DNA of 64,000 nucleotides from an uncultured Actinomycetes bacterium. GTDB lineage: Bacteria > Actinomycetota > UBA4738 > HRBIN12. A program made the translations under genes and the position numbers. The notes under the pieces were generated by a model, which was given only the letters and a program-made list of their open reading frames with translations, had not been told where the DNA came from and made no database searches. The stretch covers positions 277,703-341,702 of the forward strand of contig CAWFNS010000002.1 of the NCBI GenBank assembly GCA_963817235.1. The letters are read 5' to 3'. This document shows positions 1 to 64,000 of the stretch, piece after piece; positions within the stretch are counted from its first letter, which is position 1, and each line of letters opens with the position of its first letter.

Positions 1-67
1 CGTCGGCGAACGTGTCGTCCCCGTCCGCCGTCTTCACGTCCGTTCGCATGATGTCGCCGACCAGCAT
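1..67 (-). CDS. 5' end of a CDS running off the window (N-terminus MLVGDIMRTDVKTADGDDTFAD, CBS-domain-like)
   Basis: Minus-strand ATG at 65-67 with GGAGG (revcomp of 74-78) 6 nt upstream. The frame is open to position 1. Only 22 codons are visible, so the family call is weak. Confidence 0.3.
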   Translation of the reverse strand, partial: MLVGDIMRTDVKTADGDDTFAD

Positions 68-220
68 CGCGGGCCTCCTCGGAACCGTGGGAGCCCAGCC
101 TACACGGGCGGCCTCTCCGGGCGTCTGCGTGCGATGATGCGCCGTCGTCCGTGCAGGACCCGGAGGAGGAGGACGTGATGGCCGTCGAACGCGCCCACGA
201 ACACCCCATCGTTCGATTCG

Positions 221-550
221 ATGGGGAACACCGTCACGAGCCTCGCGGCGCCGGCCCGCGGCGCGACGGACGCCGGCCTGTTCCGCACGGAGGTGCCTCC
301 GGGCGGCGGGCTCCCGAAGCATCGCCACGACCACATCGACGTCTTCGCGGTCGAGCGCGGGACCTGCACGTTCCACCTCGGCGACGAGGTGTACGAGCTG
401 GAGGCGGGCGACTCGGCGTTCGTGCCGACCGGGATCTGGCACCACCTCGACGCGGGCGCCGAGGGGGTCACCCTCACGGTGACGATGCTCGCCGGCACGC
501 AGATCGAGTTCGAGGACGGGCGGGCCCTCGTCCCGCCCTGGCTCAGCTGA
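221..550 (+). CDS. cupin domain protein
   Basis: ORF 221-550. GGGLPKHRHDH and GDSAFVPTGIWHHL fit the two conserved cupin motifs. Small single-domain size (109 aa). Confidence 0.75.
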   Translation: MGNTVTSLAAPARGATDAGLFRTEVPPGGGLPKHRHDHIDVFAVERGTCTFHLGDEVYELEAGDSAFVPTGIWHHLDAGAEGVTLTVTMLAGTQIEFEDGRALVPPWLS

Positions 551-551
551 C

Positions 552-1737
552 GTGCGCGCCTTCTACGTCTCGGACGTCACGCTGTTCGACGGCGCCCGCG
601 TGCGCCGGCGCCGTGGCGTGCTCGTGGAGGGCGACCGCATCGCGTGGGAGGGCCCGCACGTGCGGGCGCCGCGGGAGGCCGCCGCCGCGAGCGCCGTGGA
701 CGGGCACGGCCGGACGCTGACCCCGGGGTTGATCGACTGCCACGTCCACCTGTGCTTCGACGGCGCCGCCGACTTCGCCGGCGAGGCGGCCGCGCTCACG
801 CCGGCCCTCGGCGCGATCAAGGGGACCGTCAACGCCCGCAAGCATCTCGACCGCGGCGTGACGACGGTGCGGGACCTCGGCGGCGTCGGCATCATCGACC
901 TGGCGGGGGCGATCGAGGAGGGCCGCGTTCCCGGTGCCACGCGTCGTCGCCGCCGGTCGTGCGCTCACGATCACCGGCGGCCACGGGCACAACATCGGCA
1001 TCGGGCGGGAGGTCGACGGGGCCGACGCGGTGCGGACCGCGGTTCGGGAGGAGATCCGCGCGGGCGCTCGCGCGATCAAGGTGGTCGCCACCGGCGGCGT
1101 GCTCACGCCCGGGATCGGCGCGACGTTCACCGCGTTCACGCCCGAGGAGCTCGGCGCCGCCGTCGACGAGGCGCACTCGTGGGGGCGCGGCGTGGCGGCG
1201 CACGCGATCGGCGCGGAGGGGATCATGCAGGCGGTGCTGGCCGGCGTCGACTCGATCGAGCACGCGCATGCAGACCACGACCGCGATCGCGCGCGAGATG
1301 GCCGCGCGCGGCACGTTCCGCGGGCCGACGCTCAGCGCGATGATCGGCATCGTCGAGCACCAGAGCTCGGTGCCGGCGTACGCCGTGGAGAAGGCGCTCT
1401 CCCTGGTCGACGACGCGCGGGTGAGCCACACGCGGGCGCTGCGGGCCGGCGTGCGGCACGTGTGCTCCACCGACGCGGGCACGCCCTACAACCCGCACGG
1501 CAACGGCCCGAACGAGCTGATCGCCATGGTGGACTGGGGCATGTCGCCGCTGGCGGCGATGGTCGCCGGCACCGCGAACGGCGCCGAGCTCCTTCGCGTG
1601 CCGGACATCGGCCGCGTCGCGCCGGGGTTCGCGGCCGATCTGGTCCTGTACGACGCCGATCCGACCGAGGACATCGAGGCGCTCCGCTCGCCGACGATCG
1701 TGTGGAAGGCGGGGTCCGGGTCCGAGCCAGACGTTAG
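552..1737 (+). CDS. metal-dependent amidohydrolase (frame-disrupted as assembled)
   Basis: GTG 552 lies 1 nt after the cupin stop. Motifs: GLIDCHVHL metal-binding motif, KVVATGGV, AAHAIG, STDAGTPYNPHG, DLVLYDADP. Readable only as frame 2 to about 935, frame 0 to about 1265, then frame 1. The 3' end is uncertain (TAG 1735-1737 is in frame 0). Confidence 0.75.
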
Positions 1738-1743
1738 ATCTCG

Positions 1744-2205
1744 CTACGTCTCGCGGGTGCCGCGGGTCACGCGTTCGATCAGCTCGGCGCCGCGCGCGAT
1801 CGCGGCGAGTTCTTCGGGCGAGAGCGCGGCCAGGCCGGCCGTCAACGCCTGCACCCGCCGGCGACGTCCGGCGGTGAGGATCCGGCTGCCCTTCGGGGTG
1901 GCGCGTACGAGGACGCCGCGCGCGTCGGCGGGGTCCGGGCCGCGCCGCACGAGCCCGTCACGTTCGAGGCCGTCGACCAACCGCGTCATCGTCGGAGCGG
2001 ACACGCCCTCCGCCGCCGCGAGCGCGCCGATCCCGAGCGGACCGCCGAACACGACGACGGAGAGCGCCGACAGCCGGGGAGGGGAGACGCCGAGGGCGTC
2101 GTCCTCCGTTCGCAGGCGACGCAACAGGTGCAGGGCCGCGGCATGCAACCGATCCGCGACGGCCTCGACCTCTCGCGCTGGGGAAGTTCGCCTCGACGAC
2201 GGCAT
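1744..2205 (-). CDS. MarR family transcriptional regulator
   Basis: 153-aa ORF with a winged-HTH core: LSALSVVVFGGPLGIGALAAAEGVSAPTMTRLVDGLERDGLVRR...DARGVLVRATPKG. Confidence 0.85.
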   Translation of the reverse strand: MPSSRRTSPAREVEAVADRLHAAALHLLRRLRTEDDALGVSPPRLSALSVVVFGGPLGIGALAAAEGVSAPTMTRLVDGLERDGLVRRGPDPADARGVLVRATPKGSRILTAGRRRRVQALTAGLAALSPEELAAIARGAELIERVTRGTRET

Positions 2206-2230
2206 CGCTATCCGCTTGTGTCTGCCTGTC

Positions 2231-2259
2231 TTCTATTTGCTTAGCCTAAGCAAATAGAA
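2231..2259. promoter_or_regulatory. 29-bp AT-rich palindrome, candidate MarR operator
   Basis: TTCTATTTGCTTAG-c-CTAAGCAAATAGAA: perfect 14-bp arms around one central base. It lies 26 nt upstream of the MarR start (2205) in an otherwise GC-rich region. Confidence 0.5.
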
Positions 2260-2338
2260 TCCTAGAGGCGAGGCGGGCGCGATGGCAAGCACATGGGATG
2301 ATCTGGTCTGGGATCGACGCGGTTCGAGCGGCGCTCGC

Positions 2339-3022
2339 CTAGGGCGAGGTCGCGACCCGGGTCGCCAGGACGACGTCGTGGTGGCGCCGGCACGGCCGGG
2401 CCTCGAACGCGTCGAACCCGAGCGGGCGGAGCAGCGACACGTAGCCGTCGAAGTCGAGCGCTCGCACCCCCGCCGGCGCTCGCCGGTAGAGCGAGACCGC
2501 GAGCCGCCCGCCCGGCGCCAGGACGCGGGCGAGCTCGGCCGCGAGCGCGTCGGGCCGGCGGACCACCTCGAGCACGCCGAGGCACGTGATCGTGTCGACC
2601 GCGCCGTCGGGGACGGGCAGGCCGCCGTCGACGTCGGCCTCGAGGAAGCGCGTCGCGTGCGAGAGGCCAGCGTCGGCGGCGAGCTTCTCGGCCACCTCGA
2701 GCATCGGCCGCGAGCGATCGATCCCGACGGCCACGCCGTGGAACCCCTCCAACGCCGCCCACGAGAGCACGAGGTCGCCGGTGGCGCAGCCGACGTCGAG
2801 CGACGTCGCGTCCGGTCGCAGCCCGAGGTCGCCGGCGAGCACCCGCCAGCGGCCGGCGTCGGTCTCCCGCGCGAAGAGCCTCGGCCCGGCGCGGTCGTAC
2901 ACGGCTTCGACCAGCCGCCGGCCACCGAACCGGCCCTCGGTCAGGACGACGAACAGCGTCGCCCCAAGTGCGAGGAGGAGTGCGAGCAGGAGCAGCGCCG
3001 CCAGCCAGCCGAGCGGGCTCAC
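2339..3022 (-). CDS. class I SAM-dependent methyltransferase with N-terminal membrane helix
   Basis: GTG at 3022 overlaps the stop of the upstream gene (GTGA). LDVGCATGDL (SAM motif I), DTITCLGVLEVV, LAPGGRLAV. It is the C-terminal part of the long ORF 2339-4033; the rest of that ORF is a GC artefact. Confidence 0.75.
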   Translation of the reverse strand: MSPLGWLAALLLLALLLALGATLFVVLTEGRFGGRRLVEAVYDRAGPRLFARETDAGRWRVLAGDLGLRPDATSLDVGCATGDLVLSWAALEGFHGVAVGIDRSRPMLEVAEKLAADAGLSHATRFLEADVDGGLPVPDGAVDTITCLGVLEVVRRPDALAAELARVLAPGGRLAVSLYRRAPAGVRALDFDGYVSLLRPLGFDAFEARPCRRHHDVVLATRVATSP

Positions 3023-4107
3023 GCGGCCTCCGCTCCGAACCGGTACTCCTGCACCTCGGAGTCGCAGGGGTTCCCGCGCCCGAACCGGATCGCTCCGTCG
3101 GTCATGTCGGCCACGCACCAGAACGCGGTGACGGACGTGCGGCCCGGCGCCTCGTGCCGGCAGAGCGAGTCCGGCGCGCCCTCGTGATCCTGCAGGAAGG
3201 AATGGAGCAGCTCCATCGTGACCGAGCCGTCGGGCGCCCCGGCGAGCAGCTGCGCCGCCCGCGCGTAGCGCCGTTGCGACAGCACCGCGTACTCGGGATC
3301 GCCCTCGTAGCGGAGCATCGGGTCGCAGACGTAGTGGTTCGTGTGGACCAGGTGGCCGTGCGCGTCCGCCCCGACCACGGCCGCGTCGGTGGCCGATCCC
3401 TCGACGTTGGCGACCTCGCCGAGCGCGTCGACGAGCACGTTGTTGTACGACGACGCGCGATCGGGGTGCAGCGCGACGTCGAGCATGCCGCGCATCGTGC
3501 GCTCGCGCAGCATCGCGCGGACCTGGATCTCGCGCGGGATGCCGATGCGCTCGTCGTTCGGGCTCAGCTCGTTGCCGGTGAGGTTGAGGCCGGCGTCGTT
3601 CCAGCCGGTGCTGATCCAGATCCCGTTCCCGATCGTGAGGACCGTCGGGTCCTCGCCGCAGGTCCGCTCGATCGCGACGAGGTCGTGCTGGTAGCGGCGC
3701 GACATGTCGTTGTTGTGCGCCGTCAGGACGTGGCCGTCCGCGGTCGCCGGGGGCACGGCCACGAGGTCGCTGCACCGCCCGGCGATCGCCGCGCCCGGGC
3801 GGCCGGCCACGCGCGGCTCGTACCAGATCTCCTCGATGCAGCAGGCCCAGAGGGCGCGCGGATCGACGCCGGCGCCGTCCGCGCAGCCCTCGAGCTCCTC
3901 GAAGATCCACGGCATCGCGGCGCGCGTCGGCGCCGCGTACCGATCGGCCAGCGCGAGCTGTTCGGCGACGGTCCTGCCGGACGGGATCGTCCATGCGCCG
4001 CCGTCGACCTCGCGGGCGATCGTGTCGGCGCACGCCTCGCCGATCGCGCCGCCGACCTCACGGTACGTGCCGGCGGCGCGCAGCAGCGGGATCGGGTGCT
4101 CGGCCAT
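3019..4107 (-). CDS. C45 family peptidase / acyl-CoA:6-aminopenicillanic-acid acyltransferase-like protein
   Basis: ORF 3019-4164, with the likely start at MAEHPIPLL (4107). GRCSDLVAV (nucleophile Cys context), HNNDM, NGIWISTGWNDAGL, HTNHY are typical of Ntn-hydrolase C45 members. Confidence 0.7.
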   Translation of the reverse strand: MAEHPIPLLRAAGTYREVGGAIGEACADTIAREVDGGAWTIPSGRTVAEQLALADRYAAPTRAAMPWIFEELEGCADGAGVDPRALWACCIEEIWYEPRVAGRPGAAIAGRCSDLVAVPPATADGHVLTAHNNDMSRRYQHDLVAIERTCGEDPTVLTIGNGIWISTGWNDAGLNLTGNELSPNDERIGIPREIQVRAMLRERTMRGMLDVALHPDRASSYNNVLVDALGEVANVEGSATDAAVVGADAHGHLVHTNHYVCDPMLRYEGDPEYAVLSQRRYARAAQLLAGAPDGSVTMELLHSFLQDHEGAPDSLCRHEAPGRTSVTAFWCVADMTDGAIRFGRGNPCDSEVQEYRFGAEAA

Positions 4108-4121
4108 GGCCGCAGTATCCC

Positions 4122-5464
4122 TCAGGTCGCGAGCCGAGCCAGGAGCTCGGCGTAGCGCGGCCACGTACCGGTCGACGTCGGCCGCGTTCGGCCGGCACCG
4201 GCACGGTCGGCCCCGCGCCGGGCAGGGCCTCCCAGATCCCGCGGTTCGCCATCCAGATCCGGAGCAACGCGGTGAGCTCCGGATCGGTCATCGCGTACGC
4301 GTCGCCGCCGGTGCGCGGCTTCGGCCCGTACCACTGGCCCGCGCGCGGGCCGAACCGGTAGGTGGTCCACGGCAGACCCGTGCCGCGGCGATCGCGGCTT
4401 CGATGCCGTCGGCGAGGACGCCGCCGAGGGCGGCCGTGTGCGCGTAGGCCTCGGGGACGAGGACCTCCGTGAGCGCCGCCACCGCGGCGGCCGCCGACAG
4501 GGGGTTGCCGAACAGCGTCCCGCCGGTCGCGATGTTCTCGGCGACGTCCAGGTGCCCGGCCAGCGCCGAGCGTCACGCCGTAGGCGCCCATCGGCACCCC
4601 GCCGGCGACGGCCTTGCCGATCGTGAGGATGTCGGGCTCCAGGCCCCACCGCCCGGTCGCGCCGCCGGGCCCCACGATGTGCGTGTGCGTCTCGTCGAGC
4701 GCCAGGAGCGTGCCGTGCGTCGCCGTGCGCCGCGAAGCTGCTCGTGCCATCCGGGCTCGGGCTCGACGAAGTGGACGATGTTCGTCATCGCGGGCTCGGT
4801 GAGCACGAGCGCGACGTCGTCGCGGCGCAAGCGCCGACTCGAGCCCGTCCGGATCGTTGAACTCCGCGATCCGGACGGCGCCGGTCACCGGACGGCGAGC
4901 CCGCGCTGCACCGGCACTTGGCGCCCGTCCTCCACGTCGATCAGCCCTTCGTCGAAGTGGCCGTGGTAGTGGCCCGACGAACAGCAGCACGAGCTCGCGG
5001 CCGGTCGACGGCGCGCGCCAGGCGGATCGCCTCGGTGTTCGCCTGCGTCGCCGACAGCGTGAACTGCCAGTGGGTCTGGCGCGGGTAGCGACGCGCGAGC
5101 TCCTCGGCGACCCGATCGACTCCTCGGTCGGCAGCAGGAACTGCGTCGAGCGGGCCGCCCGTTCCTGGACGGCGCGGACGATCGGCGGCGGCGCGTGGCC
5201 GCAGAACGCCGACATGTCGCTCGCGTTGAAGTCGACGTACGTGGAGCCGTCGACGTCGGTGAACGACGCGCCCTCGCCCCGGTCGATGTAGATCGGCTGC
5301 TCGTTGTCGGAGGCCATCCACGCCATCGGCGTGCCGTTCGGCATGTGGGCCCGCGCGCGCTCGAGCAGGGCGAGCGACCGGGGATGCGCGTCGCGGAAGC
5401 GCGCGAGCTCCTCGTCGTGGAGGCGGCGGATCAGGCCGCGGTCGAGATCGCCGAGCGCGGGCAT
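4122..5464 (-). CDS. class III PLP aminotransferase (glutamate-1-semialdehyde aminomutase-like), heavily frame-disrupted as assembled
   Basis: Pieces are spread over three minus frames: MPALG..FTDVDGSTYVDFNASDMSAFCGHAPPPIVRAVQE; ARRYPRQTHWQFTLSATQANTEAIRLARAV; DDVALVLTEPAMTNIVHFVEPEPGW; LDETHTHIVGPGG..LEPDILTIGKAVAGGVPMGAYG; LTALLRIWMANRGIW. At least about 9 frame hops. Confidence 0.65.
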
Positions 5465-5473
5465 GGCGGCAGG

Positions 5474-6046
5474 CTACGCGGGGCGGCGGCGTTCCATCAG
5501 CCAGCTGCGGACGCGCTCGCCGCCGCGCGTGTCCGTGTCGAGCACCTTCCGAACCTTCACGAAGCCCGCCTTCTCGTAGGCGCGCTGCGCGCGGACGTTC
5601 GTCTCCTCGGTGGTCAGCGACACCCACGACGCCCGGCGCTCGGTCTCGAGGTACGTGGACAGGAGCGCCACCGCACGGCTGCCCACGCCCGTCCCGATCT
5701 GGTCGGGCTCGCCGATCAGCACGTCGAGGCCGTACGTGTCCGCGTCGAAGTCGACGTCGAGCTCGCGCGCGGCGTCCGGCCACGAGCACCACCGGTAGAA
5801 CTGGAGGTAGCCGATCGGCCGGCCGTCGAGCTCGATGATGCACGGCGTGGTCGGCGAGGACGGGTGGGTCCGGCCGCCGTAGCGCGTCGCGACCTCGTCG
5901 TAGCCGGGCGGCTCCTCGTCGGGATCCCACCATTCGTGGACGTGCGGACGGGCGCGCCACCGCGTCACGGCGGAGATGTCCTCGGGCTCGTTGCGGAGGA
6001 GCCGGATCGTGAGATCGCCGTCCGCGGCGAGGATGCCGTCGGTCAT
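5474..6046 (-). CDS. GNAT family N-acetyltransferase (aminoglycoside 6'-N-acetyltransferase-like)
   Basis: ATG at 6046. GYLQFYRW, LIGEPDQIGTGVGSRAV (acetyl-CoA motif A), RAQRAYEKAGF. It is the C-terminal part of the artefactual 651-aa ORF 5474-7429. Confidence 0.8.
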   Translation of the reverse strand: MTDGILAADGDLTIRLLRNEPEDISAVTRWRARPHVHEWWDPDEEPPGYDEVATRYGGRTHPSSPTTPCIIELDGRPIGYLQFYRWCSWPDAARELDVDFDADTYGLDVLIGEPDQIGTGVGSRAVALLSTYLETERRASWVSLTTEETNVRAQRAYEKAGFVKVRKVLDTDTRGGERVRSWLMERRRPA

Positions 6047-6130
6047 CCGGGCATCCTGCCACTTCGAGGCCGCTCGGATGTCAGAGGCGAGGGCTAGCGT
6101 CCGAGCGACCCTTCCCCGAAGGAGCGGCAG

Positions 6131-7138
6131 ATGCAGAGCGACGCATGGCTGATGGTCGTGTTCGTGTTCGTGCTGGGCGCGCTCGGCGGCGCGGCGCTCG
6201 CCCGCCGCCGGCACGTGGCCGGTGCGGACGCCACCACGGCGCGCCTCGAACACCAGGTGCAGGTGCAGGCCGCGGAGCTCCGCCGGATCGCGGATCAGGG
6301 CGCGCAGCGCGAGCTCTCCTCGGAGCAGCTGCGGCAGGGCCTCGACGGCGCCCGGCGGGCGCTCGAGGAGCTGCGCACCCGGGACCAGGAGCGCCGCATG
6401 ACCGATCAGGAACAGCGCGACGTCGTTCGGCGGCTCGCCACGGTCCTGGCGGGCGGCGCCGGGAAGGGCCGGGCCGGCGAGCACCTGCTGCGCCAGCACC
6501 TCGCCGAGCTGCCGCCCGACATGCTGGCCACGGACGTCCGCGTGAACGGCAAGGTGGTCGAGTTCGGGCTGGTGCTGCCCGACGGGCGTCGCCTGCCGAT
6601 CGACTCGAAATGGACCGCGCTCGCCGAGGTCGAGGCGCTCGAGGCCGCCACCGACCCGGTCGAACGGGACGCGTGCGCGCGCGCCGTCGAGCGCGCGACG
6701 GCCATCCGCGTGAAGGAGGTGGCGCAGTACCTCGACCCCGCGATCACGGCGCCGATCGCCGTGGCGGCGGTGCCCGACGCCGTGTACGCGTCGCTGAAGC
6801 GCGTGCACGCCGACGCGTTCGGCAAGGGTGTCGTGATCGTGCCCTACTCCAGCGCGCTGCCGATCGTGCTGTTCCTCTACGCGCTGGTCCGCCGCTACGG
6901 CGACGCCGCCGGTGTGCAGGCCAGCCTGAGCGAGGTCACCGCGGTGCTCGACGTCCTCGAGTCGGTCGTCGAGAACCGGTTCCAGAAGGCCGCCGTGATG
7001 CTGACGAACGGCGCCGACGAGTTCCGCTCCCAGCTGGGGAAGGCGCGCGGGTCGATCTCGCGTGCCCAGGTGCAGCGCGCCCGATCCCTCGTCCGAGCCG
7101 CGGAACCGTCGGAGCCGAACCTCTCGGTCGTGGGCTGA
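6131..7138 (+). CDS. rmuC: DNA recombination protein RmuC homolog
   Basis: 335-aa ORF with GAAGGAG upstream. It has an N-terminal membrane helix, a coiled-coil region, then GEHLLRQHLAELP...VEFGLVLPDGRRLPIDSKW...VPDAVY, typical of RmuC. Confidence 0.75.
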   Translation: MQSDAWLMVVFVFVLGALGGAALARRRHVAGADATTARLEHQVQVQAAELRRIADQGAQRELSSEQLRQGLDGARRALEELRTRDQERRMTDQEQRDVVRRLATVLAGGAGKGRAGEHLLRQHLAELPPDMLATDVRVNGKVVEFGLVLPDGRRLPIDSKWTALAEVEALEAATDPVERDACARAVERATAIRVKEVAQYLDPAITAPIAVAAVPDAVYASLKRVHADAFGKGVVIVPYSSALPIVLFLYALVRRYGDAAGVQASLSEVTAVLDVLESVVENRFQKAAVMLTNGADEFRSQLGKARGSISRAQVQRARSLVRAAEPSEPNLSVVG

Positions 7139-7150
7139 GCGCCGGCGGCG

Positions 7151-7156
7151 CATACT
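7151..7156 (+). promoter_or_regulatory. candidate -10 hexamer (CATACT) of a leaderless transcript
   Basis: TANNNT-type hexamer 6 nt upstream of ATG 7163, with no Shine-Dalgarno in between. Confidence 0.35.
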
Positions 7157-7162
7157 GGGCGG

Positions 7163-8039
7163 ATGCGTCTGCGAGCCTCGCTCCGCGCCGGCCTCGCCGC
7201 GGTCGCGGTGATCGCCGCGATGGCGGCGCCGGTCGTGCGGCACCGCCGCCGCGTCCACGTCCGCCGGCTCGCGCCCACGCGGCCACGGCCGCGCTGCCTC
7301 GCCGGGTTCCGTGCCCCGGATGCTGGCATCCGCCGCTCCAGCGTCTCGTGGCAGTGGCAGCTCCAGAACCCGCCGCCGGTCTCGCGCGCTGCTCGACGTG
7401 CAGATGTACGACATCGACGCGTTCGACACGCCGCGGTCGCTCGTGCGGACGATGCACGCCCGCGGGATGCACGTCGTGTGCTACATCAGCGCCGGCACCT
7501 GGGAGAACTGGCGTCCCGACGCGAAGCGGTTCCCCGCGGTCGTGAAGGGCAAGCCGGACGGCGGGTGGCCGGGGGAGCGCTGGCTCGACATCCGGCGCCT
7601 GGACATCCTGCGGCCGCTGATGCGCGGCGCGGATCCAGCGATGCGCGCGCAAGGGGTTCGACGGCGTGGAGTTCGACAACGTCGACGCGTACACGAACGA
7701 CGGGACGGGGTTCGACCTGACCGCCCGCCGACCAGCTCCGGTACAACGTGTTCCTCGCCGAGCCAGGCTCACCGACCGGGGCTTGGCCGCGTTCTTGAAG
7801 AACGACCTGGATCAGATCCCGACGCCTGCTGCCGTACTTCGACGCGGCGCTGAACGAGCAGTGCTTCCAGTACGCACGAGTGCGGGAAGCTCCGGCGGTT
7901 CGTGGAGGCCGGCAAGCCGGTGTTCGGCGTCGAGTACTCGCTGCCGATCTCGTCGTTCTGCCCGCGGGCGAACGCCCGGAACTTCAACTTCCTGAAGAAG
8001 CACCTGGCGCTCGGTCCCTGGCGCCTCGCCTGCCGCTGA
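7163..8039 (+). CDS. endo-alpha-1,4-polygalactosaminidase-like glycoside hydrolase (GH114), frame-disrupted as assembled
   Basis: Signal-like N-terminus, then SWQWQL, MYDIDAFD, VVCYISAGTWENWRPD, GERWLDIR, GFDGVEFDNVDAY, LKNDLDQI, VFGVEYS. Seven successive +1 frame hops (f1,f2,f0,f1,f2,f0,f1,f2). Stop is TGA 8037-8039. Confidence 0.65.
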
Positions 8040-8085
8040 GCGCCGCCTCGCGCAGTCTTCTGCGATGTGACGTTTCTACCCATCA

Positions 8086-8103
8086 TCTGCATAATCATGC
8101 GTC
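8086..8103. promoter_or_regulatory. ARG box (ArgR operator) overlapping the argC -10 and start
   Basis: TCTGCATAATCATGCGTC contains the TGCAT-N4-ATGCA-type palindromic core of actinobacterial ArgR sites (9/10 core matches). It includes CATAAT (8090-8095) 8 nt before ATG 8104. It sits in a locally AT-rich gap directly upstream of an operon that encodes ArgR. Confidence 0.55.
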
Positions 8104-9159
8104 ATGCGGACGATCCGAACGGCGGTGCTCGGCGCCTCGGGTTCTCCGGCGGCGAGCTGGTGCGCCTGCTCGACGCGCATCCGCCTTCGAGGTGACTTAC
8201 CTGGGCGCCGGCTCGCTCGGCGGGGTCGGCGCTGGGACGTGCACCCGCATCTGGCCGGGCTCGGTCCGGCGGAGCTGCTGGCGATCGAGCCGGAGGCGAT
8301 CGCGGCCGAGGCCGAGCTGGTGTTCTGCGCGCTGCCGAACGGCGGCGGCGCGCCGCTGGTCGCGCCGTCGTTGCTGGAGGCCGGCTGCACCGTCATCGAC
8401 CTGTCGGGCGATCACCGGCTGGCGGCGGAGGACTACCCGGTCTGGTACGGCTTCGAGCATCCGTCGCCGGCCTGGCTGGGCAAGGCCGTCTACGGGCTGC
8501 CGGAGCTGTTCGGCGATCGGCTGCTGGGCGCGAAGCTCGTGGCGAGCCCCGGGCTGCTTCGCGACGCCGGCGATCCTGGGCTGCGCGCCGCTGCTGGACG
8601 CGGGGCTCGTCGAGGCCGAGCGCGATCCGTGGTCGACGGCAAGACCGGCATCTCGGGCGCCGGCCGCGGGGTCACCGAGGCGACGTCGTTCGCCGCGACG
8701 GACGGCTCGATCCGCCCGTACCGCGTGCCGAGGCACCAGCACACGCCGGAGATCGAGCGCGGGCTCGAGCTCGCGAGCGGCGCCGATGCCGCGCGTGCTG
8801 TTCGCGCCGCACCTGGTCCCGGCCGTCCGCGGCGTGGTCACGACGTGCTACCTGCGCCTGCGCAGGACGGCGCGAGCACGACGAGGCGCTCACCGAGGCG
8901 CTGCGCGCCGCGTACGCGAGGACGCGCGTTCGTCCGGGTCCTCGCGCCCGGCGGCATGGTCGACGCGAAGCGCACGCGCGGCACGAACGCTGATCGAGCT
9001 GCAGGCCGTCGCGGATCTCCGGTCGGGCACGGCGGTCGTGATCGTCGGGCGATCGACAACCTGATCAAGGGCGCCGCCGGGCAGGCGATCCAGAACGCGA
9101 ACCTCGTCCACGGGCTGGACGAGGCGACCGCGCTCCCGACGACGGCGGTGTACCCGTGA
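8104..9159 (+). CDS. argC: N-acetyl-gamma-glutamyl-phosphate reductase, frame-disrupted as assembled
   Basis: MRTIRTAVLGASG, FEVTYLGAGSL (other frame), AELVFCALPNG, VIDLSGDHRL, VASPGC-FATPAILGCAPLL (other frame), DGKTGISGAG, RPYRVPRHQHTPEIE, IDNLIKGAAGQAIQNANL. It starts and ends in the same frame but needs roughly 12 +1 hops. Confidence 0.85.
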   Translation: MRTIRTAVLGASGSPAASWCACSTRIRLRGDLPGRRLARRGRRWDVHPHLAGLGPAELLAIEPEAIAAEAELVFCALPNGGGAPLVAPSLLEAGCTVIDLSGDHRLAAEDYPVWYGFEHPSPAWLGKAVYGLPELFGDRLLGAKLVASPGLLRDAGDPGLRAAAGRGARRGRARSVVDGKTGISGAGRGVTEATSFAATDGSIRPYRVPRHQHTPEIERGLELASGADAARAVRAAPGPGRPRRGHDVLPAPAQDGASTTRRSPRRCAPRTRGRAFVRVLAPGGMVDAKRTRGTNADRAAGRRGSPVGHGGRDRRAIDNLIKGAAGQAIQNANLVHGLDEATALPTTAVYP

Positions 9160-10355
9160 GCACGGGGGTCACCTTCCCCAACGGCTTCCGCGCGGCCGGG
9201 ATCTCGGCCGGCCTGAAGCCGAGCGGCCGGCCGGATCTGGCGTTGCTGATCGGCGACCCCGGCACGACGGCGGCCGGGCTGTTCACGACGAACGCGATGG
9301 CGGCCGCCCCGGTGGTGCTCGGGCGCCGGCGGCTCGCCGAGGGCCGGGGACGCGCCGTCCTCGTGAACAGCGGCCAGGCGAACGCCGGCACCGGCCTGCG
9401 CGGTCTCGACGACGCGGCGGCCACGAGCGCGGCCGCCGCCGCGCTGCTGCGGGTCGATCCCCTCGACGTGCTGCCGTGCTCGACCGGCGTGATCGGCGAG
9501 CCGCTCCACGTGACGCCGATGATCGAGGCGCTCCCACGCCTGATCGGAGCGCTCGCCTCCGACGGCGGCGAGGGCTTCGAACGCGCGATCATGACGACCG
9601 ACACCGTGCCGAAGTCGGCGACGGCGAGCGCCGGCGGGATCCGCGTCGGCGGGGCGGCCAAGGGCGTCGGGATGATCAGTCCGAACCTCGCCACGATGCT
9701 GACCTTCCTCACGACCGACGCGCGGGTCGCGGCGTCCGACCTGCGATCGCTCGCGCAGGCCGAGCTCAAGCCCCGGTTCAACGACCTGTCGGTCGACGGG
9801 TGCACCAGCACGAACGACACCGTCCTGCTCTTCGCGAGCGGGGCCGCCGGCGAGGAGCCGGTCGTGCCGGGCTCGGCCTCCTGGGCCGCGCTCGCGGCGG
9901 CCGTCGGGGAGGTCGCGGACGCCCTCGTCGCGCAGCTGATCCGCGACGCCGAGGGCGGCACGCGGGTCCTCATCGCCGAGATCGACGGGGCCGCCGACGA
10001 CGGCGCGGCCCGGGCGCTCGCGCGGGCGGTGGTCGATTCGCCGCTCGTGAAGACGGCGGCGTTCGGCGGCGATCCGAACCCCGGCCGGATCCTCCAGGCG
10101 GTCGGCGCCGCCGACGTCGACCTCGACCCGGCGGGCGTGGACGTGTGGATCGGCGATGCGCACCTCGTGGAGCGCGGCACGATCCCGCCGTCGTACTTCG
10201 CCGACGGCGCGCTGGAGGCGGACGCGCGCCGCGCCATGGCGTCGGACGAGTTCACGATCCGCGTGCGCGTCGGCGACGGCCCCGGACGGTCGCGGACGTT
10301 CGGCTGCGATCTGTCCTACGAGTACGTGCGGATCAACGGGGAGTACACGACGTGA
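9156..10355 (+). CDS. argJ: bifunctional glutamate N-acetyltransferase / amino-acid acetyltransferase
   Basis: Intact 399-aa ORF. The GTG overlaps the argC stop (GTGA). VNSGQANAGTG, PCSTGVIG, GMISPNLATMLTFLTTDA (autocleavage ATML site), TNDT. Confidence 0.9.
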   Translation: MSTGVTFPNGFRAAGISAGLKPSGRPDLALLIGDPGTTAAGLFTTNAMAAAPVVLGRRRLAEGRGRAVLVNSGQANAGTGLRGLDDAAATSAAAAALLRVDPLDVLPCSTGVIGEPLHVTPMIEALPRLIGALASDGGEGFERAIMTTDTVPKSATASAGGIRVGGAAKGVGMISPNLATMLTFLTTDARVAASDLRSLAQAELKPRFNDLSVDGCTSTNDTVLLFASGAAGEEPVVPGSASWAALAAAVGEVADALVAQLIRDAEGGTRVLIAEIDGAADDGAARALARAVVDSPLVKTAAFGGDPNPGRILQAVGAADVDLDPAGVDVWIGDAHLVERGTIPPSYFADGALEADARRAMASDEFTIRVRVGDGPGRSRTFGCDLSYEYVRINGEYTT

Positions 10356-11248
10356 GCGTGCCCGCCCTGCCGCCGCAGATCCGCGAGCGCACGGTCGCGA
10401 AGGCGCGCACGCTGCTCGAGGCGCTGCCGTTCATGCGGGCGCACCAGGGCAAGGCGATCGTCGTGAAGTACGGCGGCGCCGCGATGGACTCGGTCGGCCT
10501 GGCGGCGTCGTTCGCGCAGGACGTCGGGCTGCTCCAGTCGGTCGGCATCCGGCCGGTGATCGTGCACGGCGGCGGGCCCGCGGTGACGAAGATGTCCGCG
10601 CGGCTGGGGATCGAGACGACGTTCGTCGACGGGCTCCGCGTCACGGACGCCGAGACGCTCGACGTGGCCACGATGGTGCTGGCCGGCAAGCTCAACACCG
10701 AGGTGGTGGGCTCGCTCGTGGCCGGCGGCGTCGACGCGGTCGGCCTCTCGGGCGTGGACGGACGGCTCCTGCTCGCCCGGAAGTCCGAGGGCCCGGACCT
10801 CGGCTTCGTCGGCGAGGTCGTGCACGTCGACGCGCACGTCCTGTCGACGTTGCTGGCCGAGCGGTTCGTGCCGGTCGTCGCGTCGATCGCGCTGGACGAG
10901 GTCGGCCAGGCGTACAACGTGAACGCCGACGTCGTCGCGAGCGAGCTGGCGATGGCGATCGGCGCCGAGAAGCTCGTCTACCTGAACGACGTCCCGGGTG
11001 TGGTCGGCCCGAACGGCGAGCTGTTGTCGGAGCTCTCGGCGCGGCAGTGCCTCGAGCTGCTTGCGGCCGACGGCGTCGTCGACGGCGGCATGATCCCGAA
11101 GCTCGAGAGCGCGGCGCGGGCGCTCGCGGCGGGCGTCGACCGCGTCCACCTCGTCGACGGACGCGTCGAGCACTCGCTGGTGCTCGAGCTGTTCACGCCG
11201 GAGGGCGTCGGCACGATGATCACGCCGGACGCGGGAGCGCCCTCGTGA
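10352..11248 (+). CDS. argB: acetylglutamate kinase
   Basis: The GTG overlaps the argJ stop. AIVVKYGGAAM, PVIVHGGGP, GFVGEV, NVNADVVASELA, GGMIPKLE. Confidence 0.9.
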   Translation: MSVPALPPQIRERTVAKARTLLEALPFMRAHQGKAIVVKYGGAAMDSVGLAASFAQDVGLLQSVGIRPVIVHGGGPAVTKMSARLGIETTFVDGLRVTDAETLDVATMVLAGKLNTEVVGSLVAGGVDAVGLSGVDGRLLLARKSEGPDLGFVGEVVHVDAHVLSTLLAERFVPVVASIALDEVGQAYNVNADVVASELAMAIGAEKLVYLNDVPGVVGPNGELLSELSARQCLELLAADGVVDGGMIPKLESAARALAAGVDRVHLVDGRVEHSLVLELFTPEGVGTMITPDAGAPS

Positions 11249-12417
11249 TCGACGAGCCCGCCGTGATGCCCACGTACGCGCGGTACCCGGTGACGCTCGT
11301 GCGCGGCGAGGGCCTGCGGGTCTGGGACGACGCCGGCCGCTCCTACCTCGACCTGATCGGCGGGCTGGGCGCGTTGTCGCTCGGGCACTGCCACCCGGTG
11401 TGGGTCGAGGCCGTGGAGCGGGCCGCGCGGACGATCGGCATGACCTCGAACCTCGTGGCGACCGTCCCGCAGGCCGACCTCGCGGACCGGCTCGCGGCGC
11501 TCGTGCCGATCGAGGACGCGCGCGTGTTCTTCTGCAACTCCGGGGCGGAGGCGAACGAGGCGCTGCTGAAGCTGGTCCGCAAGCACGGGCTGCGCGCAGG
11601 ACGTCCGGCGATCGTCGTCCTCGACGGCTCGTTCCACGGCCGGACGATGGCGACCCTCGCGGCCACCGGCCAGCCGGCGAAGCGCGCGCCGTTCGAACCG
11701 CTCGTGGACTGGTTCCGGTTCGTGCCGCCCGGCGACCTGGCGGCGCTCGACGAGGCGCTCGCGCCCGGCGACGTCGGCGCCGTGTTCCTGGAGCCGGTCC
11801 TCGGCGAGGGCGGGGTGGTCCCGCTCAGCACCGGCTACCTGCGCGGCGTCCGCGATCGATGCGACGCGGCCGGCGCGCTGCTGGCGGTGGACGAGGTCCA
11901 GGCCGGCGCCGGCCGCGTCGGCGAGTGGCTGAGCATCTCGCTGGCGGGCGTCCGGCCGGATGTCGCGTCGCTGGCGAAGGCGCTCGGCGGCGGCCTGCCG
12001 ATCGGCGCCCTCGTCGCGCGGGCCGATCTCTCGTTCGAGCCGGGCGAGCACGCCTCGACGTTCGGCGGCGGGCCGGTGCCGTGCGCGGCCGCGCTCAGCG
12101 TGCTCGACGTGATCGAGCGCGACGGTCTCCTCGCGGAGGTGCGGACGATGGGCGCGCTCCTGCGCCGCGAGGTCGAGCGGCTGGCGCCGGCGGGATCGCT
12201 CCGCGAGATCCGCGGCCGCGGCCTGCTGATCGGGTTCGAGGTCGCCGAGGGTCTCGACGCGACGACCGTCGTCCACGGGCTGCGCGAGCGCGGTGTGCTG
12301 GCGTCCACGGCCGGGCCCGGCGTCGTCCGGTTCACGCCGCCGTTCACGATCGACGCCGGCGAGGTCGACGTGGCGGCCAAGGCGATGGCCGAGGCGCTCG
12401 CGGAGGCGGCGGCATGA
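11245..12417 (+). CDS. argD: acetylornithine aminotransferase
   Basis: The GTG overlaps the argB stop. CNSGAEANEAALKL-type motif (FFCNSGAEANEALLKL), DEVQAGAGRVG, SLAKALGGGLPIGA (PLP lysine), TFGGGP. Confidence 0.9.
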   Translation: MIDEPAVMPTYARYPVTLVRGEGLRVWDDAGRSYLDLIGGLGALSLGHCHPVWVEAVERAARTIGMTSNLVATVPQADLADRLAALVPIEDARVFFCNSGAEANEALLKLVRKHGLRAGRPAIVVLDGSFHGRTMATLAATGQPAKRAPFEPLVDWFRFVPPGDLAALDEALAPGDVGAVFLEPVLGEGGVVPLSTGYLRGVRDRCDAAGALLAVDEVQAGAGRVGEWLSISLAGVRPDVASLAKALGGGLPIGALVARADLSFEPGEHASTFGGGPVPCAAALSVLDVIERDGLLAEVRTMGALLRREVERLAPAGSLREIRGRGLLIGFEVAEGLDATTVVHGLRERGVLASTAGPGVVRFTPPFTIDAGEVDVAAKAMAEALAEAAA

Positions 12418-12896
12418 GCGCCGGCAACGGGGCGGTGAAGTCGCGACGCCAGACGGCGATCCTCGACCTCGTCGACCGGGAGCGCCTGGGGAGCCAGGGC
12501 GAGATCCGGGAGCGGCTCGCGGCGCGCGGGATCGAGGCGACGCAGTCGACGATCAGCCGCGACATCGAGGAGCTCGGCCTCGCGCGGGTGCACGGTCCGG
12601 AGGGGATGCGCTACGTCGTGCCCGGCGGCGCGAACGGCCGCGCACCGGTCGGCCCGCTCAAGCGGCTCCTCGACGAGTTCGCGCTGTCGCTGCGGCGCAC
12701 CGACGCGGGCTTGCTCGTCCGGACGCCGCCCGGCGCGGCCGCGGCGCTCGCCGAGGGCCTCGACCGGGCCGGGCTGGCCGAGGTGGCCGGCACGATCGCC
12801 GGCGACGACACGATCTTGATCCTGGGCAACGAAGGCGTGCGGGCGGCCGACCTCGAGTCGGCCCTGGCGGACATCACGGAAGGCAGGACCCGATGA
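12414..12896 (+). CDS. argR: arginine repressor
   Basis: The ATG overlaps the argD stop (ATGA). RRQTAILDLV..GSQGEIRERLAARGIEATQSTISRDIEELGL winged helix, and C-terminal GTIAGDDTILIL arginine-binding core. Confidence 0.9.
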   Translation: MSAGNGAVKSRRQTAILDLVDRERLGSQGEIRERLAARGIEATQSTISRDIEELGLARVHGPEGMRYVVPGGANGRAPVGPLKRLLDEFALSLRRTDAGLLVRTPPGAAAALAEGLDRAGLAEVAGTIAGDDTILILGNEGVRAADLESALADITEGRTR

Positions 12897-14092
12897 CGGA
12901 CAAGGCGGTGCTCGCCTACAGCGGCGGGCTGGACACGTCGGTCACGATCCGGTGGCTGGCCGAGCGGGGCTACGAGGTGCACGCGGTCGTCGTGGACGTC
13001 GGGCAACGGGAGGACTTCGACGCGATCCTCGAGCGCGGTCGCGACGCGGGCGCGGCCGACGTGCGGGTCATCGACGCGGTCGAGCGGTTCGCGGCCGATT
13101 TCCTGACCCGGGCGATCGTCGCGAACGGGCTCTACGAAGGGGCGTATCCGATGGTGTCGGCGCTCGCGCGGCCGTGCATCGCCGAGGAGATCGTCCGCGT
13201 CGCGCGCGAGGTGGGCGCCGGCACGCTCGCGCACGGGTGCACCGGCAAGGGCAACGACCAGGTGCGGTTCGAGGTGTCGTTCTCCGTGCTCGCCCCGGAC
13301 CTGTCGATCGTGGCGCCGATCCGCGACGCCGGCATCGCGCGCGAGAAGGCCCTCGCGCTGGCCGAGGAGTGGGGGATCGCGGTCCCGTCGGTCGCGACGA
13401 CGTACTCCGTCGACCAGAACCTCTGGGGCCGCACGGTGGAATGCGGTCCGCTCGAGGATCCCTGGGTCGCGCCACCGGAGGATGCGTTCGAGCGGACGGC
13501 CGCGCCGGCGGCGCGGCCGCAGGAGCCCGCGGAGATCGAGATCGGGTTCGAGCGCGGGGTCCCGGTGTCGGTCGACGGCGAGGCGATGGACCTGCCGGCG
13601 ATCGTGCGCGCGCTCGACGCGCGCGCCGGCGCCTACGGCTTCGGCCGCGTGGACATGATCGAGAACCGCCGGATCGGGATCAAGAGCCGCGAGCTGTACG
13701 AGGTGCCGGGCGCGCTCGCGATCATCCTGGCGCACCGGGCGCTGGAGGACCTCACGCTCGAGCGGGACGTGGCGCACCACAAGCCGGGGATCGAGGCGCG
13801 GTGGGCCGAGCTGGTCTACGACGGCCAGTGGTTCGGTCCGCTCCGCCAGGCGATCGACGCGTACGTCGCGGCGACGCAGATCTCGGTGAGCGGCGACGTC
13901 CGGCTGCGGCTCGAGCCGGGCACCTGCACGGTGGTCGGCCGGCGCTCGGCCGGGTCGCTCTACGACCTGTCGCTCGCGACGTACGGGGCCGGCGACGCGT
14001 TCGATCAGTCGGACGCGCGCGGCTACCTCCGCCTCTCGGGGCTGCCGCTGGCCGTGTGGGCGGCGAAGCAGGCGGCGAAGGCGAACGGATGA
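12893..14092 (+). CDS. argG: argininosuccinate synthase
   Basis: The ATG overlaps the argR stop. AVLAYSGGLDTS, AHGCTGKGNDQVRFE, DQNLWGR, ENRRIGIKSRELYE. Confidence 0.9.
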   Translation: MTDKAVLAYSGGLDTSVTIRWLAERGYEVHAVVVDVGQREDFDAILERGRDAGAADVRVIDAVERFAADFLTRAIVANGLYEGAYPMVSALARPCIAEEIVRVAREVGAGTLAHGCTGKGNDQVRFEVSFSVLAPDLSIVAPIRDAGIAREKALALAEEWGIAVPSVATTYSVDQNLWGRTVECGPLEDPWVAPPEDAFERTAAPAARPQEPAEIEIGFERGVPVSVDGEAMDLPAIVRALDARAGAYGFGRVDMIENRRIGIKSRELYEVPGALAIILAHRALEDLTLERDVAHHKPGIEARWAELVYDGQWFGPLRQAIDAYVAATQISVSGDVRLRLEPGTCTVVGRRSAGSLYDLSLATYGAGDAFDQSDARGYLRLSGLPLAVWAAKQAAKANG

Positions 14093-14096
14093 GCGG

Positions 14097-15487
14097 GTGA
14101 GCGACGACGGCGCGCCGCTGTGGGGCGGCCGGTTCTCGTCGCCGCCGGCGCCGGCGGCGCACGCGCTCGGGAGCTCGATCGCGTTCGACGTACGGCTCGC
14201 GCCGCACGACGTCGCCGCGTCGATCGCGCACGTCCGCGCCCTCGAAGACGCCGGCGTGCTCGACGGCGTCGACGCCGATCGGCTGGCGTCGGCGCTCGAG
14301 GAGGTCGGCGCCGCGATCGCCGAGGGGCGGTTCGCGTTCGATGACGCCGACGAGGACGTGCACTCGGCGATCGAACGCGGCGTGACCGACCGGCTCGGCG
14401 ACCTCGGCGCCCGCCTGCACGCGGGCCGCTCGCGCAACGACCTCGTGATGACGGACCTGCGGTCGTGGCTCCGGGAGGCCGCCGGCGCGATCGACGAGGA
14501 CTGCCGGCGGCTGGCGCTCGCGCTCGTCGAACGCGCGCGCGAGCACGTGGCCACCGTGATGCCGGGGACGACGCACCTCCGAGCGGCGCAGCCGGTGACC
14601 CTCGGGCATCACCTGTGCGCGCACGCCTGGGCGCTCACGCGGGACCGGGAACGGCTGGCGCAGTGGTCGGAGCGGGCCTCGGTCTGTCCGCTCGGCGCGG
14701 GCGCGCTCGCGACGTCGACGCTCGGGCTGGACGCCGCGGCGACGGCCCGGCGGCTGGGGTTCGGCCGGCCGTTCGAGAACTCGCTCGACGCGGTGAGCGA
14801 CCGCGACGTCGTGCAGGAGTTCCTCGCCGTCGCGGCGATCCTCGCCACGCACGCGTCCCGGCTGGCCGCCGATCTGGCTCGATGGACGGATCCGATGCTC
14901 GGCTGGGCCGAGCTGGACGACGCGTACGCGACGGGGTCGAGCATGATGCCGCAGAAGCGGAACCCGGACAGCGCCGAGTTGGTCCGGGCGAAGGCCGCGC
15001 GGATCGCCGGGGACTTCGCCACGGTCTGCGCCGTCCTGCAGGGGCTGCCGCTCGGCTATCACCGCGATCTGCAGGAGGACAAGGAGCCGGCGTTCGACGC
15101 CGCGGACACGCTGGCGCTCGTGCTGCCGGCCCTCGAGGGCGCCGTCCGGACGATCCGGTTCGACGAGGCGGCGATGCGGGCCGCGTGCCGAGGACGATGG
15201 GCCTGTACGCGACGGATCTGACCGAGGGGCTCGTCCGCAGCGGCGTGCCGTTCCGCATCGCCCATCGCCGGACGGGGGAGCTGTTGCAGCGTCTGGGGGA
15301 CGAGGGCCGGAGCCTCGGCGACCTCACCGCCTCGGAGTGGGAGGCGTACGGACTCCCCGACGGCGCCGGGTTCCTCGACCCGGACCGTGCCGTCCGGGTC
15401 CGCGACGGACGCGGCGGGCCGGCACCTGCGGCCGTCGCCGAGCAGATCACCGAGCTGCAGCGCCTCCTCGAGGTCGACCGCTCCTAG
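14097..15487 (+). CDS. argH: argininosuccinate lyase, frame-disrupted near the 3' end as assembled
   Basis: LWGGRF, HAGRSRNDLV, MPGTTHLRAAQP, GSSMMPQKRNPDSAELVR. The frame changes f2 to f0 to f1 around 15186-15203. Removing t15186 and one c of 15202-15203 gives ..MRAAAEDDGLYATDLTE... Confidence 0.85.
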
Positions 15488-16601
15488 ACACGGAGCCGCC
15501 GCAGCACGGCGGTTCCGAGCACGATCATCGCCAGCGCGAACACGGCGAGCGCCGCCAGCTCGGGAGCGATATCGATGAGACCCGCGCCCGCGAGCATCAC
15601 CTCCCGGAGCGCTCGCACCGCGTAGGTCATCGGCAGGAGCGCCGAGATCCACTGCAGCGGGGGCCACAGCGTCCGGATCGGCCAGAACAACCCGCAGAGG
15701 AACACCTGCGGCAGCAACACGAGCGGGATGAACTGGATCACCTGGAGCTCGGTCCGCGCCTCGAACGACAGTGCGATCCCGAGGTTCACGACGCCCACGA
15801 CGAGGAGGATGAGGACGGCGAACACGAGCCAGACCGGTCCCGCGATCTGCGCGTGCAGGATGAGGGTCGCGTATGCGAGCACGATCAGCGCTTGGATCGA
15901 AGCGAAGGGAACGAACCCCACCATGTAGCCCGCGAGGATCTCGCGGGCGCGGATCGGCGAGGCGAGGAGCCGCTCCAGCGTGCCGGAGGAACGCTCGCGG
16001 AGGAACGAGACGCTCGTGATCATGAACGTGAAGAGGAATCCGAAGACGGTGATCATCGCCGGCGCCGCATAGCTGATCGTCGACGGGCGTCGGTTCGTGG
16101 CGAGCGAGACGCGGTCGACGGTGATGCCCGGGAGGTCGCCGGGGGTCACGTGCACGCCGCGGACCTCGGCGGCCGCCGACGCGGCCGCGAGCGCGAGCGG
16201 CGTCTCGACCTGCACGTCAAGGCCCGGCGTCACGACGGTGATCCGACCGAGCGACGCGGTCGGTCCGACGCCCGTCGGTTCGGCCAGCACGAGCCCGTCG
16301 AGCGAGCCGCCGTCACTCGGGCCCTCCCGGCCGCTTCGGAGGTGACGTCGGTCACCCGGATCCCGGGTCGGCGGCGGAGCTGATCCTGGAACGCGAGGAC
16401 GGGGGCGGCCTCGCCGCCGGGCGTGATGGCGGGCGGAACGACGCCGACCCGAAGCGGCTCCTTCCCCGTGTCGCCCACCATGTAGCCGATCAGCGCCATC
16501 ACGACCAACGGGACGATCACGATCAGCCCGAGGGTGCGCCGGTCGTGACGGAACGTGCGGATGATCCGGAGCGCGAGCGCCCCGATCCGTGCGCCGTTCA
16601 C
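15484..16601 (-). CDS. ABC-2 type transporter permease, frame-disrupted as assembled
   Basis: The GTG 16601 overlaps the ATPase stop (GTGA). The N-terminal piece VNGARIGALALRIIRTFRHDRRTLGLIVIVPLVV is in one frame. The C-terminal piece FLRERSSGTLERLLASP...multi-helix region is in another, with the switch near 16320. Confidence 0.75.
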
Positions 16602-17323
16602 GATCCCGACCTGCCCCGCAACGCAAGGAACGCCTCCTCGACGGTGCCCGCGCCGGTCCGCCGGCGCAGTTCGTCCGCCGTCCCGACGTCCAGCACGCGC
16701 CCGTCGGCGACGAAGGCGACGCGGTCGCAACGGTCGGCCTCGTCCATCACGTGGGTGGTCACGAGGATCGTGGTGCCCGTCCCCTGGAGGGTGGCGAACT
16801 CGCTCCAGAGCCGATGCCGCAGCTCGGGGTCGATGCCGACCGTGGGTTCGTCGAGCAATAGGAGTCGGGGGTCGTGCACCATCGCGCACGCGAGGTTCGC
16901 GAGCTGCCGCTGACCGCCGGAGAGCTCATGCACCGGCCGGTCCACCTCGTCGTCGATGCGGAGCAGGTCGGACAAGCGCCGCGTGCGCTCGCGGACCGTG
17001 GATCGGCCGAGCCCGTAGACGCGACCGAAGAACGAGAGGTTCTCCCGCACCGACAGGTCGTCGTAGAGCGCGGCGGACTGCGTCATGTATCCGATCCGGT
17101 TCGCCACGCTCCGTCCCGGAGGTTGGCCGAGCACGGCGACCGTTCCTCGGTCGAGGGAGAGCAGACCCGCGACGGTGCGGATGAACGTGGACTTGCCCGA
17201 TCCGTTCGGCCCGATCAGCCCGAGCACCTCGCCGGTCCGCACGCCGAGGGTGAACCCGTCGAGGGCGCGAACCGTGCCGAAGGACTTGCCCAACCCGTGC
17301 GCGTCGATCGCGAGGTCCGTCAC
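16598..17323 (-). CDS. ABC transporter ATP-binding protein
   Basis: Intact 241-aa ORF. Walker A GPNGSGKST, signature LSGGQRQ, Walker B LLLLDEPT. Confidence 0.9.
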   Translation of the reverse strand: MTDLAIDAHGLGKSFGTVRALDGFTLGVRTGEVLGLIGPNGSGKSTFIRTVAGLLSLDRGTVAVLGQPPGRSVANRIGYMTQSAALYDDLSVRENLSFFGRVYGLGRSTVRERTRRLSDLLRIDDEVDRPVHELSGGQRQLANLACAMVHDPRLLLLDEPTVGIDPELRHRLWSEFATLQGTGTTILVTTHVMDEADRCDRVAFVADGRVLDVGTADELRRRTGAGTVEEAFLALRGRSGS

Positions 17324-17362
17324 CGCTCCATCATCGACGAGGCCGAGAAGCCCCGACGTGAC

Positions 17363-17389
17363 GGAGGGCCCGCCATCTGCGGGCCCTCC
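17363..17389 (-). terminator. GC-rich hairpin downstream of the cold-shock gene
   Basis: GGAGGGCCCGC-catct-GCGGGCCCTCC: perfect 11-bp stem, 24 nt after the csp stop. There is no U-tract, so termination function is inferred only. Confidence 0.4.
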
Positions 17390-17412
17390 GATGTCGATCT
17401 GGCGCTCGCGAT

Positions 17413-17613
17413 CTACACGACGCGGACGTTCGCGGCCTGCGGGCCCTTCTGGCCCTCGACGACGTCGAACTCCACCGCCTGCCCCTCTTCGAGGTTGCGG
17501 TACCCCTCACCTTGGATCGCGGAGAAATGCACGAACACGTCGGGACCACCCTCCTGCAGGATGAACCCGAAGCCCTTCTCCGGGCTGAACCACTTCACGG
17601 TTCCGTTCGCCAC
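17413..17613 (-). CDS. cspA: cold-shock protein (CspA family)
   Basis: 66 aa. [15 protein letters not shown] (RNP1) and DVFVHFS (RNP2). GTG start with a G-rich SD. Confidence 0.9.
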
Positions 17614-17782
17614 CGGCGTTCCCCCCTTCCTCGGCCCGGACGGACGTGGTGCGGGTGCATGTCCGCCGGCCTCCGGCGCTCCCGGCGCCGAGAGGGAACT
17701 GCTCGTCGTGCGGAACCGCGATGCTGAACCCTCGGCGGGGAACGATACCCGACCGTATCCGGTCGATGCCAGCCTCGTGGGC

Positions 17783-17788
17783 TAGGCT
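17783..17788 (+). promoter_or_regulatory. candidate -10 hexamer (TAGGCT) of a leaderless transcript
   Basis: 8 nt upstream of GTG 17797, with no SD. Confidence 0.35.
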
Positions 17789-17796
17789 CAACGATC

Positions 17797-18517
17797 GTGG
17801 AGCGGAGCTTCGGAAGCGCCCTCGTGCTGTTCGCGCATCCCGACGACGCCGAGTTCATGTGCGGCGGCACCGTCGCCGCGCTGGGCCCGCGGTGGGTGCG
17901 ACGTGCACTACGTGGTGATCACCGACGGCTCCGCCGGCTCGAACGAGCCGGGCGTCACCCGCGCACAGCTGCGCCCGATCCGCGAGCGCGAGCAGCGCGC
18001 CGCCGCCGACGTGTTGGGCGTGCGGAGCGTGACGATGCTCGGCGAGGTGGACGGCACGCTCGAGGTCACGCTGGACACGCGGCGGAAGGTCTGTCGGGAG
18101 GTGCGCCGGCTGCGCCCCGAGGTGATCGTCGCGCCCGACCCGTCGCGGCTGTGGACCGACAACTACGTGAACCACTGGGACCACAAGCAGGCCGGGCTCC
18201 TCGCGCTCACGGTCGTCATGCCGGATGCGCCGACGCGGCCGATGTTCCCGGAGCTCGAGGACGAGGGCCTCGAGCCGTTCGAGGTGCCGAACCTGTGGCT
18301 CTCCTCGAACGAGCCCGACACCTACGTCGACATCACCGACACGATGGACACGAAGCTGGCCGCGCTCGCCGAACACGTCTCGCAGGGGACCGGCGAGGCC
18401 GAGCCCTGGGTCCGGAAACGGGCCGAAGAGCTTGCGGCGCAGAGCGAACTCGGCTGCACGTACGCCGAGGGGTTCAAGGCGCTCCGGTTCGTGGACGACG
18501 AAGAGGAACAGGGATGA
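17797..18517 (+). CDS. PIG-L family deacetylase (LmbE/MshB-like), one frame hop as assembled
   Basis: VLFAHPDDAEFMCGGT, then HYVVITDGSAGS...HWDH. Deleting the single base c17881 restores ..GGTVAAWARGGCDVHYVVITDG... Confidence 0.75.
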
Positions 18518-19026
18518 ACGAGGGAGCACCGATCGAGGAGGGCCCCGGCGAGCTCTCGGAGCGCGAGCGCCGCGATATCGCCGCGGACCTCCAGGACCTC
18601 GCGAAGATGTTCGGCGTGTTCGCCCCCCAGGGGGTCAAGGGGGTCGTGATCGCCTGCCAGGACTGCGGCGAGAACCATTTCTACGAGTGGGACCTCCTGC
18701 GCGAGAACCTCGAGCACATGCTCGACACCGGCGAGCCGCGGATGCACGAGCCGGCGTGGAACATCCACGAGGACGAGTACATCCAGTGGGACTACGGCAA
18801 GGGCTACATCGACGCGCTCGCGGACGCCGGCCTGGAGGCCGACCGCACCATCGAGATCACGACCTGCCCGTGGTGCGCGACGCCGTTCGACGACGCCTCC
18901 CGGTTCTGCCCGCGATGCGGCCGGCAGCTGGGCGCGATCCGCCTGTACCGCGAGCTGCTCGACCGCGGCGTCGAGGAGCGCGAGGCCAGGGCGATGCTCG
19001 TCCGCGCCGGCTACGACCCGTTCTGA
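18514..19026 (+). CDS. conserved hypothetical protein with C-terminal CxxC...CxxC zinc-ribbon
   Basis: The ATG overlaps the deacetylase stop (ATGA). ACQDCGENHFYEW and TTCPWCATPFDDASRFCPRCG motifs. Function unknown. Confidence 0.6.
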   Translation: MNEGAPIEEGPGELSERERRDIAADLQDLAKMFGVFAPQGVKGVVIACQDCGENHFYEWDLLRENLEHMLDTGEPRMHEPAWNIHEDEYIQWDYGKGYIDALADAGLEADRTIEITTCPWCATPFDDASRFCPRCGRQLGAIRLYRELLDRGVEEREARAMLVRAGYDPF

Positions 19027-19039
19027 GCGCGGCCGGGCG

Positions 19040-19045
19040 TATCCT
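19040..19045 (+). promoter_or_regulatory. candidate -10 hexamer (TATCCT) of a leaderless transcript
   Basis: 8 nt upstream of ATG 19054, with no SD. Confidence 0.35.
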
Positions 19046-19053
19046 GTCGCGCC

Positions 19054-19531
19054 ATGTACTACCAGTGGATCCTCCTCCTGCACATCCTGTCGGTGCTCGC
19101 GCTGCTGGGCACCCATGGGACGTCGATGGTCGTCCTGTACCGGATCCGCGCCGAACGCGACCGGCGGAAGATCGTCGACCTGATCAGCCTGTCGGGTGAG
19201 ACCTCGATCCCGATGTACGTCTCCATCGGCGCGATCGTCGCTGACCGGGATCCTGCTGGGCCTGAAGCTGACGGTGTTCTCGAACTGGTGGATCTGGGTC
19301 GCGATCGGGATCTTGGCGGTGATGATCGCGCTGATGACCGCGATCGCGAAGCCGTACTTCCGCCGGGTGAAGGAAGCGTGCGAGGTCCGGCCCTCCGGCG
19401 TGCCGCGCGTCTCCGACGAGGAGCTCGGCCAGATCCTGCGGTCCTCGCGCGCGCACGTGATCACGGCGATCGGCGTGATCGGGCTGGTGGCGATCCTCTA
19501 CCTGATGGTGTTCCAGCCCGGCGCGGCCTGA
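19054..19531 (+). CDS. small integral membrane protein, one frame hop as assembled
   Basis: MYYQWILLLHILSVLALLG... (frame 0) continues as ..LTGILLGLKLTVFSNWWIWVAIGILAVMIALM...VIGLVAILYLMVF (frame 1, switch near 19240). About four predicted helices. Confidence 0.5.
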
Positions 19532-19543
19532 CCGCGCCGGGAC

Positions 19544-20542
19544 TCACGCCGGCGGCAGCGGACGGGCGGCGGGCCCGTTCACGACCTCGCCGAGCCGTGA
19601 GAAGCGCGAGCCGTGGCACGGGCAGTCGAACGTCCGCTCGCCGGGGTTCCACGCGACCGTGCACCCGAGGTGCGTGCATCGCGCCGACAGGAGGTGCTGC
19701 TCGCCGCCCTCGTCCACGAACACCGCGAGCTTCTCCCCGCGCCGCTCGATCACCCCGCCCTCGCCGGGCGCGAGCTCCGAGGCGATCTGCACGACGGTGC
19801 GGCACAGCAGGACGTCGCGGTCGGCCCCTTCCACGACCGTCTCGGGGACCGAGCCGAGCAGGTAGCCCTTCGCACCCTGGAGGCCCTTGTTGCCCACGAC
19901 GACGAGCTCCGCGTCGACTGCTTCGGCGGTCCGGAGGATCTCCTCGCGGGGGTCGCCCTGGAGCAGCCGGACGTCGGTCTCGATGCCGCGCCCGTACACG
20001 TCGATCGTGTCCTGCATCACCAGCTCGCCGGTCGCCGGATGCCCGACGAACACCAGCGTCACGGCGGCCAGGACCTCACGCGCGAGGTCGAACCCCTTCC
20101 GCGCGGCCCGGTCGGCGGTGGCGGAGCCGTCGCTCGCGATCAGGATCCGGCCGTACGGCGCGTGCGGGTCGCGGTTCCCGCCGGCGACGATCAACAGGTC
20201 GCAGGGGGTGTGTCGGACCATCCACCGCGTGAGGCCGGACAGCTGCTGGCCGGCGCCGCGCGCCACCACGACGAGGCCGGCGTCGCGCTCCTCGGCGAGG
20301 CTCACGAGCACGTCGCCCGCCCGCCCCGGCACGGCGACCGCCTCCATCTTCGCCCGGCGCATGCCCGCCGCCTCCGCCGCCGCGAGCGCGGCCTCGAGGT
20401 GATCGGGCGCGTCGGGCTCGGCCGCCGTGCCGCTCGTCGCGATCAGGCGCGCCGACGTGGCCCGGGCGATCTCGGCGGCGACCTCGCCGGCGCGCGTCGC
20501 CGCCGGCGATCCATCGGTTCCGAACACGATCCGTCCCCACAT
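19544..20542 (-). CDS. tandem universal stress protein (UspA) domains fused to a C-terminal Rieske [2Fe-2S] domain
   Basis: ATG at 20542. Two Usp-like halves (IVFGTDGS...LLIVAG; ILIASDGS...VVVGNKGLQG..LGSVPETV), then CTHLGC-x14-CPCHGS, the Rieske C-x-H...C-x-x-H ligand pattern. Confidence 0.75.
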   Translation of the reverse strand: MWGRIVFGTDGSPAATRAGEVAAEIARATSARLIATSGTAAEPDAPDHLEAALAAAEAAGMRRAKMEAVAVPGRAGDVLVSLAEERDAGLVVVARGAGQQLSGLTRWMVRHTPCDLLIVAGGNRDPHAPYGRILIASDGSATADRAARKGFDLAREVLAAVTLVFVGHPATGELVMQDTIDVYGRGIETDVRLLQGDPREEILRTAEAVDAELVVVGNKGLQGAKGYLLGSVPETVVEGADRDVLLCRTVVQIASELAPGEGGVIERRGEKLAVFVDEGGEQHLLSARCTHLGCTVAWNPGERTFDCPCHGSRFSRLGEVVNGPAARPLPPA

Positions 20543-20571
20543 GGGCGGTGAGCCTACCCGAGGGCTGCGGA

Positions 20572-23111
20572 TCAGCGGACCGCGCGGGACCGCTCGAGCA
20601 CGGAGTCGGCCGGGAGCTTGTCCGGGCGCAGCCGCTTGAACACGGGCGCGCGCATCTTGTGCGTCGACTTCGTGATCTCCAGGAACTCGACCTCGACGAC
20701 GACCTCCGGCCGGACGAACACCGCGCCGCCGACCCGCCCCAGTTCCGGATCGTCGATCGGCGGGTCCGGCCGCACGAGCGGGCGAAGCAGGTCGAGCACC
20801 GTCGTGAGCATGCCGTCGGTGAAGCCGCTGCCGACCTGGCCGACCCATCGGAGGTCCCCGCCGTCGTAGGCGCCCACGAGGAGCGCGCCGAACGTCGCGC
20901 TGCGGCCCCCCTGGCCGGGCGTGAAGCCGAGGACCACGCAGTCCTGCGTGTTCTTGATCTTGATCTTGCGCCACGCGTCCGTGCGTTTGCCCGGGACGTA
21001 CGGGGTGCCGCGGCGTTTCGCCACCACGCCCTCCAGCGCCTGCGCGCGCGCCGCGTCGACCAGCGCGACGCCGTCGCCCTCGACGTGGGTCACGATCTGG
21101 AGCCGCTCGTCCTGTTCGACGACCAGGTCCAGCAGCTCTCGCCGTTCCTCGAGGCCGAGCGCGGTCGTGTCGCGCCCGTCGAGCCACAGCAGATCGAACG
21201 CCACCAGCGCGACCGGGATCCGCTTGCGCGCCCGGTCGATCTCCCGGGGGTTCGCGAGGTTCATCCGCTGCTGGAGGACCTCGAAGGAGTTCTTGCCGTC
21301 CTCGTCGAACGCCACGATCTCGCCGTCGATCACCGCGTTCACCTGGTCGACGAGCTCGTGGATCATGTGGATCTCGGGGTACTGCGCGGTGGCGTCGCGG
21401 CCGGTGCGCGTGCGCAGCACCGTCTGCCCGGTGGAGAGCTCGGCGAGGCATCGGATGCCGTCGAACTTCGGCTCGAACCACCATCCGGGATCGTCGAAGG
21501 GATCCCAGCCGCCCTCGGCGAGCATCGGCTGGAACCGTGGCGGCGAGGCGATCATCGGCGCGGTCTGGTTCGACGCGAGGAACGCCAGCCAGTCGGTCCG
21601 CGTCTTCACGAAGTGGAACTCGATGCCGGGGTAGCGCCGGCCGTGCAGGCGGAACGACACCTTCGTGTCGGTCCATTCGATCGGCTCGTACCAGCCGTCG
21701 TCGAAGATCCGGACCTCGCCGGCGCCGTAGTGCCCCTCCGGGATCGTGCCGGCGAATCTCCCGTACTCGAGCGGGATGGACCTCGGTCTGCACCGCCAGG
21801 CGCTTGTCGCCCTTCTGGGTCGGCAGGCCCTTCGGCACGGCCCAGGACGGCAGACCTCCGTCCTTCTCGAGACGGACGTCGTAGTGCAGACGTGTGGCGC
21901 GGTGCTTGTGGATCACGAACGAGTTGCCGGCGCCGGCCTCGTCGCCCGGTGCGGGCTCGGTCGTGCCCGCCGGGCCGAACTCGCGCCGGCGGACGTACTC
22001 GAACAGCGCGGGGTCCTTCGAGGCGAGCGCGATCTCGTCCGAGGTCTTCGTCGCGACGCTCGGCGACGCCGTGCGGGGCAGGCGCCCCGGCTCCTCGTCC
22101 TCCTCGACCTCGACGCCGAGCGCGTCGAGCGCGGCGGCGACATCGGCCGCCGGGCCCGGTCCGCACGCCGTCCCACAGGTCGCCGACGGACGCGAACCGC
22201 TCCCACACGTTGTCGATCCGGAAGTCCTGCGGCTCGAACCCGCCGGCCTCGACCTCGTCCCACGTGAGCGGCGTGGAGACGGGGGCGCGCGGCTCCGGGC
22301 GCAGCGAGTAGGCGGCCGCGATGTTCGCGCCCCGGCGGTTCATGTTGTGGTCGATGAAGATCTTCCCCGAGCGGTCGGCCACGCGCCAGGCCATCGTCAC
22401 GCGGTCGGGGTCGGCCTGCTTGATCAGGCTGCCGCACGCGCCGACGAAGGCGCGCACCTCCGCGTAGGTCGCGGAGCCGGGTTCGAGCCGCACGAAGATC
22501 TGCAGGCCCGTCGCGCCCGAGGTCTTCGGATGCCCGGTCATGCCGAACCCGTCGAGCAGCACGCGGATGTGGCGCGCGACGGCAAGGACGTCCTCGTAGG
22601 TGTACGGCGGGAACGGATCGAGATCGAAGAACAGGTAGTCGGGATGCTCCACGTCCTCGCATCGCGAGTGCAGCGGATGCATCTCGATCGCGCCGAGGTT
22701 CGCGACGAACAGCAGCGTCGGCAGATCGTCGACCGTGAGGTAGTCGATCCGGCCGGCCTTCGCGTCCTCGGACAGGACCGTGCAGCGGTGCACCCACTCC
22801 GGCGTGTGCGACGGCGCCGTCTTCTCGTAGAACGCGTCGCCGTCGATGCCGTCGGGCATCCGTTTCATCGTGAGCGGCCGGTGCTCGAGGTGGGGGAGCA
22901 GGAGGTCGGCGACGTTCGCGTAGTAGGCGATCACGTCGCCCTTCGTGATCGCCTCCTCCGGCCAGAAGACCTTGTCGAGGTTGGACAGGCGCAGCTCGCG
23001 TTCGGGGAGGTCGAGCCACCACGCGTCGCGTTCGCCCTTGCGCACCGCGAGGTCGTGCGGCATCGGCACGGTGAAGGCGGGTCCCCCGGTGCCGCGCTTC
23101 CGCGTGGGCAT
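20572..23111 (-). CDS. ligD: multidomain ATP-dependent DNA ligase LigD (polymerase-phosphoesterase-ligase), two frame hops as assembled
   Basis: Pol domain: MPDGIDGDAFYEK, YLFFDLDP, TSGATGLQIFV, IDHNMN. PE domain: FVIHKHRATRLHYDVRLE, TEVHP. Ligase domain: EPKFDGIRC (KxDG), EGVVAKR, WRKIK. Minus-strand phase goes 2,1,0 with switches near 22165 and 21770. Confidence 0.85.
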
Positions 23112-23153
23112 CGCTCGATGGTAGCGGGGCTGGCCGCGCCGGCGGGGCGGGCG

Positions 23154-23159
23154 TAGGCT
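23154..23159 (+). promoter_or_regulatory. candidate -10 hexamer (TAGGCT) of a leaderless transcript
   Basis: 6 nt upstream of ATG 23166, in the 54-bp divergent gap between ligD and the nitrilase gene. Confidence 0.35.
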
Positions 23160-23165
23160 CGGCCG

Positions 23166-24161
23166 ATGACGAGCTCGCGCGTCGCGATCGTCCAGCGGGC
23201 CCCGGTGCTGCTGCACCGCGAGGAGACGATGGAGCGTGTCCTCGGCGGGCTCGAGGAGGCGACCGGCGGCGGCGCGACCCTCGTGGTCTTCCCCGAGACG
23301 TACCTCCCCGGCTACCCCGAGTACATCTGGCGCCTCAGCCCCGGCGACGACTACGACCTCTCGCGCGAGATCCACGGACGCCTGCTGTCGAACGCGATCG
23401 ACCTCGACGCCGGCGACCTCCAACCGGTGCAGGACGCGGCGCGCCGCACCGCCGCGACGGTGGTGATCGGCGTGCACGAGCGCGACGGTGCGTTCAGCCG
23501 GGCGACGATCTACAACACGGTGGTCACGATCGGACCCGACGGCACGGTCCTGAACCGTCACCGGAAGCTCGTGCCGACGAACCCGGAGCGCATGGTGTGG
23601 TCGCCGGGCGACGGCGCGGGCCTGCGCGTGGTCGAGACCCCGGTCGGGCGGCTCGGCTCGCTGATCTGCTGGGAGAACTACATGCCCCTGGCCCGGTTCG
23701 CGCTCTACGCGCAGGGGGTCGACGTGTACGTGGCGCCGACCTGGGACGAGGGCGACGGATGGATCGCGACGATGCGGCACATCGCCCGCGAGGGCAGGTG
23801 CTGGGTGCTCGGCGCCGGCTGCGCGATCGCCGCGAGCGACGTCCCCGCGGACTTCCCCGATCGCGACCGGCTCTACCCCGACCCGGAGGAGTGGCTCAAC
23901 GACGGCGACTCCGTGATCGTCGATCCGAGGGGGGAGATCGTGGCCGGGCCGCTGCGCCGTGAGTACGGCGTGCTCTTCGCCGACGTCGATCCCGACGCCT
24001 CTCGCGCGTCGCACTACACCCTCGACGCCGCCGGCCACTACAACCGGCCCGACGTGTTCACGCTCCGGGTCGACCGGACGCCGCGCCGCCAGGTCGCCTT
24101 CGAGGACGGCGACGGGCGTCCGGCCGCACCGCCGGCGAACGCCGACATCCTCGAGATCTGA
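23166..24161 (+). CDS. nitrilase / carbon-nitrogen hydrolase family protein
   Basis: Intact 331-aa ORF. VVFPETYLPGYP (Glu), HRKLVPT (Lys), LICWENYMP (Cys): the E-K-C catalytic triad context. Confidence 0.85.
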   Translation: MTSSRVAIVQRAPVLLHREETMERVLGGLEEATGGGATLVVFPETYLPGYPEYIWRLSPGDDYDLSREIHGRLLSNAIDLDAGDLQPVQDAARRTAATVVIGVHERDGAFSRATIYNTVVTIGPDGTVLNRHRKLVPTNPERMVWSPGDGAGLRVVETPVGRLGSLICWENYMPLARFALYAQGVDVYVAPTWDEGDGWIATMRHIAREGRCWVLGAGCAIAASDVPADFPDRDRLYPDPEEWLNDGDSVIVDPRGEIVAGPLRREYGVLFADVDPDASRASHYTLDAAGHYNRPDVFTLRVDRTPRRQVAFEDGDGRPAAPPANADILEI

Positions 24162-24212
24162 ACAACCCGACCCGCGGGCGTTGCACGGAAGCGACTCGGG
24201 GATCCATGGTGC

Positions 24213-24741
24213 GTGGTGGATCGTCCGGTGCACGATGAGGCATCGCTCGTCGCCGAGGATCTCGGGGCGGTGGAGACGGTGGGGTTCGAGGAGTTCTTCG
24301 CGGCGGAGCATGCCCGGCTCTACTCGGCCCTGTGCGCCGTCACCGGGAACCGGCAGGAAGCCGAGGAGATCATGCAGGAGGCCTTCCTGAAGCTCTGGGA
24401 GCGGTGGGAGCGCGTCTCCGGACATCGACGATCCGGTCGGCTACCTCTACCGGACCGCGATGAACGTGTTCCGGCAGCGTCTGCGCCGCGCGAAGGTCGC
24501 GGTGCGCAAGGCCGTCCGGCCGGCCGAGCACGAGGACGCCTACGAGGAGGTCGACTCCCGTGAGGTCGTGATCCAGGGGCTCCGGGCCTTGCAGCCGCGA
24601 CAACGCGCCGCCGTCGTGCTGACGTCGCTCCGGGGGTTCAGCTCCGAGGAGGCCGCCGAGATGCTCGGGATGAGCCCCGGCGCGGTCCGCATGCTCGCGA
24701 CGCGGGGCCGGGCCTCGATGCGGAAGGCGGTGAGCCCGTGA
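24213..24741 (+). CDS. ECF (sigma-70 group IV) RNA polymerase sigma factor, one frame hop as assembled
   Basis: Region 2 EAEEIMQEAFLKLWERWERV. After a +1 hop near 24420: GYLYRTAMNVFRQRLRR, and region 4 LQPRQRAAVVLTSLRGFSSEEAAEMLGMSPGAVRMLATRGR. Confidence 0.8.
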
Positions 24742-26240
24742 CGACGTCACCCGACATCCTCGAGCGGACGTTCCCGGCGCCGCCGGACTCGTTCGAGCGG
24801 CTCGTCCGCCGACGGGCACGACGCGAACGCACGCGCAAGATCACCGACGGCGCACTCGCCTTGATCCTCGTCGTCCTGTTGGTCGCCGCACTGGCGGGCG
24901 CGCTCGCCCTCCGCCGGCAGCGCTCGGAGCCGCTGAACGGGCCGATCACCCCCTCGAACGTCTCCCAGCTCGGCCTCGTCTGGTCATCTCCGGCGGGCGG
25001 GGCGTTGGCCACGCAGGCGCTCGTCGTCGGGGGTCACGTGTACGTCATCGACGGCGACCAGTTCCTGCGCGTCTATCCGACATCGTGCGGCGCCGCGACC
25101 TGCGCACCGCTCTGGACGACGAAGCTCGGATCACCGGGCTTGCTGCCATGGGGAGCGCCGGCCGCTTCGGGTGATCGCGTGTACGTGCCCACCGGCGACG
25201 GTCGGCTGCTCGCGTTCGCGACCGACTGCGTATCGGACTGTCGGCCGGTTTGGTCGGCCCGGCTGGGCGATGACATGTCGAGCACGTCGCCGGTCGTCGT
25301 CGATGGGATCGTCTACGTGGCATCCAACGCCTCCCCCGTCGGGCTGATCGGGGCCTTCCCGGAAACGTGCCCGCTGTCCCCGGAGCCGTGCCCGCCTCTG
25401 TGGACGGGTGAGCTCTCGGGTGGGTTCGTGGGCTCGCAACCCGCCGTCGTGAACGGCGTCGTCTACGTGGGATCGACGACGGGCACCCTCTACGCGTTCC
25501 CGACGTCATGCAGCGCAGACCGGGGGTCGCTGTGCGCCGTTGTGGACGACGACGTTCGGCGAGCCCCCCTACGCCGACTACAGCCACATGATCACCCCCA
25601 TCCTTGCGACGGACTCGAGCGTCATCGTGGCGTCGGGTTCCGCCCTGCACGCGTACCCGACCACCTGCACGCGAGCGGGGATCCCGTGCCGGCCGACGTG
25701 GACCGCGCACGTCCAGGGCTGGATCAACTTCCTGACGAGCGGTGGTGACTCCCTCTACGTCTCCTCGGGGTACTGGGCCGCCTCCCAGACGCAGGGCCGC
25801 ATCTCGGTGATCCCGCAGGCGTGCGCGCGGCGATGCACCCCGACGTCGACGTTCCATGTGCCCCAGGGCGGGGGCCTCACCGTCGCCGACGGGGTGCTCT
25901 ACGTGGGGTGGATCAGCGGCGCGAGCGCGTTCGACGCGCGTTGTGGAGCGGACGACAGCTGCAGGCCCCTGTGGACCGCGCCCGGCCATGCCTGGTCGGA
26001 CGTTCAGCCTCCGAGCGTCGCGGACGGCGTCATGTACACGGGCGATGCGAGCGGCCGGATCTATCGCGTTCGGCCTCGGCGGCACGGCGCGGCTCCCCGG
26101 GACCGCTCCCGCACCAGGAGCGGGACGGGGCCAATCCGCGCTGTACGGCGTCGCTCTACGGCCTGCTCGCGGCGGCCGTCATCGTCTGGGTGATCCGGCG
26201 GCGACGGCGCCGCGATGCGGCGCCGTCGCCCCAGACCTGA
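24738..26240 (+). CDS. membrane-anchored PQQ-like beta-propeller repeat protein, putative anti-sigma partner; three frame hops as assembled
   Basis: The GTG overlaps the sigma stop (GTGA). It has a short cytoplasmic N-terminus, a TM helix (ALALILVVLLVAALAGALAL), then about 7 repeats of V.V..G.LYAFP..C...C.P.W type. Frames run f2,f0,f1,f2 and it ends with a hydrophobic + RRRRRR tail. Confidence 0.6.
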
Positions 26241-26243
26241 GCG

Positions 26244-29200
26244 CTACGACGGCGTGCCGTAGACCTCGATCTCGGACATGTCCATGAACGAACAGCCGTC
26301 GAACGCGCCGGGATCGGAGGCGGCCGGACCGCAGCGCGCCGCGAGGCCGGTCGCGCCGGGCGGGCAGTTCGTCCCGTCGTCGCACGTGTCGCCGGTGAGC
26401 GGGACCATCGGGTCCAGCATCGTGAAGCGCACGAAGTTGACGCCCGTCGTGACCCCGCCGAGCGTGACCGGGTTGAGCGTGCCGACGTCGCCCGAGAAGA
26501 AGGTCCCCGTGGCGACCTGGCTCCACGTCGTCCCGTTCGCCGACGACTCGACCAGGTAGTCGTGCGTCGAGGCCGACAGGCCGTCGCCGCACGTGTGGCC
26601 GGGGTCGATCACGATCGACGAGATGTCGACCGCGACCGGCAGCGCGATCACGACGTGCTTCGGGGTCGCGCTCCCCGTCTCGTCGCCGTTGTTGTTGCCC
26701 GTGGTGCTGCCCCAGCCGTTGCCGAGCGACTGGTCGATCGCGTCCCCGGGCCCACACCCGAACGTGGTGTAGTCGGGCCCGTTGAAGCTCGCGATCGACG
26801 CGCCCCCGGCCGCCGAGGCCCAGTCCCGATCGAGGCTCCAGTCCTTCGTGTTGGTGCCCGCGGCGATGGTCACGGTGTCGTCCACGGACCGGTCGTAGCC
26901 CGCCGCCGCCGCGCTCACGCCGCCGTAGGTGTGCACGAAGATGTTCGGGATCGAGTAGTGGCCGGCGGCGTCGGTCACGGCCGCGAGGTCGCCGACGAAG
27001 CCGGACGCGTGGCCGCCGAAGGCCACGACCGCGCCTTCGATCGGATCGGCCGTCTCGGAGTCCCGGACCGTCCCGGAGAGCGTGCCCTTCGGCGCTCCCG
27101 GCGCCGGCGGCATCGAGAAGTCCTCGACGGGCTGCGTGTCGTCGCCGTCGATCGACGAGGCGAAGTACCCCATGCCCCGGTGCGCGAAGACCTGCCAGAT
27201 CTTCGTCTGGTGCGAACCGCCGTGCAGGACCTCGTCGGCCTGGAGGATCGCATTGCGCTCATCCAGGAACGACGGGTTCGACGGCGACAGCTCCATCGCC
27301 CGCGTCACGAGCCCCTCGGTCACCTTCGAACCGAGCGCCCGACGGAGGTCCCAGAGCGTCTGGCCCCAGATCTCGCCGTCCGCGTGGACCTCGACCTGAT
27401 CGATGACCTTCCCGAAGTCGCCGTACGTGTAGCCGCCGGTCCCGGTGGTGCCGGGGCATCTGCGGCGAGGTCGAACCGACCGGACAGTCCATCGGCTCGG
27501 TCCGGATCAGGTCCTGCCCCGCGCCGACGTACTGCCCCACGCGCAGCTGACCGGGTGCGGCGGTGTCGGTGAACAGGCCGCGGTTCACCAGGTAGTCCAT
27601 CGCGTACCAGTCGCTCCAGGCCTCGCCCATCGCGCCGGCCTGGATGTTGCCGAGGGTCGAGACGCCGTTCGCGTCCACGACCAGCCGGTTCGAGAGGCCG
27701 TGCGTGTATTCGTGGAAGACGATGTCCGCCTCGTCGGCCCCGTTGCTCTGGATGTAGGGGTCGGACCCCGGCCCGGCGATGATGTTCGTCAACGGGTCGT
27801 TCCACAGGTACATCTGCATCGTCGGGGCGAACCCGTCCGGCGGCGTGCTCATGTTCGCGTTGTCCGAGTGGTCGAAGTCGGGCAGTCCGATCAGGCCGTT
27901 ACCGAGGTCGAGCGTGTTGGCTCCGTCGAGCGCCTGGCCGAGCACCGGGTCTCCGCCGAAGCCGTGGCCCGAGGCGTTGAAGACCTCGAAGTTCCCCGCC
28001 GCCTGCGTGAAGCCGATCGGAGCGGCCTTCAGGTGCTGGTGGTACTTGTTCAGGAACCAGAACAGCTGCGTGGCGTTCTGGCGACGGTTCGTGCGCCAGG
28101 AGTAGCCGCCCTTCTTGCGCGAGTCCCACGAGCACGGGAACTTCACGACGCACGGTGAGTCCTTCGTGTTCGTGAACGGCACGAACGGGAACGTCCAGTC
28201 GCCGGTCCTTGCGCGGGCGGACCTCCTCCGACTTCTGGGCGACGTTGTCGTCGTTCACGTCGGTGGTGACCCACGCGTTGTCGCCGAACAGGCGGTTCCG
28301 CGCGAAGAGGTACGGGTTGAGGTTCACCGTGTGCTGCGCGCCGCCCTTCGGCGCGTGCGGGTAGTTCTCGAAGACGCTCCCGCTGGCGTCGTCGGTGAGG
28401 GACCGGCGGTACAGGATCGCGCCGGTCCGCGCGTCCACGACGCTGAGGAACAAGCCCTGGCGACCCCAGAGGTACGTCTGCCAGGCGAGCTGCGTGCCGC
28501 CCGAGCGGGGGAAGAAGACCCTCGTCGCGGTGGGGCTCGTCCGGCGGATCGTGCCGGCGCGCGTCACCGCGGGCAGGCCCATGACGTTCGTGAGCTTCGC
28601 GTCCGCGACCGCCGTCGAGATCGCGCGCGCGGCGGGCACGGTCGCCGCCGTGGCGACGTCGGCGAGGCCGGCGACCGGCGAGCCGAGGACGCTGATGACC
28701 CGGCCGTCCTTCGTCACGTTGATCCGCAGTCCGCTCCCGAAGACGTCGATCCCGGCGCGGCGCTGCGTCCACGCGAGGTGGTGGGTGCCGTCGATCGAGA
28801 CGTAGTCGCGGACGAACACCAGCGTGCCGAGCGTCGCGTCGGTGATGCCGAACGCGGCCTCGTGCGCGCGGAGGTAGTCCATCGCGACCGCGCGCGACGG
28901 ATCCGGCGCGTGGGGCGGAGAGGAAGCCGTTCAGCTTCGCGATGATCCGGGGCGTGCCGGTGATCGGGTCGAGCTGCACGACACCCTGGACGCCGAGCGA
29001 CGCGTCGAGCTGCCGGAGCGCCGGCGGCGCCTGGGCGAGGAGGCGGGCGGCGCGGACGGCCTGGCGCATCCGGGCCGGCACGCCGGCCCGCGCGTCGTAC
29101 GTGGTCGCGGCCGACCTGGTGCCCTCGGCGACGGCCTTGCCGGCCACCGTGGACGTTCCCTGCTGCGCGGCGCCCGGCAGCGCCGCCAGCACCACGATCG

Positions 29201-29258
29201 CAACGGACACGGCCGTGGCGGCGCCGAACCACCACCGACGTCCTCGACGCGTCGACAT
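26244..29258 (-). CDS. secreted M36 (fungalysin-type) metallopeptidase with C-terminal carboxypeptidase-regulatory-like and discoidin (F5/8 type C)-like domains; three frame hops as assembled
   Basis: Signal peptide MSTRRGRRWWFGAATAVSVAIVVLAALPGAAQ. FTP/propeptide region. HEYTHGLSNRL + GEAWSDWYA zinc site. Then GTLSGTVRD..AAGHYSI, and FGCGP..VRFTMLDP tail. Minus phase runs 2,1,0,2. Confidence 0.8.
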
Positions 29259-29453
29259 GGAACGTCCCCCTCTCGCTGATCGACCGGCCCGGGCGAGCCG
29301 ACCGGGCAAGTCTCGGGCTCCGAAGCACTGCATACGCAAGCGCGCTGCACATCGGCTCGCTCGCCCCGGGAACGCCCTCGATGCCTGTCGGTGGTTCTCG
29401 GTAGACTGGCGTTCCCGCAGGCAGACGGCCTGCAACCCGGGGGGGTTCCGATC

Positions 29454-30337
29454 ATGCCGAGAGCAATGTGGAAGGGCGCCATCTCCTTCGGCTTGGTGAC
29501 GATCCCGGTCGCGGTGTATCCGGCCACCGAGGAGAAGTCGCTCAGGTTCAACCAGTTGCACGACGCCGACGGCGGCCGCATCCGCTACAAGCGCGTCTGC
29601 GAGAAGGACGGCGAGGAGGTCGGCTTCGAGCACATCGTGAAGGGCTACGAGGTCGAGAAGGACCGCTACGTGATCCTCACGGACGACGACTTCGACGCCA
29701 TACCGGTCGAGTCCAGCCGGGCGATCGACATCCAGCAGTTCGTCGATCTGGACCAGATCGATCCGGTGATGTTCAAGAAGAGCTACTACCTGGTGCCCGA
29801 GGAGACCGGCGCGAAGGCGTACTCCCTCCTCCGCGAGGCGATGTCGGAGGACGGCCGCGTCGGCATCGCGAAGGTCAGCTTCCGCGACCGCGAGCACCTC
29901 GCGGCGCTCCGCTTCAAGGACGACGCGTTCGTGCTGGAGACGATGTACTGGCCCGACGAGATCCGCGAGGCGGACTTCGGCGGCGTCGACGTCGACGCGA
30001 AGGTACGCGGCCAGGAGCTCGAGATGGCGCGGCAGCTCATCGACTCCCTCTCGTCGGCGTGGAACCCGGCCGAGTACGCGGATGAGTACCGGGAGGGATT
30101 GCTCAAGATCGTCGAGGCGAAGCTGAACGGCCAGGAGATCGAGGTCGTCGAGCCGGAGCCCACCGCGAAGGTCGTCGACCTGATGGAGGCGTTGAAGGCG
30201 AGCGTCGCCGCCGCGAAGAAGGGATCGGAGCCCGCGCCGAAGAAGCCGGCGGCCCGGAAGACGGCGGCGAAGAAGACGGCGGCGAAGAAGCCCGCCGCGA
30301 AGAAGCCCGCGGCGCGCAAGAAGGCCGTCGGGGAGTA

Positions 30338-30338
<1 letters not shown>
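29454..30338 (+). CDS. ku: Ku protein (NHEJ DNA end-binding) with lysine/alanine-rich C-terminal tail
   Basis: MPRAMWKGAISFGLVTIPVAVYPAT, YKRVC, KSYYLVP, and the tail PAPKKPAARKTAAKKTAAKKPAAKKPAARKK. Intact. Confidence 0.9.
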
Positions 30339-31678
<1,340 letters not shown>

Positions 31679-31682
31679 CGCG

Positions 31683-34151
31683 GTGGCCGATCCGGTCGCC
31701 ATCCTCCGCGACGAGCTCGACGCGCTCGCCCGCGCGTACTCGGCGGGACATCACGGTCGATGGGTGGCGCGCCGGCGCGCCGGGCTGATCGACGCGTGCC
31801 TCGAGGCGCTCTGGGAGCGCGCGGGCGGGCCGGCGGGCGTGGCGCTCGTGGCGCTCGGCGGGTACGGGCGCCGCATCCAGCTCCCGATGTCCGACGTCGA
31901 CCTCCTGATCCTGCACGACGGGGTCGACCCGCCGGAGGTCGCCCGGCTCGTCGACGCGATCCTGTACCCGCTCTGGGACGCCGGCCTGTCGATCGGGCAC
32001 GCGGTCCGCACGCCCGCGGAGTGCGTCGCGGCGGCGGAGCGGTTGGATTCGTGGACGGCGATGCTCGACGCGCGGCCGGTGGCGGGCGACGCGGCCGCCG
32101 CGGATCGGGCGATGGAGCCGGTCCGGCAGATCGCCCGGCGCGATCCCGCGTCGTTCCTCGCCCGGCTGCGGGAGGCGGCCGACGCCCGGGCGGCGCGGTT
32201 CGGCTCCTGCGCGCACCTCCTCGAGCCCGACCTGAAGGAAGGGACGGGCGGTCTCCGCGACGTCGCGTCGCTCGGGTGGATCGCGGCCGCGGTCGGCGCC
32301 GACCTCGAGGCCGCCGGGCTGCTGCGTTCGCGCGAACGGATCGCGGTCGACGACGCCGAGGAATTCCTCGTGCGCGCACGCAGCGCCGTGCAGCTGCTGA
32401 CCGGCCGGCGCACCGACCGGCTGGTGGCGGAGCTCCAGCCGGACGTCGCGCGCGAGATGGGGTTCACCGACGAGCCCGGCCTCGTCGCCGCCGACGCGTT
32501 GATGCGGGCGTTGTTCGAGCACGCGCGCGACGTGGAGCTCGTTGCCGGGATCGTGCCGCAGCGGATCGGGGCCGCCGGCCCGGCCGCCGATCCGACGACA
32601 CGGGTCGAAGGCCCGGCGTCGATCCTCGCCGCGCTGGCCGACCTGGCCGAGGGCGGGGCGCCGCCGTCCGCCGCCCTGCTGGACGCGGTGGATGGCGGTC
32701 GAGGTCGACGATCCCGTGCGGTGGGACGCCGAGGTCCGATCGGGGTTCCTGCGTCTGCTCCGAGCGGGAACGGCGGGAACCCGGATGCTCGAGGTCCTCG
32801 ATCGTCTGCGCCTGCTCACGAGGTTCGTGCCCGCGTGGGCCGGCGTGCGGTGCCGACCCCAGCGCGACCCGTACCACCGCTTCACGGTCGACGTGCACCT
32901 GCTCCGCGCCGCGGCGCGGGCGGCGGCCGCGTTCGACGGAGCCGCGGACGACGACGATCCGATCGAACGCGAGGCCTTCGACCAGATCGAGCGGCCGGAC
33001 GCGGTGCTGCTCGGGGCCTTCCTGCACGACATCGGGAAGATCGGCGGTGGCGGCCACGTGCCGATCGGAGCGGCGATCGCAGCCGACACGCTCGAGATGA
33101 TGGGCGTCGAGCCCGAGATCCGCGACCTCGCGGGGTTCCTCGTCGCCGAACATCTGCTGCTGGCCGATACGGCGACCCGGCGCGACCTGTCGGACGAGAA
33201 CCTCCTGCTCGACGTCGCGGCCCGGATCGGCACGCCGGAGCGGCTCGCGGCCCTCTACCTCGTGACGAAGGCCGACGCCCTCGCGACCGGGCCGGCCGCG
33301 TGGACCCCGTGGCGACAGGCGCTTGATCCGCGAGCTGGTGGCGAAGCTCCAGCGCGTGTTCGAGCGCGGGGACATGGGGCGCGAGCTGGCGGAGCGCCTG
33401 GCCGACCGCACCGAGCGGCTGCGCGCGCTGCTCGCCGGTGAACCCGAGCCGGAGGTCGATCGCTTCGTGCTGCGGATGCCGCGCGGGTACTTCCTCGCGA
33501 CCGAGCCCGCGCAGAGCCGCCCGGCACTTCCGAACGATCGCGCCGCCGATCGGCGCGAACGAGGTGCGAACGGCGGCGACCGCCGGCGCGCGCCCCGACA
33601 CCTACGAGGTGCTCGTCGTGGCGAACGACCGCCCCGGCCTCCTGTCGTGGATCGCCGGCGCGCTCGCGATCGGCGGCATCTCGGTGCTGTCCGCGCAGGT
33701 GTTCACGACCGGCGACGGCGCGGCGGTCGACCTGTTCGAGGTCGAGGGCGCGTTCGAGGCCGAGATCACGGAGGCGCGCTGGCGCGAGTTCCGCAGCACG
33801 CTGCGGCGCACGATCGAGGGGTCGCTCTCCCTCGAGCACCGCGTCGAGGAGAAGCGACGGACCTACCCGCCGCCCAGGCTCCGAGCGCCGTTGACCGTGC
33901 GAAGCCACAACGACGTGTCGGAGTTCTCGACGGTGGTCGAGGTCGGCGCGCCCGACCGGATCGGCCTGCTCTACGACGTGACGCGCACGTTCGCGGATCT
34001 GCAGCTGGACGTGCATCTCGCGAAGGTCGCGACGTACGGCGGACGGGTGGTCGACACGTTCTACGTGCGTGACGCGCTCGGCCGCAAGATCGTCGACCCC
34101 GGGCAGCTCGGCGAGATCGAGCGCGCGGTACGGGAGCGTCTGGACGCCTAG
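31683..34151 (+). CDS. glnD: [protein-PII] uridylyl/adenylyl-transferase GlnD, three frame hops as assembled
   Basis: Nucleotidyltransferase LVALGGYGRRIQLPMSDVDLLIL, EPDLKEGTGGLRD, HD domain HRFTVDVHLL..LHDIGK, and two C-terminal ACT domains (YEVLVVANDRPGLL; STVVEVGAPDRIGLL). Frames run f2,f0,f1,f2 with switches near 32700, 33325 and 33520. Confidence 0.85.
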
Positions 34152-35474
34152 CGGACCCGCATCGGCATCCCGTCGCGCGGGCGCAGCGTGATGACGGGCT
34201 GCATCGAGACCCGTGCATCCGGCGCGAGCGCGAACCGCCGCCGCCGGGCGATCGTCGCCAGGACGAGGCGAGCTTCCATCTCCGCGAACCCCTCGCCGAT
34301 GCACATCCGCGAGCCGCCCCCGAACGGGATGTACGCGTGCCGGGGCCGGCCGGCGTCGTCCTCGAGCCAGCGCTCGGGACGGAAGGACGCCGCGTGCGGC
34401 CACCAACGCTCGTCGTGGTGCAGGAGCCACGGCGACACGAGCACCACGTCGCCGGGGTGGACCGCGGCGCCGGCGAAGTCGTGCTCCGCGACGGCTTCGC
34501 GGCCGATCAGCCAGGCCGGGGGCCGCAGGCGGATCGACTCCGACAGGACGGCGTCGAGGTACGGGAGCCGGACGAGGTCGGCGACCGTCGGCGTCCGTCC
34601 CGCGAGCACCGCATCGAGTTCGGCGCGCAGCCGCTCGTCGGCGTCGGGGTGCTGCGACAGCAGCCACCAGGTCCAGGTCAGGGCGTTCGACGTCGTCTCG
34701 TGCCCGGCGAGGAACAACGTGATCGCTTCGTCCCGGACCTGCCGGTCGTCCATCCGCCGTCCGCTCTCGTCGGCGGACAGCAGCAGCGACAGGAGGTCGT
34801 CGCCGCCGGGCGCGGCGCGCTTGCGCTGGATCATCCGGTCGACGACCTCGTCGAACACGGCGACCGATCGAGCGAACCGGCGCGTCGACGGGAGTCGGCA
34901 GGCGCGCCGTGACCGGGAACCACGGCGAGAACTGGCGATCGAACTGCGAGAGCACCTCGTGCATCGCGGCGCCGACCGCCTCGACATCCCGGTCCGCCAG
35001 ATCCGTGCCGAACAGCGCGCGCGCGACGATCGTGAGCGTGAGCCGCGTCATCGCCTCGTGCATGTCGACGGCAACCCCGGGCGTGAGGTCGTCCGCCGCA
35101 CGATCCGCCTCGGCGACGATCGCGGCGGCGTAGCCGTCGATCCGCTCGTGATGGAAGATCGGCTGGATCAGCCGGCGCTGCCGCCGATGGTGGTCGCCCT
35201 CGCTCGTGAGGAGTCCGTCGCCGAGCACGCGTCGCGCGTTCCGGAGCGCCGGGCTCTTGCGGAAGTCGCGATCGCCGGAGCTCAGGACATCCCACACGAG
35301 GTCGGGATGGTTCACGAGCGTGAGCCGGACGCGGGGCATCGGGATCCGCACGATGTCGCCGGCCCTCGCCGCCCGCTCGATCAACCCGATCGGGTCGCGG
35401 CGTAACAGACGGAGCGCCTCGACCTTCGAGACCGCCGCCGCCGGCGGCACGGTTCGCACGATCACGAGCAGCAA
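34148..35474 (-). CDS. cytochrome P450, one frame hop as assembled
   Basis: LFLAGHETTSNAL (I-helix), ESIRLRPP (ExxR), FGGGSRMCIGEGFA (heme Cys loop). The N-terminal third is in another phase (switch near 34890). Start choice (TTG 35474) is uncertain. Confidence 0.8.
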
Positions 35475-35594
35475 GCGTAGCCGCGATCCGACCGTGGTCC
35501 GTTCCCGCCGAACGACCCCTCGTCGTGGGGTCCGATGACCGGTGCCGCGCAGCGGGTCCCGTCCTACCGTCTAAGAAGGAAGGAGCGTTGCGCC

Positions 35595-37117
35595 ATGGCT
35601 CGCGCTGCCGTACGTGCGGTGGCCTTGGTGGTACTGGCCGTGACCGTGCCGGCGTGTGGCGCGACTCCGGCCTCCGGCCCGTCCCCCGATGGGCGCCGCG
35701 GCGTCGTCAGGATCTTGATCGGCGGCGACGTGATGCTCGGGCGGGGCGTGGCCGACGTCGTCGCGCACGATCCATGGAGCATCTTCTTCGACGCTCAGAC
35801 CCAGGTCCGGTCCGCCGACATCGCGATCGCGAACCTCGAGTCGCCGCTCACGCGACGTCCCCACGTCGCTCCGACGCCGAACGCGCTCGAGGCGGACCCC
35901 TCCGCGGCCCGACTGCTGGCCGCCGCCGGGTTCGATGCCGTCTCGATCGCGAACAACCACGCCGGCGACGCCGGACTCGGCGGGATCGCCGACACCCTCG
36001 CCGCGCTCCGGGGCGTCGGCGTCCTTCCGCTCGGCGGCGGTCTCGACGCAGGGCAGGCGACCGCTCCCACGATCCTCGTGCGCAACGGGGTCCGCGTCGC
36101 CCTCATGAGCTTCGACGCGACGCTGCAGGCGCCCCCGGCGACGGACACCGCGCCCGGCGTCGCCTCGTGGAGCCCCGACGCGGCCCGGACGGCCGTGGCG
36201 CAGGCCCGTGCGTCGGCGGACGTCGTGGTGGTCGGGCTCCACGGCGGGGCCGAGTACTCGACGCGGCCGGATGCGTACATCGAGGGCATCGCGCGGCGCC
36301 TCGTGGGATGGGGAGCCGACGTGGTGTGGGCGAGCGGCCCGCACGTCGTGCAGCCCGTCGGGGCGACGCGGCCGTCAGCGGCCGGACGGCAGAGCGTCAT
36401 CGCGACCAGCCTCGGGAACCTCGTGTTCGACCAGACCCAGCCGGGCACGACGACCGGCGCCTTGTTGGAGGTGCTGGTCGATCGCGACGGCGTGGTCGCC
36501 GACCGGGTCGGCACCACCGCCGATGGGGACTTGCGGGCCCACTTCACCGGATGGGTCCCGCCACGCGGCGACGCCGCCGACCTCCAGGACGGGTGGTGGT
36601 CGCTGCTGCGGCCCGTCGTCGCGCGCGCGTCGGCGCAACCACGTCGCCTCCCGCGCCCACCCGGACGCAGGGTGTCGATCGTGGCCGCGGCGGTCGGCGA
36701 CGTCGACGGCGACGGCCGGAACGAGGTCGTCGTCGCCTACCGCAGCGCGTTCCATCCGACGCTCGTGAACGCGCTCTACCCGGAACGGCGGTGGATCGAT
36801 CGTGACGGCAGGTCCGCGCACCTCGGCGTGTGGCGCGCCGGAGATCTCCGGCCCGTCTGGATCGCCGGCACCGTGCTCCGGCCGGTCGCGGCGCTCGCCG
36901 TCTGCGGCTCGGAGCTCGCCGTCTCCTACTCGACCTTGCTGAGCCCGAGGATCGTCGCCACCGGCGTGTGGCATGGACCGGGTTCGGCTTCGCATCCTCA
37001 TCAGATCTCACCGGGCCGGGCCGGCCCGTGTGCGCCGACGTCGATCGGGATGGATCGCCCGACGCCGTCATCCTCGGCCGGTCCCCCTCGGCGAACGATG
37101 GAAGGGGTTCGTCATGA
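35595..37117 (+). CDS. CapA-family metallophosphoesterase lipoprotein with C-terminal FG-GAP/VCBS-like segment; frame hop near 36970
   Basis: AAGGAAGGAG SD. Lipobox LAVTVPAC. GGDVMLGR, ANLESP, SIANNHAGD, HGGAEY; later VGDVDGDGRNEVVV and CADVDRDGSPDAV. Confidence 0.65.
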
Positions 37118-39249
37118 AGGCCCGCATCTGCATCGCTTGTCGTCGTCTTCGCGATGGTCCTCACCGCCTGCACGGGGAAGTCCTCATCCACCGGAACGAG
37201 CCCGCCACCGACCAGCGCGTCGCCGTCGACCGCGGGCGGCGTGCCAGCCTCGCTCTTCGGGTTCGGAACGCTTCCGGCCGTGCCGCTGCTCGGCGACACC
37301 CCCGCGTACGCCGGGCCGGCCACGCCGCACAGCCTGACCGCCGTCCGGATCCCGCGGTCACTGCTGCCGCAGCTGACGCCGGCGGTCCGTCGACGACTCA
37401 TGCGGAGTGGGTTCGCGATCGTGCCGAGCGACATGAAGCTGATGTACGACGCGTACACGGAGGCGCCGTACGGCAACTACCCGGTCTTCGTCACGACCGA
37501 CGTCGCGTACCACCAATGGCACCTCACGTTCGACAAGCTCCTGCGGAGCATCGAGCAGCAGGTGTTGCTGCCGAAGCTTGAGGAGCTGACCCGCGGGGCG
37601 TTGACCGGAGCGCAGCAACAGGCCGCGGATCTGCGCGGCACGCCGCTCGCGGCCGAGGCCGCCCGTGTGGTGCAGCTGTACCAGGTCGAGGCGACGTTGT
37701 TGGGGCTCCCGGCCGGAACCCTCGGTCCACAAGCACGGCAGGAGCTTGGCCTTGATACAAGGCGCACAGCCACGATCGCCCAGTCGCCGATCCTCGGCTT
37801 CGGTGGCACCCCCGGCGGGAGCTGCGCGGCGGAGGCCCCGCCGCCCGCGGGCTGCATCGACTACTCGCTCTACACGCCGCGCGGTCACTACACGACGACG
37901 GCGGCGCTGACCCGGTACTTCCTCGGGATGTCGCTGCTCGGGCAGTCCGCGTTCCGTGCGAACGACTCGGATCATCCGTCCGTTCGCGATGGGCGTGCTG
38001 GCCTCACGCGTGATCGTGCCGACCGGCATCGGGAACGCGACGCTCGCCGGGCTCTGGCGTGACCTCTACGAGCCCACCGCGTTCCTCGTGGGCGCGGCCG
38101 ACGACTACACGCCGTTCGAGACGGCGAAGGCCGTCGACGCGACCGTGCCCGGCGCGATGCGGACGCCGCAGCAGCTCACGGCTCAAGAGCTGCGCGCCGC
38201 ACGTGCCGCCCTGCTCGCCGCGCGGAGCGTCATGATCGACCCGGAATCGGCCTCGATCAGGTTGATGGGCACCCGTTTCGTGATCGATGCCTTCATCCTG
38301 GACCAGCTGGTCGACCCGAACGTGACTCGACCGCCTCATGCCGTCGGGCATGGACCTGGCCGCATCGTTCGGCTCGCGCTTCGCCTATCAGGTGCAGCGG
38401 AAGGCCGGTGCGACCGCGTATCCGAACTACGGCACGCAGATGACGAAGATGCGGGCCCTCGTCGCCAACCGGCCGCAGGCCGCGTGGGGGCGGACCGTCT
38501 ACGACGGGTGGCTCTGGTCGATCGAGCCCTCCTGGCGACCGCACGGCGCGGCGTTCCCCGACTTCATGCGGACGCCGGCCTGGACCGTGAAGTCCCACCA
38601 GACCGGGCTCGCTTCCTGGGCGGAGCTGCGCCACGACACGATCCTGTACGTGAAGCAGTCGGCCGCCGAAGGGGCGGGTCCCTTCCCGGACCTCTCGTAC
38701 CGGAGCTGGGTCGAGCCCGACCCGGTCGTGTACGAGCGGCTCTCGGCGGTGACGGGGCTGATGCTGACCGGCCTCGACGCACGGCACCTGCTGACCGGCG
38801 AGCAGCGAGGACTGCTCACCGACACGAAGGAGCTGATGGACTTCTTCGCGCGGATCGCGAAGGACGAGCTCGCCGGGACGCCGATCGCCAAGGCGGACAA
38901 CCAGCGGTTGGCGTTCATCGGGGACGCGCTGGAGGCACTGTGGTTCCGGTCCTCCGATCACCCGACGGCCAACGTGCCGTCGGCGACCGATGACGACGCG
39001 GTGATCGCCGACGTCGCCCGCGGCGGCGACGAGGCCCTCGAGGTCGGCACCGGCCGGTTCGACCGGATCTTCGTCCTCGTCCCGGACAACCGTGGGACGT
39101 TCGAGATCGCGGTCGGCGGCGTCTACTCGTACTACGAGTTCGGGCAGCCGGTGTCCAACCGTCTCACGGACGACGCGTGGCGAGCGATGCTGAACACGCA
39201 CACGGCGCCCGCCCGCCCGTCATGGGAGGCGCCGATCCTGGCCGGGTGA
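37114..39249 (+). CDS. DUF3160-like lipoprotein, three frame hops as assembled
   Basis: The ATG overlaps the CapA stop (ATGA). Signal MKARICIA/VVVFAMVLTAC is split by a hop at about 37135. YTPRGHYT, WAELRHDTILYVKQS, YSYYEF. Frames run f0,f1,f2,f0. The family name is recalled from motifs, not searched. Confidence 0.55.
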
Positions 39250-39257
39250 TCGACGAG

Positions 39258-39284
39258 GCGGGTGGGAGCGATCATCCCACCCGC
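39258..39284. terminator. bidirectional GC-rich hairpin
   Basis: GCGGGTGGGA-gcgatca-TCCCACCCGC: perfect 10-bp stem, followed by TT on the plus strand. It lies 9 nt after the DUF3160 stop and 1 nt from the stop of the orphan DUF72 3' fragment on the other strand. Confidence 0.55.
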
Positions 39285-39285
39285 T

Positions 39286-39357
39286 TCAGAGCATCGCCTC
39301 GAGGCGCGCCGCCATCTGCGGCGACGCGCCCTCGTCCTCGTGCTTGAAGTGAAGATC
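39286..39357 (-). pseudogene. orphan 3' fragment of a DUF72 gene (..FKHEDEGASPQMAARLEAML*)
   Basis: The minus-strand frame gives DLHFKHEDEGASPQMAARLEAML-stop. Homology to the DUF72 gene at 43.7 kb begins at the 17-bp repeat. There is no upstream coding partner. Confidence 0.7.
39334..39350. repeat. left copy of 17-bp perfect direct repeat GTCCTCGTGCTTGAAGT
   Basis: Identical 17-mer at 43705-43721. The flanking bases differ on both sides. Confidence 0.85.
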
Positions 39358-39602
39358 ATTGGGGCCGGAATGAGAGCTTCGGTGTCGCGCTAGATCGCTC
39401 TTGGTCGTCGAAGCGGATCGTCGCCTCCTGTTCACGGGCGGGTATCGACGACCGGCCAACGTTGTACTCGCCGTGGCGCCGTAAGGGAACAGGTACTACT
39501 GGCGTCGCGGTCTGGTTGCGGCACCCGAACCCAGACAAAGCCAACGCGGTCGGAGTTCACGTCCGGGAGAAGTTGATCGCTTGGGCTCAGACCTCGCACT
39601 CC

Positions 39603-40142
39603 TTACCCGCCGTTCGTTGGGGGAGTCCCGCCCCCGAGGCCGACGTCGCCTTCGGTGATCGTCGTCGCGTCGACGGTGCTTCCGTTCTTCGACCCGCCGA
39701 CCACGATCGTATCGCCGTTCGCGAGGTCGCTGATCGAGCCGTCCTTGCTGACCCGGATCTGCGTGTCGTTGCCGACCTTGACGTTCACGGTGTCGCCGCT
39801 CTGCGTTCGCACGGTGATCGTGTTCCCGTTCACCGACTCGATCGTGCCGAACGTGATGTTGCCGCCGTTCGCGAACCCGCCGCCCGGGCCTCCGCTGGGG
39901 AACGACCCGCCGTTCGGGAACCCGCCGCCGTTGCGGAAGCCCGGGAACCCCGACGCCTGCGTGGAGCTATTCATCGAGCGGCCGACCAGGATCCCGGCGA
40001 GAACGCCGACGGCCACCAGCACCACGGCGACGAGCGCCAACGTGACCGGCGACCGCTTCGTGCGCTCTCGTCGTGCCAGGAGTTCGTTGAGGTCGTCCCC
40101 CGCGGGCGGCGGAGGCGGTTGCTGCTGCGTGCTCTGACCCAT
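39603..40142 (-). CDS. small membrane-anchored Gly-rich protein with C-terminal beta-barrel-like domain (DUF5666-like)
   Basis: ATG 40142 with AAGGAGG 8 nt upstream. TM VTLALVAVVLVAVGVLAGILV, GFPGFRNGGGFPNGGSFPSGGPGGGFANGG, then GTIESVNGNTITVRTQSGDTVNVKVGNDTQI. The family label is tentative. Confidence 0.55.
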   Translation of the reverse strand: MGQSTQQQPPPPPAGDDLNELLARRERTKRSPVTLALVAVVLVAVGVLAGILVGRSMNSSTQASGFPGFRNGGGFPNGGSFPSGGPGGGFANGGNITFGTIESVNGNTITVRTQSGDTVNVKVGNDTQIRVSKDGSISDLANGDTIVVGGSKNGSTVDATTITEGDVGLGGGTPPTNGG

Positions 40143-40162
40143 CTCGTGTTCCTCCTTGTCTC

Positions 40163-41392
40163 TCATTCGTAACGGAGCGCCTCGACCGGACGGAGCGAGG
40201 CCGCGCGGTTCGACGGGATAGCTGCCGAAGAACAGACCGATCACGACCGCGACCGCCAGGGCGAGCACGATCGAGCTCGGCACGATCACGGGTTGCACGC
40301 CCGCGATGGTGAAGCGGCTGCCAATCACGGCGGCCGCGACGCCGAGCAGCCCTCCGGCGGCCGACAGGATCGTGGCCTCCGCGAGGAACTGGCCGAGGAT
40401 CGCGCCCCGGCGGGCGCCGACAGCCTTGCGGATCCGATCTCGCGGGTCCGCTCGGTCACGGTCACGAGCATGATGTTCGTGATGCCGATCCCGCCGACCA
40501 GCAGGCTGATCGCCGGCTACGGCGCCCAGCAGCACCGTGAAGGTCCGCGTCGTGTCCTGGCTGGTCGACAGGAGCTGCGTCTGATTCAAGACCTGGTACG
40601 GGGCGATCGGATGCGTTCGAGACGTCGAACGACCGGTCGAGGATCGCGGTGACCTCGCTCTGGGCCGCGTCCACGGTGTCGGCGCTCGTGGCCTCGACCA
40701 CGATCTGCGAGAGCGCACCGTACCCGCTCACGCTCTGCTGGACCGTCGTGAGCGGGGCGATCACGACCGAGTTCGCGTCCTGGAACCCGGTGCTCCCCTT
40801 GTCCTGGAGCACGCCGACGACCGTGAACAGGGTGCCGTCGATCGGTGATCTGCTTGCCGATCGCGCTCTCGCCCGAGAAGAACAGGACTGTCGGCCACGG
40901 TCGTGCCGATCACGGCGACCTTGCGGGCATCGAGTACGTCGTCGTTGGTGTAGTAGCGCCCCTCTGAGGATCGGGCTGTTCGTCGCTTCGAAGTAGCTGG
41001 GATAGCGTCCCGACCACCTGGACGGAGAGCACTCTCGCCCACCGTTCGTCGCGGTGGCCTGCGCTGTGATCTCCGGCGTCACGCTCTTGACGTCGGGTGC
41101 CCCGTTCTGGTCGGCGAGCGACGCGGCGACCGCCACGGTCAGCGACGTGTCCCGGCTCTGCGTCGTCGTCGATGCTGGCCGCGCCGAACCGCCCCGGAGA
41201 AGATCGTCAGGGAATTCGTGCCCGAGCCGTTCGATATTGGCCTCGATCTGCTTGGCGGACCCGTTGCCCACTGCGACGAGCAGGATCACGGCGCCGACGC
41301 CGATCAGCACCCCGAGGGTGGTGAGTCCCGAGCGGAGGGGGTTCGCGCGAAGACCATGGACGCGACGAGCGGAGCAGGTCGCGCAGGTTCAT
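40163..41392 (-). CDS. MacB/FtsX-type ABC transporter permease, heavily frame-disrupted as assembled
   Basis: MNLRDLLR.., [93 protein letters not shown] pieces lie in all three phases. The ATG overlaps the ATPase stop (ATGA). Confidence 0.7.
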
Positions 41393-42115
41393 CGACGCCC
41401 GCACCGACCGCGGTCGTGACTCCTCGATGACCTCGCCGTCGCCGGAGCCGGATCACGCGATCGGCGTGGCGCGGCGACGTCGTCCTCGTGGGTGACCAGG
41501 ATGACCGTGTTCCCCTGCTGCGTGGAGCTCGTCGAAGGACCGCCATCACCTCGGAGCTCGACATGGCTGTCGAGGTTGCCGGTGGGCTCGTCGGCGAGCA
41601 GGAGCGAAGGGGCCGGTCGACGATGGCGCGCGCGATCGGCGACCCGCTGCTGCTGCCCGCCCGAGAGCTGGTCGGGCGTGTGGTCCATCGCGGTCGCGCG
41701 AGGCCGACGAGCGCGAGCATCGCCTGCGCGCGCCGGCGTCGCTCGGCGCGCCGGGACCCCGCGCGTACACGAGCGGCAGCTCGACGTTCTCGAGCGCGGT
41801 CGTGCGCGGGCAGGAGGTTGAACGCCTGGAAGACGAAGCCGATGCTGGCGGTTGCGCACGATCGCCAGCTCGCTCTCGTCGAGATCGCCGACGTCGATGC
41901 CGTCGAGCAGGTAGCGGCCGGAGGTCGGCGACGTCGAGGCAGCCGATGATGTGCATCAGGGTCGACTTGCCCGAGCCCGACGCTCCCATGATCGCGACGT
42001 ACTCTCCGGCCTGGATCACCAAGCTCACGTCGCGGAGAGCTCGCACGACCGTTTCGCCCTCGCCGTACACCTTCGAGACGCGATCGATCGCGATGACGGG
42101 AACCGTGTCGTTCAT
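41389..42115 (-). CDS. MacB-type ABC transporter ATP-binding protein, heavily frame-disrupted as assembled
   Basis: Walker [62 protein letters not shown] pieces alternate between phases. Several hops are pairs of nearby single-base insertions. Confidence 0.75.
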
Positions 42116-43400
42116 CCGCGAGCGCCCCCCGGGCCACCGCCGCTGATCCCGAAGCCGCCGCCTCCCGGGAACCCGCCTCCCGGGAACCCGTTGGAGCCGG
42201 TCGAGCTCGGGATCACGACCTGCTCACCCTCCGACAGGCCGCTCACGATCTGCGTGGTCTGGTCGCCCTCGACGCCGACGGTGACGGCCACCTGAGTCTG
42301 TTGCCCGTTCGGCTCGACGGTGACGACCTGTTGCCCGGCGCTCGTCTGCACCGCCGCAGACGGCACATAGAGCGCGTCGGCGGCGCGATCGACCACCACC
42401 TGCACGGTCGCCGTCTGCCCGGCACGGAGCCCGGAGACCTGCCCTTCAGCTGGACCTCCACGCCGTACTCGACGACGTTGTTGTCCGTAGTCGAGGTGGG
42501 GTCGATCCACCGCACCACCCCGGGGGCCGACGTCCCGAGGGCGTCGAAGGTCACGGTGGCCTGTTGCCCGACCTTCAGCTTCGCCGCATCCGTCTCGGAG
42601 AAGTTCGCCGAAACCTGCAGGTCCTTCAGCTTGCTGATCACCACGAAGCCGGAGGTCCCCGAGGTGGTGGCGCTACCGGAGGACCCGGACCCCGCGGCCT
42701 GGCCCACGCTGCCGTTGACCTCGACGACCGTCCCGCCGATCGGTGCACGCAGGGTCGTGTCGGAGAGGGTCTCCTGCGCCTGCGCCACCTGCGCGTGTGC
42801 GGAGGTGACCTGGGCCTCCGCCTGGGTGACCTGTCCATCGGCCGATGTGACCGAGGCCTGCGACTGCGCCACCTGGGATCTCGCCGACGCGACCTTCGCC
42901 TCCGCGTCCGCGATCTGCTGGCCCGTCGCCGTGCCCGACGACTTGAGGGCTTGGAGGTCCATCTGCGCAGCGTTCAGGTTCGCCTGTGCGGAAACCAACC
43001 CGGACCGGGCGGCGGTCACCCCGGCGAGCGCGGACGTGACGCTGGCGCTGGCCGAGGTCGCGCTCGCCTCGGCGGTCTGCAGGTCGGCCTGCGCGCTGGT
43101 GGGATCCAGCTGCGCCAGGACCTGGCCCTTGTGGACCACGTCGCCCACGTCGACGGAGATCGACGCCACGGTGCCGGACGAAGCGAAGCTGACGTCCGAC
43201 GTGGTGGTGCTCTCAGTCGTCCCCGATGCCGAGACCGTCGCCTCGACCGTCCCACGTTGAACGGTCGACGTTGAGCCGGCGGCCCTGGCCTCTCCCGGGC
43301 TCCGCAGGAGGAAGTAGGCGGCGGAGGCCGCGACCACCAAGACGACCACCAGGACGATGTTGAGCGTGCCGAACCGTCGGAAAAGCCTCGGTCGTTCCAT
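42112..43400 (-). CDS. HlyD/MacA-family efflux periplasmic adaptor, frame hop near 42445
   Basis: N-terminal [19 protein letters not shown] lipoyl-like hairpin, a long Ala/Gln coiled coil, [13 protein letters not shown], and a C-terminal Gly-rich tail [14 protein letters not shown]. The stop overlaps the ATPase start (ATGA). Confidence 0.8.
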
Positions 43401-43532
43401 GCCACCGAGGCTTGCTCAGGAAGCTTGGGCCAGGCTTGGGCGAACCTGGAAGGTTGCTGAGTCTTTCCGGGTGTCCTAGGAAGCGATTCTGATCTTCGCG
43501 TCGGCTACCTAATCTGTACTCTGACCAGGTAT

Positions 43533-43703
43533 TTAGAGCATACGTTCGAGGCGCGCCGCCATCTGCGGCGACGCGCCCTCGTCTTCGTGTTTGAAGTAGC
43601 AGAACACGCTCGCGCCAGCGTCCAGAGCCGGCCTGATGCGACCCGCCCACGTCGCGAGTTCGTCGTCAGCGTACTCGGTCTTGCGCAACCGCAGGTAGCC
43701 GAC
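43533..43703 (-). pseudogene. second, diverged copy of the last 56 codons of DUF72 (VGYLRLRKTEYADDEL...FKHEDEGASPQMAARLERML*)
   Basis: 171 nt = 57 codons including TAA. By hand alignment, about 88% identical and without indels to 43705-43827 (15/123 mismatches). About 89% identical (7/65 mismatches) to fragment 39286-39350. It is out of frame with the gene body only because of the single base 43704. Confidence 0.7.
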
Positions 43704-44379
43704 GGTCCTCGTGCTTGAAGTAGCAGTACACGCTCGCGCCGGCGTCGAGCGCCGGCCGGATCCTGCCCGCCCACGTCGCGAGCTCCTCGTCGGTGTACTC
43801 GGTCTTGCGCAGCCGCAGGTAGCCGACCGGCTCCCACGACAGGTCCTCGGGTCGCGGATCCTTCTCGTCGGTCTCCGCGACGCACCACGCGACGCCGCGC
43901 GCCAGGAGCGTGTCGCGCGCCTCGGCCCACGACGCGTGCCGGAACTCCATCGCGTAGGCCGCGGTGGTCTCCGGCAGGGTGTCGAGGAACGACGTGAGCA
44001 GCTCCGCGTCGTATGCCAGCGTCGGCGGGCACTGGAAGAGCACGCATCCGAGCTTGTCGCCGAGCAGCGCGCCGCGCGTCATGAAGTCGCGCACGTCCTC
44101 GCCGACGTCCTTCAGCTTCTTCCAGTGCGTGATCCGCTGGTTCGCCTTCAGCGTGAACACGAACCCGGGCCGCGCGCGCTCGCGCCAGTTCGTCAGCGTC
44201 TTCTCGGTGGGGAAGCGGCGGAACGTGTAGTTGATCTCCACCGACGACAGCTTCGAGGAGTAGTAGTCGAGCATGTCGTCCTTCTTCAGGTCCTCGGGGT
44301 AGAAGACGCCGTGGCGCCACTCGTCGTAGGCGAACCCTGACGTCCCGAGGTAGAAGCCGCCGCCCATGGCTTGGCCCAT
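43666..44379 (-). CDS. DUF72 domain-containing protein (C-terminus replaced by a 12-aa out-of-frame tail as assembled)
   Basis: GFYLGTSGFAYDEWRHGVFYP, SVEINYTFRRFP, FVFTLKANQRITH, VLFQCPP, MEFRH, YCYFKHED. The ORF then reads RRLPAVAQDRVR* into copy B. Start is at ATG 44379 or 44367 (duplicated). The ORF track extends to GTG 44397. Confidence 0.75.
   Translation of the reverse strand: MGQAMGGGFYLGTSGFAYDEWRHGVFYPEDLKKDDMLDYYSSKLSSVEINYTFRRFPTEKTLTNWRERARPGFVFTLKANQRITHWKKLKDVGEDVRDFMTRGALLGDKLGCVLFQCPPTLAYDAELLTSFLDTLPETTAAYAMEFRHASWAEARDTLLARGVAWCVAETDEKDPRPEDLSWEPVGYLRLRKTEYTDEELATWAGRIRPALDAGASVYCYFKHEDRRLPAVAQDRVR
43705..43721. repeat. right copy of 17-bp perfect direct repeat GTCCTCGTGCTTGAAGT
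   Basis: Identical to 39334-39350. On the minus strand it encodes ..FKHED, the last normal residues of the DUF72 body. Confidence 0.85.
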
Positions 44380-44385
44380 GGCTTG
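44362..44385. repeat. 2 x 12-bp perfect tandem duplication (GCCCATGGCTTG) spanning the DUF72 start codon
   Basis: Units at 44362-44373 and 44374-44385. On the minus strand it gives ..QAMGQAMG.. with two in-frame ATGs. Confidence 0.85.
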
Positions 44386-44387
44386 GG

Positions 44388-45045
44388 ATGATGGCACGCA
44401 TGGAACGCTTCGAGGTGACGACGCCGAAGGGTCCCGTGTCGGCCGCGTGGCATCCCGCGGACGGTCCCGCCATCGTCGTCGGCCACGGGGCCGGCGCCGG
44501 GATGGACCATCCGTTCCTCGTCGGGTTCGCGGAAGCCGTTGCGGCCGAGGGGGTCTCCGCGCTGCGCTTCAACTTCCCGTACATGGAGGCAGGCCGGAAG
44601 AGCCCCGACGCGCCCGCCAACGCGATCGCGGCGTTCCGGGCGGCGTTCGACGCGGCCTCGGCGCGCGCCGCCGGCCGGCCGGTGTTCGGCGGCGGCAAGA
44701 GCTACGGCGGTCGGATCGCGTCGATGGCCGCCGCCGACGGCATGCCGGCCGCCGGCCTGGTGTTCCTCGGGTATCCGCTGCATGCGCCGGGCAAGCCCAC
44801 CCAGGTCCGCGACGCGCACCTGCTGGACCTCGCAGATCCCGATGCTCTTCCTCCAGGGCACGAAGGACCCCTTCGCCGATCCGACGGTCCTGGCCGCGAC
44901 GCTGCGCAAGCTCGGCGACCGCGCGACGTACGTGCCGTTCGAGGGCGCCGGGCACTCGCTCGAACGCTCACGGAAGGACGATGCGCGCGCCGCCGGCGCC
45001 TCGGCCGCCCCGTACGCGGCGGCGTTCATCAAGGAGCACGGCTGA
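44388..45045 (+). CDS. alpha/beta hydrolase (KANL3/Tex30-like, dienelactone-hydrolase fold), one frame hop as assembled
   Basis: VVGHGAGAGMDHPF, GGKSYGGR (GxSxG). After a +1 hop near 44835: IPMLFLQGTKDPF, FEGAGHS. Start is one of ATG 44388/44391/44400. Confidence 0.7.
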
Positions 45046-45335
45046 TGCCGCGGAAGAACCGGCGCGCGCCGCTCGAGCAGGGACCCTCGGCGGCGCACCA
45101 GCCGCGCTCCGCGCCGCCGCCGTGGGCGATCGTCGACGGGTACGACGTGCGCCAGGTGACCGGCCAGAAGGAGTACCGGTGTCCGGGCTGTGACCACGTG
45201 ATCCGGCCGGGGTCGTGGCACCTCGTCGTGGTCCCGATCGGGGAGGCGGACGAGCGCCGGCATTGGCACATCGCCTGCTGGCGCTCGGAGCTTCGGCGGC
45301 TCGGCGTGCTCCGCCGGTCGGTGGACGACGCGTAG
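45045..45335 (+). CDS. small conserved hypothetical protein with CPGC...H..H...C putative zinc site
   Basis: The ATG overlaps the hydrolase stop by 1 nt (TGATG). 96 aa. YRCPGCDHVIRPGSWHLVVVP..RRHWHIACW. Function unknown. Confidence 0.5.
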   Translation: MPRKNRRAPLEQGPSAAHQPRSAPPPWAIVDGYDVRQVTGQKEYRCPGCDHVIRPGSWHLVVVPIGEADERRHWHIACWRSELRRLGVLRRSVDDA

Positions 45336-45375
45336 GCGGGACCCTCGGGCCTTCCGCCGGCGGGCGACACCGTCA

Positions 45376-45381
45376 TACACT
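45376..45381 (+). promoter_or_regulatory. candidate -10 hexamer (TACACT) of a leaderless transcript
   Basis: 6 nt upstream of GTG 45388, with no SD. Confidence 0.35.
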
Positions 45382-45387
45382 GCGGCC

Positions 45388-45753
45388 GTGGCCTATCCGG
45401 TGCGTGCACGGATGTGGCGCTCGGGCGGGCGCTGGTACGCGCTCGTGCTCGACGCGCCGATGTACGTCGAGGTCACGGGCACGTCGAAACGCTCGTGCCT
45501 GGAGGAGCTCCGAACCGCGATCGGCGACGACGTCGTGTTGACGGTGGAGGTGGTCCCCGACCTGGTCGGCGTCGCCGAGGCCGCGGAGATCATGGCGTGG
45601 GACAAGCGGCGCGTGATCACGTACATCGATCGCGGCCACTTCCCCGAACCGATCTCGTGGCTCGCCGCGGGACGCGTGTGGCTGCGTGAGGACGTCGAGG
45701 CCTACGCCGAGGATTGGCGCGCGCGCCACCCGAACGCGAAGGGCGTCGGATGA
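45388..45753 (+). CDS. HTH DNA-binding protein (excisionase/MerR-like HTH) with HicB-like N-terminal half
   Basis: N-terminus: YALVLDAPMYVEVTGTSKRSCLEELRTAI. C-terminus: VGVAEAAEIMAWDKRRVITYIDRGHFPEP..GRVWLREDVEAY. The domain calls rest on resemblance only. Confidence 0.45.
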   Translation: MAYPVRARMWRSGGRWYALVLDAPMYVEVTGTSKRSCLEELRTAIGDDVVLTVEVVPDLVGVAEAAEIMAWDKRRVITYIDRGHFPEPISWLAAGRVWLREDVEAYAEDWRARHPNAKGVG

Positions 45754-46403
45754 GCGACACCGAACGGCGCCTCTACCTGATCCGTCACGGCAAGGCCGAC
45801 CACCGGTCGCGCGGTCAGGCGCAGACGGCCCTGGGGCCGGTCGCGGATCCGCCGCTCGACGAGACCGGTCGCGAGCAGGCCGCCATCCTGTCGCGCCGTC
45901 TGCGGAAGATGCCCCAGCCGGCGGCGATCTACTGCTCGACGCTGACCCGAGCCCGCGAGACGATCGCGCCCTACGTCGAGGCCACCGGCGCGACCGTGAC
46001 CTACCGTGAGGACCTCGTCGAGTGGTTCGGCGGCGACTGGGAGTTCAAGGAGTTCGAGGAGCTCCTCGTCGAGCATCCCGAGATCCCGCAGCGGATCCTG
46101 CTCCAGGACCCGCTCTTCTTCCTGGCGCCGGGCGGCGAGCCCTTCGACGCGTTCCAGCGACGCGTCGTCGACGCGATCGAAGGGGCGCTGGCGGCGCATC
46201 CCGCGGGCGACGTGTGGGTGGTGTGCCACGGCGGCGTGATCAACGCCTACCTCCAGCGCATCCTGGACGTCCGCGGCCAGGAGATGTTCTTCCTGCCGCC
46301 GAACACGAGTCTCAACACCGTGAAGGTGATCGGATCGCGGCGCCTGCTCTGGTTCCTGGCCGACGACACGCACGTCACCGCGCCCGAGCTGTTCCCCGAC
46401 TGA
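45750..46403 (+). CDS. histidine phosphatase family protein (phosphoglycerate-mutase-like)
   Basis: The ATG overlaps the upstream stop (ATGA). LYLIRHGKA (RHG motif), TLTRARETI, VVCHGGVI. Confidence 0.8.
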   Translation: MSDTERRLYLIRHGKADHRSRGQAQTALGPVADPPLDETGREQAAILSRRLRKMPQPAAIYCSTLTRARETIAPYVEATGATVTYREDLVEWFGGDWEFKEFEELLVEHPEIPQRILLQDPLFFLAPGGEPFDAFQRRVVDAIEGALAAHPAGDVWVVCHGGVINAYLQRILDVRGQEMFFLPPNTSLNTVKVIGSRRLLWFLADDTHVTAPELFPD

Positions 46404-46482
46404 GCCTCCCGGCGCACGCGGCCGTTCCCGGTAAGGTGGCGGTCCCCCAAGGTCCTCAGGTCCCCAGTCGTAAGGAGCCATC

Positions 46483-46866
46483 GTGAGCATGAAGTTCCTC
46501 TCTCCGGAATGGGTCGACGCGTTGAAGGCGGCGGTGAACGGCGGCCCCGACTTCAAGCAGGCAGCGGCGAACCAGTCGGCCCGGATCCAGCAGGTGATCA
46601 GCACCTCGGACGGGGAGACGCGCTACTGGACCACGATCGATGCCGGCACGATCGACATGGGGATCGGCGACCTCGAGCATCCCGACGCGACGATCAACCA
46701 GAGCTACGACACGGCCGTCGCCCTGGCCCGTCGCGAGCTGTCCCCGGTCACCGCGTTCATGATGGGCAAGATCAAGGTGGACGGGAACATGGGTCTGCTG
46801 CTGGGCCTCGCCGGCGCGCTCGGCAAGCTGGCCGACGCGATGGCCGCGCTCGACGTCGAGTACTAG
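46483..46866 (+). CDS. SCP2 sterol-binding domain protein
   Basis: AAGGAG SD. FLSPEWVDALKAAVN and FMMGKIKVDGNMGLLLGL are typical of SCP2/alkyl-sulfatase C-terminal domains. Confidence 0.7.
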   Translation: MSMKFLSPEWVDALKAAVNGGPDFKQAAANQSARIQQVISTSDGETRYWTTIDAGTIDMGIGDLEHPDATINQSYDTAVALARRELSPVTAFMMGKIKVDGNMGLLLGLAGALGKLADAMAALDVEY

Positions 46867-47282
46867 GCGCGCGGCGCCGTCACGCTGTACGTCCCGGAGC
46901 CCTTCGCCAACAGCCGTTCGCTGCCGTCGAGCACGTCGGCCTCCGCGAAGGCGATCTGTCGCCCGACGCGCACCACGCGACCGACGGCGTGCACGTCGCC
47001 CGGCGAGGCCGGGCGCACGTAGTGCACGCCGAGTTCGATCGTCACGTGCCGGCGTCCCGGTTCGATCGCGGTCCGGACGGCGAGGCCCATCGCGACGTCG
47101 GCCAGCGTCGCGAGCACGCCGCCGTGCACCAGCCCTTGGAGGTTGAGGTGCTCTTCCTTCGCGCTCCATCCGAGCCGGACCATGCCGGCGGCGGCGTCCT
47201 CGACGGTCAGACCGAACCCGCGATGGAACGGTGAGTCGTCGACCCGCCGTCGCAGATCGTCGAGGATCGATGCGTCGGACAT
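46863..47282 (-). CDS. PaaI family (hotdog-fold) thioesterase
   Basis: NLQGLVHGGVLATLADVAMG and a C-terminal beta-sheet. Its 3' end overlaps the convergent SCP2 gene by 4 nt. Confidence 0.8.
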   Translation of the reverse strand: MSDASILDDLRRRVDDSPFHRGFGLTVEDAAAGMVRLGWSAKEEHLNLQGLVHGGVLATLADVAMGLAVRTAIEPGRRHVTIELGVHYVRPASPGDVHAVGRVVRVGRQIAFAEADVLDGSERLLAKGSGTYSVTAPRA

Positions 47283-47427
47283 CCTCAGGCCCTCCCGAGC
47301 GCGTAGTTTGCCATGGGGATGGTCCCGCGGGTTTGACGGCCCCGAGGTCCGAACCCGACAATCCCGGGCGAGCCGAGTCCGGGGCCCGGCGTGTCACGCC
47401 AGAGGATCGAACAGAGGGAGGGTGTGC

Positions 47428-48540
47428 ATGTCCAGATGGCTCCGGGCCGTCGCGGTGCCGCTCGTCGTGTTCAGCATCGCGGCGGCGTGTTCGAAGAGCT
47501 CCACCACCACGGGGGCCGCGGGGAGCGGCAGCCCGGGGTGCACGTCGGACCTGAAGGTCGGCCTGGCGCTGGACGTCGGCGGGCTCGGTGACAAGGGGTT
47601 CAACGACCTCGCGTACGCCGGCCTGAACAAGGCGATCGCCGACGGCATCATCTGCAAGGAGAACACGAAGTACGTCGAGGCCAACTCCGAGGGCTCGAAC
47701 CTGGACCAGGAGGTCCAGTCCCTGATCGACGGCGGGTACAACCTGATCATCGGCACGGGCTTCGCGTTCACGGACAGCGGCAAGATCAACGAGATCGCGC
47801 CGAACTATCCCGACGTCAACTTCGGCATCATCGACGGCTTCGCGACGTGCGGCACCGCCTGCGGGCTCCCGAACGACGCGGACAAGATCCCGAACGTCGT
47901 GGACCTGACCTTCAAGGAGCAGGAAGGCTCCTACCTGGTGGGCGTCGCCGCGGCGCTCGAGGCGAAGAAGCTGAACTGCAACAACGTCGGCTTCCTGGGC
48001 GGCCAGACCGGCCCGCTGATCGGGAAGTTCGAGGCCGGGTACACCGCCGGCGTCCAGGCGATCGACAAGAACATGAAGGTGCAGGTCGAGTACATCGGTG
48101 ACTCGACGAAGGCCTTCGACGACCCGATCCAGGGCGAGGCGCTGTCGAACAAGATGTACGACAACGGCGCCTGCGTGATCTACCACGCCGCCGGCAACTC
48201 GGGGAACGGCCTGTTCAAGGCGGCGGCCGCGCAGCAGAAGATCGCGATCGGCGTCGACTCCGACCAGTACAACGTCGTCGCTCCCGATCTGCAGAAGTGG
48301 ATCCTCACGTCGATGATCAAGCGCGTCGACACGGCCACGTACGACACGATCAAGGCCGCGGCCGACGGGACGTTCAAGGGTGGGATCGACAAGGTCTTCG
48401 ACCTGAAGAGCGAAGGCATCAGCTACTCGACCTCGAACACCGCGCTGATGACGCAGGACATCATCGACCAGGTCGAGGCGTACAAGACGAAGATCCTGAA
48501 CGGCACGATCGTTCCGCCGGACACCCCGCAAGGGAGCTGA
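47428..48540 (+). CDS. BMP family (PnrA/Med-like) ABC transporter substrate-binding lipoprotein
   Basis: AGGGAGG SD. Lipobox FSIAAAC. VGLALDVGGLGDKGFND, GFLGG, IGVDSDQ. Confidence 0.85.
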   Translation: MSRWLRAVAVPLVVFSIAAACSKSSTTTGAAGSGSPGCTSDLKVGLALDVGGLGDKGFNDLAYAGLNKAIADGIICKENTKYVEANSEGSNLDQEVQSLIDGGYNLIIGTGFAFTDSGKINEIAPNYPDVNFGIIDGFATCGTACGLPNDADKIPNVVDLTFKEQEGSYLVGVAAALEAKKLNCNNVGFLGGQTGPLIGKFEAGYTAGVQAIDKNMKVQVEYIGDSTKAFDDPIQGEALSNKMYDNGACVIYHAAGNSGNGLFKAAAAQQKIAIGVDSDQYNVVAPDLQKWILTSMIKRVDTATYDTIKAAADGTFKGGIDKVFDLKSEGISYSTSNTALMTQDIIDQVEAYKTKILNGTIVPPDTPQGS

Positions 48541-48623
48541 CCATCGACGGATCGGCGCGCACGGCGCCGGGCGACGCATCGGGCGAAGGGGCGGGGGGCG
48601 CGAGCACCCCGCCCCTCGTCGTG

Positions 48624-50105
48624 ATGCGGGGCATCACGAAGCGGTTCCCCGGCGTCGTCGCGAACGACGACGTCTCGCTCGAGCTCCGCGCCGGCGAGGT
48701 GCACGCGCTGGTGGGTGAGAACGGCGCCGGCAAGTCCACCCTGATGCGGATCCTCTACGGGATGTATCCCCACGAGGAAGGCTCGATCGAGGTCCGCGGA
48801 CAGGCCGTCAGGATCCACTCGCCGAGGGACGCGATCGCGCTGGGGATCGGGATGGTCCACCAGCATTTCGTGCTCGTGGACCCGTTCACCGTGGCGGAGA
48901 ACGTCATCCTCGGCCAGGAAGGTGGACCGATCGTCCGCGCCGACGAGGCGAACCGGAAGGTCACGGAGCTGGCCGAGGCCTACGGCTTCCAGATCGATCC
49001 CGCGGCAGCGGTCGAGTCGCTCTCCGTCGGGGAGGAGCAGCGTGTCGAGATCCTGAAGGCGCTCTACCGGGGCGTCGACATCCTCATCCTCGACGAGCCG
49101 ACGGCCGTGCTGACGCCGACCGAGGCGGAGGCACTGTTCGAGAACCTGCGGCGGCTCCGGGACAGCGGCAAGTCGATCGTGTTCATCAGCCACAAGCTCG
49201 ACGAGGTCCTGGAGATCGCCGATCGGATCACCGTGCTCCGGCGCGGCAAGGTGGTCGGCGAGACGACGCCGTCGGCGACGTCGAAGGCGCAGCTGGCCGA
49301 GATGATGGTCGGCCGCCCGGTGCTGTTCCGGCTCGAGAAACCGGCGACGCGGATCGGCGAGCCGGTGCTGCACCTCGAGGGCGTGCACGCCGGGCGGCTC
49401 CACGGGCTGGATCTCGAGGTTCGCGCCGGGGAGATCGTCGGCGTCGCCGGCGTGGAGGGCAACGGGCAACGCGATCTCGCGGACGCGATCATGGGGCTGC
49501 GGCCCGTGGAGTCGGGCCAGATCCTCCTGGACGACCGCGATCTGACCTCGATGGACACGGCGGAGATCCGCCGCGCGGGGACCGCGTTCGTGCCCGAGGA
49601 CCGCCAGGAACAGGGCCTGGTGCTCAACATGAGCCTGTGGGAGAACGCCCTCCTCGGCCGACAGGCGGAGCCCGAGTACTCCGGCCGCGGTGGGGTCCTG
49701 TCGATCGGGAAGATCAAGCATCTCGCCGAGGGGCTCATCGCGAACTACGACGTCCGCGCGCGGAACATCGACACGACCGCGCGCACGCTCTCCGGCGGGA
49801 ACCAGCAGAAGCTCATCCTCGCGCGCGAGCTGGACGGCGACCCGAAGCTGCTCCTGGCCGCGCAGCCGACGCGCGGCCTCGACGTCGGCGCGATCGAGTT
49901 CGTGTGGCGGCAGATCCTGGACCAGAAGGCCGCCGGCCGCGCGGTGCTCCTGATCTCCGCCGAGCTGGACGAGATCTACGCCCTGTCCGACCGGATCGTC
50001 ACGTTGTTCGAGGGCAGGATCACCGCCGAGTACCCGCCCGACGCACCGCCGGAAGAGGTCGGCCGGGGGATGCTCGGCGACGTGGACGTGGCGGAGGCCG
50101 GCTGA
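48624..50105 (+). CDS. ABC transporter ATP-binding protein with duplicated ABC domains (nucleoside/sugar importer type)
   Basis: GENGAGKST, LSVGEEQRVEILKAL, ILILDEPT; second half LSGGNQQK, LLLAAQPTRGLD. Start is ATG 48624 or GTG 48621 (no other start codon after the upstream stop). Confidence 0.85.
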   Translation: MRGITKRFPGVVANDDVSLELRAGEVHALVGENGAGKSTLMRILYGMYPHEEGSIEVRGQAVRIHSPRDAIALGIGMVHQHFVLVDPFTVAENVILGQEGGPIVRADEANRKVTELAEAYGFQIDPAAAVESLSVGEEQRVEILKALYRGVDILILDEPTAVLTPTEAEALFENLRRLRDSGKSIVFISHKLDEVLEIADRITVLRRGKVVGETTPSATSKAQLAEMMVGRPVLFRLEKPATRIGEPVLHLEGVHAGRLHGLDLEVRAGEIVGVAGVEGNGQRDLADAIMGLRPVESGQILLDDRDLTSMDTAEIRRAGTAFVPEDRQEQGLVLNMSLWENALLGRQAEPEYSGRGGVLSIGKIKHLAEGLIANYDVRARNIDTTARTLSGGNQQKLILARELDGDPKLLLAAQPTRGLDVGAIEFVWRQILDQKAAGRAVLLISAELDEIYALSDRIVTLFEGRITAEYPPDAPPEEVGRGMLGDVDVAEAG

Positions 50106-51306
50106 TGGCCGCCACCGGGGTCTCCATGCCGACCGACGTGGAACGCGAGCGGCCCGGAGTGGGTGGAGAACCTGGCCGGGCAGGCGCTCGCGCTCATCGT
50201 CGCGCTCCTGATCGCGTTGCTGCTCGGCTCGTTGATCATCTTCGCCTACGGCGAGAGTCCCGCCACCGTCTACGGCGCGATCTTCCACTTCGGGTTCGGG
50301 AGCAAGGACGGGTTCGGCTACGTCCTGACCGAGGCGACACCGCTGATCTTCTCGGCGCTCGCCGTCGCCGTGTGCTTCAAGGGCGGCATGTTCAACATCG
50401 GCGTCGAGGGTCAATACCTCGTCGGCATGGTCACCGCGTCGTGGGCGGCGCTGAAGCTCGACTTCCTGCCGGGACCGTTGCTGATGTGGACGGCGATCCT
50501 GTTCGGCATGCTCGGCGGGATCGCGTTCGCGCTCGTGCCGGCGATCCTGAAGGTGAAGACCGGCGCGCACGAGGTCGTCACCACGATCATGATGAACGGC
50601 ATCGCGGTGTCCCTCGTCGCGTGGGCGATCAACGGCCCGCTGAAGTTCACGACGCAGGAGGGCATCCACAACGTCAACCTGCGCACCGACCCGTTCAAGG
50701 CGAACGCACGGATCCCCGATCTGGGCCACGTGTTCGGGATCCGCTCCGCGGTGCATCTGTCGTGGCTGTTCATCGGCGCCCTCGTCGTGGCGGCCCTCAT
50801 CTGGTTCGTGTTGAAACGGATGCGGCTGGGCTACGAGGCCCGCGCCGTCGGCGCGTCGGCGGGCTCGGCCCGGGCGGGCGGCATCTCGATCGGGAACGTC
50901 CAGATCCAGCTGTTCATCCTCTCGGGCGCGCTCGCCGGCCTCGTCGGCATGCAGCAGCTCCTGGCGGACAAGAACTACCTGCCGATCGGCTACGAGGCGG
51001 CGCTCGGCTTCACGGGGATCGCCGTGGCGTTCCTGGGTCAGAACAGCGCCCCGGGCATCGTGTTCGCGGCGATCCTGTGGGGGGTCCTCGCTCGCGGCGA
51101 GACGGCCGTGCAGATCCAGACCGACGTGCCCCGAGAGTTCGTGATCATCCTGCAGGGGATCCTCATCATCTCCGTCGTCGTCACGTACCAGCTGGCGAAA
51201 CGGCGGCTCCTGGCGCGGCAGCTGCAGCGCGCGGCCTCGACCGAGGACTTCGAGGACTCCGCAGCCACCCTGGATACCGAAGCGCATCGCGCAGGAGGAC
51301 CGCTAG
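50105..51306 (+). CDS. ABC transporter permease (BMP-type importer, first subunit), frame hops at both ends as assembled
   Basis: ATG 50105 overlaps the ATPase stop. MAATGVSMPTDVERERP then a +1 hop (extra g at about 50156) to WVENLAGQALALIVALL... with about 9 helices. The only nearby stop (TAG 51304-51306) is one more +1 hop away. Confidence 0.7.
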
Positions 51307-52314
51307 ATGCTCGCGGCCGTCGACGCCGGCAGCCTGCGCTTCGGGGACATCGGCGCCGCCGTCGGCATCGCGTTCACCTACTTCACGATCATCTACCTGA
51401 CCGGCCTCGGCGGCCTGTTCAGCGAGCGCTCCGGCATCGTGAACATCGGCCTCGAGGGCATGATGATCATCGGCACCGTCACCGGCTCGTGGGGCGCGCA
51501 CCACTTCACGCTGCCGGCACCGGAGGGGCTCGGGTGGGGGCTCCCGTGGGGTCCGATCATGGGCCTGTTGATCGGGATGCTCGCCGGGGCGATCTTCGCG
51601 TCGATCCACGCGCTCGTGACCGTGACCTTCCGCGTCGACCAGATCGTGTCGGGCGTCGTGATCAACCTGGTCGCGATCGGCATCGCACGGTTCCTGTCCA
51701 CGATCTTCTTCGGACAGGCGACGCAGTCCGATCCGGGACAGCCGCATCTCAACCCGATCAACATCCCGCTGCTGGCGAGGATCCCCTGGGGGTTCGGACG
51801 CGCGTTCCAACAGCTCTCGCCGATGGTCGTCGTCGCGGCGCTGCTGGTCGTACCGGTGTGGTATGCCCTGTACCGGACGCGGTGGGGCTTGCGGCTGCGA
51901 TCGTGCGGGGAGAACCCGGAGGCCGCCCGGTCGCTGGGCGTGCGGGTGGCACCGCTGCGCTACGAGGGCGTGCTGCTCTCCGGCGCGCTCGCGGGGCTCG
52001 CCGGCGCCTACCTCTCGGTCGAGGTCACGAACAGCTGGGGCGAGGGGCAAACGCAGGGGCTCGGGTTCATCGCGCTCGCGGCGTTGATCCTGTCGAACTG
52101 GGACCCGATCCGGCTCATGCTCGCCGCGTTCATCTTCGGCTTCGCGCAGGCGATCCCGCTCCGCTTGATGGACGCGCCCGTGCTCCGGCTGATCCCCGAT
52201 CCGTTCGTGCGGATGACGCCGTACGTCGTGACGATCGTGGTGCTCGCGGGGTTCGTCGGGAAGGTCCGACCGCCGGCCGCCGCCGGGAGGGCCTACGAGG
52301 GCGGCACCACGTAG
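51307..52314 (+). CDS. ABC transporter permease (BMP-type importer, second subunit)
   Basis: AGGAGGA SD. Intact 335-aa ORF. FSERSGIVNIGLEGMM, ENPEAARSLGV, multi-helix. Confidence 0.85.
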   Translation: MLAAVDAGSLRFGDIGAAVGIAFTYFTIIYLTGLGGLFSERSGIVNIGLEGMMIIGTVTGSWGAHHFTLPAPEGLGWGLPWGPIMGLLIGMLAGAIFASIHALVTVTFRVDQIVSGVVINLVAIGIARFLSTIFFGQATQSDPGQPHLNPINIPLLARIPWGFGRAFQQLSPMVVVAALLVVPVWYALYRTRWGLRLRSCGENPEAARSLGVRVAPLRYEGVLLSGALAGLAGAYLSVEVTNSWGEGQTQGLGFIALAALILSNWDPIRLMLAAFIFGFAQAIPLRLMDAPVLRLIPDPFVRMTPYVVTIVVLAGFVGKVRPPAAAGRAYEGGTT

Positions 52315-52318
52315 CGAT

Positions 52319-52966
52319 CTAGCGATCCGGCTCGATCGTGCCGTGCAGCCGATCGCCGAAGTCGCCGAGCCCGGGCAGGATGAAGCCGCTGCCGTTCAAC
52401 TCCCGGTCGAGCGCGCCGGCGATCACGGGCACGTCCGGATGGTCCCGCGCGAGCTTCGCGACCCCCTCGGGGGCGGCCACCACGCACACGAACGAGATCG
52501 ACCGCGGCTCGGCGTGCGCCTTCACGTGGGCGAGGGCGGCGCTGCCGCTCCCGCCGGTCGCGAGCATCGGGTCGAGGACGAGCGCGCGGCGTCCCTGCAT
52601 CGGCGGCAGTTTCGCGTAGTAGTCGCGCGGCTGGAGCGTGACCTCGTCGCGTTCCATCCCGAGGTAGCCCACGATGGTGTCCGGGTAGAGGTCGGTCGTC
52701 GCGTCGAGGAGACCGAGACCGGCGCGCAGGACCGGGATCGCGACGATCGGCTCGGCGAGGACCCGTCCGCGCGCGGTCTCCAGGGGCGTGTCGACGTCGA
52801 CGTCGCGCGTGGCGAGGTCGCGCGTGGCCTCGATGACGAGCAGCCAGCCGAGGCGCCGCGTGAGCGTGCGGAACCGGTCCGGCGGCGTCGTCCGGTCGCG
52901 GAGCCCGGCCAGGAGGTCGTGCGCGAGGGGATGATCCAGGACGGTCGGCGCCATGGGGTCGGCCAT
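52319..52966 (-). CDS. upp: uracil phosphoribosyltransferase
   Basis: HPLAHDLLAGLRD, AIPVLRAGLG, LVLDPMLATGGS (PRPP loop), GFILPGLGDFGDR. Start is ATG 52966 or 52954 (duplicated). Confidence 0.9.
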   Translation of the reverse strand: MADPMAPTVLDHPLAHDLLAGLRDRTTPPDRFRTLTRRLGWLLVIEATRDLATRDVDVDTPLETARGRVLAEPIVAIPVLRAGLGLLDATTDLYPDTIVGYLGMERDEVTLQPRDYYAKLPPMQGRRALVLDPMLATGGSGSAALAHVKAHAEPRSISFVCVVAAPEGVAKLARDHPDVPVIAGALDRELNGSGFILPGLGDFGDRLHGTIEPDR

Positions 52967-52973
52967 GGGGTCG
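52950..52973. repeat. 2 x 12-bp perfect tandem duplication (GCCATGGGGTCG) spanning the upp start codon
   Basis: Units at 52950-52961 and 52962-52973. On the minus strand it gives M-A-D-P-M-A-P.. with two in-frame ATGs. Confidence 0.85.
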
Positions 52974-53094
52974 GATGGTAGTGGGCGGGCCCGGTCGCTT
53001 GCCAGGTGCGGCCGGCGTCTGCCACCATGCCCGCGACATGCAGCGCGCGTATCGCTCCTGGTATCTCTTCGTCGGGCCCAGCCCGGCGTAGTCG

Positions 53095-53114
53095 CCAGCA
53101 GCCACCAGCAGCCA
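53095..53114. repeat. 2 x 10-bp perfect tandem duplication (CCAGCAGCCA) in the upp/DAHP-synthase intergenic region
   Basis: Units at 53095-53104 and 53105-53114, read directly from the sequence. Confidence 0.8.
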
Positions 53115-53117
53115 GCG

Positions 53118-53141
53118 ACCCCGGGCCGGACGACCCGGGGT
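53118..53141 (+). promoter_or_regulatory. 5'-leader hairpin followed by TTT; candidate attenuator upstream of DAHP synthase
   Basis: ACCCCGGG-ccggacga-CCCGGGGT, then TTTCGG. A third CCCGGG at 53150-53155 could pair alternatively. It lies 50 nt upstream of ATG 53191. Confidence 0.3.
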
Positions 53142-53190
53142 TTCGGCTTCCCGGGCCGTACGATCGGGCCGACCGAGGAGGTTCGACCAC

Positions 53191-54211
53191 ATGGTCGTCG
53201 TCATGACGGCGGACGCCACCGACATCGATATCGAGGCGGTCGCCGACCGCGTCCGCGCGCACGGCGGCGAGGCGTTCGTCTCTCGCGGCACGGTGCACAC
53301 GATCATCGGGCTGGTCGGGGACACCGAGCGGTTCAAGTCGATCGAGTGGAACCAGATGCAGGGCGTCGATCACGTGATCCAGATCGGCAAGCCCTACAAG
53401 ATGGTCTCGCGCGATCTGCATCCGGAGACCACGGTGGTCAAGGTCGGCACCGTGCCGGTGGGTCGCGACACGTTCACGCTGATCGCGGGCCCGTGCGCGG
53501 TGGAGGACCCGGAGCAGACGATGCTCGCGGTCCGGGCGGCGAAGGACGCCGGCGCCGCGATCCTCCGGGGCGACGTCTACAAGCCGACGGACGTCGCCGT
53601 ACTCGTTCCAGGGACTCGGCGAGGAGGGCATCAAGATCCTCGAGGAGGTACGCCGCACGTTGGGCCTGCCGTTCGTCGTGGAGGTCACCGACGTCTCGCA
53701 GGTGGCGCACGTCGCCGAGGTCGCGGATTGCATCCGGGTCGGGACGCGCAACGCGCAGAACTTCGAGCTGCTGCGCGAGGTCGGCCTCGCGAACAAGCCG
53801 GTGATGCTGAAACGCGGGCTGGCGATGACGGTCGAGGAGTGGTTGCAGGCCGCCGAGTACGTCGCGCAGCGAGGGAACTCGGAGATCATCCTGTGCGAAC
53901 GCGGCATCCGCACGTTCGAGCCGTCGACGCGCAACACGCTCGACCTCGCCGGGATGGCCGTGGCGCAGCACGAGTCGCACCTGCCGGTGATCGTCGACCC
54001 GTCGCATGCGGTGGGGAAGCGGCACCTGGTCGCTGCGATGGCGCGGGCGGCGGTGGCGGCGGGCGCCGATGCCGTGATGGTCGACGTGCACCCCGATCCC
54101 GAACAGGCCCTCGTGGACGGTGCGCAGGCGCTGACGCCGGCGGAGGTCATCGAGCTCGGCGGGCAGCTGGCCGCGATCGCCGAGGCGATCGGCCGGGCGA
54201 TGAACCGGTAG
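53191..54211 (+). CDS. 3-deoxy-7-phosphoheptulonate (DAHP) synthase, type I-beta with N-terminal regulatory domain; one frame hop as assembled
   Basis: GAGGAGG SD. N-terminal ferredoxin-like domain (VHTIIGLVGD), IAGPCAVE, GDVYKP / SPYSFQGLG split by a hop near 53590, VGTRNAQNFELL, LKRG, DPSHA, MVDVHPDP. Confidence 0.85.
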
Positions 54212-54223
54212 CTCGGTCCGCCG

Positions 54224-54688
54224 CTACTCGAGCCACCACGTCGGTCGGGCAGGAGGGCGGACGGCCCGCTCGGCCTTCCGCAGGAGCGCGACGAGGTGCG
54301 CGCGCTCGGGACCGGACAGCTCTCGATCGAGCGCGGCCCGCACGTCGGCGACGCGTCGCAGGAGGCTGAGTCTCCGCCGAGCCAGCTCGGTGACTTCCAG
54401 ATAGGTGACGTGGGGTTCACGGTGCAGGCGGAGGTACCCGGCGCGAGCGAGCTTCTCTGCGGTCGCGTTCGCCGCCTGCCGGGTCAGGCATAGGCGGCGA
54501 GCGAGCTCCGAAACGTGCATCTGCTTCGCGGCGAGGAGGAGCTCGAGGGCTCGGTACTGGGCGTAGGAGAGGCCCAGGCCTTCCAGGCACTGGTCCATCG
54601 CGACCTCGAACCGGTGCTGCACGCGACGCGTCTCGATCAGGACGTCCCAGCCGTCGGCGAACGGAGTGAGGTCGTCACCATCGCCCAT
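54224..54688 (-). CDS. MarR family transcriptional regulator
   Basis: LSYAQYRALELLLAAKQMHVSELARRLCLTRQAANATAEKLARAGYLRL winged HTH. Intact 154 aa. Confidence 0.8.
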   Translation of the reverse strand: MGDGDDLTPFADGWDVLIETRRVQHRFEVAMDQCLEGLGLSYAQYRALELLLAAKQMHVSELARRLCLTRQAANATAEKLARAGYLRLHREPHVTYLEVTELARRRLSLLRRVADVRAALDRELSGPERAHLVALLRKAERAVRPPARPTWWLE

Positions 54689-54857
54689 CGGGAGGGTTGA
54701 TACACCGCGCTGCCGACACGGTGATCGTGATGTCGGTGCTCGCGGAGGTCAGCTCGCGCCGACCATCGTCAACCACCTGCCGATATCGTCCGCGGTCGGG
54801 GTCGTGAGGCGATTGACAAGTCGCGGGACGAAGTCCGCGGAACGGCTGCTCGCGCGG

Positions 54858-55643
54858 CTACACCACCGCCGGGACGTTCGGCGTCAGCTCGAGGATGTCG
54901 GCCGAGCCGCGCCACCGCGCCAGCGAATCGGCCGGCGGGCCGACGCGGGACTTCCGCTTGTCGACGAGCGCCGCAGCCATCGCTTCCCATTCGGGGCCAT
55001 CCAGGAGCCGGGGCGCCGCCGTGAACTCGTCGAGGGACGTGTCGCGGCCCTTGCGCCGCGTCGTGACGATGAACTCCTTCGCGCGGCCGATGCCGGGAAC
55101 CGTCTGCTCCTGCGGGCCCGGCTCGCGCTGCGACAACACGTAGATCTTGCCGTCCTTGTAGACGAACCACGCAGGGATCTGCTGCCGGCGGCCGCCGACG
55201 TCCGCTCCCACCCAGATCACGTCCGAGCGCTTCAGCCCGTCCTCGATCTCCTTCGGCAGCTTCAACGGGGCGGCCTGCACGTAGACCGGCAGCTCGATCT
55301 CCCCGACGACCTGCCCGTCCAAGATGAACGATGCGACGTAGGTCCCCGTCTCGTCGAAGACGCCGTTCGTCACCAGGTCGATCTCGGTGGTGAGGTCGAA
55401 CATGCCGTTCATCCGGCGGGGCACCGGCCCCCACCGCCAGACCATCCGGCCGGACGGCCCGTACATCCGGACCTCTTCCTCGACGATCCCGACGCCGACC
55501 TTCCAGGCGCGGTAGAGCACGAACGGGAGGGCCGGGCCGGGCTGGCCGGTCAGGTAGACGCCGTCGGGGGCCATGTCCCCCTGGGTCTGCCAGACGCGTT
55601 CGTCGACGATCGCCGCCGCGACGAGCTCCCCGATGGTCTCCAC
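54858..55643 (-). CDS. hypothetical two-domain protein (C-terminal half resembles PNPOx-like split barrel)
   Basis: Intact 261-aa ORF with strong coding look. IPAWFVYKDGKIYVLS and KEFIVTTRRKGRD in the C-terminal half. I do not recognise the N-terminal half. Confidence 0.45.
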   Translation of the reverse strand: METIGELVAAAIVDERVWQTQGDMAPDGVYLTGQPGPALPFVLYRAWKVGVGIVEEEVRMYGPSGRMVWRWGPVPRRMNGMFDLTTEIDLVTNGVFDETGTYVASFILDGQVVGEIELPVYVQAAPLKLPKEIEDGLKRSDVIWVGADVGGRRQQIPAWFVYKDGKIYVLSQREPGPQEQTVPGIGRAKEFIVTTRRKGRDTSLDEFTAAPRLLDGPEWEAMAAALVDKRKSRVGPPADSLARWRGSADILELTPNVPAVV

Positions 55644-55708
55644 CCGCGAGAGGATAGCGGCTCGGGTACCCTCTCCGGCCGAGTCGCCGACCGCAAGGAG
55701 TGACGCCC

Positions 55709-57636
55709 ATGCGACGCATCGCCGCCGCGCTGCTCGTCATCGTGATGGCGATCCTTCGTGCCGGCCGCGGGAGCCCCGCAGGTCGCGGCCTCGAGCGCGA
55801 CCGCGGCGGCGACGCTCCATCTCGTCCGGTGCCCGCACGTGCCGCATGCTCGCTGCGGCACGCTCCGGGTCCCGCTCGATCGGACGCATCCGGCACGGTC
55901 GCACGATCGGCATCCGCGTGGAGCTGCATCCACGGCGGAACCGGAGCGCTGCCGCTGCTGGGCACGATCGTCGCGGTGCAGGGCGGTCCCGGCTACGCGA
56001 CCCGCCAGTACCGCGACAGCTACCTCGACCTGTTCCGCCCCCTGCTCGGTCGGTATCAGCTCCTGCTGGTGGACAACCGGGGGACCGGCGACTCGGGCGC
56101 GATCGACTGCCCGAAGCTCCAGTCCTACCGGGGGAACTACGTCCGGAACGCCGGCGCCTGCGGACGGCAGCTCGGCGCGACCGCGGCCGACTACGGCACG
56201 GCGGACGCCGCCGACGATCTGGCCGACGTGGTCACGGCGCTCGGCATCGACCGGATCGATCTCTACGGCGATTCGTACGGGACGTTCTTCGGCCAGGTGT
56301 TCGCGGTGCGGCACCCCGACCTGCTCCGCTCGCTCGTGCTGGACAGCGCCTATCCGGTCGTCGGCCCCGATCCCTGGTACCGGGACACGAACCGCGCGCT
56401 GCGGGCCGCGTTCGGCCGAGCGTGCCGTCGCGATCCGGGCTGCGCCGCGGTCCCCGGTGGGCCGATGCAGCGCATGCGCCGGCTGGCGGCCGCACTGCAG
56501 CGGCACCCGATCGTCGGCACGGCCTTCGACGCCGACGGGGTCCTGCGTCACGTCACGGTCGACGTGGGCGCGCTGATCACGTTCGCGACGGCCGCCGCAA
56601 GCAGCTTCGACCTGTACCGGGAGCTGGACCCCGCGATCCGCGCCTACCTCGGACCGGACCACGACACCCGCCCGCTGCTGCGCCTCGCCGCCGAGAACCT
56701 GTACTTCTCCGGCGCCGGCGACCCGCACGCGTTCTCCGAGGGCCTCTACCTCGCGACGAACTGCAACGACACCACGTTGCCGTTCGACCGGAACGCGACG
56801 GTCCCCGTGCGTCGCCGTCAGTACGCGGCCGCGATCCGCCGGCTGACGCCGCAACGATCCGCGGGCGTTCGCACCGTTCACGATCAAGGAGTGGCTCTCG
56901 GCGCCGCTGTCGGGGGTGCAGCCCTACGACTCCTGCATCCTGTGGCCCCGGCCGGCACGGGCGAACCCTCCGCTGCCGCCGCATCCGGTGTATCCGTCGG
57001 TCCCCGTGCTGGTCCTGTCGGGCGACCTGGATCCGCTCACCTCACCGGAGGGCGCCCGGAGGTGGCGCGTCGGAGTTCCCGGACGCCACGTTCGTCGACG
57101 TCCGCAACATGGACCACATCGCGGCGCTCGACGACCACGGGCGGTGCGCGTCGACGATCGTCGTCCGGTTCGTGCGGACGCTCACCGCCGGCGACACGTC
57201 TTGCGCACGGCGGTACAACGAGGTCCGGGTCGTCGACCGGTTCCCGATGACGGCCGCGGGACTCGGCCCGATGGGCCCGGGCCGTCGCGCCGCGGTGGTC
57301 GCGGCGAACTCCGTGGCCGACGTGATCGCCCGGTGGTGGGAGATGTACGGCTACCACGGCGTCGGCCTGCGCGGTGGCCGGTTCGACACGGCGGGCTGGG
57401 TCGCCGTCTGGTTCGGACTGCACGACATCCGATGGGTTCGCGACGCGGGCGTCAGCGGCACCATCCATTGGGACCTCGACGACGGTCGGATCCGCGCGTC
57501 GGTCTCGGTGCGGGGCTCCGGCGTCGAAGCGGGGCATCTGCGGCTCGCGTGGAACGACTGGCATCCGCATGCCGTCGCCACCGCGCGCGGCAGGATCGGC
57601 GGTCGCGCCGTGTCCATGTCGTTCCCGGCCCCGTGA
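55709..57636 (+). CDS. secreted alpha/beta hydrolase (tripeptidyl-aminopeptidase/TAP-like), five frame hops as assembled
   Basis: AAGGAG SD, signal MRRIAAALLVIVMAIL, GGPGYA, LVDNRGTGDS, LYGDSYGTFF (GxSxG), VLVLSGDLDPLT, NMDHIA. Frames run f1,f2,f0,f1,f2,f0. Confidence 0.7.
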
Positions 57637-57644
57637 ACCGTCGC

Positions 57645-58823
57645 TCAGACGGTGCGGGCGAGCCACAGGCGCGGCTCGTCGAGCTCCGGCAGGGACGGAA
57701 GCGCGTCGGCCGAGTCCCACATCCGGGCGAGGGTCCCCTCGTCGGTCAGCTCGACCACCGTGTCGCAGAACGCGCGCCCGGTCCGGTACTGATCCCGCTT
57801 CATCTCGACGCCGAGCAGCCGCTCGAAGACCGGGTCGGCGCGTTCGTCCTCGCGGTGCCGGCGCATCGCCTCGTCGATCTGTGGATACGTCGAGAGCAGG
57901 TGCGCGCCGACCCCGTGCATCACGTGGTCGCCGTAGCCCTCCGCCGCCGCCATGAACGCCTGGATCCGCCCGAGCTTCAGGCGCTGCTCGTCGTCGAGCA
58001 CGGCGCCGAACATCCCGTCGTCCTCGTCGCCGGTCAGTGCCCGCTGGAAGGACTCCGGATCCGAGGGGTCGATCGTCGCCAGCCGCTCCTGGATCCGGTC
58101 GACGTCGATCGTCATCGTCGAGAGGAAGTCGTCGACGAGCCCGGCGAACCGCGGGCGCGCCCACGCCCGGGCGAACTCGAAGCGGTGGGTCACCTCGTGC
58201 AGCGCGACGTACGTCCGGAACTCGGTCGGGTCGAGCGCCCAATCGCGCTCGAACGCGGCGAGGTTCGGCACGACGAACAGCAACGCGCCACCGTCCTCGT
58301 CGCGCGGCACCGCGACGTCGTACTGACCGAGCACCCGTTGGGCGAGGAACCCGAGGACCTGCCCGACCTGCGTCCCCTGGAGCAGGGGACCGAGCTGCGT
58401 CACCAGACCGCCCATCGGTCCCATCTCCGCCGGCATCCCTTCCGCCATCGCGCGGCCGAGCGCCTCGCCCATCCGAGCCGCCGCGGGCTCGAGCAGGCCG
58501 CGGAGCCCGTCGACGTTCGCGAGCACCCAGCCCGCGCGGCGGACCGGGCGGACCTCGACGACGTCGGTCGGCGCCGCGAGGCCGGTGAATCCCGCGACCT
58601 GCAGCTCGGCGACCCGGACGGCCTGCGCCAGCGTCTCGCGATCCTCGTCGGTGGGATCGGGATCGGCGCCGGCCTCGACGGCGGTGGCGACCGCCACCTG
58701 CCGCGCCAGCTCCCAGTTCACCGGCCCGGACGAGGACGCCATCACGCGCTGGAGCTCCTGGAACAACGGCGCGTCGCGCAACGCGTCGGGGTCCATACCG
58801 AACGGGAAGCCGGGGTCGCTCAT
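57645..58823 (-). CDS. zinc-dependent metalloprotease (actinobacterial HExxH hydrolase family often annotated as F420-biosynthesis-associated)
   Basis: Intact 392-aa ORF. YVALHEVTHRFEF (HExxH), AEGYGDHVM. The family nickname is recalled, not searched. Confidence 0.65.
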   Translation of the reverse strand: MSDPGFPFGMDPDALRDAPLFQELQRVMASSSGPVNWELARQVAVATAVEAGADPDPTDEDRETLAQAVRVAELQVAGFTGLAAPTDVVEVRPVRRAGWVLANVDGLRGLLEPAAARMGEALGRAMAEGMPAEMGPMGGLVTQLGPLLQGTQVGQVLGFLAQRVLGQYDVAVPRDEDGGALLFVVPNLAAFERDWALDPTEFRTYVALHEVTHRFEFARAWARPRFAGLVDDFLSTMTIDVDRIQERLATIDPSDPESFQRALTGDEDDGMFGAVLDDEQRLKLGRIQAFMAAAEGYGDHVMHGVGAHLLSTYPQIDEAMRRHREDERADPVFERLLGVEMKRDQYRTGRAFCDTVVELTDEGTLARMWDSADALPSLPELDEPRLWLARTV

Positions 58824-58853
58824 CCGGCCAGCCTACGACGTCCTCGCGCTACG

Positions 58854-59294
58854 ATGGCCGCCGTGTCGTCCGACCGCACGCTCGTCCGCGTGACCCCGGA
58901 GCCGCTCGTCGTCGAGGATGCGTTGTCGCACGTCGACGACCCCGGCGCCGGCGGCACCTGCGTGTTCATCGGCACCGTCCGCGACGCCGGGCCCGACGGA
59001 GAGGTCGTCACGGGCCTCACGTACGAGGCCTGGGAGGAGCTCGCGGTCGCGCGGCTCGAGGAGCTCGCCGCTCGCATGTTCGAGCGGTGGCCCGTCGGCC
59101 GGGTCGCGCTGCTGCACCGTGTCGGGGAGCTCGAGGTCGGGCAGGCCAGCGTCGTGGTCGCGGTCTCCAGCGCGCACCGAGCCGAGGCGTTCGAAGCCTG
59201 CCGCTTCGGCATCGAGGAGCTGAAGCACGACGTGCCCATCTGGAAGCGGGAGTCCTTCGAGACGGGCGAGGCCCGGTGGGTGATGGGGGCCTAG
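58854..59294 (+). CDS. moaE: molybdopterin synthase catalytic subunit
   Basis: GGTCVFIGTVRD, YEAWEE, HRVGELEVGQASVVVAVSSAHRAEAFEACRFGIEELKHDVPIWKRE. Confidence 0.85.
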   Translation: MAAVSSDRTLVRVTPEPLVVEDALSHVDDPGAGGTCVFIGTVRDAGPDGEVVTGLTYEAWEELAVARLEELAARMFERWPVGRVALLHRVGELEVGQASVVVAVSSAHRAEAFEACRFGIEELKHDVPIWKRESFETGEARWVMGA

Positions 59295-60310
59295 TGGGTC
59301 GCGACCTGGCGATCGACCTGGGCACCGCGAACACGGTCGTGTACCGGGAGGGCGACGGCATCGTGTTCGCGCAGCCCACCGTGGTCGCGCTGCGGGTGTC
59401 GACCGGCGACGTGATCGCGATCGGCGACGACGTCGCGCGCGTGCGCGGCGGCGATTCGGGCAACGTGATCGCCATGCGGCCGCTCCGATCCGGGGCGATC
59501 ACGGAGTTCGAGGTGACGCAGCGGTTCCTCGCCGGCGTCCTGCGGAAGACCGCGCCGGGCCGGTACCCGAAGCCGCGTGTGCTGATCTGCATCCCGTCGG
59601 CGAGCTCGCCGGTCGAGCGCCGCGCGCTCGAGGAGGCGATCGACGACAGCGGTGGCAAGCAGGTCACGCTCGTCGAGGAGACGCTCGCCGCCGCGATCGG
59701 CGCCGGCCTGCCGATCCACGAGCCGGTCGGCCACCTGATCGTGGACATCGGCGGCGCCCGATCGGAGATGGCCGTCGTGTCGATGGGCGGCGTCGTCTCG
59801 GGCGGCGGGGTCCGGGTCGGCGGGTTCGACCTGGACGCGGGGATCCAGGAGCACATCCGCTCCACGTACGGCGTCGCGATCGGCGAGACCTCCGCGGAGG
59901 AGTTGAAGCTCGCGCTGGGCTCGGCGTTCCCGTCGGCGAGCGGCCGCGCCGCGCTCGTCGTCGGGCGGGAGCTCGCGACCGGGAACACCGTCGAGGTCAA
60001 GCTCGACGAGGACGAGCTGCGCCACGCGATGGCCGAGCCGATCGGACGCATGATCGACGCCGCTCGCCGCACGCTCGCCCAGGCTCCGCCGGAGCTGACG
60101 CACGACATCTTGGAGACCGGGATGTTCCTGACCGGCGGCGGCAGCCTGCTGAAGGGCCTCGACCTGCTCCTCGCGCAGGAGTGCGAGGTGCCGGTGCACA
60201 TCGCGGAGCGGCCGCTCGAGACGGTCGCGATCGGCGCGGGGCGCATGCTCGAGCACCTCGAGGAGTACCGCTCCGCGTTCCAGCTGGTCCGGCCGGGAGG
60301 CCGTCGGTGA
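59294..60310 (+). CDS. mreB: rod shape-determining protein MreB
   Basis: The GTG overlaps the moaE stop by 1 nt (TAGTG). LAIDLGTANTVVY, AMRPLRSGAI, VDIGGARSEMAVVSMGG, TGGGSLLKGLD. Confidence 0.9.
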   Translation: MGRDLAIDLGTANTVVYREGDGIVFAQPTVVALRVSTGDVIAIGDDVARVRGGDSGNVIAMRPLRSGAITEFEVTQRFLAGVLRKTAPGRYPKPRVLICIPSASSPVERRALEEAIDDSGGKQVTLVEETLAAAIGAGLPIHEPVGHLIVDIGGARSEMAVVSMGGVVSGGGVRVGGFDLDAGIQEHIRSTYGVAIGETSAEELKLALGSAFPSASGRAALVVGRELATGNTVEVKLDEDELRHAMAEPIGRMIDAARRTLAQAPPELTHDILETGMFLTGGGSLLKGLDLLLAQECEVPVHIAERPLETVAIGAGRMLEHLEEYRSAFQLVRPGGRR

Positions 60311-60326
60311 GGAGGGGAGGGAGCCG

Positions 60327-61187
60327 ATGACGTTCTCGATCGTGGCCTTCGATCCGGCGACCGGCGATCTCGGCGTCGCGGTGGCCTCGAAGTTCCCGTG
60401 CGTCGGCGCGGTGGTGCCGTGGGCGAAGGCGGGCGTCGGAGCGGTGGCGACGCAGGCCTGGGCGAACACGGCCTTCGGCCCGGACGGGCTGGGGCTCATG
60501 GCCGGGGGCATGCCCGCCGCCGAGGCGCTCGACGCGGTGCTGGAGGGCGACGACGGACGCGACGAGCGGCAGGCGGGGTTCGTCGACGGGCGGGGCGGCG
60601 CTGCGACCTTCACCGGGTCCGGCTGCGTGCACTGGGCCGGCGGGGTCACCGACGGAACCGTCGCGGCGCAGGGGAACATCCTGGCGGGGGAGGCGGTCGT
60701 GCAGGAGCTGGTGCGCGCGTTCGGCGCCGCGGAGGGCGATCTGTCGGATCGGCTGCTGGCGGCGCTGCTGGCGGGCGACGCGGCCGGCGGTGACCGCCGG
60801 GGGAAGCAGTCGGCCGCGCTGTTGGTCGTCCGCGAGGGGGGCGGCTACGAGGGTCGCAACGACCGCTACATCGATCTTCGGGTCGACGACCATCCGGACG
60901 CGCCGTCGGAGCTGGCGCGGCTGTTCGGCGTATGGGACGACACGATGCTTATCCGCAACGACCCGCTCCTGGACCCCACGCCGGATCTGGTCGCCGAGGT
61001 GCAGCGCCGGCTCGCGGGGGTCGGCCGCTACGACGGCGAGGTGAGCGGCGCCTACGACGCACGGACGCGGGCGGCCCTGGAGGACTGGGCCGGGTGGTAC
61101 AACCTCGAAGGCCGTCTCCGCGAGGACGACCGTCTGTCGCAGCATCTCCTGAACGAACTGCGGGACGTCACGCCCGAGATCTCGTAG
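60327..61187 (+). CDS. DUF1028 (Ntn-hydrolase-like) protein with C-terminal peptidoglycan-binding-like domain
   Basis: MTFSIVAFDPATGDLGVAVASKF, GGDRRGKQSAALLV, then EVQRRLAGVGRYDGEVSGAYDARTRAALEDW (PG_binding_1-like). Confidence 0.7.
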   Translation: MTFSIVAFDPATGDLGVAVASKFPCVGAVVPWAKAGVGAVATQAWANTAFGPDGLGLMAGGMPAAEALDAVLEGDDGRDERQAGFVDGRGGAATFTGSGCVHWAGGVTDGTVAAQGNILAGEAVVQELVRAFGAAEGDLSDRLLAALLAGDAAGGDRRGKQSAALLVVREGGGYEGRNDRYIDLRVDDHPDAPSELARLFGVWDDTMLIRNDPLLDPTPDLVAEVQRRLAGVGRYDGEVSGAYDARTRAALEDWAGWYNLEGRLREDDRLSQHLLNELRDVTPEIS

Positions 61188-61193
61188 CCGGGC

Positions 61194-61505
61194 TCAGCCC
61201 CCGAAGCGGTGCACCAGGCGCCCGACGATGGCGAACGCGAGGTAGGTGGATGCCGCGAGGGCGACCGCGCCCACGATCACTGCGATGACCAGGCCGAGCG
61301 CGCTCGTGAGCCTCGACTCCCAGTCCGTCGCGGCCGCGACGACCGGCACGTAGGACCCGCCGAGACCGGGGTCGGCGACGCCGCCGCCCGCGGGATCCCG
61401 TTCCGCCGGGGCGCTCGGTGGGCCGACCGGCGGCTGCCGCAGGGTGAACACGTAGACCCCCACGCCCACGGCGGCGGCGACCACCAGCACCAGCACGTAC
61501 GCCAT
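61194..61505 (-). CDS. small two-helix membrane protein
   Basis: MAYVLVLVVAAAVGVGVYVF ... LGLVIAVIVGAVALAASTYLAFAIV. Start is at ATG 61505. Weak, composition-based call. Confidence 0.4.
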   Translation of the reverse strand: MAYVLVLVVAAAVGVGVYVFTLRQPPVGPPSAPAERDPAGGGVADPGLGGSYVPVVAAATDWESRLTSALGLVIAVIVGAVALAASTYLAFAIVGRLVHRFGG

Positions 61506-61578
61506 CGCGCCGAGCCTACCGCTCCCCGGGCATCGGTTCGAGGAACCCGGACGAGGTCCGCGGCGAAGCACCCGTAGC

Positions 61579-62586
61579 ATGGGTGCCCCGATGCGCCATC
61601 CGTTCCGCACCGCCGCGTTCGTCGTCGTCGTCGTGGCGCTCCTGGCCGCATCCTGGGTGCGCGTCCCGTACTACGCGCTCGGCCCGGGGCCTGCGCAATC
61701 GGTGACCCCACTGATCGACTATGCGAGCGGCGAGCCTCGCTACGAGCCCACCGGGCAGCTCGTCATGACGACGGTCCGGTACTACCAGCTCTCGCCCCTC
61801 ACGGCGCTCTGGGCGTGGGTGAGTCCGGACCTGAGCGTGATCCCGAGGTCCGACCTGTTCGAGCCGGGCGTGCCCGAGGACGTTCAGAACCAGCGCGCGA
61901 TCTCGCAGATGGACCAGAGCAAGATCGATGCCACCGCCTTGGTGCTGAAGAAGCTCGACGCCTATCCGAAGGAGCACGGGCGCGGTGCCCTCGTGGAATC
62001 GACCGTCCCGGACTGCCCGGCGGATGGTCAGCTCTTCCCCGGCGACGTGATCGTCGCGATCGACGGCACGCCGGTCGGCAGCGTGCGGGACGCCTCGAAG
62101 GCGATCGAGGCCGCGAAGCCCGGTGAGCAGCTGGACTTCCGCGTCAACGTCGACGGCACGATCGAGCACGCTCGGTTCACGCGCCGGCGCTGTGTGGCGA
62201 ACGACCCGCGTCGCCTCGTCGGGGTGAGCCTCCTGAACCCGTTCCCGTTCGAGGTCTCGATCGCGAGCGCCAAGGTCGGCGGGCCCTCCGCCGGTCTGAT
62301 GTGGGCCCTCGGGCTCTACGAGCTGATGACGCCCGGCGACCTGACCGCCGGAAGAAGGATCGCCGGCACCGGGACGATCGATCCGCGGACGGGCGCCGTC
62401 GGGCCGATCGGCGGGATCCGCGACAAGGTGATCGCTGCGGAGAAGGCAGGGGCGACCGTGTTCCTGGCGCCGGCGGACAACATGGCCGAGCTCCAGAAGG
62501 TGGATACCGGGGGCATGCAGGTGTTCTCGGTGTCGAGCTTCGACGACGCCCTCAAGGACCTGGAGGCCGACGGAACGAGCGCGTGA
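61579..62586 (+). CDS. PDZ domain-containing Lon-like (S16) serine protease
   Basis: N-terminal TM, PDZ (GDVIVAIDGTPV), VGGPSAGLMWALGLYELM (Ser site), GTGTI..G.VGPIGGIRDK (Lys). Intact. Confidence 0.8.
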   Translation: MGAPMRHPFRTAAFVVVVVALLAASWVRVPYYALGPGPAQSVTPLIDYASGEPRYEPTGQLVMTTVRYYQLSPLTALWAWVSPDLSVIPRSDLFEPGVPEDVQNQRAISQMDQSKIDATALVLKKLDAYPKEHGRGALVESTVPDCPADGQLFPGDVIVAIDGTPVGSVRDASKAIEAAKPGEQLDFRVNVDGTIEHARFTRRRCVANDPRRLVGVSLLNPFPFEVSIASAKVGGPSAGLMWALGLYELMTPGDLTAGRRIAGTGTIDPRTGAVGPIGGIRDKVIAAEKAGATVFLAPADNMAELQKVDTGGMQVFSVSSFDDALKDLEADGTSA

Positions 62587-62646
62587 AGTAGGCTGGAGCG
62601 CGGGGCATCCTGCCCCGCCCGCGTCCGCGAGGAGCACCCGTACCCG

Positions 62647-64000
62647 ATGTCGACGATCCGCCTCCCGTCCCGGTCGCGGCGCTGGCCGCTGATCGTGATC
62701 GGCGTGCTGGTGCTGCTGGCCATCCTGTTCACCGCGCTCTCCGGCGCCGTGGTGGACCTGCTCTGGTACCGCGAGATCGGGCACAGCAGCGTCTTCTGGA
62801 CGACCATCCGCACGAGGTTCCTGCTCGGGCTGGTCTTCGGCCTCCTCTTCTTCGGGCTGCTCTACGCGAACCTCGATCATCGCCCGGCGGATCCGGCCGA
62901 CCACCAGGATCATGACGCCGGACCAGGAGGTGCTGGCCCGGGTGCGGGACGCGTCCGATCCGTACCTGCGCTGGTTGGTGCCGGTCGGCGCCGCCGTCCT
63001 GGCCCTGCTCGTCGGGATCGGGGTCTCCGGCGAGTGGAAGACGTTCCTGCTGTGGCGCGGGGGCTCCGGCGTCCTGTTCGGCAACCCCGACCCGCTGTTC
63101 CATCGCGATCCCTCCTTCTACATCTTCACGATGCCGTGGCTCCGGTTCCTGCAGGGCTGGCTGTTCTCCTCCTTGGTCGGCGTCACGATCATCGTGGGCG
63201 TGGCACACCTGCTGTGGGGAGGCATCCGGCCGCAGGCCCCGATGTTCGCCGACAAGGTGACCCCTGCGGCGCGCGCCCACCTCTCGGTGCTGCTGGGCCT
63301 GATCATGCTGGTGAAGGCGTGGGGGTACTGGCTCGGCCGCTACGACCTGCTGACGTCGTCGCGTGGCGTGGTCGAGGGAGCGTCCTACACCGACGTGAAC
63401 GCGCAGCTGCCCGCGCTCACGTTCCTGACGATCGTGGCGGTGATCTGCGCGATCCTGTTCTTCCTCAACATCCGTCTTCGGCAGTGGAGCCTGCCGGTGA
63501 TCGCCGTCGGGTTGCTGCTCCTCGTCTCGGTCCTGCTCGGGACCGCGTACCCCTCGTTCGTGCAGCAGTTCCGCGTCAAGCCGAACGAGCAGAGCTACGA
63601 GACGCCGTACATCGACCGACAACATCAAGGCGACGAACGAAGCCTTCGCGCTTGAACACGATCCAGGCGCAGGAGCACAAGGTCACCGGCCCGCTCACGG
63701 CGCAGCAGATCCAGGACAACAGCGGGACGGTCTCGAACATCCGGGTGTGGCGCGGCGTGCCGATCCTGGAGGAGAACTTCCAGAGCCTCCAGCGGCAGCG
63801 CCAGTACTACAACTTCGACGACGTCGACGTCGATCGCTACAAGATCGACGGCCAGGAGCGGGTGTTGATGGTCTCGCCGCGCGAGATCGACCAAGCCGGG
63901 ACTCGCGCCGGCGGCGCAGACGTGGCCGAACCAGCACCTGACCTACACGCACGGCTACGGCGCGGTGGCGGCGCAGGTGAACGAGGCGACGTCGCAGGGG
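62647..64000 (+). CDS. UPF0182 family large membrane protein (5' part, runs off window), at least four frame hops as assembled
   Basis: LLWYREIGHSSVFWT, FYIFTMPWLRF, PNEQSYETPYIDRNIKATNEAF (extra a at 63619), NIRVW, YYNFDDVDVDRY, YTHGYG. Frames advance f0,f1,f2,f0,f1. Confidence 0.75.
   Translation, partial: MSTIRLPSRSRRWPLIVIGVLVLLAILFTALSGAVVDLLWYREIGHSSVFWTTIRTRFLLGLVFGLLFFGLLYANLDHRPADPADHQDHDAGPGGAGPGAGRVRSVPALVGAGRRRRPGPARRDRGLRRVEDVPAVARGLRRPVRQPRPAVPSRSLLLHLHDAVAPVPAGLAVLLLGRRHDHRGRGTPAVGRHPAAGPDVRRQGDPCGARPPLGAAGPDHAGEGVGVLARPLRPADVVAWRGRGSVLHRRERAAARAHVPDDRGGDLRDPVLPQHPSSAVEPAGDRRRVAAPRLGPARDRVPLVRAAVPRQAERAELRDAVHRPTTSRRRTKPSRLNTIQAQEHKVTGPLTAQQIQDNSGTVSNIRVWRGVPILEENFQSLQRQRQYYNFDDVDVDRYKIDGQERVLMVSPREIDQAGTRAGGADVAEPAPDLHARLRRGGGAGERGDVAG

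Follow-up and report, generated by a model that had tools for sequence, protein, structure and literature searches.

A MacAB-type efflux operon separates a truncated DUF72 gene from an orphan DUF72 tail in the stretch of DNA analyzed here (the window, 64,000 nt of contig CAWFNS010000002.1 from an uncultured Actinomycetes bacterium), and the question raised by this locus is how the operon came to lie there. An earlier note had read segment 39351-43704 as a discrete 4.35-kb insertion bounded by a 17-bp target duplication. We found that the efflux cassette is a real strain-variable island at a recombination hot spot and is also present in several related genomes. It is probably a decayed, integrase-less integrative island (CIME-like) at an attB hot spot in the 3' end of the DUF72 gene.

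The DUF72 gene and its partial copies

The body of the DUF72 (YecE-family) gene, here termed copy A, is encoded on the minus strand at 43705-44397 (Pfam PF01904, E=9e-56). Its ORF, read from 44397 to 43705, loses the normal C-terminus as previously described: it terminates in ..YCYFKHED and thereafter runs out of frame into copy B (RRLPAVAQDRVR and a stop). Up to FKHED, the copy A protein equals P0130 and also the DUF72 protein of the related locus L088, from which copy A differs by 15 synonymous and 0 non-synonymous changes over the 693 nt compared. Copy B (43533-43703, minus strand), the diverged copy that had been recognized at the cargo end, corresponds to the last 56 DUF72 codons and aligns ungapped with copy A at 88% over 123 nt. 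It was identical to L087 at 171/171 positions and differed from the end of the single-copy L086 gene in its stop codon and at 5 synonymous positions. Since divergence was purely synonymous in both comparisons (A vs. L088; B vs. L086, plus the stop codon), both copies appear to have been in working genes until recently.

Positions 43705-43827 (minus strand) constitute an extra copy of the final 41 in-gene codons, of the A allele, which is L001/L088-like at informative sites. This third copy of the DUF72 end, of 124 nt, occurred only in this window. It ends in the right-hand 17-mer (43705-43721) and is in tandem with 43581-43703, with 124-nt spacing and 88% identity, while the upstream part of copy B (VGYLRL..FKHED, B allele) and the junction base C at 43704 occupy 43581-43704 on the minus strand. 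L086 and L082 do not have the extra copy, DUF72 being single-copy in both. Further, DUF72 was intact in nearly all other loci, the exceptions being frameshifts in L082, L086 and similarly noisy assemblies.

Copy C (39286-39350, minus strand) is attR-like and comprises the core, i.e., the left-hand 17-mer (39334-39350), and the putative displaced original DUF72 tail, EGASPQMAARLEAML and a stop. In line with the earlier description, this orphan (..FKHEDEGASPQMAARLEAML and a stop) abuts a perfect 10-bp-stem hairpin at 39258-39284, beside the DUF3160 stop codon. Copy C and the adjoining arm were also present in L086, L082 and L087, and the hairpin next to DUF3160 was kept in L001, L086 and L082 regardless of the resident island.

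Both exact matches of the 17-mer, GTCCTCGTGCTTGAAGT, were located at 39334-39350 and 43705-43721 (chance expectation 0.03), and a third copy with 2 mismatches at 43581-43597. The idea that the 17-mer might be a common repeat held in part: it is a conserved sequence, and 42 of the 91 fetched related loci have the identical 17 bases, either in DUF72 itself or in the orphan. It represents the conserved (Y)FKHED coding core of DUF72 and neither a fresh insertion scar nor a target-site duplication, the perfect identity of the pair being due to coding conservation. One member of the pair lies in copy C; the other lies in the window-only A-allele copy, which in this contig runs head-to-tail into the B allele linked to the island. 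The true flanking repeats are the core and tail of copy B vs. copy C. The former, an attL-like repeat at 43533-43597 (minus strand), consists of the core with 2 mismatches and an apparently island-borne replacement tail, EGASPQMAARLERML and a stop. In the window, the 43533-43597 region matches 39285-39350 over 66 nt at 89%, and the equivalent repeat in L086 (core plus tail) spans approximately 51 nt with 1 mismatch. The DUF72 C-terminal tails were hypervariable among proteins at least 90% identical.

The efflux operon and its non-coding flanks

Pfam matches to HlyD, ABC_tran, MacB_PCD plus FtsX, and DUF5666 agreed with the cargo proposed earlier, all of it on the minus strand. A non-coding leader of 132 nt and lower GC (0.61-0.65) at 43401-43532 connects the replacement tail with the adaptor gene and may contain a candidate promoter; its 43463-43532 portion is specific to the DUF72-site island, homology with the L081 context beginning only at 43462. 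The HlyD/YknX-type periplasmic adaptor gene (42112-43400; HlyD_3, HlyD_D23 and Biotin_lipoyl_2) has lost 1 nt of a G run at approximately 42444, which breaks it, and intact orthologues of 432 and 429 aa were found in L081 and L086. The MacB-type ABC ATPase gene (41384-42115, lower end approximate) had ABC_tran matches in two frames, and the assembled sequence splits it among three reading frames. The ORF translations show the Walker A, signature and Walker B motifs, and the L086 orthologue is intact (235 aa). Compared with L086, 41362-41927 contains more than 20 inserted single bases. The permease gene (40163-41387, ends approximate; MacB_PCD, E=3e-19; FtsX, E=1e-7) is frameshifted, with an ORF that continues into the terminal gene of the operon; in L086 the permease gene is intact (404 aa). 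That terminal gene (39603-40142) encodes a small Gly-rich membrane-anchored protein with a weak DUF5666 match (E=5e-4, 20.7 bits, under the 27-bit cut-off) and has 179-aa orthologues at 97-98% identity.

The frameshifts in adaptor, ATPase and permease had been missed in the earlier note. They are consensus errors of an error-rich long-read metagenome contig: approximately 50 one-base insertions relative to L086 were present over 14 kb, many beside substitutions, and the ATPase/permease region was garbled in three of four assemblies.

The lower-GC non-coding DNA reported previously corresponds to a 252-nt arm at 39351-39602 (minus strand, P-arm side), which is specific to the DUF72 site. Its sequence equals that of L087 and diverges by about 3% from those of L086 and L082; the arm was missing from L083, where homology stops at 39602. 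No Rfam family matched the arm, no significant structure was found in it, and it did not clearly resemble the conserved 150-nt arm of other islands. The operon unit itself (39602-43462) recurs in an unrelated context, near an apparent tRNA gene 3' end and a GGDEF gene. As stated in the earlier note, the cassette segment contains neither a recombinase (Pfam) nor a terminal inverted repeat, and no intact integrase of the window was among the best 25 families of each scan.

Relatives carrying the same cassette

Three other assemblies (L086, L082 and L087) carried the same operon at the same site with the same orphan DUF72 tail. Identity with L086 was 97.2% in the right flank and 95.8% in the left flank plus cassette, and L087 is a stand-alone contig of 4405 nt that equals window 39248-43705 and starts at the exact A/B junction base. 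Because copy A is missing from L086 and L082, although both have the cassette, the arm and orphan C, the attR junction is older than this genome. The MacAB/YknXYZ-type operon is accordingly not a new insertion here. The A/B junction, if real, is very recent. Breakpoints of the homologous type were located in L086, at about -253 (roughly 250 nt upstream of the core), and in L082, within the tail; they point to homologous recombination, not site-specific integration, as the probable explanation of the recent spread.

Other islands in the same slot

In L088 and L001, the slot between DUF72 and DUF3160 is occupied by a Zn-ribbon/guanylate-cyclase/AAA_16/TPR regulator instead, and their DUF72 tail differs from tail C. 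The far end of this cyclase island lacks an orphan tail. More distant relatives contained 1-3 cassettes per slot, all ending at the same nucleotide, with hydrolase-cyclases, a histidine kinase and an FtsX permease as cargo. The orphan DUF72 tails of eight other species (L010, L013, L016, L021, L022, L031, L052 and L059) start at one common nucleotide, between ..AC and TTCAAGCAC.., as does that of the JGI metagenome contig L090. At least five unrelated arm types join the DUF72 core at this identical nucleotide; an arm of approximately 150 nt is common to many islands at 90% identity or more, a higher conservation than that of the DUF72 coding sequence in the same genomes (about 75-80%). In arrays, the conserved element tail was found at internal junctions and the lineage-native tail on the terminal orphan, which is consistent with the pattern expected of accretion (P-O-P' internal, P-O-B' terminal). 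Between DUF72 and the glnD block, the filler ranged from 1.7 to 9.5 kb across species.

L013 carries a truncated tyrosine integrase directly 3' of the DUF72 stop, beside attL and just after the 12-mer CTAGATAGTCCT, which is itself repeated twice. It was the one integrase remnant in 91 loci, decayed, and nearly all islands were without an integrase; 144 representative ORFs that follow DUF72 in 80 species hit 61 PHROG families, and the 25 best-scoring of these included no integrase. An empty site, with DUF72 directly convergent with DUF3160, was sought as proposed earlier and found in none of about 90 loci; in the closest relatives without the cassette, another island occupies the slot.

Origin of the island and of the A/B junction

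On the decayed-island reading, a clade of uncultured soil Actinomycetota would have an attB-type hot spot for integration and recombination in the 3' end of this DUF72 (yecE-family) gene, with the MacAB/YknXYZ-type operon as cargo of an old integrase-less, CIME-like remnant. Integration would have given DUF72 a new 3' end (core and tail B, 43533-43597, attL) and displaced the original one (copy C, 39286-39350, attR) by 4.2 kb, still on its old terminator hairpin. Later movement between lineages may have occurred mainly by homologous recombination in the flanks, and both the integrase-mediated origin and any further site-specific step would require a tyrosine integrase, the latter supplied in trans. 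Several observations count against this reading: no empty site and no circular or excised form is known, and the five or more arm types on one core are not explained by a single arm-binding integrase. The absence of an orphan tail in the L001/L088 island, the dissimilarity of the window arm to the 150-nt arm, the lack of integrases among the families listed for the window and for the ORFs following DUF72, and the homologous-type breakpoints in L086 and L082 also weigh against it.

Of the earlier insertion claim, the variable island in the DUF72 3' end survived, with its DUF72-derived direct repeats, replacement end and displaced original, and a whole island family at the exact same position, one member with a truncated tyrosine integrase by attL, reinforced it. 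The discrete, 17-bp-bounded element did not. That model, a recent trans-mobilized insertion into an intact A+C DUF72 gene, or in a variant an aberrant-excision circle carrying 123 nt of donor DUF72, draws on the fact that A+C rebuilds a normal C-terminus plus terminator, on the L087 contig ends, which match the segment plus copy C, and on E. coli prophages with captured yecE fragments (100 bp at 87% identity; PMC8112680). However, L087, L086 and L082 share the cassette and its left end, the last two with a single-copy DUF72, so that the suspicion that relatives carry the cassette with the same ends is borne out in part, for the cassette and that end. The 17-mer is a family consensus, the tail of the A-allele relatives is not tail C, a 17-bp duplication matches no known transposase, and there are no terminal inverted repeats; we regard this model as very improbable. 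Unlikely, though less so, is a history without any site-specific recombinase, in which the DUF72-to-glnD interval is hypervariable and homologous recombination between conserved flanks exchanges what it contains; the DUF72-tail repeats would then go back to one or a few ancient illegitimate events, insertions or duplications, and have since been inherited and shuffled. The L086 and L082 breakpoints, the varying length of the filler, the scarcity of integrases and the featureless arm suit such a history. It does not account for unrelated arms meeting the gene at an identical nucleotide, for an arm that outconserves coding sequence, for the array pattern, as in tandem accretion, or for the L013 remnant at the expected int position.

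The A/B junction is a separate matter. Homology-facilitated illegitimate recombination and haplotypic false duplication each give a diverged-allele junction with a partial duplication, and the two cannot be told apart from contig sequence alone. A real illegitimate allele junction and a strain-collapse mis-assembly are about evenly balanced here, and we put the latter just short of an even chance. In a mis-assembly, the noisy metaFlye-style contig would contain two co-occurring strain alleles set one after the other, allele A being linked to the cyclase island and allele B to the efflux island. This arrangement would have created the right-hand 17-mer and the truncated DUF72; the true gene would be a single hybrid or B-type, like L086. 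One-base insertions beside substitutions are expected of a mixed-strain consensus, and the garbling of the ATPase/permease region, the purely synonymous divergence of A and B from functional alleles and the intact DUF72 elsewhere point the same way. The truncated protein was found on one contig only (15 billion proteins searched), a search for the junction peptide gave no further instance, and sibling samples contain both alleles. Nevertheless, we know of no assembler mechanism for an in-register 124-nt junction of two clean alleles, and the window encodes Ku and LigD, so end-joining would be available for a real event. L087 begins at the exact junction base, though a single-copy hybrid gene predicts the same start.

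Comparison with known systems

The definition and three-step origin of CIMEs are given in PMC5704250. The islands resemble CIMEs and tandem accretion (ICESt1/CIME of Streptococcus thermophilus; pathogenicity-island accretion in Streptomyces) in being integrase-less, in having attL/attR derived from the 3' end of a target gene, and in the tandem arrays that arise when a new element enters a resident's att site. They differ in that the target is the DUF72 gene of uncultured Actinomycetota, several unrelated arms share one core, one decayed integrase remains in 91 loci, and recent spread looks homologous. The ssrA-linked genomic islands of Dehalococcoides also form tandem series bounded by gene-3'-end repeats; these have their own recombinase module, and their target is an RNA gene.

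The yecE gene of E. coli belongs to the DUF72 family (JGI name 'YecE (DUF72 family)') and is a well-used attB of lambdoid (Stx) prophages, with occupancy varying between strains. Those prophages are complete, encode an integrase of their own and use a 21-bp att, and the hosts are unrelated. The captured yecE fragments mentioned above, described in PMC8112680 as secondary attB sites inside other prophages, are an analogue of copy B.

With regard to the cargo, its HlyD/YknX-type adaptor (Pfam Beta-barrel_YknX and YknX_C), ABC ATPase and permease bearing MacB_PCD and FtsX domains form a combination shared with the tripartite ABC efflux systems MacAB-TolC and Bacillus YknXYZ. Here, the fourth gene encodes a DUF5666 protein and there is no outer-membrane factor; ATPase and permease are encoded as two polypeptides, like YknYZ, whereas MacB is a fusion of both.

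Overlapping DUF72 gene ends flank an efflux operon

All sequence features listed in the earlier note were recovered in the window. The 17-mer GTCCTCGTGCTTGAAGT occurs in exact copies at 39334-39350 and 43705-43721, and a third copy with two mismatches lies at 43581-43597 (expected by chance, 0.03). The DUF72 ORF (Pfam PF01904, E=9e-56) lies on the minus strand and extends from 44397 to the FKHED codons at 43705, past which it reads on out of frame. This gene body, termed copy A, is separated by one C from copy B (minus strand, 43703-43533; from VGYLRL.. to FKHEDEGASPQMAARLERML and a stop codon), the first 123 nt of which align with copy A without gaps, at 88% identity and a spacing of 124 nt. 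Copy B is followed by a 132-nt leader and by genes assigned through Pfam to a HlyD-type adaptor, an ABC ATPase, a MacB_PCD/FtsX permease and a DUF5666 protein. Between the DUF5666 gene and orphan copy C (minus strand, 39350-39286; FKHEDEGASPQMAARLEAML and a stop codon), which is a displaced DUF72 tail, lie 252 nt of lower-GC non-coding DNA, hereafter the arm. A perfect 10-bp-stem hairpin adjoins copy C, beside the DUF3160 stop codon. Neither terminal inverted repeats nor a recombinase was found in the segment 39351-43704.

The start of the DUF72 gene differs among relatives: at 44363-44386 the window carries a 12-nt insertion relative to L001, a short-read metagenome-assembled genome (MAG), so that the protein begins MGQAMGGG.. 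instead of MGGG.., and the protein of a further related locus, L088, starts as in the window.

The island is flanked by direct repeats from the DUF72 3' end, as in att-type elements. In the window, the core and tail of copy B match copy C over 66 nt at 89%, and in L086, a related locus with the same operon, the flanking repeat spans about 51 nt with one mismatch (ACTTCAAGCACGAGGACGAGGGyGCGTCGCCGCAGATGGCGGCGCGCCTCG). The L086 DUF72 gene reads through tail B, while orphan C stays on the old terminator, which is the arrangement of a replaced gene end. The earlier note had taken the perfect 17-bp repeat for a target duplication; it is instead a by-product of three overlapping DUF72 ends.

With an ABC ATPase, a MacB/FtsX permease and a HlyD-family adaptor in one operon (Pfam), the cargo has the composition of a MacB-type tripartite system. 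No TolC-like outer-membrane exit duct was found within the operon, and for this phylum the requirement probably does not apply. Another genome has the operon too, 90-92% identical and in unrelated surroundings (L081 1-340, L083 855-1290), about 340 nt downstream of an apparent tRNA-gene 3' end, with scraps of a degraded gene in between and a GGDEF gene downstream. This setting looks like a second, independent island context. Its homology to the window covers exactly 39602-43462; therefore, the 70 nt beside tail B and the 252-nt arm are specific to the island at the DUF72 site.

Occupants of the site in related genomes

The same operon was found at the same position in three other assemblies. 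In L086 (a 258-kb contig), the right flank is 97.2% and the left flank plus cassette 95.8% identical to the window, while in L082 (a 164-kb contig) the left flank plus cassette reach 94% and the right flank only 74-82%. The third, L087, is a stand-alone contig of 4,405 nt equivalent to window 39248-43705, with copy B identical at 171/171 positions. All three share with the window the cassette, the 252-nt arm and orphan C on the hairpin, which dates both the cassette and its left junction to before this genome. DUF72 is present in one copy in L086 and L082, with a B-type 3' end. The exact 17-mer occurs in 42 of the 91 fetched loci, with two copies each in L082 and L086, and reads as the consensus (Y)FKHED coding string.

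L082 has a hybrid make-up. Its right flank is 76% identical to L088 and best matches another locus, L028, at 83%; its cassette shows zero substitutions relative to L086 in the adaptor, the DUF5666 gene and the arm, and on the left flank it agrees with the window at about 94%. The change-over falls within the DUF72 tail, with a breakpoint at about 6560-6600, and L082 is either a recombinant between species or a chimera of contigs.

Other genes can fill the slot: where the window, L086 and L082 have the efflux operon, L088 and L001 have a cyclase regulator. There, the order is an intact DUF72 gene with a different tail, a Zn-ribbon/guanylate-cyclase/AAA_16/TPR regulator gene, the same hairpin and DUF3160. 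The L088 DUF72 protein equals copy A up to FKHED, and the L001 right flank is about 95% identical to that of the window. Yet another arrangement was seen in L002. The residues after FKHEDEGASPxMAxRL are hypervariable in DUF72 proteins that match that of the window at 90% or more, and in the wider clade a stretch of 1.7-9.5 kb separates DUF72 from a conserved glnD block. The empty site predicted in the earlier note was absent from all of the approximately 90 loci checked.

Frameshifts and consensus quality

At 72% GC, the window belongs to an uncultured Actinomycetota genome, in which it lies on a 614-kb contig. Frameshifts affect its adaptor, ATPase and permease genes and also the flanking DUF3160 gene and a hydrolase gene. 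Compared with L001, one-base insertions are scattered through the coding DNA; compared with L086, 14 kb contain about 50 such insertions, and more than 20 of these fall between 41362 and 41927. In the adaptor gene, the frame is lost where a G run is one base shorter than in an intact 432-aa orthologue, and the L086 genes are intact at 429, 235, 404 and 179 aa. The contigs of the relatives bear names of the contig_N form. Because the one-base indels of the window face intact orthologues in L086 and in the 432-aa adaptor, the frameshifts are errors in the consensus of a noisy metagenome assembly from long reads. Decay of the cassette into pseudogenes was ruled out on the same comparison, the indels being clustered where three assemblies disagree. 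Long-read metagenome contigs can mimic both pseudogenisation and insertion scars.

The frameshifts are spread along the whole contig and not confined to the cassette. One-base insertions relative to L001 at 37972 and 38327 break DUF3160 into three frames, one at 44834 joins the Abhydrolase_11 gene to the next ORF, and others are located at 50151 and 51285. In the adaptor, DUF5666 and arm regions, the four assemblies of the cassette (window, L087, L082 and L086) differ by 0-2%, while in the two ABC transporter genes (window 40150-41930) the same assemblies differ by 15-34%, with dense indels. The shift to high divergence sits near the ABC gene boundaries, and open frames are kept in L086 only. 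Cross-mapping of paralogous ABC genes may have added noise to the consensus here, or alleles may really have been swapped.

The additional gene end and its junction

Relative to L086, the window contains 124 extra nt (43705-43827), which repeat the last 41 in-gene codons in tandem, on the upstream side of copy B. At informative sites, the L001/L088 allele is seen in the A copy and in the roughly 130 nt upstream, and the island-linked allele in copy B. Between copy A and L088 there are 15 synonymous and 0 non-synonymous changes, and between copy B and L086 5 synonymous changes and the stop codon. This near-purely synonymous divergence indicates that both copies resided in working genes until very recently, and a tandem that breaks the frame cannot be old. 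The truncated DUF72 protein is a singleton in a collection of 15 billion proteins. A second instance of the junction peptide was not found either, a weak negative, as the short candidate list missed even the query's own protein.

The junction between copies A and B may have formed very recently, when two co-circulating alleles were joined illegitimately, or may be a mis-assembly through strain collapse, and we give the two about even odds. End-joining is available to the first, since Ku (window 29280-30338, plus strand, about 9 kb from the island) and, elsewhere, LigD-type ORFs (ligase, primase-polymerase) are encoded nearby. The contig L087 starts exactly at the junction base, which is predicted equally by a real junction and by a single-copy hybrid gene. 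A simple chimera of L086-like and L088-like strains was rejected in that form, since the window differs by about 2.5-3.7% from both on each side.

A family of islands at the DUF72 3' end

Orphan DUF72 tails were detected 1.7-8 kb downstream of an intact gene in 8 of 80 species representatives (L010, L013, L016, L021, L022, L031, L052 and L059) and likewise on a JGI metagenome contig (L090). All orphans start ..AC/TTCAAGCAC.., as does copy C. Most are preceded by an arm of about 150 nt that is at least 90% conserved, although the DUF72 genes are only 75-80% identical; other arm types, that of the window among them, meet the orphan at the same point. The cargo of these islands comprises alpha/beta-hydrolase-cyclase fusions, a large cyclase regulator, a histidine kinase and an FtsX permease. 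L031 and L022 contain arrays, with a conserved element tail (..ILRSKA and a stop codon) at the internal junctions, and the final orphan in L031 has the lineage-native EEDAAGPKMAKRL tail. This pattern is the one expected from tandem accretion as defined for CIMEs (PMC5704250).

The arm of about 150 nt contains GGCAACA twice and is more conserved than the adjoining coding DNA; examples are L010 12270-12483, L013 14660-14870 and those in L016, L021, L022, L031 (two copies) and L089-L091. Folded as DNA and as RNA, the conserved arm was no more stable than shuffled sequence. No Rfam family matched at the gathering threshold in the window and three array-bearing loci, and a promoter and terminator scan yielded nothing useful. 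A 26-mer from the arm had no match in viral contigs and matched only three JGI metagenome contigs, all of them cassette arrays without an integrase.

Nature of the element

The best reading is that the efflux operon is the cargo of a decayed, integrase-less, CIME-like integrative island at an attB site in the DUF72 3' end. Tail B would be the replacement DUF72 end brought by the island and copy C the displaced original end. Recent spread is attributed to homologous recombination, as its breakpoints lie at about -253 in L086 and within the L082 tail. The nearest parallels are CIMEs and their accretion (PMC5704250) and the yecE-targeting Stx prophages, whose captured yecE fragments are secondary attB sites (PMC8112680).

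Other classes of element were weighed against this island. A transposon with target-site duplication was rejected: neither 39351 nor 43704 bears a terminal inverted repeat, a transposase is lacking, and relatives have the cassette without the right-hand junction. Insertion sequences, Tn7-like elements and Xer/dif systems were dismissed from the anatomy only (no terminal inverted repeats, no transposase and a core non-palindromic by eye). Against an integron gene cassette stand the listed neighbours of L082, L086 and L088, which include no integrase, the mixed cassette orientations, and the folding of arm, core and tail, no better than that of shuffled sequence (z = -0.7). A more far-reaching proposal makes the DUF72 3' end a dedicated cassette-capture platform, an integron-like system of a new kind in which single-gene or operon cassettes (signalling cyclases, kinases and efflux pumps) are stacked via the conserved core and the arm of about 150 nt, by a recombinase encoded outside the cassettes and possibly not a classical neighbouring integrase; we regard this as improbable.

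Read as a decayed island, an insertion with a perfect repeat and no mobility gene becomes mostly ordinary: it combines an old island with att flanks, a conserved string of codons and a junction that is possibly an assembly error. DUF72/yecE is a phage att site in E. coli, and in uncultured soil Actinomycetota it is apparently a recurrent landing pad for integrase-less cassettes. The locus offers a concrete site at which to study island decay, stacking and exchange in unculturable bacteria, and this family-wide hot spot is a lead that goes beyond the single cassette.

Recombinase genes at DUF72 loci

Among the best 25 families listed per scan, no integrase was found in the island or in the window ORFs scanned, and on the same basis a single one was found in the 91 loci. 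This truncated tyrosine integrase (L013 10842-11717) lies directly after the DUF72 stop codon, beside attL. It retains the SAM-like, central and N-terminal catalytic parts; the C-terminal catalytic part is absent, and a convergent histidine-kinase gene ends where it would be. No relatives of this integrase were found in viral contigs. The 12-mer CTAGATAGTCCT occurs twice just upstream of it.

Transposase families were among the matches in a PHROG scan of the ORFs downstream of DUF72, and in L031 a transposase gene, IS256-like in appearance, is located at 18885-20108, just past the last orphan of a three-cassette array.
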